Assembly (NCBI GenBank): GCA_023515725.1
Contig: JALDTO010000179.1
Span: forward strand, 454,053 to 518,052
Direction: 5' to 3'
DNA: 64,000 bases
DNA from: Amoeboaphelidium protococcarum X5
Taxonomy: Eukaryota; Fungi; Aphelidiomycota
Shown: piece by piece, positions 1-64,000 of the stretch
Position numbering within the stretch: the stretch's first letter is position 1
How the letters are laid out: each line of letters starts with the position of its first letter
Position numbers and translations under genes: made by a program
The notes under the pieces: model-generated
Seen by the model: only the letters and a program-made list of their open reading frames with translations
Database searches by the model: none
Told to the model about the DNA's origin: nothing

Positions 1-41
1 ATTTTAAGGTATACATCTCTTTCATAATTATCTCAATAAAA

Positions 42-761
42 TCATTAATTATGAATTAACCAGTTTCTGAAATTACTCCAAACGTTGGAATCATTGTATA
101 GATACTGCATGGACGCTTGCAGAGATGATTGTAATGAGAAGCGTTCCCACTTGAACAAGTACATCACAACACCCCAGACGACGGCAGCAAATACAGGGAA
201 GACTTTGTCTTCATACAGACCGGCACTTAATGGAGCAGACTTGCCAGATACCGACGTGGATGTAGATGCAGTGCTGAGTCTAGCAGAGGCACGTCGACCA
301 CCCTTGAAATCTTCAGAGGGTATCAAACCAATGAGTTTAAACACGTTTCTTGCATATAACACCTTGATTGCACCCACCATAATTCTACTGAATAGATACA
401 ACACAATCTACTGGTTGATATTGTTATCTTTACCGAATACAATGTAGCCACCAATCAACCCACTTATGAAACTGTGCCACTGCTCCTCCTTCTGCTAACC
501 GTTGGTGGATTTGAGGAGTAAAAGTAGCGACTTATAAATACCAACAAATGTACCCAAGTTCTTGCTATGCTACCAGGTTGCTTCCAATATGGCTTTAATC
601 TTCTATCTGAAAGTCAACTAGTCTCTAAACAGGAAGGTCATAACGAACGCATGAGGCAGTCGAATCTTGGCTCCATACACCAAACCATTCCTTATACCCT
701 TCAGAATTGACAAAATTCCATGATTCTTGGGATCCAGAAGAAACTAATTGACAGAATCCAT
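42..761 (-). CDS. PXMP4: Peroxisomal membrane protein 4 (Tim17/Tim22/PMP24 family), 239 aa
   Basis: Single ORF with TAR=Gln from ATG 761 to TGA 42: ILKGIRNGLVYGAKIRLPHA ... VWGVVMYLFKWERFSLQSSLQASMQYLYNDSNVW. Confidence 0.9.
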
Positions 762-1009
762 AATGAGTAAAAGTTATATTAGTTTTAGATCTACAAAGCG
801 AGACTACAAATAGAATTACAGTAAATATGAAGAGGTGCAGTGGTTGTTTTACAGGGTGGGTGAGAATGGATCGGAACAAAGTCAAGCGATGAATTTCTGT
901 TTGAGCGATCTCGTTCTTTTGACGAAGATGGCGACGACGGGTTTGTTCATTTTTCTCAGCGTGAATAAGATCTATTAACGTTATATCATTTCAAACAAAG
1001 GTGGTGGAG

Positions 1010-2080
1010 ATGAGTGGTAATAGTAATTTGAGTCCTGAATAGAAGGCGCGAATTGAAAGAAATAAGCGTGATGCTTTGGAGCGTAGGGCTAAGGCGAACG
1101 TTGTAGCACCACCGAGTTAGTCCAAGTAGAACATTGATGAGCATACTACTACACGCGATTTAAGTAATAGTAAAAAATCAATGAAAGATTGGGCACCAAA
1201 GAAAAAGTATGTGGATTACGATCTGTCACAAATTAAAGATTCTAAAGGTGGATTCTTGGTTGAAACTGATGGTAGCGCGGGTAGTATTAACGCCCAACAA
1301 CAAAAGAAGAAGAAAAACGTCATATATGAGCATTTGATGATACCGGCGAACGTGCCACTCACAACGTCGTTTTCAGATTCTGTGATGCAAAATGAATTGA
1401 GCCTGCAGTTGGAATGCGCGGAATGCCAGTCTGCAAATGTGAATATGAATTACTTAACTCATTATCTCTACATGGTGTGTAATGATTGTATCAGCCGAGT
1501 ACCGGAAAAGTATACGCTGCTGACCAAGACTGAGATTATTGAAGATTACTTGATTACAGATGAAGAAATCAAGTCTGTCAGTGAAAGCAGTCTCACTAAG
1601 CCTTTCAGTTATGAATTATTGCTTGCGTAATAGAGAAAGTCCAGTTTAAGTAATCAAGATAAAAGTGCTGAAACTCCATCTCAACAGAATGAAGTCCGAT
1701 CGAATAAAGTCGTTGGCAAAGTTCTTCGGTATTGGGAGAAACCGAATCCGCATAGAAGTACATACGCCAAAATGCATCTATTTCTGCGATGTTAAGTGGA
1801 GGATTACGTGTTCAAGCATGTGTGGAAGAGTGAAGAGGAGCTGGATGCAGAGTTTGAGAGGCGCGATGAACTTAAACGTAAACGTGCCGAGTCAAAGCGA
1901 AAGAGCAATTTGCGTGACATGAAGAAACGCGTCAGAACTAGTCTGCTCAATGAATAAGGAAACAACAGAACGGCACAGGAGTCTTCTGATTCTAGAAAGC
2001 ATATTCATTCATGGATTGTTTAAGGGGCTGTGAAACGGTGTGAGTCTTGCAATTTATCGATTGAAGAGGAGTCATTTTGA
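1010..2080 (+). CDS. XPA: Nucleotide excision repair protein XPA/Rad14, 356 aa
   Basis: ERNKRDALERR N-terminus, YDLSQIKDSKGGFL, C4 zinc finger (CAEC...CNDC), KYTLLTKTE, KPNPHRSTYAKMHLFLRCQVE; ends in TGA. Confidence 0.9.
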
Positions 2081-2414
2081 CTCTAAAGTTCTGATGGATA
2101 TTCTGATGTTATTACGCGTAAACTCTGTTAAATATACTCGCAATATAATTTATAGTGTTTAGCACTGGTTTCAATTTATATAATGCGCGTCAAATATAAT
2201 ATTTTAAGCGAACGTATGCGGATAGTTACGAGTCAAGGTTAAACTTTATGGACCTTTATGCCAAGACTTACCCCTGATTGATCAAAACTGATTCAGAACT
2301 GATTTTGGTACTCCATGATATGCTTTCACCTTTCTATCTTCTTCTCATCTGAAAAATCTGCAAATTTTTGGAATCTATTTTATTACAAAGTACCGTCTAT
2401 ATCCGTATCCTGCA

Positions 2415-3323
2415 ATGAAGTTTTTGGCTATTTTTACCGTGATTGTCGCGTCTGCTGCTATCGCTCAAGAGACCTCCATCGTGGAGACTACTACTGCTTT
2501 GGTCGTGTCTACTGAGTCTGCCGTTCCTACTACCACTGTGGTTGCTGAGAGCACTTCTGTCGTTGATAGCTCTGTTGTCGCGTCCTCCACCACCTCCACT
2601 GAGATTGTTGCTGAGACTACCTCTACCACTGCCGTCGTTGAGACTACCACTTTGGTCGTTGAATCTACTACTGCTGTGGATAGCACTGTCATTGATACCA
2701 CCTCCACCTCCACTGAAATTGTATCCAGCACTCTGGCTACTCTTGACACTACCACTGCGACTGAGACTATTACTGCTACTGAGACCACTGTCGTTGATAC
2801 CACCACCTCTGCAACTGAGACTTCCACTACTGCCACTGAGACTACAAGCACTGTGATCTCTGAGACCACTAGCATTGTCGATACCAACAGCACTACCACT
2901 ACCTCCACCTCCACCAGCAGCGTGGTTGTTGACTCCACCACCACCACCGATGCCACGACCACCACTGTTGTTGATAGCACTACCGTGTTCACCTCCGTCT
3001 CCACCACTGTTGCTCCTGTATCCACCATCTGGACCACCACCTGGGCATTCACCACCATTGCTCCAAACACTGTTGTCTATGTCTATGGCACCCCTATTAA
3101 CACTGCTGCTCCTGTCGTCCAGGTCGTGACTGTCATTAACGGTGTCACCACTGCTAAGCCACAGCCTACCCAGACTGTCATTGGTGGCGGTAACAACAAT
3201 AACAACAACAACAACAGACCTAACAATAACAATGTGAACAACTTTGGATCCGATGCTTCTCATGTTGGTCAGAATGCTGTTGTTCTGTTTGGTGCTTTGG
3301 TTATGGCAGCATTCTTCTACTGA
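2415..3323 (+). CDS. Secreted Ser/Thr-rich mucin-like protein, probably GPI-anchored, 302 aa
   Basis: Signal peptide MKFLAIFTVIVASAAIAQ, T/S/V-rich repeats, poly-Asn, hydrophobic C-terminal tail, TGA stop. Confidence 0.85.
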   Translation: MKFLAIFTVIVASAAIAQETSIVETTTALVVSTESAVPTTTVVAESTSVVDSSVVASSTTSTEIVAETTSTTAVVETTTLVVESTTAVDSTVIDTTSTSTEIVSSTLATLDTTTATETITATETTVVDTTTSATETSTTATETTSTVISETTSIVDTNSTTTTSTSTSSVVVDSTTTTDATTTTVVDSTTVFTSVSTTVAPVSTIWTTTWAFTTIAPNTVVYVYGTPINTAAPVVQVVTVINGVTTAKPQPTQTVIGGGNNNNNNNNRPNNNNVNNFGSDASHVGQNAVVLFGALVMAAFFY

Positions 3324-3472
3324 GTTTGCTGATTTTTGGTTTTTAAAAGGATTCAAGGTGATAAAGTGAAGTGATTTAAATTATAAAAAAGTAATATTGT
3401 TTTACATATAAAACTATAGCTCTTGCTCTTCCAAGTTTTGACACTGATAGTTACTGATAGTTATGCATTGAA

Positions 3473-4024
3473 TCAATGAGTGGTTGATGCTTTAGAGACT
3501 TCTGACGACAAATCTAATCTGAGCAGAAACGCGTCGCGTTGTCCATCGGGAAGATCTTTGTAATAATCACGCACAGTGTCCACAACGGTAAAGCCAAACT
3601 TTTCATAAAACTTTTTTCCGCTCTCATTACCAGCCTGGACGTGGACTGAGATAAAGTCAGCGCTATCTTTAGACAGGGACCGACAACTTTTAATAAACTC
3701 TTCCAGTAGCATAGATCCAACGCCGTATCCTCTGTACGCAGCGAGAACACAGAACGACATAATATAAATGCCCGTATGCTCAGAGCCACCAGCGCCAAAC
3801 TCTGCGGCATCAGCAGGGAATGAAGTTATACATCCCACCACAGAGTCGTTGAAATAGGCAAGCATTCCATGTCCCCTGTCCAGAACAGTATTGTACACCT
3901 TATCCGAGTATTTTACTGGAAGCACGACGGAGTTAATCGCCTTTGCCTGTCCAAGATTATTTCGATTCAGTTCACCAACGTCCAACCTGATATTTCCCTT
4001 ACCAGCGCTTTGTCGTTTTGACAT
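3473..4024 (-). CDS. NAA50: GNAT N-terminal acetyltransferase, Naa50-like, 183 aa
   Basis: INSVVLPVKYSDKVY, IYIMSFCVLAAYRGYGVGSMLL, VHVQAGNE..KKFYEKFGF....DYY. Confidence 0.8.
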   Translation of the reverse strand: MSKRQSAGKGNIRLDVGELNRNNLGQAKAINSVVLPVKYSDKVYNTVLDRGHGMLAYFNDSVVGCITSFPADAAEFGAGGSEHTGIYIMSFCVLAAYRGYGVGSMLLEEFIKSCRSLSKDSADFISVHVQAGNESGKKFYEKFGFTVVDTVRDYYKDLPDGQRDAFLLRLDLSSEVSKASTTH

Positions 4025-4324
4025 GTCTTGTTAATTAATCTATAACGCGTCCGTAATGGTCATTTTCTTTTTCAGATCTAGAAGTTGAACGCAACGAAAC
4101 GGGATAACGAAGGCTTTAAATTGTTTTTAGTATGCTACTGAGCAGAGGAAAAGCGAGAACTCATCAGAATGAGGGAACGCGAGAGAGAGAGAGAGGAGAT
4201 TTTACCTACTGATTCTAAACATTCTTCCTTCTCCGAATACTTTCTCTACATTGTTGCATCACTTTCTTAAATCTTAAAAAGCGGATAATAATATTAAAAT
4301 TCTATAATATTGTGTGTATATAAT

Positions 4325-5719
4325 ATGGATCACGACGACTCATCGGACGACTGGAGTGACCCTGAGGTGGTGGTTGAGTAGTAGCAGAATGTTGAATACT
4401 CTAATGAGGATCTCTTTGGCGAAGAGTCTTCGGAGAACGAAGGCGAAGCATCAGAAGTATAGCAATAGATTGAATCTAATACAGAGTAGTAGTAGTAGTC
4501 GTAATCACGTTCTAAGGATTAGGATTAATAATTAGCTGACTCTGATAAGTAATCTACACTAAAAGACTAATAAGAAGTGTATGATAGTAATGATATATTT
4601 GTGCAGGAGGAGAATAAAAATTTATTCGGTGAGGATGATGATGAGGATGAAGATAATTTGAATGATCAAGATGATCAGGACTAATTGGATTAAGAACCAA
4701 AAAGGATTGAACTTAAAATTGATGTTCCCTCTGTAATCCCAGGTTTATAGAGTCAGTAGGAGCACTTGGCCACGTTAAAGATTCCCACTTTCCTGAATAT
4801 TGAATATTCAACATATGATCCAGAGTCTTATGAAGCGGTGGGTCATAAAGATTTTGAAGTGCTTCATCATCTTCTCACTCATACCATCAGATTTAACGGA
4901 GATGGTTAGAGTAATGCTAGACTTGTAAAGTGGTCAGATGGTTCATGGGCATTCCAGATTGGCAAGAATGTATATCCTATAAAGGTGCAGTCTAGCACTG
5001 CCATATATCGAAGACATGAGAGTGGAGGTATCCTCGAATCTGTCAATAATGTAAACGAGTAATGGGTCATTCTACCCACTGCCACGCGTACTCATAGAAT
5101 TAGGAATTATGAAGGCTTCGTAGAGAATGAATAGGATAATATCGAGAACGGTCAACAATCTAATGCTAATCCTGGTATGAAGAGGACCAAGTTCTTATCT
5201 GTATTCGATGATCCTAATCAGAGTCGCAAAGTGTATGAGTAGATTGAGTAGGAGAAGCAGCGAGCCAAGAGGAAAGCTGCCAGGTAGAATATGAATAGTG
5301 ATGAGGAAGAGGATGATATCTTTGGTGCGTCTGGGGCCGGAGATGCAGAGGATGATCTGGACTTTGCTTTCAAGCGTGCTCGAGGTACAAAAACTGCGAG
5401 ATTGGATAGAGAGTATGGAGATGCTGTCGCTGCTGCGTCTGGAGAGGAGGACGATTATGCTCAAAAGTACGGGCAAATTAGTAACAAATTTCTGTAGAAT
5501 CGTGGAGATGATTACGACAAGGAAGATGATTTTGTGGTGGACGATGACGAAGAACTGGAGACTTACAGTGACGAAGCAGATGAACTAGATGCCTTTGACG
5601 ATGACGACGATGAAGATGGTGGTGGTGGTGGTGATACTGACATTGAAGGCGGTGACGGAACCAAGAATGTTGGCACTCCTACCGGTAAAGCTAAAAGAAT
5701 CATCACTGATGATGATTGA
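4325..5719 (+). CDS. LEO1: PAF1 complex subunit Leo1, 464 aa
   Basis: Acidic termini; LKIPTFLNIE...YDPESY and SNARLVKWSDGSWAFQIG Leo1 signature; continuous only with TAR=Gln. Confidence 0.85.
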
Positions 5720-5722
5720 AAT

Positions 5723-6376
5723 TCAAGATTATAAATCCAATACTGTACTTGTATTGTTTTGTTATTATTGTTATTATTATTTTCTATGTAAAGTTATTGT
5801 GAAATGATCATTTCCAATCCGGCATATAAACTGTTCTATCATCAACGGTGTTGTCGTAATGCTATTTAATTAAGCAGAGAGTTCATCATGGTCAATTAAT
5901 AGGCAATCTTCCAATTTGGAATCACTATATGCTATTGATACATGAGGCTGTGGAGGTGAGTAGTATGTAGGATATTAAAGAGAGTCGAGAGCGCGATCTA
6001 TCTCCTTGATCAGATCCACAACATCAACGCGACCCATAGCTACTTACATAGCCAAATACTACCTCTGCATGTCCTCTGTGCGGAATATCGACAAACTTCC
6101 AACTCTGATCTTGAATTGAGAAATGCTAATAGCTACAGCGCGCAACTTTTGCAGCAGTATTTCCTTGTGGCACTCCATCAATTTGAATGGTTTACTCAAA
6201 CTAATGTGGTATTCATCGCTCGAAATTATCTACAGACATTGATCATATTGATTGCATAGCTTTTCTACTTCATGGACGTATTTATTGCAGACGATTTTGT
6301 CCAATTTAATTGGAATGTAAAAGTGACAAGACACGGTTCCATCATGCTAATATTTGGCTTCATATTTTGTCGCCAT
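5723..6376 (-). CDS. USB1: U6 snRNA 2H phosphodiesterase, 217 aa
   Basis: Missed by the ORF track. Two HxS motifs (EYHISLSKPF and YYSPPQPHVSIAY), N-terminal CHFYIP, C-terminal ICRIGND. Confidence 0.8.
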
Positions 6377-6717
6377 ATGTTCAATCGCGCTACTTAATTA
6401 AAGCTATAAAATGTGCTATTTTCCTACTAAAACAAGATCTTTATATCTGGCTGATAGATCTCAATGTCTTCTAAGGGGAGATGAACGCGTCGCCTGATGT
6501 TTAACGATACATTGGGTAAATGAACACTTGGCTGAAATAGAGTCGTTGAGAGCAAGTCTTTACAGATCATTGAGATTATGAATAAATTGTCTGGTGAATA
6601 AAGCTGTAAAGCTAGGAGATCCTAAACAGAAATCAAAGTGCTTTGAGCTATATCATGTTTTTATTAGTGACCTTTAAAACGCGATATCAATTAAATGCAG
6701 CACGGATGAAATGCTTC

Positions 6718-7902
6718 TCACTGAGGAATCTGAGGAGCAGCAGTAGTCAGCGTGGGGCATGGCTGTTCGATAAATGTTGTGCATATCACAGTGGCCACGA
6801 CATTGTTTGGTTGCAAGGTGGTTGTAAATATCTCAGACGCAATAAAGACGATTGGCACATTGATTGGTATTCCCAAGGTCGCGGTTGGAGGTACCACAAT
6901 TCCAGAAGTTGCAGTCGCAGTCGCTGTGGTTATTGGTGGCGAAGCAATAGCAGATCCTGTAGTAGTCACCACAGGGACTTGTGAAGTGATACTTGGTACA
7001 ACAGTTACCACAGAGCCAATTTGAGTCGTAGCTGGAATCACAGTTTCAACTGATCCTGTTACTACTGGAGATGTAGGTTTTACCACAGTTTCGATTGCTG
7101 ACGTTGGAACTACAATTACAGTCGGCTAACCAGAGATTTGAGTCTGTATCGAGGTCACTCCTGACTATGTCGTTGCCGTCACAGTTCCAGATGGAGAGAC
7201 TATTGTGGTGACAATCTCGGTAGTAGAAGGAGAAACAGTTGCGGTAGCAGAGGTGATGACCGAAGAAGGTGTCGCAGTGATAGATTGCAGCGCACTAGTA
7301 GTTGACACCACCACAGAGACAGATGCGGTAGTAATTGTTGTCGCAGTTCCAGCTGGCGTAGAAGTTGAGACTTCTCGAGATGTTGTAATGGCAGTACTAG
7401 TTCCACTAATGACTGTTGTAACAGTAGCTTCGCTTGCCGTTGTAGAAGTCACTGTTGCAGGAGGTGAGATCACGGTGGTTACCGTCTGGATAGTAGTAAC
7501 ATTAGCAGTGGTCGTGAATGAGGTTGTGGTAGGAGAAGTAGTTGTGCCAGTGACAGTTTCACTGATACTTACCGGTATGGTGGAAGTCACGTTAACCAGC
7601 TGCGTTGTCACGTTCAAAGTTGTTGTCACAACAGGCGGAGTGGCAGTGGCAGTAGTAGTCGTGATATTTATCATAGTGGTGACATTTGGCAAAGCAGTGG
7701 TAGGAGTTATAGTCTCTGTGGGTATCACGGACGCAGTTATTGTTGTCAGTGGTACAACTGATGTCAATGTCTGCGTCTGATTAGAGGGAAGCATGACATT
7801 TGTAATATCAGCCTGTGGAAGTGCGCGTACCCCCAGATTTTGCATCAAGATCCATCCCAGCGATCCAAACCACAAATTTTGCACTGCAACGCCACTTTTC
7901 AT
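6718..7902 (-). CDS. Secreted Thr-rich mucin-like protein, 394 aa
   Basis: ORFs 7165..7935 and 6718..7086 are in one frame joined by TAG codons; signal-like N-terminus, T/V/P-rich body, TGA stop. Confidence 0.75.
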
Positions 7903-8148
7903 GTTAATTTGAATTATGAACGCTTTGATTATCAAGTAGAAGTTGAAAGCAAAATGAGAACATAATGTAGTGTCACTCGCAAGTCATCTCGATTTTATGG
8001 CACCGACAACTAACGCAGTTAAGCTGTAGATCTGATGCAACGCGTTTGATCACCACACTACTAAGCAAAAAATTTACAATGTCTCCAGTCATCATTATGA
8101 ATCTATTTAAGTACAGCACTATTTCTCATCATTTGCAGTATCAATCAT

Positions 8149-9530
<1,382 letters not shown>

Positions 9531-9961
9531 TGTTTATTGCTCTTTGTCAATTATATTATGGTGTTATAAAGAAGAGAGTAGACAGATGGATGAAGGAAGT
9601 CTTTCAATAATGAATTTTCATAGACCATTCGGTGGTAGGTGATTGACTTAAAAATAGCCCATTGTTTAAGTTTAGATTATGCAAACTTGTGGTGGTGACC
9701 GAGTACAATATGAAAGTTCTAAAGGCAGCAAAGAGCTTGAGTATGAAATATATGTATATGCCATATCTAAATATAATTATACAAAGTAGTTATGCACGTG
9801 CGGTGGGACTTTGTGGCTGGCTCATTGGAACTTATCGCGATTCTACAACTTGTGGCGTACAGATGGATATTTTAAGGGGCATTTTCCCAGCGAAAGTCTC
9901 ATATTCTTACACATTGTCATCACCTAATCATCATTATATAATCACTGGATAATCGAAAAAT

Positions 9962-10813
9962 ATGTCCGTTCGTGTAATGTCATATTTGGTGTTCCTGCTG
10001 TTTGTCGCCAATCTTGCGTACTCTATTGATCTCAAGTATGGTTGCCTGCTGACCAAGTGCTGGAAATCGGTGCTGACATGCAAACTGGATCGTGGTTGTA
10101 ATCAGTTCTTGTCGTGCGTGTAAAAATGCGGTTCTGATCAGTAGTGCAGTGCTGTGTGCTCTTTCTCCCATGAAGATAATGCATAGCTACAGTCCTTCTT
10201 GTAATGCCTGGTTGATCATAGCTGTTTGAAGCAGGATCAGAAGTGTCCTCTGCCTAAAGCTAATTCTGTCTTGCCATCGTTTGATCTTCGCCTGCTCACG
10301 GATGGTCCTTGGTATGTCATTCGCGGCTTAAATCCGGCTTACGATTGCTGGCAGTGTCAGAGAATGTCTTTTACCATCAAGCAGTAATCCGGTCCGCTAG
10401 TATTAGATTACAGATACGATATGAACATTACGTCCTCCATGGCAAAGACTATTCAATGCTCGACCGAGTATGCAGATCCTAAAATTGCCGATGGGTAGCT
10501 AATTGCCAAGTACACGGTGCTGAATAAGTTTAGCGGTGAAGATCAATGGAAGGTGTTGAAAGTATCCGAGGACAAGCAATTTATACTGATTCATTACTGC
10601 GGTGTGAGTGAGGTTTCATCCCGCTATGAAGGTGGTATCGTAATGTCAAAATCTCGTAATGGTCTGATTCCTTATGAAGTTTATGAAAGCTTCTAATCTG
10701 CATTATCTCAGGCTGGTTTGTCATTGTATCTGAAGGATTTTTGCAAATTGAATTTGAGAGGATGCTCATTCAGTGACTCTTCAAACACTCCACCGTTTTA
10801 GGTGTAGATATGA
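9962..10813 (+). CDS. Secreted violaxanthin de-epoxidase-like (VDE/VDL/VDR family) Cys-rich lipocalin, 283 aa
   Basis: Invisible in the standard-code track. Signal peptide; Cys-rich domain CLLTKCWKSVLTCKLDRGCNQFLSCVQKC; lipocalin motifs GPWYVIRGLNPAYDCWQCQ, EDQWKVL, FILIHYCG, RYEGGIVMSK. Confidence 0.8.
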
Positions 10814-10925
10814 TCATCATCATTAAAAACTTTGATATGATATACAGTATTTTTTAAAAAAAAAGGTGATACTATATAACATTCAACAGTTTTAAGTATA
10901 TATAATATATTATTATTATAGTAGT

Positions 10926-13900
10926 TCACTCTTGCTTTTGTTATTCAGCAGACTTATTGGTGTTTGCATCTACTGGTTATTATAGTTCAGCGACTCTGAC
11001 TGGAGTACCAATATCGGATTTTCTCGACATTGTACCTGCAGGTGTCACGTCTTTGTTCTCTTTGAGCCGCAAAAAGTGCTGCTTATTTCTCTCTAGCTAC
11101 TCCATAGGCAGCGGCAGACTCAAATAGCCATTATGCAACGCGTCGTACATAGGGACAATGATAAAATCAATGAAGCCATTCTGACTCGATACCAATACAT
11201 TCGGATTATCCCTGTCCATGAAGGGGGAAACAGGGATATTCAGAGCCTTCTCCTAGTCACCTTAAATTCTCCATTCATCAATCACAGCGTTAGTCCATTT
11301 CATATAGAGACTGAATTCTTTTGTAGGATTAGAGACATCGGAGCACTTTATGAGCATCTTCATCAGCAGTAACTTGTCCTCTCTGCTCTCAGCTGGATTA
11401 AATGAGTTCTATAATCGAGTCTTGAACTGGCTCAAAATTGTATAATGCTGACTGAGATCCGTTGCAAGTACCATCTCAATGACCAGATCCCTGAAAGCCT
11501 ACCACTCTGGCCGTTGCAGATGTGAGAGGAAGTTACACTCCTCCTACAACAGTGTCTGGAATGCTGCACTCAGATGGTAGTTCTCCAATACTGCTTTATC
11601 GTTATACAGCACCGCCAATGGATTAGTAGTGGTTACTAAAAAGTTATTGTTCACACCCGGATGATCAAAATCGTGAATAGCAGCCGCAACATACATCGCC
11701 ATCAGTTCCATAGGCGTTATAAGGGCAGATATCCGATCAAACTGGGTGAAATAGTTGATAGCATGCAACACATCTGCAGCGTGAAATGAATTATGATACG
11801 GCAATTCACGGTATCCCTCCTAAATCTTCCATATGAAGTTGTTGAATTTTTCATACTAAATCTTGAATTCATCAAAAAGACAGTTGGCATCAAACATGTG
11901 CCAAGTGAGTAGAAATAAAGGCTTCCCACCAGGACACGCCTCTGCAAAATCAAATAACTTCCAGTTCCATTCCGAAACGCTCTGAAGAAGATTCTAAATC
12001 GTACCAAGTTAATACATGACGGATCTCGATCCAGATTTAGGCTTGACAATGGTAGATATATTACCGGCGGCAAGATTACTGGCCAAAGTGGGCTTTTCAG
12101 TTTCCACCTGATCCAGTTGCTAATCTTCTCTCTACTAGCTGGTCAATGTTATGAGTTTACCAGTGATAAAACTAAATGGATCTTTGTGATTTATTGGTAT
12201 TGACGAGTCGCCACCATCTTTGGTAATGACATCCTATTGCTGTGGATGAGTATCAACGGCGGTGACGAAACCAGTCTTTGTAAGTTCAGGATTTTATTCA
12301 AAAGTACGAGCCTCCTAGATAGCCGGCTCCATCCTTGTGGACATTGCGACTTTTGAAGTAGCTTTTGATAAAGATCCACCATCTCTAGTTACTTCTATCG
12401 TTGGCAGCACAGGAAGCTGGGGACTATCCGCAGCCTGAGTGGACAAACTAATCTCACTCTGACCATCTTTACCCTCCCGACTGGTGAATAGAGATCCACG
12501 TCTTGGCCTGCGCACCGTAAGAGATGGTTTAAAATCAGTCTTACGCCTTGAGGTCTCGTTCATGAGCCAAGCTTTCTATTCATTATCAATAGCACCACTA
12601 GCACTTGGCCGAGATGGATTTATAGCATCAGGAATCATATCAAATTATCCCTCAAGATCAGGATTATACAGCTAAGGACTGTTCAATAGCTGTAGGATGA
12701 TCTCAAAACTATGACTCTGCTCTGAAGATAACGATGGGTCAGCCATCATACTTCTGAGAAGTTAAAGTGCCTTCTCCAAGGGACTCTCCAAATCCACCGC
12801 GCCAGTAGTGTACGTTCTCTGCAGGGCCTTCAACTGATTGACCAACTTCAAGTTGACTTTGGCGGCAAATTGTTATCTAAGAAACTGTTCGCGATAAAAA
12901 GTTTCCAAAATGTACAAATGCCATACAGATCCAACGAGACTAACAATCAAAGCCATCCCAATGCTCAACTTTTACTTCCATTAATTTATGCCAAACTTGG
13001 AACTATCCAAAGGGAACACTGATATAAACCACGCAAAAGCAATAGCAGATAGAGATACAAGTGCATAAGAGTATCGAAGAGTAAGACCATTAGCTAAAGT
13101 ATTGATGATGAGCAGACAAAACACAGAGCTGAGCACATAGTTCTCCAAAGACAACACAACACTAAATCGAGTAATGACACTCACGACACCTATCAGAACA
13201 ACAAACATGGATAAAAAGAGATTGTAATGCTTCACCCATGGATTGGAAGGCTTGAGAGTATGGACATAAAAGAGCAAAGTAATACAGGTCAGAACACTGA
13301 CAGTCAAAAATATCCAATCCACCCATGCCTTGTAATCGTAACAGAGAAAGAAATTCGGGCACGGTTAGCAAAAGTATCCAGGTGTACATAGAGCACTATT
13401 GTTCACAGCCATATCATCAATAGGGACAGTCTTGTTCTTGTAATTTTAGGTATATGCCAAAGAGTCGATGGGATTAGTTATCAGTGCAGAGGTATAAATG
13501 AAAACGAGACCAAACAACGTCAACCATATAACAACCTTGGCAGGAAATTGAGTTCTCGATATCAAGTATCGTTAATACTATTACTCCAACTTGTCATCCA
13601 GAAAAGTCAACCACATACTCTACTATGTCTCAGTCTTGTATCGTTTAAATCCACTCTTGCTCTGTCCAGGACTCTGCGCACTATTGTGCAATGATTTATC
13701 AGAGTCGAATGATTTCAAGGATCTTGCCAGCTTATCAGGAGTAACTTGACCATACTACACAGATTTACCTTTACTGCGCATACTGCCATTCTACTATACC
13801 TGCTACTAATATTATAACTACTACTATTGCTACGACTACGGACTGGCTGAGATTCCAAGAGCTGTTTTCAAAAGCTGAGCAGCCTTAAGCCTACTAGCAG

Positions 13901-14081
13901 TGGAATTATTAGATACATTGTGGTGGTGCTGAGCGGTTTTGTTCACAGAGTTGCTAGAGGTCACAACGACATGCTGAGTTGTCAGTGGCTATTACTCTCC
14001 CTCCTGGACAGTCTCCAACTTTTCATTGTTATTAGTATTATTATTATTAATAGTACCTTCTTAATATTGTACACTATCCAT
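10926..14081 (-). CDS. Class I cyclic nucleotide phosphodiesterase with N-terminal multi-pass membrane domain, about 1051 aa
   Basis: PYHNSFHAADVLHA and AAIHDFDHPGVNN; hydrophobic helices at about 12.9-13.55 kb; track ORFs 11544, 12315 and 12981 share a frame. Confidence 0.85.
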
Positions 14082-14531
14082 CCACTGGTTTCAAACAATT
14101 ACTTTCAGTGTAAACAGTAACTTGATAAAATATAAAGATAAATAATGTACTGTATACAGAGTCAGTGTATATAATATGCAAGAGAATATGCAGCAATAGT
14201 GAGTAATTATATAGTAATGACACTAGAAGAGGAGAAACGGGGAGACTGATAAGGAAAGCGATCGTCAACTAAGATTCTGAAACTAACGTCAGGCTGAAAC
14301 GCGCCAATTGAAATAGTTCTAGATTTCCAACCTCGCAAACGATGAAAACTCTGCAATGAACTATAAGTTATTAATCATTGGTGAGAAAATAATACTGATC
14401 TACTAGATAATAGAGAGGCTGGAAACTATACGCTTATTTTAACAACTACGATTTTCTTACTTCAAAAGACGTCAATCGCATACGGCCCGGTGTTGACAAA
14501 CCACGACAAGTTAGATTTAACTACTGCAGAA

Positions 14532-15926
14532 TCAAATTAGATCACCCCACTGCTGATTGTTGTAATTGCCGCCCTGAGACTAAGCTTACTACTGTGACGG
14601 CGACGGCTGTCCAAACGAAGCTGGACGTTACTACTACTACTACTACTACTACTACTATTAACCAAACAGCTACTAGTTGTTTTGAGTAGTCTATTGCTAA
14701 GCTCTGGACTAATTACCAAATGACCCCAGCTAAGAGAATGGATCAATGCTAGAAAATGCATTACCACCACCGCTACTGCCGCCACCAACACCCATGACTG
14801 GAGCAGAGTTATTACTGACTTAAGAATTTGGACTAGTATGGGTGGAAGAGTACATTGACAAGATATTCGACTTTACATCTCCAGTGCTCTTATTCTGCAT
14901 TCCATTAGTGCTTTAACCATTCATAGCAGACATACCCAGCTAGTTTCCAAATCCAGACGTGCTATTATTGTTGGTAGTAGTAGTATTGGGATACTGAATG
15001 TCGAAATTTCCAAAAGATTACGTGTTATTCCCAAATCCACTAGCAGCACTCACAGAGGGCGGAGCAGCAAAGGAGATACCAGCGAAATCAGCAAAGTTAC
15101 TACTATTGTTATTCGCAGCCGGTTTACTCTGCATAAAATTGTTCACTTGGTTGCTTTACTACTGAGCAGGCGCAAAAGACTACTAAGGTTGTTGGTACTA
15201 CACAGCTGGCTACTACCTCGGCTGTTGAGGTTCAAATGAGTTTAAGCCAAGTAGATCAAATTGCTATTACTGCTGTTACTGCTGCACTTATTAGTTTAAG
15301 ACTGATGAGTTCTATTACACCGGCTACTAACTTTTAAAAGGAGCAGCACTATTTCCATAAATAGATCCTTGCTAAGGTTGAGAATACGCAGATTAAACTG
15401 ATACACCAGCAGAAGCAGCTTAAGGGACTTGCTGCTAATGAATAGTACCGCGTTGCTCCGTCACAGCACTTTTCTACTACTGCTATTACTACTACTTTGC
15501 CGAACCATCAAGTACAGAAGGATCCTCAGGAATAGGTCCAGACATTACAAACTTCTTGTATTCATACTTTTAGCGAATAAAGCTCTCCATTCGACTATCA
15601 TCAGGCGTATGATTAGGACCCAGCGAGTGCTCCCAATACTTATTCGCTCTGGCATTACCCCACTTAAGCATATTGTCGATGTGATCCTGAGTCCATGTAT
15701 CCAAATCCACAGACCTCACCTTAGATATGTGCACACCCAATGATCGATGAATACCTGAACATCTCAGACAGATAAAAATACCCAAATTAGCACTAGCCCA
15801 GCGAGGATCACGCTTCTTACAGTCAGCACAAATCTTATTATCCGGCTATTGTAGTAAATCTTTCAAAATCTTTAAATGCTTCTCCACTGTCTTCTTGTCC
15901 GATGTCCGCTCAAATCTGTTAGACAT
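14532..15926 (-). CDS. ArfGAP (SMAP/Age2-like) with Q/N-rich low-complexity tail, 464 aa
   Basis: CADCKKRDPRWASANLGIFICLRCSGIHRSLGVHISKVRSVDLDTW; FIRQKYE; poly-Gln built from TAG/TAA codons. Confidence 0.9.
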
Positions 15927-16197
15927 TTTCTATTCTTCTTTTATTATTCCTGTATTCTCTTTAGGTGCAACTGTAAAAATAATAATCAGCTAGTCAGTTT
16001 AACTTTATGAAGGAAACAAAAAAAGGAACAAAGAGCGACGGAAAATAGATTTTCTTGAATTAACCCGAACAGTCAACAGCTTTAACTGTTACTCTAGTTG
16101 CTCAATAAGACCAGCCGGCCCACTTAAAAAGTGAATAAATATAGATTTCAAAATTTCGATGCAACTCAAGTAGATCATATTGCAATTCTTATAAACA

Positions 16198-17874
16198 TCA
16201 CGACATTTTGCGCTTCTTTCTCTTTCGCTAAGTTTACTTTTAGGATGAGGCTCTACGTGAAGAATCAACCTGAAAGTTTTCCAAATCCATCGTCTGTTTC
16301 AGCGCGCTCATGATGATTAGCTCTTTAGAATAGATACTATCCTACCATCCTGCATCACGCGCCTCTCTTACATACTGACTTTGAGTTGAATCAGTGATGA
16401 GTAATACATTAGGCCTCCTAGGCATTGGTAAAACTTGCAAGACTTCACCGCCTGAAGCCAAAATCACCTCTTCGCAATTACTGTACGCGGAATCTTCAAC
16501 ATCCAGCACAAATTGATATCCGTTCATAAATCCACTCTAACATTGCAATCCCTTCTCAATAGATTCCTGAAGAACGAAATCATTATCCTTCTCAAACTGC
16601 ACGTCTCTAAGTTAATATTCCACCGGATTTAAAAGTTCGCCGTCCTTAACCGAGTCTGTTAACCACTTATCTGATAGAATTTGAACTCCCTTGCTAATTG
16701 CACACAGAAAACGCGGTGTTCTATAAATTTTATTAGTCACCAGATAATCAGCCAACGATAAATCTTGTTCTATCGATATGCCAAGACTCTATAATGCCAC
16801 CTTATCCTTATCGCTGAGTTCAATTTTAGTTAAGGATATTTTGTACTTGACATCAGATGCTGCTTGAGGTTGAGGAGCTATAGGTTGAGACAATTTTCTA
16901 GTAGCTCTCCGTTAACTCTTGGTAGATTTCTGCGGTTTATCTCGTTTCGCCTCCTCCACTTTATCATCGTGCGTAACATCCTTCTGCTTGGATGTGTTTG
17001 CTTTCACAGCATCAGCAGATTTCTTACGCGTAACATCTTTACCTTTTACAGATGCTTTCTTCTTTTTCTATTTATTGCCAGCTTTCAACAATTTCTTATC
17101 CTCCTCCTATTTCAAATCAGAGTCGAGCATCGGTTCTAGCAGAGAATCTTGTGTCGCTGGCATGGCAAAGTTGGGATTTTGCGTCAGGTGCAAGTGAGGG
17201 ACAATCTTCTCCTCTAAATCGTCAATCTAAGCGTCTCCAGGCGTATTTTGAGGTTGACTTTCAGTGGAGCAGACCTGTGATGATTATGAGCGCGCAACCT
17301 CCATCTTCACTTCTGAACTTACTACCATATTGGAATACTATTTACTATCATCTTGTTGAGAATTTGCCACCAACAATACGTTGGAATTTGCTAATGCAGG
17401 AATCTGCTCCTGGACCGAGTAAAATTCTTCGTCATCTCCCAGAGGATCGTCACCTGCCGACACTTTACTCGCATTCTTATTGCTAGAATTAGACTCCATC
17501 TCGGCCAAAGCTTGTTCCATTGATGATGATGCGGAAACTAGTTTAAATTACATCTCCATGCGTCCTAGTCTGAACATATCGCCATCTTTGATTTGATAGT
17601 AACGTTTCGCCTTTTGAGGCTGCACATCCTTGCCAATGTAAGTGCCATTGGTAGAGTTCAGATCTTACAGCCAATAGTTGTGTTCGCATATTTCAATAGC
17701 AGCGTGTAGACTCGAGATATATTCATACTCTAGAACAATATCAGCTTTGCGCCCGAGCGTGACGTATCCATCATACAGAGGAATAGTGACTGCTGGATGT
17801 CCATATTACTCAGCAATAATCAAAACTGCACGAAGCTTCTTCTCCCCATCATCAGCCACTTACTCAACCGTCAT
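16198..17874 (-). CDS. FHA plus tandem BRCT DNA-damage mediator (MDC1-like), 558 aa
   Basis: FHA motifs TLGR...ISSLHAAI...QDLNSTNGTY; BRCT motifs YLVTNKIYRTPRFLCAISKG..ILSDKWL and VILASGGEVL. Confidence 0.8.
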
Positions 17875-18170
17875 ATTTCTGACACTGTACACTTTTGAAG
17901 TCGATATAGAACGTTAGCGAGGCAATAAAATTACACCGGAAAGCCGTTGTACAAGTACAGTATGAGTGACAAGCGTCAAGAGAGAGACGAGACGCAATTT
18001 CTGAAACAAGCTGAAACAATATTGCAACACGTCGATTAGTTTCGCGCTGATTCTACTGTATTTGGTATTAAAGTCACAACTACTAATGATGTCATAACAA
18101 AAAATATCTAACGCGGTATCAAATTTCGGGACAAGAATTTAGAATGAAAATGATATTTTTATCGATAGTA

Positions 18171-18776
18171 TCAATATGTGAAGAGGATTACCATGGTTCC
18201 GATTACCCAAGCTAACCATGATATCTCTTACGTCTTCAACGCGGTATTTGTAGTGGGAGGCCCAATGGAGACATCTAAACATTAGTACATAGCTCCAGAA
18301 CCTGCAGAATATTTGAGCTATATCGTAGCAAATTAGTTCTACTAAACACTGACCAAAATCGCGGGAAACAAATTAGGAAGAGTCCATGAGGAGCCATTGA
18401 CAGGCACTGGGAACGGGATAAGTGCCACGGGAGGCACAATGAATCCCACAGTGTTTGCAGGATACTGTGAAAAGTCGGGATTATTTCCAATGAGGAGCGC
18501 CGCAGTAACATTACCCGCAGCACTTCCGCCGAATACTATACCGCCAATCTCCAACACCGATCTTTCGTATATAGTGACTCGTTTATCAGCGGGGGCAGGC
18601 GATCCACCAACACCACAAGGTACGGACCCGGTACTTCTGCTAAAATAATTCACATCACTCACATTCACGTCTGGATTAAGCATCCGGAACGAGGTGATGT
18701 TCACCGATTGCGCTCTAATCAATGAGATCAAACAGATTAATAATGATATTGTAACAATTCTCACGGTTTCAATCAA
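18171..18776 (-). CDS. Small secreted, probably GPI-anchored protein resembling the Bim1/X325 fold; start uncertain
   Basis: Signal-like VRIVTISLLICLISLIRAQ; PCG motif; FATIQLKY...MYQCLDV; hydrophobic tail then TGA. No in-frame ATG precedes the signal peptide. Confidence 0.55.
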
Positions 18777-19253
18777 GTTTTAAAGTGGGATATAGTCGAA
18801 AAATTACAAGCAACTTCCAAAATATTTTACAATTTGAAATATAATGATGGAAAATAGATGGCTTCAAGTTTAAATCGAAAATGGAGACTCTGCCGATTTA
18901 TATTATTGTTTGCTCATCACCGTAGTCAAATTGCAAAGCATGACTATATCATGAAACAGTCGATACTGAACGAGTAGATCATGCCTTATATTCTAAAACT
19001 ATAAGTCAAAACGCGATTATCCAGCATTTGAATATTATCTGTAGCTCCTGTACCAGATAATATGCAATGCTATTTTGTCTATCAACTCGCAGTTGATATT
19101 AATTGCGGAAATGGTCAAGCGACTGGTCTCTCACTATTTCCTTCTCATAAAATCAGCGATAGACAACCGCGACGGCCAGTCATCATCATTGAGTACTGTA
19201 GTTGTTATTGTTATTATTATTGATTCCTTTTTCATACGTGGTTGTTTAATTAA

Positions 19254-22200
19254 ATGAATTCTAGTAATTATAGTAGCACAGGCTCTAAAAAGTCACATTA
19301 AGGTGCAAGTCATAGAAATTATAATCATCATGGGCATCTTCATTAAGGACAGAAGCCTGGATTCATTGCCGAAATCTCAAAGTCGTCATCTGCTGCTGTG
19401 AATAAGAAATAGAATTACCAAGACCTTCTCAGTTCTATATCTGATTTTACCTCTGAGATTGTCCGCAATAGTATAGTTGATGATAATTAGCTTGGCGATA
19501 ATCAGCTTTAGCACAATGATAAGGATGGACTTGAGTAGCGGATATTGGCGGAGAAGTAATTGTAGCTCTTCTCTGACGGTGGCAGTTAGTAATAATAATA
19601 ATAGTCTACTTTGGATGTGAGACACGCGTTTAAATAAAATGATATCAGTCCGGAGTATAATGTTACTGATGTTGATGTGATATCTGAGCTGATTTAGAAC
19701 AAAATAGAGGAAGGTCATGGGGAATGTGTTCTTGAGTTGGGATCTTCGCAGCATGGTATCATTTTGAATACAGCAGAGCAATTGGAACATTTGATTAAAG
19801 TATACCAATAGGCAGCACAGAAGCTCAGTCTTGTGGCTACGGTGGTTTACAATAAGTAGGAGAATGACCGGTATAGTGCATATCTCTTAATAAGGCACCA
19901 GGTGGACAGTGCTCATGCTGATGCTTCGCATTTGATTGAATTAAGAGTAGCATGTGTGGGTAATGTTGATAGTGGAAAATGCTTTGCTTATGATACCAAA
20001 TTACTCTCGGCTGATTTGAAGCCTATCGCTGTTCAAGATATTAAAGTCGGCGATAATCTTTTTGGTCCTGATGGTAGTATTCGAACAGTCTTGCCAGGAT
20101 CTCTTACCCGTGGAAGTGGTATGCTTTATAGAATTGTACCGTAAGCGCCAAAATTTTCTCCTTTTGTGGTCACTGGTAATCATATTCTGGTATTATAGTT
20201 GCAGGGAGATTCATTATCGTTACGATTTAAGATTACGGTCGTGGAATTTATATCGCTTCCTCATGAACTAAGGTCCAAGCTCCAGCTTATTAAGGCTAAT
20301 TTGAGTTCCTAGTTAGTTGATTATAGAAGCTATAGGGGTTTAGAGAATTGGGTAAGGAACTCTGCCTGTCGGAATGATGTTTTGAAGTGCTTTTAATAAT
20401 GGTTGGCTGGTATGTTCTACTGCTTCTGGTAGAGTAAAAGTCTGTAATTTTTATCCACAGACTGCGCTATTAAGATTAACTTCATAAGGATACTATTGGA
20501 AATATTTTAAAGGGATATTATGCATTAATCTTTAATATAGCTGTCTGACTTGGAGGCTGGAAGTATATTCGATCGTGTAATGAAGATTTGCGCTGAAGAA
20601 GAAAGTCAGCATTTGAGGAATACCTAAATTCTGTATTGGCTAAGAGGTTTACACACCGCATATCTTATTCTTGAAAGGCGGGTATAGTTATAGTAAGCTC
20701 TCTACGGTTAATCATTGTCTGATTTTTGTATTGAGCTGATCGCTGCTCTCGAATCAATAGATCTTTAACATGTGGATAGCGCAATTTATAATCAAAGCGG
20801 CGAGAGTAGGGATTTATATCTCTGTGACTAAAGTTCATTTACAATAGAAGAATTCGGCGAAGGTGCGTATTACGGATTTGAAGTTGATGGCGATCATATG
20901 ATATTGCTTAGCGATTGTACAATTACTCACAATTCTACAACTCTAGGTGTACTGACATCAAGTGACTTGGATGATGGAAGAGGCGCCGCTAGAGTTAAGC
21001 TGTTTAAACACAAGCATGAGATAGATACTGGTAGAACGTCGTCAGTTGGTCTCGAGATAATGGGATTCGATTCTACCGGGAGGCAAGTAGTCAAATAAGC
21101 GGATAACTTTGGTAGAAAGCTCAGTTGGGAAGAGATCAGCCGGCGGGCAGCTAAGATGATATCGTTCATTGACTTGGCCGGACACGAGAGATACCTGAAG
21201 ACCACCGTATTCGGTATGACTGGCTGTATGCCTGATTATGTTATGCTCATGATTGGATCTAATGCTGGTATTATAGGCATGACCAAGGAGCACCTAGGAT
21301 TGGCTCTGGCTTTAAATGTCCCAGTGTTCGTTGTCATCACCAAGATTGATATGTGTCCTGCCAATATTCTGGAATCCACCATCAAGTAGCTGACAAAGAT
21401 TCTCAAGAGCAGCGGGTGTCGAAAGATTCCCATCTTTATCAATTCAATGAGTGATGTCATATCAACTACCAAGACGTTCGTGTCTGAGCGCGTATGTCCT
21501 ATATTTCAGATTAGCAATGTCAGTGGTGTTGGCGTTGATTTGCTTAGGAGTTTTATCAATCTTCTCCCAGTGTACAAGTAATTTGATCCAAAGAAGTCTG
21601 TTCATATCCAGATCACAGAGTCATTCAGCGTCCCAGGTGTTGGCTGCGTTGTATCTGGTGTTCTATTGAATGGTACCGTGCGTGTTGGTGATTCCCTCCA
21701 GCTTGGTCCTGATAGCAATGGACATTTTATACCGGCGCAAATTAAATCTATTCACATTAAGCGGCTCAACGTACCATATGCGAGTGCTGGTTAGACTGCA
21801 TGCTTTGCCCTTAAGAAGATCAAGCGTAGCTACTTGCGAAAAGGCATGGTGTTATTAGGAAGAGATGTGAAGCCTGAGGCTGTGCAGGTATTCGAGGCTG
21901 AAGTTCTGGTACTGTATCACAGTTCAACTATCGGCAAGTGTTACTAGACTATGGTTCATGTGGGAAATGTGCGGTAAGCGGCGTACGTACTATCTATAAC
22001 GCCATAAAAATAGATACTTGAGAGTGGTAGTGGTGGTGGCGAACTAGCAAAATCTGGCTCTGCTGATAACTTGGCTAATTAATCTTAATCTGTTGGTGTT
22101 GATACTTCTTAAAGCCTGGCTGAGAGAAATGTTATCAGAACAGGTGACAGGGCTCTTGTTAAGTTTCGCTTCATGAAGTATCCAGAATATATACAAGTTG

Positions 22201-22268
22201 GCTAGCGTTTGCTATTCAGAGAAGGTAGAACTAAAGGAGTTGGTAAAATAACTAGATTATTGGCGTGA
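19254..22268 (+). CDS. GTPBP1: GTPBP1-like translational GTPase precursor, 1004 aa including a 318-aa intein (686 aa after splicing)
   Basis: [11 protein letters not shown]; [13 protein letters not shown]|[36 protein letters not shown]; [20 protein letters not shown]; TKID; [13 protein letters not shown]. Confidence 0.95.
19980..20933 (+). mobile_element. Intein, 318 aa, with a degenerate LAGLIDADG-like centre, inserted in the GTPBP1 Walker A motif (GK|S)
   Basis: In frame with no TGA. Block [33 protein letters not shown]; block [12 protein letters not shown] (TxxH); block [17 protein letters not shown]; block G ITHN followed by Ser+1. Confidence 0.95.
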
Positions 22269-22406
22269 TTGTGCTCTCACCAAGCTTATGTACATGTATC
22301 ATTGCACTCAGGACTTCATAAAACTATTCAAATAAAAAATGAAATTGCTGTATGAATGAGTTTACTACTATCAGATTATATTTATCATGCGTTAAAAGCA
22401 TCGAGA

Positions 22407-23042
22407 TCACTTGTGCTTCAACTTCTTGATGTAGAATTCCAACTCCTTACCTTCAAGAATGTAGCCATCACAACGACCAGTCTAACCAGGACGGCTAGAG
22501 ATACATGCAAGCAATCTACCGGCGACAAATTGATCATCGATAGCAGCCTCAACGTGAGCATCATCCTTACGCGACTCAATCTTGCGCTTGACGTGGCTCG
22601 ACTGCTTCTTCTAATCTGCACCGTCCTGCTTTGACTCCTCAGCAGCAGCAGCAGCGGCCTGTGCTCTCTTCTTCTTACCCAAAACCTCACCATAATGAGC
22701 CTCCCACCACTGACGGAATGGAGCGGCATCAATCTGCACGATGGCATTCTTCACCAAAGTCTTGGTACGCACCAACTCGTTATTGGAAGCGTTATAAACA
22801 ACATCGATAATACGCGTCTTACGAGTAATTGCCTCTGATCCCCAAGAGAAGTTTCCAGTCTCCAGACGCAGTGCACGGTGCTTGGTATTTCCACCCATGG
22901 TACGGACAGTGTGCACTTTACGAGCACCCAGCTTGGTCATTGCCGGCTGACGTCCCAATTCAAACTTACGCTTCTTGCGGTATGCGGCGCGCTTAGCACC
23001 AGTTGCGGATCGCTTGTGGCGACTATCTCTAGAAATTCCCAT
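22407..23042 (-). CDS. RPS8: 40S ribosomal protein S8 (eS8), 211 aa
   Basis: [18 protein letters not shown] ... SRPG(TAG=Q)[17 protein letters not shown]; TGA at 22407. Confidence 0.97.
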
Positions 23043-23349
23043 ATTGTACTATTAAGTTACTTCTCAAAATAACAATAATGAGGATAGCTGAATTGATGAT
23101 GATCCACGAAAAGATTAAAATGATAGCCGTTTTCGCCTTTCGGTTATTTTCGGTTGCTGATTGGGGACGCGCCTTGGAGCTTCTTTTACGCCACACGCTC
23201 CAAAAGGAAAGTTAGAAAAGTGTCACGCCCCGAAATGGACTAACATTGCTCGCTATGAAAACTTATTAGATGAATGACCGCTATTTTGTTATCGCATCAA
23301 TAAAATGAAGATAATGAAAAATTGCTAATTAATTGACTGATTATTGCGT

Positions 23350-24495
23350 TTAATGGAATACAGTGTGATGCGTGCTGTCTTCATGCACAGACATCTCGTA
23401 CTTTTTGAACTGATTCAACTCTGAGCGTATTTCATCCCGCAACTGAGGAGTCAGCTTCTTGAAAGTCAGATCATTGCCAGGCTTACGGTTATAGTACACC
23501 TTTGAATGTGTCTCTATAATTCGCGTGTCATCATCTTTAAACTGAATACTCTTGACACTTCCAGACTGTTTCATCTGATTCATTTACGGTTCAGGCAATT
23601 GCTGTGATTACGCGTCAGTATCTACCAGCAGCAGATGTAAATTAGGAGAAGAATGAGTTGTTAGAGTCTGACCAAGCAGCAATTTAACTTGATTTTTAGC
23701 CTCTTACTCTTGCGGCTCAATCTTGGACGATTTTACAACTTCCCCAGTCTGAGTGTCAACAGTAGAGACACTAGACTTGCTACCGCTATTAGCATCTCGC
23801 TTCTTTAAAATAGATTTTGGCGGCGCAGTAACCAGCTGATTGATGTTGTCCATTGACGCTGATTTACCTGGTGCACCTGTGTCGGGCTTTGAGTTGGATT
23901 ACACTTCACCAGTGCCACCGTTACCACTACCTTTCATCATGTACCTCTTCAGTGCCTCTTTTCTCAGACTACTAGAGAGTGCATCAAAGATGGCCAAATT
24001 TGTAAAGCTTGAAGTTAGGCTTCCTTTACTGTTTGACCCTGAGCCAGCATTAACTGCATTTTTTTGTGAACTGTTCTAAGCAGATTATGGTGACGGAGAG
24101 TTATCTTTAGACTTGGCTTGAGATTTATTATCCGTACTCTTGCCAGGTAACTTTCTAAAGCCAGACACAAATTTTTAGGACCAACTATGCTTTGTCTAAG
24201 TAGCAGGCTACTCGCCATCAGCAAGTGCATCAGCATCGACAGTGGCCTCCCCAGAGTCGGATATGAAAGACGCGTCTGACACGTCATCTTCACTCATATC
24301 TGACATACTTGCCTAGCTGATGGCATTTTTAACTTTTGCAAATGAGCTCAGATCAAGAGATACGTTAGAATCATTATCATCGTTATCTGTAATAGATTAT
24401 GCTTGATCAATCTTTGTTGCCACATCTTAACTTTAAATCATTGGAGAATCGCTGACATCTTGAGTCATTGCACAGCCATCTTATAATGAAGCCAT
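23350..24495 (-). CDS. PP1 regulatory subunit with Phactr/Bni4-type C-terminal domain; 3' end ambiguous
   Basis: SILK motif PPKSILKK, RVxF motif KSIQF, then YNRK..LTPQLRDEIRSELNQFKKYEMSVHEDSTHHTVFH followed by TAA. Confidence 0.75.
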
Positions 24496-24753
24496 TTTTG
24501 TGATATTTTAGTGTTTAAAGTAAAACAAGTAGATACTGTAGATAAAAAAGCGGGATAAATTATAGAATGGTCTAATGGTTAATATTAAACCTGAAAACAC
24601 TTGCTTTAATGATCACCCAATCACGGACACTCTCAACAATCAAGATTTCTTATTAAGATAAGTTTACTGATATGCTTCATTGTAGTAACAAATAAATTTT
24701 ATTCAATTATAGATCTTAAGATTAAGAATTACGTATTTAAATACTTATACTAA

Positions 24754-26312
24754 TCACATTGGATCATTGGCATGTTCATGATATCTATCTTGAGGGAGAG
24801 AGCCATGTTTACCATACCAGATACCACACGCGTTGCACAATGTCTTTGAACCACCAGGACCTTTTCTCAATGTTGGTGTAAATTTGCCGCTCAACAGACA
24901 CCAACTGCAGCGCCACTTGGAACGGAACTCACCAACCTCGAGTGATCCATCAGCGTTAAATTTCTGAGCACTAGCGCCAAAGCCGCGATGTCCTTTAGGC
25001 GGACTTGAACCAAGTTGACCAAGCAATGCATTCTACTTGATAGTCTCTTCCATCTTCTTCAACACCAAAGCCTCCTCCTCAGGAGTTGGCTTATAATTAC
25101 GATATGGAACTTTTGATGTGGAGGCGCCCTGCTTCGGTAATGGTGCTGGCTGCTGTGTTCTCTGATACACTGCACCTGGTATATTTGCAATGCCAAAGTT
25201 GTACTACTGATTGACTATACCTGCACTGTTAAATGATGGCATGCCAGCATTATTTTATTAAAATACATTACTCTATCGCTGCTACTACTACTAAGATTAT
25301 TGAAATCTTCTGCTAAATCTACTAGACTCCTACGTGTCATTGTCGTAACCATGGCGATTAAGCACTATAAAATTACCCTCATTCTTCTATGATCTTCTTA
25401 ATCTTCTACTAGTCCTATCAAGCTCCTTCTCACGACGCTCCAACTCTTCAGGATCAAGAAATTCCAACTATGGTCCATAATCCTCACTATCGACGCGGAA
25501 TGGCATAATGGTGGAAGTTTTAGAGTCCACAGGCAAAGAATCCATTTTAAGCACATCATCAAAGTTGATTCTAGCATAACAAATCTACTCCCTAATCTAA
25601 TGTGCAACGCTGGACACCCACTCCCCGCCAATACCCAATTCCTCACAAAGACGCTTGGCAAAGCTCTCCGGAGTGTCAACAGACGGATCAGTGCTGGCCT
25701 CATCATTAACAGGATAGTTCTATGGAGTCAGCGGCCACTCAAATTGATCATTCAAATGTACATCACCCACTTGCATATCCAGCTTAATAATAGTACGCCA
25801 CTCAGACTCTTGATGCAGATCTTCAATATTCGGATCATCGACAGCGAATACTTGATCTTCATAATCACCAACAGTGCCCTGCCAAGCCTCACACTACTAT
25901 CTAATGGAGTTTGCAATTTAATAAGCAACTTGGTTATAAGAGTGATGGTGGTGCTCAACGAGATCATCTATAAGCAGCTGAGCAAATTGCTCTGGTGTCA
26001 TCAGATTCTCATATAAATTCCATGTAAAGCAATCTCTAATTTTCAAGCCATCCACTTCAATGTCGAGTCTAACAGGTACAAGCTTGACAGGATAATCATT
26101 TCGCTCCAGAGATATCGTTAGATTGTTCTCTCTACATACAACAAAACCTTAAGTCATTATATTTCATAAAATGATACTATACATCATCATCATCATCAGA
26201 CTTACAATCTAGCAAAATTTCCCTTTCGAAATTTGTTGGTGTTGTATGCAATAGACTACTATTATGTCCGCGTCGGACCCAATGAACTATCTTTCGAGGC
26301 AAATAAACTCAT
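24754..26312 (-). CDS. SFH1: SNF5/Sfh1-family chromatin remodeller subunit with C-terminal GATA zinc finger; intron 26132..26205
   Basis: LVPVRLDIEVDGLKIRDCFTWNL, DQFEWPL, TPESFAKRLCEELG; C-x2-C-x20-C-x2-C finger; the GTAAGT..TAG intron restores frame to ATG 26312. Confidence 0.8.
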
Positions 26313-26639
26313 AATTTTTACAATCTCTTAATGCTATAGAGCAGATTCAATCGAAAACAGATCTTGGACACTTTTATAACAAATTTAACGAACGTTAAGC
26401 TTATCGGCTTAAGGAGTTTGGCGCCGCTTCTTCTTGTCGATGAAAACCTTCTAGCTGGGCGAGACGAGAAAGAAATGGAACAAGCGGTACAAACGGCAAC
26501 ACTTACTGGGCAGAACTTATAAAATTTACACGAGGCAATACGAGATGTTTTGTTACAATAATACTTTACTGAGAGGATTTATCTCCTAATAAAAAAAATT
26601 AATTTTAAAACCACAATCCTCTATATGAACGCTTAACAT

Positions 26640-27347
26640 TCACTAAAACAACATCTTCAAGCGGTCAATGCATGCCGTGATAGAATCAACGGCTGGTCTC
26701 ACGTCAACATGCATCACAGCTTCATCTTCATTCCCGGATTGCGCAGGCTCTGTGGAATCACCTTCATAATAATCAATAACGTACCGCACCTCACGACCAC
26801 AGCGATCAATGATCCAATCGTGGCGATCAAACGGTCGAGGCGCCAATCCCAAGTTATAATAGAACCAGGCGCGAGGAGACAATTAATTCGGCTTACCACT
26901 AAATCTTAGCAATCTAGGACCGGTGGGACACTCCTTGCAATGCATAGACTCCCATCGCTCTATCTCCTTCCACGTTCGCTCGTTAATCTCATTATGGATA
27001 GATACAATCATGGAAACGTCACGCTCATCGGTCGGCTTTCCTTTACGGTGCAGAGCATTGTAAAATTACTGGTCACTTGGATATACCCAATTACTTTCTT
27101 CAACAGCATTTCCGCTATCATTGGGGCCGTCTTTGGAGGCGCGAGGTATGGATGATATCTGACGACTTGTATCCAACTTTGTTTCCTGATCCGGCGCAGG
27201 TGATTGAGGTAGATCAGGCATCATATTATCATGCCTCACAGGGCACACAGCAGCATTAGACTATTTCCGCTCTTTTCCAGCAGACATTGGACACTCTCCA
27301 ATTGGTTGTGCATTGTTATTGTCAGTTTTTGACTATGTCGTCACCAT
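26640..27347 (-). CDS. HCCS: Holocytochrome c/c1 synthase (heme lyase), 235 aa
   Basis: CPM/CPV heme-regulatory motifs, [36 protein letters not shown]; ends TAG TGA. Confidence 0.9.
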
Positions 27348-27475
27348 TTTTTTATCATAATATAATGCAGTTTAAGAATGAGAAAAAGCATAAAAACGTA
27401 ACGGCCAAATAAGACAACACGGAAATGATAATAATAATAATAATAATAATCACCTATATATATTTCGTTGCAACT

Positions 27476-28369
27476 TCACTGCGGTCTTTCAGAAACCTTT
27501 TCATCTTTTTTGCTATAATCATTGCTCTCTACCTGCACGTTCAACAACAGAGTATCGGTGTCCAAAAAGACTCTATTCTTGGAGTTGGCAACAATTGAGG
27601 CAATCTCACGGGCATTCTCAATCTTTCTCAAGTCCAAGAAGCCAGGATTGTTCACAACGGCTCTACCAATCATCTCAGCAGCTTATGCCTCACCCTAAGC
27701 ACGCACAATGGTACTCTGCTTCTCCTGCTTTGCCTTCTCCACCAGGAACGCGGCACGCTGAGCCTCCTATTGACTGACTTGCTTCGCCTCCACAGCATGA
27801 GTAAACTCTGGGCCAAACTTGAGGTGAGTGATGGACACGTCATCAAGCACAATGTTGAATTTCTGGGCGCGTTCTCTCAGCGATTCACGCAATAGACGAC
27901 TAACTCTTTCTCTCTGAGTGATCAGCTAGGCTGCATTAAATTGCGCCACCACACTCTTCAGAGTTTCGTTCACAATAGATGGTAGTACAATTTCGTCATA
28001 ATCCATGCCCAGAGTCTTGTATATCACGGGCAAGTTTTCCACAGATGGACGTGACAGCACACGAATCGTGATATTCACCATCTGCAGATCCTTAGTACCA
28101 GTCAGCGATGGAATATTACGCGGCTTTGCACGAACATCATATATGATGACCTGCTCTAGCCACGGAAATCTCAAATGTGTTCCTTCAGGATATACTTTAT
28201 CCAACACACCAAAGACTCTAGAATACTTCACCGCTCTGTGACCACCATCAACATTGTACAGGCTCGCATTTACACCGGCAGCGGCGAATCCAAGACCTAC
28301 CAACGCGCCAACTCCACCAAACAGACCGCGTCCTCCGCCTGGTATTTTAATATTTCTCAAATTTTCCAT
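27476..28369 (-). CDS. PHB2: Prohibitin-2, 297 aa
   Basis: [40 protein letters not shown](TAG=Q)LITQRE. Confidence 0.95.
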
Positions 28370-29439
28370 AATTAATATTGAGCGATTAAACTGTTTATAT
28401 CACGTCAGCTCTATAGAATACCTTTTTACTTTGATTGATCGTGCTTACAGCTGCGAGAATGAAATCTCTAAGGTTGCGCGACGTCACCGATACCTCGTCT
28501 GAGCTACTGTTTCGCTCAAGGCTGTAACTGAATATAAGCAGAGAAGTGGTAAAAATCCTATAATATCAGTCGAGAGAAAAACATTAGAATGATATAATGC
28601 ACAAAATATTCATGTATAAACAGACTAGTTTCAAATTTCCTTCAAAATAACATCCAGGCATGGGGCAGTATGACAGATACAACCATGGCAAACAATGGGA
28701 CATTTTGAAACGGGTTCATTGCAGCCATGTCAGCATCGTCCAAGGAATCGTTTATACCATCCGCGTCACCATCCATTTAAAAATTCTGCATACTCAACAT
28801 TGGAGAAAGAGCATACTGGACGCCATAATCATCACTTGAAGTGGAGTAAATAGAGCTTCTACGACTTAAACCACCACCAGACATTGTTGCAGAACTAGAA
28901 GTTAAATCTTGCAGGGATACATTCGGACTTATATCAAAATTTGTAGCTGATAACTCCATGCCTGTGCTTTGTACCAGATGAATCTTTAATTGCTCAATTT
29001 ATAATACGACTATCACTGTGGGAAAGAAGTTGCAAATCGGGATCTATCAAATTGGCTTTCAATTTCTCACGGATCAGTCGTCCCATCGATGGTGGTTTCC
29101 AGGCAATGCGCCACGCCACCCGTATTGATCAACGATTGAGTCAATTCTCGGATTTTAACAAGAATTAAAGGATATCTTTACTTTTAATGAACAAAAACAC
29201 ACGCGAAAATTCTTTAAGTAGGAAATGTTGTCGATAATAAAGCTAAGTTTTATATACAGACCAGCATATGTCTACAATGGCTTTAGGGAAGTTCAATCTT
29301 ACTTTTATGAAGCGTTTCGAATTTGTAACACATTATATTGATCTATAGTACTGTATAGCATTTGTTGTTTTATGGCATTTCTCCGTACACATTTTAACAA
29401 TGGCGGACAAACTGGAAAATGAACAAACCCTTGTTGGAC

Positions 29440-29700
29440 TCCACATTACTGAACTGAATCCCATTGAGGCAGTGTGGGGAAATTCTAAGTAGTGCATCTG
29501 CTCTAATTGCTGCTATTCTTTTGCAGCATTGAAGCGTTATGTTCCTGAGCCTTTGCGCCGTATCTAGTTGGAGACTATCTGGAAGCATTTAATAAGATTT
29601 CTGCGTTTTATAGATGCTTATTATTATGAAGTGACCGGGAAAATGGCTCAATTCGCAGTAAAAGGCGCTCTTCCTATAGAAGAAATTCTTGCACTACTCA
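29440..29700 (+). mobile_element. Tc1/IS630-like (DDE_3) transposase C-terminal relic
   Basis: ELNPIEAVWGNSK...YSFAALKRYVPE...RFIDAY...TGKMAQFAVK; no intact upstream part. Confidence 0.65.
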
Positions 29701-29966
29701 TGAAGAAATACAGACCTTTTTGAATACGCGCGCGGAAAGCAGCCTTGCGTTTGACTAAAGCTACACCGTAGCAGAGTGCGTAAAACGCTGATTTTAATTG
29801 ATGTTATATCTATGAATAAAATTTACGATATCTGTTATTTTTAGACCATAACATTTGGCACTTAAGTCGGCTTACGGTTGCATGCACTGTATAGTTTATC
29901 CTCAAGAGCAACGAGGTCAACAAACTCATGCCAAGGGCAACGGCAACAAGCATTCAGATTACTTAT

Positions 29967-31160
29967 TCACAAACAGATATATCTACTACATGGCATCTGT
30001 TGGCTAACGATGTAACGACCCGAGAGCTTAGACATTTGCAATAATAGCTTATGATCGTCCCACATCCTTTTGACTATTAAAGCCGCGTCGAAATCACTAC
30101 AGCTATCAATGATACTCGAATGTACCTGGACAAACTCTTCAGTTTCCGTGAAATAGAATGCACAATCACTATCGCCCGTAATTGCTTTAACAGAGGCAAA
30201 TATTTCAACAGTCGCCAAAACATGCAGCATAATTTTATCTGTATAATCAAACTCCAATCGATAATCTTCAACTTTTAGATTTTCAATTTTTAGCTATGAA
30301 GGAATAAACGAGAATAGATCAAAAATATTATCTTCTGCCTGTAGTTTGCCTCTGCGATATCCATAATGTTTATTCAAAATCGACCCAAAATCTTTCAAAA
30401 TTTTTCCAGTGCCGTACATGGACAATGGTGAGGCTAAAGCTGTCAAGCCAGCACCTAAAGGAGGGAAAGTTATACAAGCAGCAGTAACAACTATCGCACA
30501 TCCTCCAGCAATCGCTGCGCCACCTAACCCATCTTCGAGAATGACTTTCACAGTATCGGTATCAAATTTATCCTTGTTTTTTGCAGCAGCAATGCCTCTA
30601 TCCAGGAGAGTTTTACCACCTTCTACTAAGAACCCTACCCCAAAGGCAATTCCTCCATTTGTAATGCATTTCTTCAATCCAGTTAATGCTCCTTGTCTAG
30701 CATTACTTACATCAATTTTTCGCTGTTCTTCTACCGTCATGGATTCGCTTCCTCTCATTGTATTGTCCTTACCATTCTCCCATTTGATATTATCGGCGCT
30801 CTTAGTCCTATCAACACTATGAGAAGTGATATGACTAGCTTGTTTATCACTCAAAAACGCTTTTATATCGTTCACAGACGTCTTAACCTGAGACGGTAAT
30901 TTACTGTAAAGATTTTTCGCTTCTTCAACGCTTCTTCTGGCGCCTCTAAGACCAGCTCTCCTGAACTTCATTTGCATATTCTTGGGTAAGTCATCAAAGG
31001 ATAGAATTTTACGTGCAGATTTAGCCACTGTAAATTTTACAGCACTAGACCTATGATCCTGAGAAACATGCTCGGTATTTGACAGCTTGCACTCATTAAT
31101 TTTGAGCAACTGACTATTGATAGCCATAAAGAGCTGTAGTGTAGCTTTTGTATACTCCAT
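29967..31160 (-). CDS. Hypothetical protein with HNH-like motif and Gly/Ala-rich hydrophobic helices, 397 aa
   Basis: Track ORFs 30294..31394 and 29967..30257 are in one frame joined by one TAG; ASHI..S...DNIKWE...N.MRG motif followed by glycine-zipper segments. Confidence 0.6.
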
Positions 31161-31504
31161 GAATATATGACAATTCGTCAATAGATTGCAATAAAGTAAT
31201 TGACAGACAATTCGGCCCAGAAGAAGATTGAAAATTTTGAAAAAGCGGACAACCTTATGAATAGCGCACCGACAGTAAACAGTAAAACAGTAAAAAGCGA
31301 GAGCGCGAGAGGAAGACTGAAACGCGCTCGTGTCGATAATACCAATGACAACGACGACACAAACGCTGAAACAATAGAACACTGTAATCTTCATTTTCCA
31401 CCCACATCCGCTATTATTTATTTAGTGTAGAATACGCTTTGGAATTTTAACAAGGCCAGCAATCTGATATAAAAACGAACTCATTTTTAGGATAACTACG
31501 AGAC

Positions 31505-33791
31505 ATGATGGATAAGTGGTTGAAGATTAAGCCCAAAGCTGTGACTAGTGAGGGACCACAGCAACTGGGTGCTGAGAAGAAAAGTGATGGTCGCGGTGGA
31601 GCTAGAGTTAATGCTGGTAGGAAGAAGAAGATTGTAGAGGAACCAAGGTAATCTAATTATAAAATTTCATGGTTTTTAATACTGCAAATGTAGATTCAAG
31701 TTGCCAGAATATCGTGGAGGGAAACGCGCTGGTGCTGGTAGAAAGTCAGCTGCAGATTCTACTGACAATGATAGATAAGCTTCCAAAAAGATCAAAGCAG
31801 TCATGACTGATGATATTGTGGACAATGACGACTAAAATCAGCCAAATATTTTCATCAATGTTCCGGTTGTAACTTCTGAAGCAGCTTCTGCGGACACTAG
31901 ATTGTAGGCAACACCCACAGTTGAAACAGCTGATGCTGTAGATTAGCCCCCTTTGCTTTAACCAAATTTGGCTCCGGTGTTTGGGACCTTATCTGTTGGA
32001 GCCTCTAGTGATGAAAGTGCGAAGATCGATCCAGTGTTAGATCAGGGAAGAGATATTGATGATCCATAGGAGCGCTCTGACCATAATTTTGAGGAGTTGA
32101 ACTGCGGCTTCCGCTCTGACTTCTTGTCTAATCAGATAGTAGATGAACTGTCTGAAGAATTTGAGGATGATTTGGCTTAACCTAAGGCTGGCTCTGTTGT
32201 TGCAGAGTATCTTGCTTCTGTCTTTACCAAAGTTAAAGATCGCAACAGTAATGTAATGAAAGCTGTTAGAGGTGGTAGTTTTTGGATTGAACCACCTAAT
32301 CCTCTTGTGGCACTTACTAAGTCTATCAACAATGGACTTTAAGTGAAGCCAGATGATTTTTATTATCCCAGAGTGTTTGTATTTGTGCCTGATGTGATGT
32401 TTCCCCATCTAAAGGTCCCATGTCCGAATCCTTTATGTTCATCGGCGTCAGTGGTTCCAAAAGGGTTTCCCGATTATATGCGAAGAATCGTTGACTTAGA
32501 AGATTGTTATTACATAGCTACATGCAGGTATCAATGCAAAGATTGTAATACTCATTTTGTGCCGACGTCAGCGGATGTTTTGCGCTAGTTTCCATTGGAG
32601 GTTTAGTTTGCATTCCCATGCTTATTGTCGAAGCGCTCTGGAATTGATTTGAAGATTGTAAAGATGCTTAACATCTTTATTGATCAATCAATGGGTCCTT
32701 AAGCTGTAGCAGACTATCTAAAAGAGTTGCATTCTTTAAAGCATCAAGAACTGGAGGTTCAATATTACTCTGCGTTAAATACTTAGAAAGCTGTATATGC
32801 GTTGTAAACGAGACTCTTTGCGTCTAAGATTGACTCTTCCGCTGTTCAATTTTCAAAGTTCGCCGATCCCAATGGGTACTCCGGATTTACACCTTCTGGT
32901 AACTATCTGCTATCCGTCTTTCTGAAGGATTATTAAAGAAAGAAGTCTTATTATGATCTGGAGGTGCAAAGAAGAGGTGGAAAGGTGCTTTCGGTTGACC
33001 ACAGCTTTAAGTGGACGAGGCACTTAATGCAAGTTAATGGGTAGTAGTTATTCGAAGGATTGCACTCAGTCATGAATGAATATGAAGAGATTCGCCAGCA
33101 ATCATTGGTATAATCAGTGTCCAACGACTATCTGAGGGATCACATGGAGAACATGCAGGAGACGTACAATAATTTGGGGCATTCACCGCCCGAACTGGTT
33201 TACACGGACAATTGCTGCAGCGATAGAGCTTTCTACGAGTCTGTATTTCCAAGCCTTCGTCAATCTACAAAGCTTTTATCTGAATTCCCTAATCCAAAGC
33301 AAATTATTTACCTCAATGATTATTCATCTGCCTGTGCTTCTGCTTTTGAGTTATTTAATAGATGCGTATCCTCTAAAGATCGTGTTAAGATTGGTTTGGA
33401 CTGTGAATGGACTACTAATAATGTTGGAAAGGCAGGTAAAGTGGACTTGTTGCAATTGGCGTTTCAAGATGGCGTTGTTTACTTGTTTCATCTCACTTCT
33501 TTTAAGCAGTTTCCTCCAAGTCTCAAATTACTTTTGGAATCGTAATAATGTCTCTTCATTGGTAGATCTATCGGCGGCGATGTCAAGTATTTGCTATAAG
33601 ATTTTAACATCTGTGTCAGCCAAACTCTAGAGTTATCGAAATGGGCTAAAGACGTTGGACTTGTCAAAAAGGCTACGCTAGGCCTGGATGCTCTCGTTTA
33701 AATAATTCTTGGCTATTGGCTGGAAAAGTCTGCCAATGGTCCTCGATTGTCAAATTGGGCGAAATCTAAACTTAGCTATCTGGCACCGTGA
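31505..33791 (+). mobile_element. DUF6729-type DNA-transposon protein with AT-hook-like motifs and DEDDy 3'-5' exonuclease; 3'-truncated; intron 31648..31693
   Basis: GRGGARVNAGRK and RGGKRAGAGRK; PCPNPLC...RRIVDLEDCYYIATCRYQCKDC; LSVDHSFK; VYTDNCCSDR; exonuclease IGLDCEW, LLQLA, RLSNW, then an abrupt junction. Confidence 0.7.
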
Positions 33792-33990
33792 CGTGAATGC
33801 TGCATGTAACATTCGCTTACATCTTTCTGGCAAGGAATTGCGATGGCGGTGAAAGGCCAGCTCCATATCGCTACGATCCTCCACATCCTCAATAATGATC
33901 AGTCCAGGCTCCGCGCGCAATAGTCTGATCGGCGGTGAATATCCGTTGCTGTTCCTTATTTACTTATTTTGTGGGAAAACACAGTCCTGT
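33778..33990 (+). mobile_element. Fanzor/TnpB-like RNA-guided nuclease 3' fragment with downstream structured segment (candidate omegaRNA)
   Basis: IWHRDVNAACNIR, then after a 1-nt shift YIFLARNCDGGERPAPYRYDPPHPQQ* (TGA 33896-33898); short stems follow. Confidence 0.7.
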
Positions 33991-34074
33991 ATGTTATGTA
34001 ATCAGATCAATTTCCTCTATTTATTACGCCACTAGTATACTTTGTTCTTCTTCTTCAACGTAACATTTTTGGAG

Positions 34075-34800
34075 ATGATAAACACTATATTATTTGGTGT
34101 CTGTCTGGTAGCTTCTATTAGCTGTGTTTCTACTAATCAGAAGTACGCGTCTGCAGTGGTTGCAGGAGAATTTATTGTGGCTTTGAATGTGCCTGCCACT
34201 GTGTCCTCATCTGAGAGCTTTATCGATGAACATTTGAACCGTGTATTTGGTCTGATTGCATCCGCCGAGTCATCCCATAACCCTGTTATGCACAAGTACA
34301 GCTTCGGTTATGCTGCAAAGATGGATGATTAGTTGGTTGAGATGGTGCGCGCTATGCCGGAAGTCGATGTTGTCGAACCCAGCTACATTGCCCACATTTT
34401 TGCTGAATAGCACAGTCCTAGAAATTGGGGTTTGATCCGCAGTTCTTAACGTTCCAAAATTTCTGGCCAAACGATTTTCACGTATCCTGATCACGCTGGG
34501 AACAGAACAACAGTCTACATCATTGACACAGGTGTTGATACTTAACATTCTGAATTTAAAAAAGCAAATGGAACTGTTAATGCTCGTTTTGGTACAAGCT
34601 TTGTTTATGGTGGTGATAAAGGTGATTAAAATGGCCATGGAACTCATGTGGGTACTACTGTTTGAGGCAACTTATCCGGAGTTGCTAAATAAGCTGATAT
34701 TGTATCTATAAGAGTTTGCGATTATTAAGGCTAATGTACTTTATCTGCGGCAATTGCAGGTGTCTAATGGGCTATCAACGACCGGCTTCGGCATACTCAC
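34075..34800 (+). pseudogene. Subtilisin-like S8 protease with I9 propeptide, truncated
   Basis: Signal peptide, NWGL.R, VYIIDTGV, NGHGTHV; in-frame TGA at 34663; catalytic Ser region absent. Confidence 0.85.
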
Positions 34801-35251
34801 GTGATGATGTAGTCGTAGTGATTGGTCACATTATTAGTATGAAAATAAACTTGGAATAGAGCGAAAGTTTCTGTTAAATTGATTAAGTCATCATATTATA
34901 CAGTCCATTAAAAGACCACACCGCACTTACCATATACTACACGCGTTTTAATGACCATACAACCCTCACATTCACACTCTTTCAAAGCTCACCAACTTTC
35001 TGAGAAATGAAACTTCCGCTGAATCATGTGCTTGTGGTGTTTGTTTGATCGGCTGAAGGGGACTGCTGAGCATAGTTTGACGTTTTTGCTGCGCCACACA
35101 AAGTCTAAAATTTTCTCTCACTCTTGCCCTTGCTTCCGACAACAATAGCGATTCATCCATCACATTCTGGTATTTTATCAGTTGCTGCTACTCATCAAAT
35201 AAGAAGAGTGCTTCACATTAAATTGGTATCTAATATATTTTTATTAGCATT

Positions 35252-36151
35252 ATGCCAAATAATAAAAGGAAAAAGAAGGCCGAATCACCTGGTGTCGCAC
35301 ATTAATCAAATGGTAATGGCTTCCATGCTTTAGAATCGTAAATATTTCGCAACTACTTCTACTTTACTGATATGACTCCGCAGGCTACAATACTCTGGGC
35401 AAGTCCATCATCTCTTGATTTAGTCGGTCGAACGCCGGAGGAAATGGTTGGCAAAAGTTGCTATGCTTTTCTGCATCCGGATGAACTAGAGGCCGTAAGA
35501 CGCAACCACGTTTTCAGTTTTGCAGAATCTGTGATAGCTAGAATACTGACGGTCAGATTTTTGTGTAAAGAACGGGATGGTACGCAGGTATTTAAGAAGA
35601 TGGATTTCTTGATTAACGACTGCTATGATTGTTTTGTGATAGTTTCGGCTAATCATGAGTTTAGTAGGGATAGCATATCTTTCAGGTAGTCGGCCGAGGA
35701 TCGCGTTAAGATTGGCCCTACCGGTGCATTAGAAGCTGAGAATTGGCTTACTAGAAAACACGTGACTATGTAAATGCTATCGGACACATTAACATGGGAA
35801 TAAAGCTCATAGACTCTTAAAGAACCTCGAGTCTGTCTAGTTCTTAATCGATATACTATTAAAGCTACCATTCAATTTGCTACCGCGGGAGCATGGGAGG
35901 TATTGAACTGTACAGATCGTGAGCTTATTGGGAAAAGTCTCTATGATTTCATTATACAAAGCGAAGAGGACTAAATACACGATGTGGATGTACTTGAAAG
36001 ATTGAAAGGTGAGATCAACTTTGTAAAAAGTTCTGGCAGCGTTCACCATTTTAGCTTTACCTGGAAATCGACTCATCTGCCTATCGAGTGCGAAGGCATC
36101 ATTACTTCTACTTGGGATGGCCTAATTTGTGTAGTACGACGAAAATAATGA
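35252..36151 (+). CDS. Double PAS-domain protein, copy 1, 299 aa
   Basis: ILWASPSSLDLVGRTPEEMVGKSCYAFLHPDE; EPRVCLVLNRYT; LIGKSLYDFI; ends TAA TGA. Confidence 0.85.
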
Positions 36152-37767
36152 ATATAATTCCCAACTGTAACGTGTTTGCAAATTGTCAAGTTTTTCTTCG
36201 TTACGTTTTAATAACATCGTCCAAGTTCGGTAATTTACCACGGGGCGAAAGTGACGGGCATTATATATTGATGTGCGTGACAAAACTGTACATCGATCAC
36301 TTTTTGCAGTACTATCATCCGGTTCCGCTCGCACTGTTTCACTTTGAAACTTAGTAGTTTATAGCGAAATACAATCATGTGAAATGTTTTAGTCAAATCT
36401 AGCGTAATCGATAAGTATATCGCTTATAAATGGGGCTATCATACAAAGAATTTGTCCACCTCTGTGACCGTAATAAATGTTAATGCAGGAAATGACGACG
36501 GGCCGACAATGATTGTAGAACGACAATACGTTTATCGTTCGTTCCAACAAATATTTTCAAAATGTCATAATTAGCAATAGCGCTTATTATACTATTAAAT
36601 ATCTATATTTGCTTCCGTGTCTTCATCATTCAATTACGTAGTTTGCCGGTTATCTTCAAGTTCTTTCATCCAAAAGTACATATCTCGGTATCTGTTGGTG
36701 TGCGCGTTCTGACATTGTATAGTACTTTGCGCAGATTATTATACAAGCCAGAACACGTCAGCAACGGGTTTACCTCTCTTATAAAAGTATGTTGAACACG
36801 AACGATTGGAATTACTAGCTTTGAGAGACTAACAACTGAAATCTGGAAAACTCCCTGCTCTTACTGAAATGCTTCGTTTAAGTCGTTACTAGAACAGCGT
36901 CAGCAATAGCAATCTGTAGTACTCTGTACGCTGTTATCCGACGTTCCTTGCCATAAGAACACATAAAAATTCTATTGAATTGCCAAAATCATTAAAACGC
37001 ATTGCTATTACCTTTGTATAGTTAAGTGGAAATGCGTTCTTTCCTTGCATAATAGAAACGGCCACAAAGGTGGCCAGAATTCTCCAAATGTCCGGTGTAA
37101 GTGTAAAAGATTCTCTATGAATGAAATTTTTTTTTACGTCACGTCTTCAGGCCAAAACGTTTTGTTTCGAACCTCTGGAAACAGGGCGTGTTCGATGGAT
37201 GATTGGCCCACTGTTTACATACGTTGTGTTAGAGTTATAATTGGCGTGTCCGCATAATCCTATGTTTTAAACTTATATATATATATATTTTGAATGAACA
37301 TGTTTACTACTTCGGCATACTTATGCAATGACGTAATGTCGTTATTAGTCAATTGCTCACATAATGATGAAAATAGACTCGCAAAAGAACCGAAAGTTTC
37401 TGTTTGCGTAAATTGAGTCATCACATTAAACAATCCATTGAGTACCGCACCCCACATCCATATATTACACATTTATGTAATGCCTCATAACCAATACATT
37501 CACACTCTTTCAAAGCTCATCAAATTTTTCAGAGGCTGAAATACTTCCGTCGAATCATGCGCTTGAGGTGTTGTTTGATCGGCTAAGAGTTTGACAGTTT
37601 TGCTGCGCCATACAAAAGTCAAATATTTTCTCTCTCCCTTTCTCCGAGCTTCTGACAACAATTGCAACTCATCCATCACATTCTAGTCCCTAAATCGGTT
37701 ATCTCTATTTATCAATCAAAAAGAACATCCACATTAATTTAGTATCGAATATAATTTTATTAGCATT

Positions 37768-38670
37768 ATGCCGAATAATAAGCGAAAAAAGAAGGCCACC
37801 TCGCCTGGTGCTGCACATTATTAATCGATTGGCAATGGCTTCCACCCTGGTGATTCTTAGATTTTCCGCAACTACTTCTTCTTTACTGATTTGACTCCGA
37901 ATGCTACATACCTCTGGGTAAGTCCATCATGCATTGATATAGTCGGTCGGACGCCGGAAGAAATGGTTGGCAAAAGCTCCTATGCGTTTCTGCATCCTGA
38001 TGAACTAGATGCCGTAAGACGCAACCACGTCTTCAGTTATTCATAATCTGTGATAGCGAGAATAATGACGGTAAGATTCCTATGTAAAGAGCGGAATGGT
38101 ACACAGGTATATAAGAAGATGGATTTCCTGATAAATGTCTGCTATGATTGTTTAGTGGTAGTTTCGGCTAATCACGAGTTTAGTAAGGACAGCATATCTT
38201 TCAGGCAGTCGGCAGAAGATCGTGTCAAAATCGGCCCTACAGGTGCGCTTGAAGTCGAGAATTGGCTAACTAGGAAAAACGTAATTCTGTAAATGCTATC
38301 CGACACCTTGACTTGGGAATAAGGCTCAAAGACTCCTAAAGAACCTCGAGTCTGTCTAGTTCTTAATAGATATACCATTAAAGCTACCATTCAATTTGCT
38401 ACAATGGGAGCACAAGAGGTATTGAACTGTACAGACCGGGAGCTCATCGGGAGAAGCCTTTATGACTTCATTGCACAAAGTGAAGAAGATCAGTTACACG
38501 ACGTAGATGCACTTGAAAGAGTAAAGAGTGAAATCAACTTTGTGAAAAGTTCTGGCAGCGTGCATCATTTTAGCTTTACCTGGAAATCCACGCCCTTGCC
38601 TATCGAGTGCGAAGGCATCATTACTTCTAGTTGGGATGGTCTAGTTTGTGTCGTACGGCGTAAATAATGA
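37768..38670 (+). CDS. Double PAS-domain protein, copy 2, 300 aa
   Basis: Colinear paralogue of 35252..36151 with many synonymous changes; about 280 bp of upstream sequence is also duplicated. Confidence 0.85.
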
Positions 38671-39062
38671 TTTTAATTTAATGTAATGCATATATAAAAT
38701 TAATATGTAATGATTGTATTATGCGAACAATAGAAAATATTAAACCTGTTTAGTTTTAGTTTCGTGCATCACTATCCTTGATTTATTTGGACTTCCAGAG
38801 TATTCCAGAGAATTTCTGTGCCGCTCTTTCCCAGAATCATTGGCTGATTGACGTGATTTCCGGCCAATCATCATCTCATTTCCCGGGGCGAGAGCTTTTC
38901 TCAAACAAAAATTATCAAATACATTAATCGTATTCTTGCTACCGTGACTTATCACTATGGCCAGGTTAAAATATCAGAAATTAAATAGCATTGATACTGA
39001 TGAGGAAGCAGCTTTTGAGTATCAGACAGCTAGTGCCTTGCGCAAGTAGATTAGAAATGGCA

Positions 39063-39195
39063 TCATATAATATACCTATTTACAATGTAGGTACCTACCT
39101 AGTTTTATCAATTTTAACTATATAGTTACAATGTAGGTAGGTAGAATTGAAAAACCAAGGTAGGTACCTACATTGTAAGTAGGTATACTATATGA
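39063..39195. mobile_element. MITE-like foldback element with about 51-bp imperfect inverted arms
   Basis: Left arm tcatataatatacctatttacaatgtaggtacctacctagttttatcaatt versus reverse complement of right arm tcatatagtatacctacttacaatgtaggtacctaccttggtttttcaatt. Confidence 0.75.
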
Positions 39196-39676
39196 ATAGG
39201 TGCAAATAGGACCTTGATAAACTTACAACAATTGTGGAAGTAGAAATTCAATTTCCTGCACAGGGAACTCTTTCAGCCTATGGCAGAGATAGAACTGCAC
39301 GCCGATTTTATCGATATGCTTATATAGACTACATACATGTAATGCCAAACATAACAATGGAAAGAGTTACGACCGTATAAACCAGGTGCACTTACTATGA
39401 GACTGCAAGCCATGTAGAGAAGAATTATGACTAGAATAATCGCAAAAGTAGCTGTGACATAATAATGATAAGGATACCACAGAGTTGAACCACTTGATCT
39501 CTTTGAGTTGCCGCCCGTCCGCCGGAAGAAGAAGAAGAAGGGACGATTTTGAACGAACGATGGACCGGAAAGTTTCACAGCAGTTGAAGGTGAATCGATC
39601 TTGTCTCTAGGAGAACGATATTGCTTTAATATTTACCAGAGTATATTGAATTCATAGAATATGTTTTTAAAATGAT

Positions 39677-40249
39677 TCAAACCAGAGATGTTTTGACACG
39701 ATCCTTCTCATCGGATTCAGCCTTTACCGCCTGTTTAAAATCAGAAAGACAATACACCCCGACCTTTGAATGCACGATGAACCAGCGGAGAGCGTACAAA
39801 GCAACGGTAACACCCTAAAACAAGAGATCATTAGTAATGAATTGCTTTAGAATGAAGTTGTCCAGATAAGTCCAAGTCACAATAGTTCCTACGTACCAAT
39901 TCAAGTCATTGTCACGCCATTCTTTCGTAGACTTGAGACTGACGTAAATGAACGTGCCATTACCGACCAAGAAGACTGGTGCAATGATGATTAAGGCAGC
40001 CCACACTCTCGCGGATGTCCATAGTAATGCCGCAATCAGAACTACAAAAGGCGCAACGAGCAGTGATTGGACAAGAATGCACGCATTATAAAATAGTGCA
40101 AGGCCGCGACGTGATCCAATGCCAGTGGCAATCAGAAAGAAGCCAACCAAAGCCATGAGACCAGCTTGTCCAAAGCACAGTAGAACGGGCCACCACACCA
40201 ACAGGTCGATTGTCTACTCTGCAAGTAGTTACGCGCCAATATACTCCAT
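39677..40249 (-). CDS. Multi-pass membrane protein of unknown function, 190 aa
   Basis: ATG 40249 to TGA 39677; several hydrophobic helices; TWTYLDN motif shared with its neighbour. Confidence 0.65.
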
Positions 40250-40512
40250 TTCAGGTAGGGGTAAATATTATAAAGTTGTTATTGCAGCGGATCCAAGAGA
40301 AAAGGAGCTGTTGTCAAAAGTCTAGGTGGGGGTGTGCTTGATTACGTGTGCACGTTTACAATCGCGCGGTGTTCTGAGGCGATGAAGTGTTGATTAGAAA
40401 GTAGGCCGCTTTTGAGGCTGAATACAGAATCAGGTATAGTAAAGCCAAATTTATTGAACCGATTAATAAAACTTCATGAAATATTGTCTCATGTGCGCCT
40501 GTTTATTCAAAA

Positions 40513-41091
40513 TCAAGCCGTCACCTGTATAGTCTTCAACGGAACCTTTTCATCGCGATCAATTAGCGCCTTGACACCACTCTCAGGCAAGTTTGAGTAG
40601 TTGTAGAGCTTGTAATAAACCGCACTCCATCTGACCAAGTATAACATCACTGAAAGAGGGAGGAACAGCTATCCAGGCAGAAAGGCAGACAGCGTAATGT
40701 TATCCAAGTAAGACCAGGTGGCGATAGACGCAAAGAGCAATGTGAAATCGCGTTCAATCCATTTATTTACAGGCAGTATGCACAAGTATGGAAATACAGC
40801 GTTACCCAGAATGAAGCAAGGCGACATGAGAAGTACCACAAAATATCCTTGATTCGTCACAATAAGTACTGTGACAATTACAACGAAAATTGGTGAGAAT
40901 ACCAAAGCAAGTGCCAATGATGATGAACAAACGACCAACTTTTCGCTAAGCTTCTTCTAACCATCCTTATTTGAGATGCTGTATCCATAAAGCACAAGAA
41001 GAACAGCTTAAATGATAGACCCTAAAACGGGTCAAACGTAATTCAAATCAATTTTGCTACCAATAAACTCTAGACTAATGTAGTCCACCAT
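40513..41091 (-). pseudogene. Tandem paralogue of the 39677..40249 membrane protein with one internal TGA
   Basis: YV*PVL aligns with VWWPVL; GN..F.Y and TWSYLDN motifs conserved; TGA at 41032-41034. Confidence 0.6.
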
Positions 41092-41357
41092 TCTTATTTG
41101 TGATTACAGGAGAGCGCTTAGACTTGTCAATGCGAAAATAGGTTATGAAAACGTTGATTTTTAATCCACATTCACACGACATTTATACACTCGGCTTAAA
41201 ACCGCCCATGTTTCCCTCTAATTTGGTCCCACTAGTACCGTACATCTTTTAAGAGAACATATTAAGCAAACGCGTCTAAGGCTTCATACAACCATTAAAA
41301 AAAGAAGATCTCCAATGACATGGTTACAACAAATCGCGACTGTATGACTTTATTCAC

Positions 41358-41500
41358 TCATAATGTTATGTCAAACTTGCCAGTATTATCCTTGACGAAC
41401 ACTTGAGATTCTGTAACAATGCAGTCGATCAAGTCATGTGGTGTGACATCAAAAGCTGGATTCCAAACATTGATACTCTTCGGAGCAATATTAACTTGTC
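41358..41500 (-). pseudogene. MRI1: Methylthioribose-1-phosphate isomerase C-terminal fragment
   Basis: [27 protein letters not shown]; the rest of the gene is missing upstream. Confidence 0.7.
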
Positions 41501-41769
41501 GTGTCCTTTGTCTACTTCTTCGCACTTTTCCGACTCCTCTGTGTAATACTTTCAATTTTTATTTCCTGTTTGATTGGGCTGCCTACTAATTACTTCTTTA
41601 AATTTGAGCACTGTTACTATAATACGGCGGCAACCGCCGAATGCCAGAGCGGACGGGCGGAAAACTTCGGGCGGACGAGCGGAAAGCGAGCGGAACGATT
41701 TTCGTCAAACACGCGGAAGCGTGTAACAAGTCGGACACTTGGAGAATGTGTTATATTATTTTAGTTTAT

Positions 41770-42348
41770 TCAACGACAGTGTTCACATTTACATTTCAAC
41801 TTGTTGCCTAAAAAGTATTGTTTACTATAACTAATAGTAAGCTCTTCTCCGACAGCAATATTACGGGTTGCCTTAAATCTGAACTCTTTTCCCGGCATTG
41901 AAGAGCATATCAGATTAGGACGGCAACTATGATTGAGAAAATACGTTGGTCCGTCAAATACATCATTGACACCCACCATATTCACATAAAAATTGCGTTG
42001 ATTCTTCTTGCCAACTTCTGAAGTTTTTTCTGCAGCCATTGCATTCCTAAAACCAATCAGGCCTTTCAGTACTGTGCCAGCTCTTATAGTTTATTCAGCA
42101 TATACTCCCAACTCATTCTCTAATGCAGTTCCAAGCTTAAATTAATTCCCGTCGTGAAATGCATTATAGAAGTACTTCATGCAGTTCTTAAACCGTGGCA
42201 ACGACTTTGCAAGGTGATTCTTTTTATAAAAACTGTTACACAACTTTTTAAACTATTCCATAGTCATAGTTTAATTCTAAATATCAAAAGCTTTTATCAT
42301 TGACAGATAAGATTTATAACATGATGACTAAACTTTATTCCTCTTCAT
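41770..42348 (-). CDS. Compact SET-domain methyltransferase, Suv4-20/Set9-like; start approximate
   Basis: LGVYAEQTIRAG, GPTYFLNHSCRPN, IAVGEELTISYSKQYF, post-SET CKCEHC. Confidence 0.7.
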
Positions 42349-42988
42349 TTTGAAAGTTTTATCGTTAAGGGTCAAGAGACAATCAGGCGACTGATGCGCT
42401 TTGGAATGTACTCTACTGTACTGCAAACATTTGACGTGGAAAATTATTGTCACTTTTCTATTAAACACTATGAAATTTTATTATAGTAATATTGATGTAT
42501 TATGAACTCAGAATCTTACGCGGTATTTTGGTTTAAAATAATTATAAATGGATTATCATCTTTAAAACTTACCCTGCCATGCCTTACCATGTTCACGGAG
42601 TGAGGGTACGTGCGACGCTTGAGAGATAGTGATATATTTGCATGCTTCCCTTTAGTGCAAAATAAGGCTGGTAACCTTAACAAATGAGATTCACATGCTG
42701 GCAGATTAAATGATTTTTTGATGGTAGATCAATGTCAATATTGCCTCAATATCCGTTTTACACACCTTAAGCCTAAAAAGAGCTGAATTTATTGATGTCA
42801 CAATTAATGAATACATCCATTAGGATATCAATATAATACCTGTGATAAAAAAAGATATTACATACTGTACAATTAAAACAATTTGTTACGAATTAAATAG
42901 TTTGCTAAATTAGCATCTCGTATCGTATTTAAAATTTTCAGTTAATTACAACACTTATAAAAACCATCTTCGCATATGATTAATATGC

Positions 42989-43265
42989 GTGAGAGCGGAA
43001 CAGTGAGAGCGGAATACTTGAGTGAGAGCGGAATACTTGAGTGAGAGCGGAATACTTGAGTGAGAGCGGAATACTTGAGTGAGAGCGGAATACTTGAGTG
43101 AGAGCGGAACAGCGAGAGCGGAACAATGAGAGCGGAACAGTGAGAGCGGAACAGTGAGAGCGGAATACTTGAGTGAGAGCGGAATACTTGAGTGAGAGCG
43201 GAACAGTGAGAGCGGAACAGTGAGAGCGGAACAGTGAGAGCGGAACAGTGAGAGCGGAACAGTGA
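42989..43265 (+). repeat. Minisatellite of 17 units mixing 14-bp GTGAGAGCGGAACA and 19-bp GTGAGAGCGGAATACTTGA
   Basis: Read directly; unit order S L5 S4 L2 S5; only two point variants. Confidence 0.95.
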
Positions 43266-43666
43266 TTCGGGGCAAAGCGAGGTGAAACGAAACAACAATT
43301 TGGAACAGTGGGAGTTACCCCTAATTGATCATCTCTGTTTCAACCGTCCCGCTCTATTGGATATTCAAAATCTCGATTAGGCAATTGTTAAATATATTGG
43401 GCAATTTTTCGAATCATTTATAAGCAACAGTCTGTAACAGGAAATTTTTCATGCAATTTTTAAGCGATAATCTGTAATAGGAAATTCTTGAATCTATTAT
43501 TATCGCCCCTCCTCACTATTGAACTTCTTTCATTTACCGTGTTAATTAAGTATCTATAATAATTATCGTGTTATACCTGACTCTTGTCACACTATCAACA
43601 TTATCAACAACTATAGCCTGCTCTGCTGTAAGTAACTAACTTTGTCCTATATCAATATCAATCTAA

Positions 43667-46444
43667 ATGTCTAACGCCGCTCCTACTGATTTCTGCTCTA
43701 TCTGCTCTAAGTCTTACACTAATTTGAGTAAGCACAACAGTGCCTCTCACACTCCTTCTGTGGCTGTCTTGGTTAATGGTCTAACACAGACCATTGATAG
43801 ACAGCCTGACGGTAAGTTTCATTGTCCTAATTCTAATTGTTCGGTTACTATCATAGATGTATCCAAAATCAAGAGACACGTCGTGAGATGTGCAATTGAT
43901 TAGTCAATTTAGTCTACCCTGCAATAATCTGATTAGGCGATTGCTCCATAACCTCAACCATTGCCTTCCACCACACAGGCTTTGAATTTTGATCTACCTC
44001 ATCTGTCTGGCGTGTACTTCAACCCCAAGCTGGGTTGTTTCATCTGCCTCCACCATGGCTATGCTGTCCGGCGCACTGCTATTGTCACTCACATGAAAGT
44101 AAATCATGGCTTCTCCGTCACTTTGGAAGCTCTGTTGGCCCACTTCCAGATTGACTCCTCTGCCTTCATCGAAGAGTATGGTTTTGGCCCTGCTGACACA
44201 CCTCACGATGCATATCTTGGCCTGAAGATTGAAAAGAAGTCTTTTTGCAGCAACTGCACTATCCTTGTCTGCCATGACACTGCACGTAAGGATCATGGCT
44301 CCCACTCAGTTACGTAGGTTGACGCGTAAACAGTATATCAAGGTGTGCAGAGCGTGTCCTACTTCCGTGTAGTGATCCCTGATGCATCAACAGCTATTAA
44401 TGCAGCAGATGCTGCCATCAACTAATTCCTTGGTAGTTTGCTTGAACCAGCTATTGGTCCTCCTCCTGATAATCCTGCTACCGGCGGCAATACTGACGAT
44501 ACTCATTTTCAAGCATTTGAGTCCAAAATGTCTTTTGCACATTATGTGCAAAGACGCGCTGACTATCTTACTGAGATCAAATCAGCAATGGAGCTGTAGG
44601 CTGTTGATAGGTCCACCCATTTGGAATTGCTCTTTAGATACCTTATGCAGTGTATGTCCTCTGTTCCTGCTATGTCTTATCCGTTGCGCCAAGCAGTGAT
44701 GGGTGCTGATCATGCAAATGCCCTGAAACCGCTAGAAAGCGGTGCTACCCTGAAGAGGTACGCTGATCAATTTCTTGATTTTGCTTATTATATGATGGCT
44801 GATGAGATGTCCTCTGGTAGTGTTCCTCCCGAATTCGATGTTGCACTAATCAAGAGAGTTGTCCTCAAGGTAATCAGTTAGAAAATTGATCATATTCGCT
44901 CAAGCCGTGATGAGAGCTACTGCTACCGCTTCCTGGGACAGCTCTATCATGGTGGACAGTGCAGAGTACAGTCCTTCCGTCACAGGGTGGCCTTTCTGCT
45001 TTACTGCCTTCGTCTGGTGACCGCATATGTGGTATATACTGACACAAGTGATGCAAGCCATTCGGCGCTGCTAGACTGCTTCTCCTCTGCTTCTGGGAAT
45101 GTCAACGAGCTCCTCACTTCTCAAAAGATAATGGTTGGCCTGGAGTCTTAGGTGTAGAAGGTGGCGAGCATCTACCTTCATCCTACTCTACCCGACACGT
45201 ACATTGTCGAGGGTCAGTAGTTCTCTCTGCCCAAGTTCCAAGGCGCTGTACAAATGGTCCTTGAACAATGCAAGGAGCTGTCCTCTCTCCTCTGTCTCCC
45301 TCCTATCTCTATCCACACATTGGGCTATGACAATGTTCAGAATGTTGAAACTGGATATGGTTTGCTGCCTTGCTACCTGGTGGCAAATAAGAGCGTTGTT
45401 GTTGACTCGTTGAAGGCCTTTTTGATTAAGCATAATATCTTGCAGCTGGATCGTGATAATATCTGTCTGCGTTATCGCGAATACTCAGAGCCATTGTTGG
45501 AGTAGTTGATGTGGCTCATACACATTCTGACTGGTTAGCCTCCACGAGCATCTGAGGCTGTTGAGCTGCTCCTTGAGAATACCTCCTCTCTCCAGCGCAG
45601 CGTAATGGTGGTGATGGATACGCTTGCCTTCCTCCCTCCTTACAACAAGACGGATTCAATTACTGGTCAGCACAAGGTAATTGTCCGATTCTCATGCCAG
45701 CTGCTTGATGCTGTCCTTCTGCCCTATCTGTTAGTAGCTAGAAATATAGAGAAGATGCTCACACGTGACGAGTAGCTGTCTGTCTCTCTTGGTACGTACG
45801 TGTGTGCTGGTCCTACGGGTCGGTGGTCTGCTGACTAATATCGCACCACGATCAAAAAGGTGTTTGCAAAGTCAATGTTTGGAATGGATATGGGTGTAAA
45901 AGTCTATCGTCATTTATCTGCTACTTTGGTCAGGTAGTCTCTGCTTACTGTTACTGGCGACTGCTATTTGCCACCTTACGATCAGTAACGTGGTCATACT
46001 ACCAAATTGGCTGAGGACCATTATGGCCTACTAAATGTGGATGTATAGTCTGTCGGTAATAGTGTCCTACAAGCATTTTACGTAGCCTCTCGCCGTTGGT
46101 AAGTGTTGCTTGGTGTGGCCTCTTAGAGTAAATTGTTTCAACACACCATATTGAGTGATACACCTGCTAGCTCTGCATTGTTGGATGGACGCGCCCCGCC
46201 TGCTTCTACTACTTCTCTGACTCCCTAATAACAACTGGCTACTCAATCTGTCAATAACATTTGCATTCTTAATCTCCGTAACAGTGACCAGGTGCAAATT
46301 GAGTCTAGTCTCCAAGATCTAGATGCAAGGATGTCACTGCAGTTGAAGGAGAAACTGAAGTCATGCGGCATGGTGGATTGGATTTGCAGAGATGAAATGC
46401 AAAGTCTAATAAACACACTTTTTTGTGTTGCTGGTAACGAATGA
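43667..46444 (+). mobile_element. Zinc-finger/DUF3505-like plus tyrosine-recombinase-like protein of the telomere-linked helicase N-terminal type, 925 aa
   Basis: CSIC..H/CPNSNC..H fingers; FICLHHGYAV..IVTHMKVNH; TGQPPRASE, YNKT, VYRH, DQQRGHT, DHYG, ASRRWQ. Confidence 0.7.
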
Positions 46445-47513
46445 TAAATGATGATGGTAATGTTATAGAATCGATATTTTGTCCGAAATTTATGTTTATA
46501 CAACATCTCTCAGAGTAATATTAAAAATCATTCTATGAAGTGCTTGCAAAAGCTATATGTTAATTTTCTCATCTGCATGTTCCGAAAATCTTCCCTTAAA
46601 GGACCCACAGTCTAAATGAAATTATTGCAACACTGTAGTATAAGAATCTCCAAATTTAGTCACAATGTTTATCAGTCATGCTTTACGTTTACATGTCAAA
46701 TCTTGCTAAACATGCAATCATTACAAATACCGACTTAGAATCATCATTACCGATTTACAATGAGCCAGCGTAGAAATTGTTCCAGTGCCTATGCAGAGAG
46801 TCGATCTTCAGGGACTTGATTCCACGACGATTGGGCCGCCTACGTAAACTACTGACAGAGGCGATCAGTTACAAATTCACTGCTTAATGATGGTCTCAAT
46901 CCTTAAAGAACATTTTGTTAAATTGTTGCTTTATCTTACGAGTCCCATGCTAGCTCTCGGTAGGCAAGATTCCCTCCAACGTGGGATCGTGCGAGTACTG
47001 TTAAAGCATTCTGTTTATACTGCAAGTAAGAAGCGCATTTCGACATGAACATTTAGGATTATATTTGCTGCACATTTATCTTTTGACATGATATATTGAC
47101 CGCTTATAATGAAAATTATTGAGAAAGAGGCGCGTCTTTGGTGAGCACAAGAGCTGTTTTACTGGCACAACCATCTAATTATCTTCTTTAATATGCTGAG
47201 ACGATGCCACTAAAATATGGTCTGCTTAATGCCAGTGCATGATATACCCAACGCCGTTTCTTTCATTATTGATGCGTCATTTCATACCTCTACAACAGCT
47301 TTGGAGTGATAGAGCTTAAGTAAAGTTTAATGAACGGGTGATGTGCGATTGGATAATGTTGACTATTTATTTTTAGATTCAGGTTACTACCTAAATTGTG
47401 GGGCCGCTGTGGTTCAACTGTCCTCATCTAATCTCCATTGCGCTTCTTTGACCTTTGTAGTACATTGCCTGCGTATACTCTATTATATATTGTATCTGTA
47501 CATCTTCCCACTA

Positions 47514-50132
47514 ATGGCTTAGTTATCTACTTAGTTTCCACTTGGGTATTCATCTTGCCAACGTGCACTGGGCTTTACTGAAAGCATTCCTTACCTCATC
47601 CTTTGCGAAGAGGTGTCCACCAACTCCTCTGTCATTGTGCCCATGTATCGCAATGGCTCAACGCTTCCTAGTTAAAAGCTCAATCTCGGCAATGGTGTGT
47701 CCTAGGTGCTGGATATGGCTCTTGATTCAAATCGCAATATCTACATCACTGGCGTCTTCAATGAAGATGTATTTCTTTTAAAGTATAATCAAAATCTCAC
47801 TGTGGCTTGGTATCGTGTATTTTAATCTGTGTGGTATGACTCTCCATCCTCTATCTTCTTGGCGAATTCCGACGCGCTAGTTGGTGTTACTGGCATCACC
47901 TACGGCGCTATGGGTGCGAATGTCAATAAAGGTTAGGTTGATGCTTTCTGCATGACATATTTAGCTGGTAATGGCACTTTTAAATGGGCTATTTTGGCCG
48001 GAGGAACCTAAAATGATAAGGCTTCCGTAGGGATTGACTTTTCTGGTGTCGGTATAGCTTTCGCGGGCTATCAGCAGACAGTGAACTTGTCTTAGACTGC
48101 GTTTGTCTAGGCTGTGCGATACAGTGATGGTGCTTTATTATGGTCGAATGGTTTGAATAATACTTTCAGCGAGTATCATGCGCTTCTGGCTAAAGACAAT
48201 ATGCTCTATGTGTCCGGTAAGGTTCATGGAAACGTGAATGGGTTGGATACCTTCTCTGATACTCAGATCTACATTGGTCGCTACTCCTCCAGTGGAGTCA
48301 TGGACACTGCGTATAATGTGCTATATGGCTCAAACTCGTAGGTGGAGATTGTCTATGGTGGTGTTTATGATTAAAAGAATGATTTGTGGGTCTCTGTTGG
48401 TGAGTGGTATTTATCGGCATTAAATTATTACTCATTCAGCACACTATCTGGCAGAAATTAGACTGTATACTCCACCACTTTAGCGATTGGCTTGAAACGA
48501 GTTGCTATTGGGCTTTAACGTGAGCTTTTGTTCGTGTCCTGTAACACAAGCTGCTCTTTGATTCTGGACAATACCACATTGCCGTCTTTTGATGCACTTT
48601 TGCCTGTGGTAGTCACGTCCGTATCGTCTCCTGTTGTGTCTTCTACATTGTCGCCTGAGTAGTCAAGCGTCGGATCTGCAGTTGAATCAAGCTCATATGG
48701 TTAGACGACTTAAGTGTCCTCCCTGATGAGTAGCAGTTTAACCTTCGATAGTACTCCATTAGTCGATTGGACGACTTCCTAAAGTGCGACTACAACCATG
48801 GGTTTCGTTAGCTCTCCTACTACTTTTGCAATTGCATCATCCTCGACGTAGTCGTCTATTAGCAGCGGAGGCACATCTAGCAATGATTATAGCTCTTCGC
48901 AATTGTTCGGTCATGCTAGTAGTTAGCCGATATTTCTATTACAATCTGGCCAGTAGGCTTCGGCGTCGTGGATAACGTTTGCAATCAATGGTTAGATCGC
49001 TTCCTCTGTATCTACTTAATCTGAAAATTTGGGTTAGACGTCTTTGATTAATAATGGCTCTAACAGCCAAGGTATTGCGCTACTTGATACGGCGGTATTG
49101 ATCCCTATAATTGTCGGTGTTTCTATCGCGTTCATAGTCATGGCAGTGTGTGCTTTCCTGTGGATCCGTCGTTTGCGCAGTAAGATGCGTAAAATCCAAA
49201 CTAAATTAAAATCCACATTGGTAACCTCTACCGTTTAAGAGGTCTCATCATATTAAAATGCGTCTGTGAATGACACTATTGGCATGGCCTCCACATATGG
49301 TGCCACCATGATTAACACATCCATGGAAATTTCTATTCCAGCTCATCTATAAGCTCAGTTCGGTGTCGACTATCGTAATATGCAGAAACTGGCGGCTGGT
49401 GGAGCCGGTGAAATATATTTGTGTCAGTTGTTATCAAACCAGGTCCAAGCTCGCAACTAGAAGCAGTCGCTGGCAGTTTGTAAAATTATCAACGAAGAAA
49501 TGGTAGAGAGTAACTAGAAATACAACATGGCGGCATTCTACTAAGAAGTTAGTCTGCTATTCAAATTTCACGGTGATCCTCTGTTTGCTCAATTAATTGC
49601 TTTCTCCGATGATCCTTACTCAATGGTATTGACGTATTATCCATTCGGATCGTTATAAGATTACATTTACGGCAAAAATGTGGAAAGCATCAAGTATTTG
49701 TACACAAAGCGTTAAGCCTTGCAGTTACTAAAGTACACCGCTGTTGCACTTTATAAATTGCATGCTATATAGGTTGCCCACTGCGACATCAAGCCTGCAA
49801 ATATTCTCCTCTAAGTAGGTGCCGATGGCTTGCTATGGCCAGCGCTCGCAGATTTTGGCATCTCCTAGATGTTGAATCCTGAAGGTCTCTAGGTGAAAGC
49901 ATTTAAAGTAAGCTCTCTGCGTGGATTATCAATGTCTTATGCATCACCGGAAAGTATTCTCTGTTATAGAAATCTCTTGCCTTCAAGTTAAGTTTCATGG
50001 ACGGCCAGTGACGTGTACTCTTTATCGATTGTCATGTTAGGAATGATGACGCGCTCTTTAATCTGGAACTCAGGAACAGTGTAATTAAACAGGTCCCCAT
50101 AAGCTATTACTAAATAGCTTTTTGAATCATGA
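47514..50132 (+). CDS. Receptor-like protein kinase (beta-propeller-like ectodomain, S/T stalk, TM, kinase); start uncertain
   Basis: MALDSNRNIYITG..DVFLLKY SBBP-like repeats; TM LIPIIVGVSIAFIVMAVCAFLWIRR; LAAGGAGEIY, HCDIKPANILL, DFGIS, YASPE, SDVYSL. Confidence 0.85.
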
Positions 50133-50559
50133 TGGAATTTGGAATAAAGATATATAAGTATTAAAAAGCTACTTTGTTTTCTTGCATTAATTCATACTGA
50201 ATACAACTCTAGATAATATGTATAAGCATTTGAATGCGCTTAACTGAATTTTTTCAGGTTATAAATGTTGGCACGGAGTAGGTTTATAACTGAGATAAAC
50301 ATATTAATAATATTTTCCATATATCATGCCGTTCTAAAATTTTACACCTACTTAATATTCATTTTTATCCAGACGGATGGCAACTCTCCACTTCAAACGA
50401 TACTAACCATGGGCCAACTTTGGCACTTTTTAGCTCAGTGTATATATATCACTAACATGACGAAGAATCCAAAAATTACTTATTGGCCGATAACTTGTAA
50501 TAAGAGAAATTTTCTGGCATCCGTAAATAGTTTACTCATTTCATCCGGAATTTCCAATG

Positions 50560-52450
50560 TCAATAGCGATTGCAAGTCATCTTCTGTTGTTTACGCTTGC
50601 CTAATTTACTTTCGTTATTCCTCCCAATCATTGTTACTACCGCGTTTTATCTTAGTAGTTGGTTCAGTCCTTGACACATCAAGTGAATTATGCACGTTAT
50701 CATACCGGTTCGCTTACTCCGCATACTCACCGGATGGATACAAATCACCACTATCGCGGCAACTACGCCTGGCGTAAGAACTACTTTACTGTATGGAGCC
50801 ATTAAAGTTAACACTGATGTCCAAAGTTAGAGATTAATTGACTACTTTTTACGCCTTCATTGACGGGGAGTTCCTTTTTGCTAGCTCCATAAGATAAGGC
50901 ATCGCGCTATACAGCGCATTCCAAATTGTATTCTGGCGCGCAGATGCAAAAATTGTCTACATCTTCTCTCCCCCAAAGGCAGCCAGTTATCCGAATTGAA
51001 TGCGAACCAAATTTAAGTCTCTGGCGAGCGCTCATGAACAGTTCGATCTATACTTATCATGATAGGTTTAGTATTACAGTTTAACTCACCAATTCCAGTG
51101 TTATCAGGTAGCCATCTTTTGGAAGTGAACAAAAATCCAAATTGAGCTTTGACAAGTAGACGTGAGCCAGTAAACAGCGATCATGGCGTTGTTCTGATAC
51201 CTCACGGTCTGACTGCAACGTTAAAGGAACACGACTCTTACCTTTCATATTAAACGCGATACCATTTATATCTCCACGAAAGACGTCGACTCCTCAATTT
51301 ACACTATTCACATTTGAGCGCGAGTAAAATTTTAAATCGTGGCAGTTCAGTGTTTCGTAGGAACAGTTTACACCCAGTTAAAATCATTGTGTAGAACATG
51401 ACCTCGTACAAGCTGTTTTAGGAATGCAGAAGTTTCTGTATGTTCATAATGTCACATGTCGTTAGAGGAGAGTCGCCTTTACTTAATGACATTTGAGACT
51501 CTTGCACTTAGGTTTTTTAGTGCTACGATCTCGTGGATTCCCACGTCTTATCAATAGTTTACGTCGATGTGCAGTATGTCGCAACCGGAATACTGTCTGT
51601 TTAAATCCTCCACAATGCACTCGGGACAGACGTCTTCATATTGGGTCATTCTATTCAAGTGCACCATGAACCGCTCTAACTGCAGGTAAGAACCAAGTCA
51701 CATTGACCGGAGAATTATATCCAACTTGAACCTTCAACGCGTTGCCCAAAAGATCTTTCACCACCCGCCCATCCTTACCCACTGAGTCGCTTTCAGGTTA
51801 CTTCGTCGTAAACAAAACGAAGGCAGCAATGGTTTTGACAATCATTGAGAGGCTAAATCTAGTCGGACATCTGACATGGACCATTAGAAGACTTTCATAG
51901 TCCCCAATGAAAGACCATAAATATCTCATGCCTACAAACGGAGCTCTAACAACATACAGAATTCGGATAATTACCTTTGTAATACTTATGATACTTTTTA
52001 ATGAATTGTCTGCCAGCACACAATGCACTTTGAGCTCTGATACGTCTTTTGACAACAATAATGCAATTTTTAGAGGGTTGTTTCAACTCCTTGATGCGCT
52101 AAATGCTTCACCTTCCGCAGATATCCAGTAAACCTCCGTATTTTTTCCACTGTCTACCTGATAGCTCTAGTAATACGCTGTTCGCCTTGTGTTACATCTG
52201 AGCTGTGAAGTTCAGATTCCGCGCTGTGGCCCATATCATCATCCGAGTCAGTTTGCATGATCTCGTGCCCTTGGTTATTCGTGGTTGGAATTAGTTGTGA
52301 CAATGGTTTTGATCACATCCCAGGTGTTTACAGTATTATGTTTATATAAAGAAAGATATTGTACCAAGTTCACCGTAGACCAGTTAACAAAAGTTCCTCA
52401 GTCGCTGCCATTGTGTAGCGAGTTCCTTTATTATGCCGAAGCTGCCATTG
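50560..52450 (-). pseudogene. Degenerate Crypton-like tyrosine recombinase, paralogue of 57949..60381; boundaries approximate
   Basis: MRYLWSFIGDYESLLM, CKLFLRNTEL, KFGSHSIRITG, PYLMELAK; multiple frameshifts and stops. Confidence 0.7.
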
Positions 52451-52848
52451 CGCTACTTATAGATCTGCGGTCCTGTTTACTCGGTACAACGCGTTTGCTT
52501 GTGATATTAACACACTGCGGCTCAAGGAAATAACGCTTAGAAAATCATTTCACTCAATTAACCGTGATGTCTGTCTGTTTCACAATGTCAAACGTCTCTA
52601 AGGCAAATAGTAGCGTCACGTCACGTCGATTGCGCTGCTGTCAAACTTGACGCTGTGAAACGCGAGGGATACGACACAAATCACGCATCGAATATATTCT
52701 GAAGATCAGTCCAGAAGAAGATGAGCCTTGATACTTGCCCCTTAATACGCAATTTAAGGAGTCGAACTCCGTAATGCCGATGAGTGGTTGTCTGTACGAC
52801 AGCGACATCCCTTTTGCCTTTTTGAAAAAAGCGCAAAGATTTATTAGT

Positions 52849-53556
52849 ATGATTTCCGTCTTATTATTTGCTATTGCTTGCAGTGCCAGTGTTATTTAAT
52901 TAACACGTGAAATCAAACCACTAGAGGTGGATTATACTTGTACGGGTTCAAATGTTCCGCTATATTTTGGCTATCCTTATATGAATTGGACCTTTGACAG
53001 AAATTTGATGAAAGTAGACTCTTTGAAAGTGTTCGCTGAACCATTGAAAGCATCCCGATTCATTGTTTAAGATTTTTAATTTGATGAAGTGAATCCAATC
53101 CGTTTGACTGTTGCTGTTAATGGCCTTTTATCAGAAGACATAGTGCCAGATACCGCGCCGGTGCGTTTGCGTAATGGAGATGTGAAGTAGTCTAATCTTG
53201 TGTATGATTTTGAGTACGATAGCAACATGACGCGCTCTCTCGCAAACGACTTTGTTCCGCATGAGCAGATGGAAGGTAGCACTACATCGACCTAAGGATG
53301 GGGTATTTCTGTTGGAGGTGCGTGCCGGGATTATGGCGGATGTCCTGTTGAGAAAGGCTATAAAACTTTAGTTCATCACTAGGATGCTGGTGAAGGAAAT
53401 TTTATTAAGTTTCATGATGGTGCTGAAATGTGGTTGTACTATGTCACGTCGGTTAATAAGATTTATTGGCCTAAAGACGGGCATCGTAATATAAGCACTG
53501 AGAAAATAGTTTCTTGCTGTGGGTTCAAGCTATCTAAGGAGTCTTTATAATTTTGA
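52849..53556 (+). CDS. Secreted hypothetical protein, 235 aa
   Basis: Open only with TAR=Gln; signal peptide MISVLLFAIACSAS; ATG to TGA; no recognised domain. Confidence 0.6.
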
Positions 53557-54059
53557 ACGTTTTTGCTTTAATGAATTTATCGGTCAACGTAATCTTTTCG
53601 ATGGCATTGTTTGGACTTTCAGTATTGTATCAAATACGCTTATGGACACTCGATCATATTCTCATCAGGTATTATACTTTCGTAGAGCTCAATTTTGTTC
53701 TAGCCTACTAATCAACATCCAGATACATAGTATCAAATTTATTCATTATTACATTGGTTTCGCTCACTTTATAGAATACTAGGTTAAGCTTACTCTTCTT
53801 TATCAGAAGATGAGACACTAAGATTTACCATCGACTTAGAGAGAGAAGCATCTGTAGATTAAGGCTAGCCATACAGTTAGTTCAACTTTAGCAGCACCTT
53901 AATCCAGTTGCCCGTATCTACTTGCCCAAAATGTAATACTTGTAAGCCAGCAGCACGAACTTACTCCACAATCGAGCTTGTATCATCGATAAGGCAGTGG
54001 AGGCCTTTCTATTACATAATGACCACCTTTTCACTTCTCTACCGACAAAAAAGCCACTG

Positions 54060-54922
54060 ATCCTTGAAACCATAAAACTAATCCACTGGAGTTAAAGAGC
54101 CATTCGACTACATAAAGTATATTGGACATTAGTTTTAATACTCAAAAGAGTCTAAATACTATTATAGAACAGGTGTTAAGTAGGCATTGACACATGATGA
54201 AATGGTTCTGTGCAAGTACTTTATCATTGGACTCGTCTCAGATCCGACAGTTATATATTTGAAGCCTAGTTCTCTAGCGATACTAGCAATCTGCTATTCA
54301 TGGTCAGGATAAACATAAGAATGCATGAGGGAGATCGCAATATTGTCGATGCCTTATTATTTGAGTCCCATCAGTTACTATCTGACAATATCAACATCCA
54401 GCCTCTTGAGTACAACCACCTGCTATCCGGAGACAGTAGTAAGTGGCTGGAACTCGGCTGGGAAGTTCTTTTGACCATGGATCGATTGCCATAATGTAAC
54501 CCGTTCATCAACCTCCAAGACTTTTGAATACAATTAAGGTGCTCTCTTACTTACAGACAAGTCAAAAATGTCCTGTCGCGTTTAGTTTCCAATTTTTAGC
54601 AAGTCAGCGAAACCTTTGGTGACTATGAGCGCAAATTAATCTCCTTACTTTCCAATAATGCATTAGTGGCTACAGTAGTGGACATTCTAATGGAGTGCAG
54701 TTGAATGTCGGCATCAGTGCCACTCTCTTCTTTAATCGATTACAACAGTTGTTTGATGCATTATGACGGAGCATCCTTGTACATTTTTGTATTAACAGAC
54801 AACAACTTGAGTACTTTGTAGTCTGTTGAAACTACTTTATTATCCTCCAATGACTGTATTTGAGCAATGGCATCACACAAAGTTCCGCCTCTATCAATGG
54901 CGATGGTGACCTTCTTTATCAT
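54060..54922 (-). pseudogene. OPLAH: 5-oxoprolinase N-terminal fragment, frameshifted and truncated
   Basis: IAIDRGGT, LKLLSV, IRMSTTVATNALLE, TKGFADLLKIGNQ.R..IFDL, LMHSY..PDHE, NAYLTP, FMQSNG. Confidence 0.8.
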
Positions 54923-55386
54923 AAGAGGTAATAGTATTCTTTTATTTCGTACGAAACCAAGATTTTTGGATATTTGATAATTTGTTAAAAAAAAGCTAAA
55001 TCTCATAGAAAATATATGTAAATGTGTGCGCAACAGGTCTGTCACAAAAAACATCTTTAATTAACTGTCAAATCAAAAAATAGTAATAAGTTTGTTTTAT
55101 TTAGTACATAATAAAAGATTACGGTCTTTAGAATGAAGTACAGTACAGAATGCGCATCAAAAGCCTCCGAAACGGAGGAAGTAGGCTTGAACAGTGTTCA
55201 TGTGGGACGTCGGTACCAGAAATCCAGCATGTGTGAAATTTCGATAGTTTTGCCATTAATCAATATACGACAACTCTCTGAGCCAGAATCAATTTTAAAT
55301 CCACCGAGCTGATATGCGTATATATGAGCGCCAAGTATCGAACCCGCTATAGAAATTATAGTACAATATCATGAGAGTAAACAAAT

Positions 55387-56280
55387 TCATTGGTCAACAT
55401 CAATCCGAGTATAAACACAGTGATGGTCTAGGTTACTATCTCTAGTAACGGAAGTAGGAGGTACGATTCGTCTTTCGCCTCTTTGGTCGATTATGTAATC
55501 AAGCTTATTATTTCGCGGGGTTGTTACAGGATAATTTTGACCATCGACAACCTCAACATTTGCCAGGACAGTTGGATAGTTGAAATCGCCGCCGATTATT
55601 GCTCGATGTTCTCGATCGGCTTCATTTTGACTATAATTGTTGTGTTTGTTGACGACACGTCCAACAACAGCTTCAAAGTTTGCTCTAAGATTATTCACGG
55701 TCTGATATTTTGATCTCTTTTTCATCAGGTGGACATTCAGCACGGAACAAGACACTGTGCAGGACTTACTCGTCATTAAAATACAATGTCTGTTACATCG
55801 AATAGGAGCATTTTTCCCGTTGGATACGGAATACTGCGAAACTGCTTGCACACCGTTGCGACAAAACTCGAGTAGACGATTCTTTGATTCCCACATTTCT
55901 CTTGTAGTCAAACATTGGTACCAGTGGCTAGCTAAATATTCTGTAATCAGAATTTTGGCATATTAAGACCCAACCTCCTGAAACAGGACCAAAAATGGTT
56001 TTAATTCGACGATAGTTTCCAAAAACTATTGCGAATTTATTTCACCATTAGGCTTATACCATCCGATATTCCATGTGATAACTGTGGCAGTAACATCGCT
56101 CAATATATAAGCGCATTCGTTAGCTGTATCGGTATCTTCGCCCTTTTTTTTACAATTCGCTGCGTGCTTTTTGCTATGCTTCGAAGGACTTCCATCTTTC
56201 TTGGTTTTATATGTCTTTCCACAGTTTGCACAATCCCAATGGTCTTTCACCGAGGTCTAGCGTTGGCTGTGAGGTGACAT
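55387..56280 (-). CDS. Stand-alone EEP (DNase I/APE-fold) nuclease/phosphatase with N-terminal Cys/His finger, 297 aa
   Basis: CANCGK...H..NC; ITWNI, LFQEV, NVHL, GGDFN, LDYI and LDH motifs in one frame. Confidence 0.8.
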
Positions 56281-56759
56281 TAATGCTTTGATAGAAAAAG
56301 ATCACCTGCAACGGCGGATGGCTACCTCTCAACCAACTTAATATTACCATCAAAGTGATTGGCCATTAGCTGTCGGCGAATCATATATCAACGATCGCAA
56401 TTAAACTTTTACTTTATTATAAAGAAGGGCCGCTGAGTACCGACCTACATAAGCAATATCTTGCATATCCAGTAGTTATCATAATGGATTCTCTATAGAT
56501 ATTTCAGCATTAATGAATCATTTGGTTTCAGATCTTAATTCTTTTGATGGCTTCATCTTAAAAGTGAGCAATGATGCTTGTTCGAGATGTAGTTTTACCA
56601 ATTATTTGATGGAATAGGTTTAAGCCATGTGTCGTTTCCCTACTATCGCTTGAACTCTCTAGCAATATCTTTCGCATATTTCTTTTCCTTGCTAGCAGAA
56701 GTAAGTTACACCACCAATCAGGACTTAGTGTTTGACCAGAAGTAGGTAAGATTGTCAGT

Positions 56760-57760
56760 TGCTACGGGTGGATGACTCCGCTTAAAGTTGACTATTTCGA
56801 TTTGACATACTTCTTCAACTGGTTAATTCAGAACTCCAATTGAGAAGTATTCACTTTCCCATCACTTTGCTCGAATTTTGGTTTCTTCCGAATCTAAAAA
56901 GAATGCAAACAAGAATATTGCGGTAACATTAGACTGATGAATATCTGCACTTGGGCATAGTGGTTTCCACTGATGAAACCTCTGGTAACAAAAGTAAACG
57001 TTACAACCACCACGAATGTCTCTTTGTGTGAATTGTGAAGGAGGTGGTGCTCACACAAAGTCTGCTCTGTGTTCGTGTTACCTAAGGGAAATATAAATTA
57101 AATCCTCTCATCGACGCGTTTGTTGAAGAAGTAAATTCTGGTGCGGCTGGCTGGGTGATGTTTGATGCATTGAGAAATAAGAAGGTCGTTGTTGTGGCAA
57201 AATTTCTTTATGTTCTGGCAGATAATCCTCGTGCGGTAAAACTTAGCTCATTTAATGTCAATGTCAATTTTCCATGTCGTTTTTGCAAAGTCAGTAAGCA
57301 GAATTTTCTGACAGTTGCGGACCTGGGGGACTGTGGAATGGACGAAATAATAGTTTAATTAGATGCTGCATATGACGGATTAAAGAAGAATAGCTCGGTA
57401 GCGTGAAGATGGTCTGTTCCGTCCTTCTAACACTTAAGTGACTCTAAATGATTTCGATTCATGCGTTGGTTTCCCTATTGATCTGCTGAATGCCATCAAT
57501 CTGGGGATGATTAATTGTGTTGCCATGGTCTTTAAAGTGAAGAACAAAGAACTGAGTGCTCTCCTTATTAACCATTTATTCTGGTTAATTGCAGTGAAGA
57601 TCTAGTACACAGTCAGCTCCTACTTTGTCAGGTGCGCCAGAAAAATAGCAATCAAGCCAATAATAACTAGCGGCGACTGCCTGTATATCGTGGTTATCTA
57701 AGCACACCCTATAGATCCTCGTCAGGCAAGAAATATCTTCACATGATTCCGTCTGCGCTC
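56760..57760 (+). pseudogene. Degenerate CACTA/Plavaka-like transposase; boundaries approximate
   Basis: STDETSGNKSKRYNHH, GWVMFDA, VLADNPRA...NFPCRFCKV; interrupted by TGA and frameshifts. Confidence 0.6.
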
Positions 57761-57948
57761 CCTTCAAACGTGCCTATGGACATACAGTATTAGCATTCTA
57801 TCATATACATTGCAAAGCACATAACTAATTGTATCTGACTCTTTTAAAACAAATAAAACGCTTGTTTTCTTTTGCACCGGTAGTGTTTTGCACCTTGCAC
57901 CCGGAGAAACGCACCGAACTCGCTTTGTTACAATCTCGACCGTCTCGC

Positions 57949-60381
57949 ATGTCTGGCAGGAAGCGTTCTAGAGCAGTGTAGAGTGACTCGTAGCCATCTG
58001 GAGGTGGTATCACCACCTCCAACAGTAGTACTGGCATCCCAGCCGTTGATGAGTGTGCTGGTGTTGGCAGTAGTGTCGGCGTATCCGCCTCCTCAAGTTC
58101 TGGTCTGGCTGGGTGCGAGGCTGAAACAAGTGTTGTTAGCATGAATCAAACTGCTGATATCACTTCACAAAGTTCTGCTCAAGTCAGTGCTGCTTTCAAT
58201 AGGTAGCTGGAGAATGAAGATGAAGATGACGACGACGATTACGACTCTGATGATGGTCTGGATGATGAGCAGTTGGCGAAGAAGGTGAAGAGACGCAAGA
58301 AGTCGGAGAACAGCCATGTGTATCGCATTGAAGCGGCGTACAAGTATAAGCTGGATGAAGGCATTGGAGAGACGTTGAAGCTGCTGAGGTTGACTCGATC
58401 CGACGTATCTGTGCCACTCACTGGCGGTAGGCCTTTGGCTGTGAATAGTATGTAAGCCTACTAGAAGCATTACAGAGGATTGCGGTACTTTTTTGCGCTA
58501 ATTGGTGACTACAGCTCGAGTTTAATGCTGCTTCCTAACCCCCCGCAGTACACACCGTCAATGAACGCCAAGAGCATCATTTTGTTTATCAAGTTCAAGC
58601 GTAATGAGAAGGGTTCTTTGCTAAAAGACGAGAATGGCAACGCTGTGAAATGTGTCTATGGGCACGATATCAAGTGCTAGGGTGGTTGGAATATGCCACA
58701 GAATGTTGACCAGTTGTTATCGGCTGTCTCTGTGCTGCATGATAGTCGTAATTAGAGGGGGGAGTACAGAGATATCTGCGAAGAGTGCATCCAACGTTCT
58801 GAGCGTGGTGATAGATCTGGCTGTCGGTTCCATCCGATGGCTCCTCGTATTTGGCTGGGTGGAGATCCAAAGAATTCTTCCCTCATGACTAACATGTAGA
58901 GATTGAACTCCCGCGATGGATGCAGCTACGTGTCCGAAGGCAGCTAGCCGCTCACACCTTGGGAATTACTACGTCTCCGCGAGTATTTCATCTCGAAAAA
59001 TGATGCGAAGTCATTCATGATGTGGACGATGATTATCGTTAGTATCAAGCTATTTCTGCGCAATGATGAAGTCACCGATTTGAAAATTCATGATCCTAGG
59101 CTGGAAAATTGTCTCAACAAGGATCTTGCGACCTTTCAAAGTGATGGCAGTATATCTTCCCTTGCTTTCTACATTAAAGGCAAGTCTGATCGTGTTAGAG
59201 TGTGCTTGACTCTTTGGACGGATTATGATGTGCCCGAATTGTGCCCGGTTCGTGCGCTTTTGACGTGGATTTTTATTTCTGGGATTAGAACTGGATTCTT
59301 GTTCCCTCAAGAGAGTACACTGGATGCTGTGAAGCAAGTTGGGCATGCGGCGTACAACATCTCTTACGTATCTTATCATAGGCAGTATCAGAAAGCTTGT
59401 AAGATTGCTACCGGCAATCCCGATGGTAAATTTGGTACGCACACTAGTAGGAAGACTGGCTATTTGCTTGCTGTTTGGGGAATGGGATCAGAGATTGACA
59501 TCACTAAGAGTGCGCGACACGCTTCGTCCGCTAATGCCGCATTGTATAAGAAGGATGCTAGCTATTTGCTAGAATTAGCGAAGACTAGACGTTTGGACGT
59601 GTCTTCCGTGGTAAGCAAATTCAGATCAGCCTACTGTGAGTAGCTATAGATGGCTCGCAGTCTGAATGCTGCCCATTCTAGAGGCAATTTTTGTCTGCAG
59701 CAGGTGAGTCAAGAGATTGTTCGTAGCTTATGTGGATTATCTGATGTTGATGCAGTTGGTGGACCTAGAGTGATTTACGATGCACTTCTCCAGTTGCAGA
59801 AGAAAGAGACTGTGCTGCAGCTTATTGAGGCAAAGTTGAAAGAAATTGCACCTAATGCCACTCCGGAGGAGATTAATGAGCTGCGTAGGATGCTTGAGCT
59901 TTATGCGAATGGATTGATTGCTGCCACTCAATCAGCTAAGTTGAAGTAGCCAAAATCTACTCTGACTTCTCAATAATCTTCTTCCAGATAGTTACGTGAA
60001 CAAGCTGCGGTTCACTCTGATGATGAACTCTATGAATCCGATGAAGAAGACACTGACGTAGCTGATGTTGTACCTGCCATCACAGCTGTTCAGTAGGATG
60101 AAGTTGTGAATGATATGCCTGGGAGAGAGAAAGTGAGAAAAGCGAAGACTGCCATGGCGAAGTTGGAGGCCATTCTTGCAGTGGATGATCCTGGCTCAAC
60201 CGTCGGGTTATCAGCTGGCGCCAAATCATTCTACGTGAAGCAATACTGCCCGATCATGAAATGTCTGAGAAAGCACTTTGGCGGTGATTTGGATAAGTTC
60301 ATCGCACATTGGGGGAACTTCAAACCAACTAGCTTCAAGACAAACAATTGCTCTGGTACCATGGATGAGTGTAGTATTTGA
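57949..60381 (+). mobile_element. Intact Crypton-like tyrosine recombinase, 810 aa
   Basis: One frame with TAR=Gln; catalytic set FLRNDE (R), KGKSD (K), HTSRK (HxxR), ARH, ALYKKD (Y); Cys/His cluster CEEC...GCRFH. Confidence 0.8.
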
Positions 60382-60749
60382 ACAAGACAGATAATATGGA
60401 GACTGAGATTGAAAGTGGATTTAATACAAAAAGTTTAATGCAAAATCATTGAGGATTTGTTTGAAACAACTGACTTGTCTGTTTTCTGCGAGATCACCGT
60501 CGCGCGCTCGATCGCTCGCGCATTCTTCCAACGTCAACCTTAACGGTTTCCGTTTTTGCACTTTGCACTTTTAACAATAAGAGCATTGTATTTTATCCTC
60601 AAAGGTGAAGAGATATCACCTTTGAGATCTATCACTCATAATCATGATATTTTTGATCATTTTTCAACCTTAGACGATCCGTTTCAGTACACTCTCACAG
60701 TTTGTGGGTGTTATATAAAACAAGGCCACTAAAAAAGAATAACCTGGGA

Positions 60750-62400
60750 ATATGCGTTTGAGTATTAGCTCGTGTTAGACTAAAGACGCGTTGAGTAAAG
60801 ATCCTGTGTATCTTTAAGGCTTGAACACTAGACAGATGTGCGAACATTTAGAAATATGTCTTGGAATTCCCAATTATTAAGAGGCTGATGCTCCCGTGGA
60901 AGAGACTTTCCGCCACCTATCTAAGATAAATCTCATTGAGCAAGTGAAAGATGTTGTAGATCGAGCTTATATTGTATCTTGTTGGTCTCTATATTGCTAG
61001 AAAAAGGGCTTCGAATAAATGTACGTTAGTTAAGGAGCAACGACAAAGAAGGCGGCGATGAAAATGCACGACTCAATCCGCTCCCATATCCTTTAAAGTT
61101 TCAACCTGGAAGATTAGCAAAATAAGGATGAACTTGTCTAAATCTCTGTCAGAATGAATGCACGTGCCAGTACTAAAGACAAATTTTCGCCTGACCACTA
61201 TAGGGTCAAGAATGTTTTTGCAGAATGTCAACCTGCTTATGTCTATTGGGACAACGCGTGCAAGAGAGGTGCAAAGGTCGATTAGGTAGTATAGTTGCTG
61301 GGGACTGCGGTTCTGGAGATGTCAGAGCTTCCTTGGAGTTTGCTTTATAATTCTTCTGCTAAGGATCTGGAATAGATACTGTTCTATTTATAGAAGAATG
61401 TAAAGCTTGATTAAAAGACGACTGTGTGTAATTCGAATGGTTTGTTATCCGAGGAGACCAGCGAGCCTTCTGTGGGAATCCAAGAGATTGCTGATGCTTC
61501 CCAAGTTACAGCTTCTTTCACTAGTCAGAAGTTAGATATAAAGGTTCAGCCTCCACCAGTGTAATCTACCTCCAAAGTGATAATGAGTGACTTGCCAACT
61601 GTGGCGGAGATAGCTAGCAAGGGAAAATAGTCCAACGAGGGTGCATTGATTGAAAATGCCCTTGGGTCCAGAACTAGCGGTAGTCGCCGAAAATGAAATC
61701 TGGCTCTGGAGTAGGATTAAACAGTACAATGCCTAGTGGGCCCTGCTCCAGCCCCTCATATTATTCTTACATTGCGTCCGTCCACTCTCAAAGAATTAAA
61801 TGATTATATTTGGCGTTTGAATTCTGGTGAAATGTTGAATGACGTCTTGCTCAGCTTTGGTTTGCTTTATTTTGAGGCTAAGTATGGAACTGAAAACGTG
61901 GGAGTTGTAAACTCTCACCAAGCTCTGGTAGTAAGTAATACAATATCTAGCTGTGGCATAGATCGACGTATTCGTGCACGATTTTAGAGTCATAGGTGCG
62001 GGAAGTTTTGGTTGTTTTTAAATCACCAAAACGGTAACCATTGGACTGTCATCCTGTTCTAAAAAACACTTCTGAATATTTGTGCTACTACTATTGCTCG
62101 CTGCGAAAGCCTGTTGAAACCGACTTTTTACAACACTGCTGCTTGATTGTATAGCTTAGACCGCTCTATCTATCAAAGAAGAATGTATATAAATCTAGGG
62201 ACCTATTAAGCCAAGTTTATACGATTGTGGTGTGTATGCATTGTGGTTTATTGATATGGTCTATTAAGGGAAGTTTCACTCCATTTAACAGTACTCCATT
62301 GTGCCTGTTTCTAGTCTGCGCAATTTATTGAAATTTCAGAGCGATCCCGCTCCAATCACACTGCTTTTCGCCCGAATCACACCGCCCCGCTGCCCACTAA
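60750..62400 (+). pseudogene. Transposon-associated Ulp1/C48 protease relic; boundaries approximate
   Basis: MLNDVLL, NHWTVI, Q....DCGVY; frameshifted. Confidence 0.6.
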
Positions 62401-62715
62401 CAAATACAGCCCAAACTGGCTAATATACTACTCTTAAAAATATTAAAAAATTTTGGCATACTCTGCCACCAATGTACCAAATTTTTTGTACATCGGAGCA
62501 GCCAATCACAGTGTAGCACTGCACTAAAGTAATGTCGACACTGCTTTCATGCGGTTTCGCGATCGGCTGTGAAACACTAAAGCTGATGGCTGATGCACTA
62601 CCATAGACGTAAAACAACATCAAATGCACTTCAACATACCTAAAATTCAATTATCCATTAAAACTCAAAAATTAGCCACTCATATACGTCATAGATATTA
62701 AGAGTGAGGGTGTGA

Positions 62716-64000
62716 TCACTTTCTTCGCGACTTTCTTATATTACTTTCCGCCACCTTCTTCTGCTCCAATTCGCGAGCTTTCAACTCTTCATACGGTCGT
62801 CTAACCTCGGCCGCTCGATCCTTGTACACCTACTTCTCTTCGGCTGACATAGCTCTCCACAGTTCATGCAGATCCTTGCGACCATTGCCCATATCAGCGC
62901 AAAATTGAGTGTAACTGTTGATATTCGGGATTCTAATAGTTCCGTCAGCATTACCATCCGCAGACGCGAGATTTAGCAAAGACACGCCGGTGCCGTTAGA
63001 TGCTCCCTGCGCAACACCACTATCAACGCTGGCAGCATTCTACAACACAGTTTTAGCCTGCTTCTTTGTACTAGTTGAGACGGTGGCTTTGGCCTGCAAC
63101 TGCTCTAAAACTTTTGCTCTCATTGGCTGAAACAATGGATGGCGCCACAGTTCGTTCTATGGCTCTTAAACACGATCCAACCACTTAAACATCGACTGCT
63201 CGCCGCGAAGAAGGTCCAAAGTAGCCAGCAGAGTCTCAGTGCGATCACCGGCCAAAGTAAAATTGTCAAATAGAGCATAAGCAGGACGCCTCTTACTGAA
63301 AGCCTTTCTTAAATTTTCATCCCCTCTGCGATATAATGCACCATCTTACTCCATCTATTGCACACCTTTGCAATGCTAAAACAATCCAATTCCATAATAC
63401 TCTTCATACAGGAACTTGAACGATTTCGGATTATCAGCAAAACGAAATCCATTAGCGGGAGGGAGCACAGCTGAAGAAGTCCTTGCACTTTTCGCAGCCT
63501 CGTCCAGTTAGACGTTTCGATATGCAGCACCAAATCCTTGTGCCTATAGCTGAAACTACATCATTCGCAATAACTCTTACATTTAAGGCTGCAAGGTAGC
63601 AATTGACGTTTCCAACTACTTGACACGATGGCTCAACACGTTCGTTAACTTGGCCAATTGTTAATAATGGGCTACTATCGCGGGAGAGATATCAACATTC
63701 TACTCTACCGCGGAGGAATGCTAGTCAAGAAATTCAACGCTATATCACTTCTCCATTACTTAAATTCAGGCAAACAGTACGGCGGCAATGTCCACAATGA
63801 AGAATTAGGATATTCATACATTAGAATAACGGCATCTTGACACATGATGACAGACAACTACTCTAACAAATCAAGAAAATGCTTAGCAGCCAAATCTTAC
63901 TCCTCCCTGCCAGCATCCATAACAACAGCTTTAGCTACCTTCAATTGCGGAAACACTTTCTCTGAAAACACCTCCGGTACAGATATGGCAGCGCGTGGAA
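62716..64000 (-). mobile_element. CryptonF-like protein 3' part (Ndc10-II-like, GCR1_C-like, HMG box); runs off the window; one frameshift near 63.73 kb
   Basis: KVFPQL...DLAAKHFLDLL..L.VIMCQDA; LYEEYYGIG...YRRGDENLRKAFSKRR; NSYTQFC...LWRAMSAEEKQVYKDRA. Confidence 0.7.

Follow-up and report, generated by a model that had tools for sequence, protein, structure and literature searches.

A predicted class-1 intein in the Walker A motif of the nuclear GTPBP1 gene of the aphelid Amoeboaphelidium protococcarum

The inteins of the nuclear eIF5B (IF2) genes of Batrachochytrium and Rhizophagus interrupt a translational GTPase of early-diverging fungi; their C-extein begins at the Walker A threonine and, read by eye, the Batrachochytrium members carry a two-residue insertion after block A (PMC5784728). 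The TerL1-a intein lies between the invariant lysine and the nucleophilic threonine of Walker A (PMC5050341), and a study of Anaeramoeba counts 15 KOG host families for nuclear inteins outside that genus (PMC10710043). Here we describe an insert in the GTP-binding protein 1 (GTPBP1) gene of Amoeboaphelidium protococcarum, an algal parasite among the fungus-related aphelids that reads TAA and TAG as glutamine (PMC5304391). It resembles the eIF5B inteins in its nuclear location, its early-diverging fungal host, its translational GTPase host gene and its Hint family. We consider it very probable that this insert is a working, cis-splicing class-1 intein that has become a stranded selfish element.

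Our analysis covered a stretch of 64,000 nucleotides (the window), to which all positions refer unless another contig is named. Read with table 6, in which TAA and TAG encode Gln and TGA is the stop, an intronless forward-strand gene (19254..22268; database protein P0274) specifies a 1004-aa precursor ending at TGA. Its 242-aa N-extein (19254..19979, forward strand) ends within the first part of Walker A, the G1 motif GNVDSGK (19959..19979, forward strand), whose lysine is residue -1. Between this lysine and the serine that completes the motif, GNVDSGK being parted from STTLG, lies an in-frame insert of 954 bp or 318 codons (19980-20933, forward strand), after which the gene resumes with a 444-aa C-extein (20934..22265, forward strand) containing the remaining G domain, with DLAG (G3) and TKID (G4), and EF-Tu-like domains II and III. 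The insert begins with Cys1, has TGNH at residues 65-68 (20172-20183, forward strand) and YYGFEVDG at residues 297-304 (20868-20891), ends in His317-Asn318 and is directly followed by Ser+1 (TCT, 20934-20936, forward strand), the predicted splicing nucleophile and, from P-loop and intein chemistry, also the Mg2+-binding serine of GxxxxGKS. The initial annotation had listed the insert, its site and these residues, and each proved exact on the sequence. The position is the classic Lys-Thr/Ser site of P-loop inteins (PMC5050341).

There is next to no chance that the insert is an intron or an assembly artefact. It begins with TG and ends with AT rather than following the GT-AG rule, its frame is open (it holds not one TGA, whereas the remaining two forward frames have 7 and 14), it has a Hint fold, and two assemblies and independent samples carry it; an intron was ruled out by the insert ends, the open frame and mapped contigs. 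The latter came from four public runs, and speak to presence only, as rare forms drop out. In run X5, coverage starts at 19248, one contig (19248-20329) spans the first junction and two cover 20767-20981 with the second, while no contig of this run has a joint that skips the insert. Run X5 is unlabelled and probably RNA, judging by that coverage start and by a depth of ~3480 at the S8e end compared with ~20 over GTPBP1; from its contigs, it seems likely that the insert is kept in the mRNA. From the RNA-labelled run X13 a single 151-nt piece, at depth 2, matched within the insert exactly. The insert is likewise present in a biofilm metagenome and in a second sample labelled as the same organism, and no empty allele was seen among the contigs of the mapped runs. 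The X5 contig of ~3480 depth, at 22221-22400, overlaps the last GTPBP1 codons and probably represents the 3'-terminal part of the transcript from the convergent S8e gene. A dual RNA-seq study of A. protococcarum was published in 2021 (PMC8657485).

Two stretches, which cover both ends of the insert, match Pfam Hom_end_hint (PF05203) at E 1e-15 and 58.7 bits, above the cut-off of 32.1, placing the insert in the VMA1/Prp8-type family, and its nearest solved sequences are Prp8 inteins and PI-SceI. This match, obtained on the table-6 translation, combines with the canonical residues and the native host gene described below to bear out the class-1 intein in Walker A of a nuclear GTPBP1 that had been proposed from the letters alone. 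AlphaFold, supplied with an alignment of inteins from the same site, returned a confident Hint domain at residues 1-105 and 281-318 (mean pLDDT 86-98 per 10-residue block in the N-terminal half) and a low-confidence, helical middle; a single-sequence model of the intein (pLDDT 34) was discarded. With the retained model, Foldseek placed Cryptococcus Prp8 inteins on top (E 1.5e-10 and 4e-10, TM by target 0.91-0.92). The N-terminal Hint half (residues 1-105; 19980..20294, forward strand) comprises Cys1, block A, a two-residue insertion after block A, and block B, and the C-terminal half (20829..20933, forward strand) comprises blocks F and G. Cys1, His68, Gly299, His317 and Asn318 are invariant across the same-site alignment A1, which was too loose for contig scanning. 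By every feature that can be tested on the sequence the insert is thus a class-1 intein, and it is predicted to splice.

The host gene is a native GTPBP1. Compared with solved structures, the C-extein finds GTP-binding protein 1 (9ypg) at E 1.6e-152, the next best match being 6.6e-18; PF00009 and PF03144 are recognized and domain III aligns to 9ypg. Trees were built from the C-extein or the intein alone. In a tree of 129 C-exteins, with no animal GTPBP2 among them, the aphelid protein belongs to a fungal clade with a support of 97, in which every other member lacks the intein; it groups with named fungal GTP-binding protein 1 and the genome's paralogue lies outside. The comparison of occupied and empty orthologues suggested at the outset gave a clear result, in that none of the 118 other proteins compared, mostly named fungal GTPBP1s, has a Hint domain. 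The GTPBP2-like paralogue pair of this genome (L006, L007; G000:C264, C214), with altered GTPase motifs (GNTNCGKS, DTCG), has no intein, and both eIF5B copies are likewise empty. Taken together, these comparisons show that the gene is native and the insert a later arrival. Insertion of a whole viral gene was ruled out by the extein tree, the TAR codons and synteny with the ribosomal protein S8e gene in three assemblies or copies; this convergent neighbor (22410..23042, reverse strand) is placed alike beside the second gene copy and in another strain. TAA or TAG accounts for 17 of the 22 Gln codons of the insert, which argues for long residence in the Amoeboaphelidium code and makes the element untranslatable in a standard-code recipient.

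The second genome copy, on contig C135, corresponds to GenBank KAI3639798.1 of A. protococcarum, and the GenBank proteins for GTPBP1 are named hypothetical, with the intein unmarked. Each gene that we looked up (GTPBP1, its paralogue, RPC1, RPC2 and eIF5B) was paired, which fits a hybrid genome, as we take that of A. protococcarum to be. A chance origin of the open frame is excluded, as the same insert is found, with its frame open, in the second copy (L003) and in the other strain (L280). Comparison of these three alleles (window, C135 and L280) gave dN/dS values of 0.08-0.09 for the exteins, 0.17-0.23 for the Hint halves and 0.45-0.67 for the middle; between the window and the second copy alone, the values were 0.19 for the N-terminal Hint half, 0.11 for the C-terminal Hint half and 0.06 for the C-extein. 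At synonymous sites the two copies differ to a similar extent in the Hint (distance 0.40) and the exteins (0.32), and the intein is therefore older than the split of the copies and has not been recopied since. Because the insert sits in both copies while strong purifying selection acts on the exteins, functional GTPBP1 most likely comes from splicing. A dead or cleavage-only insert, with GTPBP1 function lost or supplied by a paralogue, could appeal to the empty GTPBP2-like pair, but is very unlikely, because purifying selection strongly preserves the exteins and the Hint residues across three alleles and no catalytic residue is missing.

The 178-aa middle (20295..20828, forward strand) occupies the endonuclease position and may descend from an endonuclease. 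Within it, neither Pfam nor the atlas gave a LAGLIDADG or Hom_end match, a profile of the middles of endonuclease-bearing same-site inteins scored -1.5 to -2.1 bits, within the range of shuffles, and hhalign assigned a probability of 0.2% to the LAGLIDADG domain. An active endonuclease was rejected on these four lines, and by sequence the element would not be classed as a homing intein. As the middle is weakly constrained in addition to having no endonuclease signal, the element is probably immobile. The middle is the fastest-changing part of the gene, with 57% and 73% identity where the C-extein reaches 97-99%, and its frame is kept. However, comparison of the two copies shows some departure from neutrality (pN<pS, p 0.0015), and the region is predicted to be helical; it may therefore have a residual role.

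If the stranded-intein model is correct, GTPBP1 would be transcribed and, probably, translated with its insert, as the RNA-like contigs suggest, and the two Hint halves would fold about the middle. By analogy with the family, an N-S shift at Cys1, aided by His68, would generate a thioester at Lys-1, Ser+1 would take over the N-extein and Asn318 would cyclize with the aid of His317, whereupon an O-N shift would remake the Lys-Ser bond of GNVDSGKS and release an active 686-aa GTPBP1. In terms of history, lateral homing into the native gene would have preceded divergence of the subgenomes, with the endonuclease lost afterwards. The data show directly how the insert is built, that its fold matches a Hint domain, how selection acts along the gene, that the host gene is native and that occupancy is patchy; splicing, lateral entry and loss rather than primary absence of the endonuclease are what we infer. 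The intein would persist because only exact removal leaves the P-loop intact.

The Walker A lysine and serine bind phosphate and Mg2+, and with the two held apart the precursor should be inactive. The earlier statement that the GTPase is inactive until spliced is consequently sound, in the sense that a precursor that does not bind GTP-Mg follows from P-loop chemistry. The regulatory switch that had been built upon it found no support: an interrupted active site is true of every P-loop intein and commonly explains why such inteins are kept, and an inactive precursor is therefore no evidence of regulation. A domesticated switch, in which splicing depends on redox, metal, temperature or life stage and so controls GTPBP1 activity, perhaps by way of the helical middle, is unlikely. 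It would accord with the fixation of the insert in both copies and all mapped samples, with a middle that keeps ~180 residues in frame under mild constraint and contains several Cys, and with the conditional splicing recorded for other inteins (PMC10710043). Fixation, however, is expected of any P-loop intein, the middle changes fastest, its Cys positions are only partly shared, and other fungi use GTPBP1 without an insert. An extended version, which joins an unreported host gene shared by viruses and nuclei to a domesticated aphelid intein, with a sensor-like helical middle in place of the endonuclease and splicing that gates the ribosome-associated GTPase during the zoospore-to-parasite cycle, is more improbable still.

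The insert belongs to a widely distributed set. When 1.84 billion representatives were searched with the second junction, 28 more clusters of GTPBP1-like proteins proved to have an intein at precisely this position. Contig scans brought the total to 43 occupied rows, including three from aphelids and one duplicate, with inteins of 136-470 aa. Besides the aphelid, some 40 GTPBP1-like proteins thus carry an intein there, most of them giant-virus-like and a few eukaryote-like, and the occupied site therefore represents a widespread mobile allele rather than an aphelid invention. In the viral collection, 11 of 67 scoreable loci are occupied, and the three same-site contigs that we checked carry giant-virus gene sets (D5 primase, TFIIB, RPB10, MutS, YqaJ, eIF2-alpha). 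Several same-site inteins retain LAGLIDADG or Hom_end domains, some with intact motifs. Over the tree of 129 C-exteins, occupancy switches at least 18 times. Prokaryotic, mostly archaeal, homologues were empty at 77 of 80 loci and none was seen occupied, and the search matches included no other aphelid. Other routes added little: a word-index search with the first junction piece and a single-protein scan of viral contigs gave no match, and a word search with the whole intein, using a tool too insensitive for the task, found only the aphelid copies and one phage-like protein.

Among the individual loci, the uncultured eukaryote-like GTPBP proteins P0152, P0004, P0008 and P0014 have the same-site intein. 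The contig of P0152 (L028:10001-12655) looks eukaryotic, measuring 314 kb and encoding a tubulin-tyrosine ligase and kinases; in the extein tree, P0008 and P0014 are placed beside the fungal clade. On a giant-virus-like contig, the same-site intein of P0002 (L026:8001-10970) has an AP2 domain inside its LAGLIDADG region. L294, from a record titled as a Bryobacterales MAG, is a broken-up, eukaryote-like, empty GTPBP1 and probably reflects eukaryotic contamination of a bacterial bin.

Two origins of the insert deserve weighing; both are compatible with a stranded intein and concern the donor only, which intein trees of 135-138 columns did not separate. Allelic homing from a GTPBP1-like gene of a giant virus, or from another protist through a viral carrier, has a little less than an even chance of being correct. 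The 11 occupied viral loci just described agree with this source, as do the same-site proteins on giant-virus-like contigs, several with LAGLIDADG/Hom_end. A single clade of all GTPBP1-site inteins was not rejected, the tree so constrained gaining 40.7 log units over a quick free tree (p-AU 0.905), as allelic homing by way of viruses would lead one to expect. Furthermore, the genome also has inteins in RPC1 and RPC2, and RNA polymerase subunits are listed as hosts shared with viruses (PMC10710043). Conversely, the aphelid intein is a long branch with no well-supported sister, and its Hint identity to same-site inteins is at most 40%, compared with 43% to other-site viral inteins (picked for likeness). 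P0068, the single starred partner, likewise forms a long branch; its pairing with the aphelid intein was rejected as two long branches joined, and disappeared in a larger tree.

Alternatively, and more tentatively, the intein may have reached GTPBP1 by a non-allelic P-loop jump from one translational GTPase to a related one, starting from an eIF5B intein in an early-diverging fungus or from the same nuclear lineage of inteins. Batrachochytrium eIF5B inteins occupy the matching P-loop site (PMC5784728), and the target motifs are alike (GHVDTGK before T in eIF5B, GNVDSGK before S in GTPBP1). The two-residue insertion after block A is shared with the Batrachochytrium eIF5B inteins, by eye, in PMC5784728 supplement 2, and occurs in none of 88 scoreable viral and other inteins. 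P-loop hopping, including a jump between the SRP receptor and eIF5B of Rhizophagus, is on record (PMC10710043). Of the 58 nearest other-site viral inteins (picked for likeness), 51 sit at a Walker A Lys-Thr/Ser junction, which indicates that the family favors P-loops. By eye, 28 of the first 54 ungapped residues match the Batrachochytrium eIF5B inteins, but this is not above the best viral match (29/54), and the aphelid's own eIF5B copies are empty. Moreover, the two-residue insertion is present (by eye) in Trichosporon Prp8-a and missing from Rhizophagus eIF5B, and so may have arisen repeatedly and is only suggestive. As we figure it, the viral, allelic donor falls just short of an even chance, an eIF5B-type nuclear intein is a clearly smaller though substantial possibility, and the remainder lies elsewhere.

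Further inteins and related sequences were observed in the same genome and searches. Both copies of RPC1, the largest subunit of RNA polymerase III, contain an intein of ~420 aa that starts with Ser and ends with Phe-Asp before Thr (G000:C212 ~565300-566360 and C264 ~836790-837820; L024, L025). Both copies of RPC2 contain one of ~440 aa, which follows GEMERD, starts with C and ends in HN before C (G000:C192 ~529100-530413 and C221 ~44080-45370; L020, L022). Together with GTPBP1, this makes at least three intein hosts in the genome. The RPC2 reading frame on C221 (L023:2856-8744, reverse strand, G000:C221) has an internal, near-exact repeat of ~330 aa that may be an assembly error, and a further match to the Hint N-terminus at G000:C192:533774-533974, ~4.6 kb past the start of the RPC2 intein, is possibly a partial duplicate. 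In P0107, a P-loop protein like a viral packaging ATPase, a single Walker A motif holds two inteins spaced by three residues.

GTPBP1 is apparently an unreported intein host common to giant viruses and nuclei. It is not listed among nuclear and viral hosts in the available part of the 2018 eukaryotic intein survey (PMC5784728, Tables 1, S8, S10), nor is it mentioned in the main text of the Anaeramoeba paper, whose 18 novel hosts are in a separate dataset (PMC10710043). Searches of openly accessible full texts for inteins in GTPBP1, or in GTP-binding proteins of giant viruses, returned nothing relevant, and no paper was found that describes inteins at this site in GTPBP1-like genes, whether from giant viruses or from uncultured eukaryotes. 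The initial annotation did not count GTPBP1 among the known hosts, and the literature searched yielded no earlier report. Although the splicing mechanism itself would be ordinary, GTPBP1 becomes the second translational GTPase to host an intein, after eIF5B, and adds one to the few nuclear intein hosts shared with giant viruses. Viruses and eukaryotes together provide ~40 occupied and >100 empty GTPBP1 alleles, of which some keep intact endonuclease motifs. This set makes testable the debated idea that viral endonucleases cleave the nuclear GTPBP1 site where it is empty, and likewise its eIF5B look-alike. For annotators, this is an intein hidden within "hypothetical" GenBank proteins.

Several groups of inteins can be set beside the aphelid one. 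Compared with the eIF5B inteins, it has another host gene and Ser rather than Thr at +1, and those inteins are listed with a LAGLIDADG endonuclease (PMC5784728). The classic P-loop inteins TerL1-a, DnaB-b, MCM-a and RFC-S-a (PMC5050341, PMC4760082) and those of Anaeramoeba, for which P-loop hopping is described (PMC10710043), share the P-loop insertion. However, their hosts are ATPases of prokaryotes, phages or Anaeramoeba, and Anaeramoeba cluster 1 is class 3 where the aphelid intein is class 1. The best PDB matches, Prp8-a of Cryptococcus (6mx6/6mwy) and VMA1 PI-SceI, have in common with it Cys1, the block-B His, a Gly-type block F and the terminal His-Asn, and differ in host and site; the Cryptococcus element is a mini-intein and PI-SceI an active endonuclease, whereas the aphelid intein has a 178-aa middle with no endonuclease signal. 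The same-site inteins of giant viruses and uncultured eukaryotes share its insertion point, the pattern of Cys to His-Asn before Ser, and its Pfam family. Yet their mean Hint identity to it is 34%, many keep LAGLIDADG traces and one an AP2 domain, and their host genes branch apart from fungal GTPBP1.
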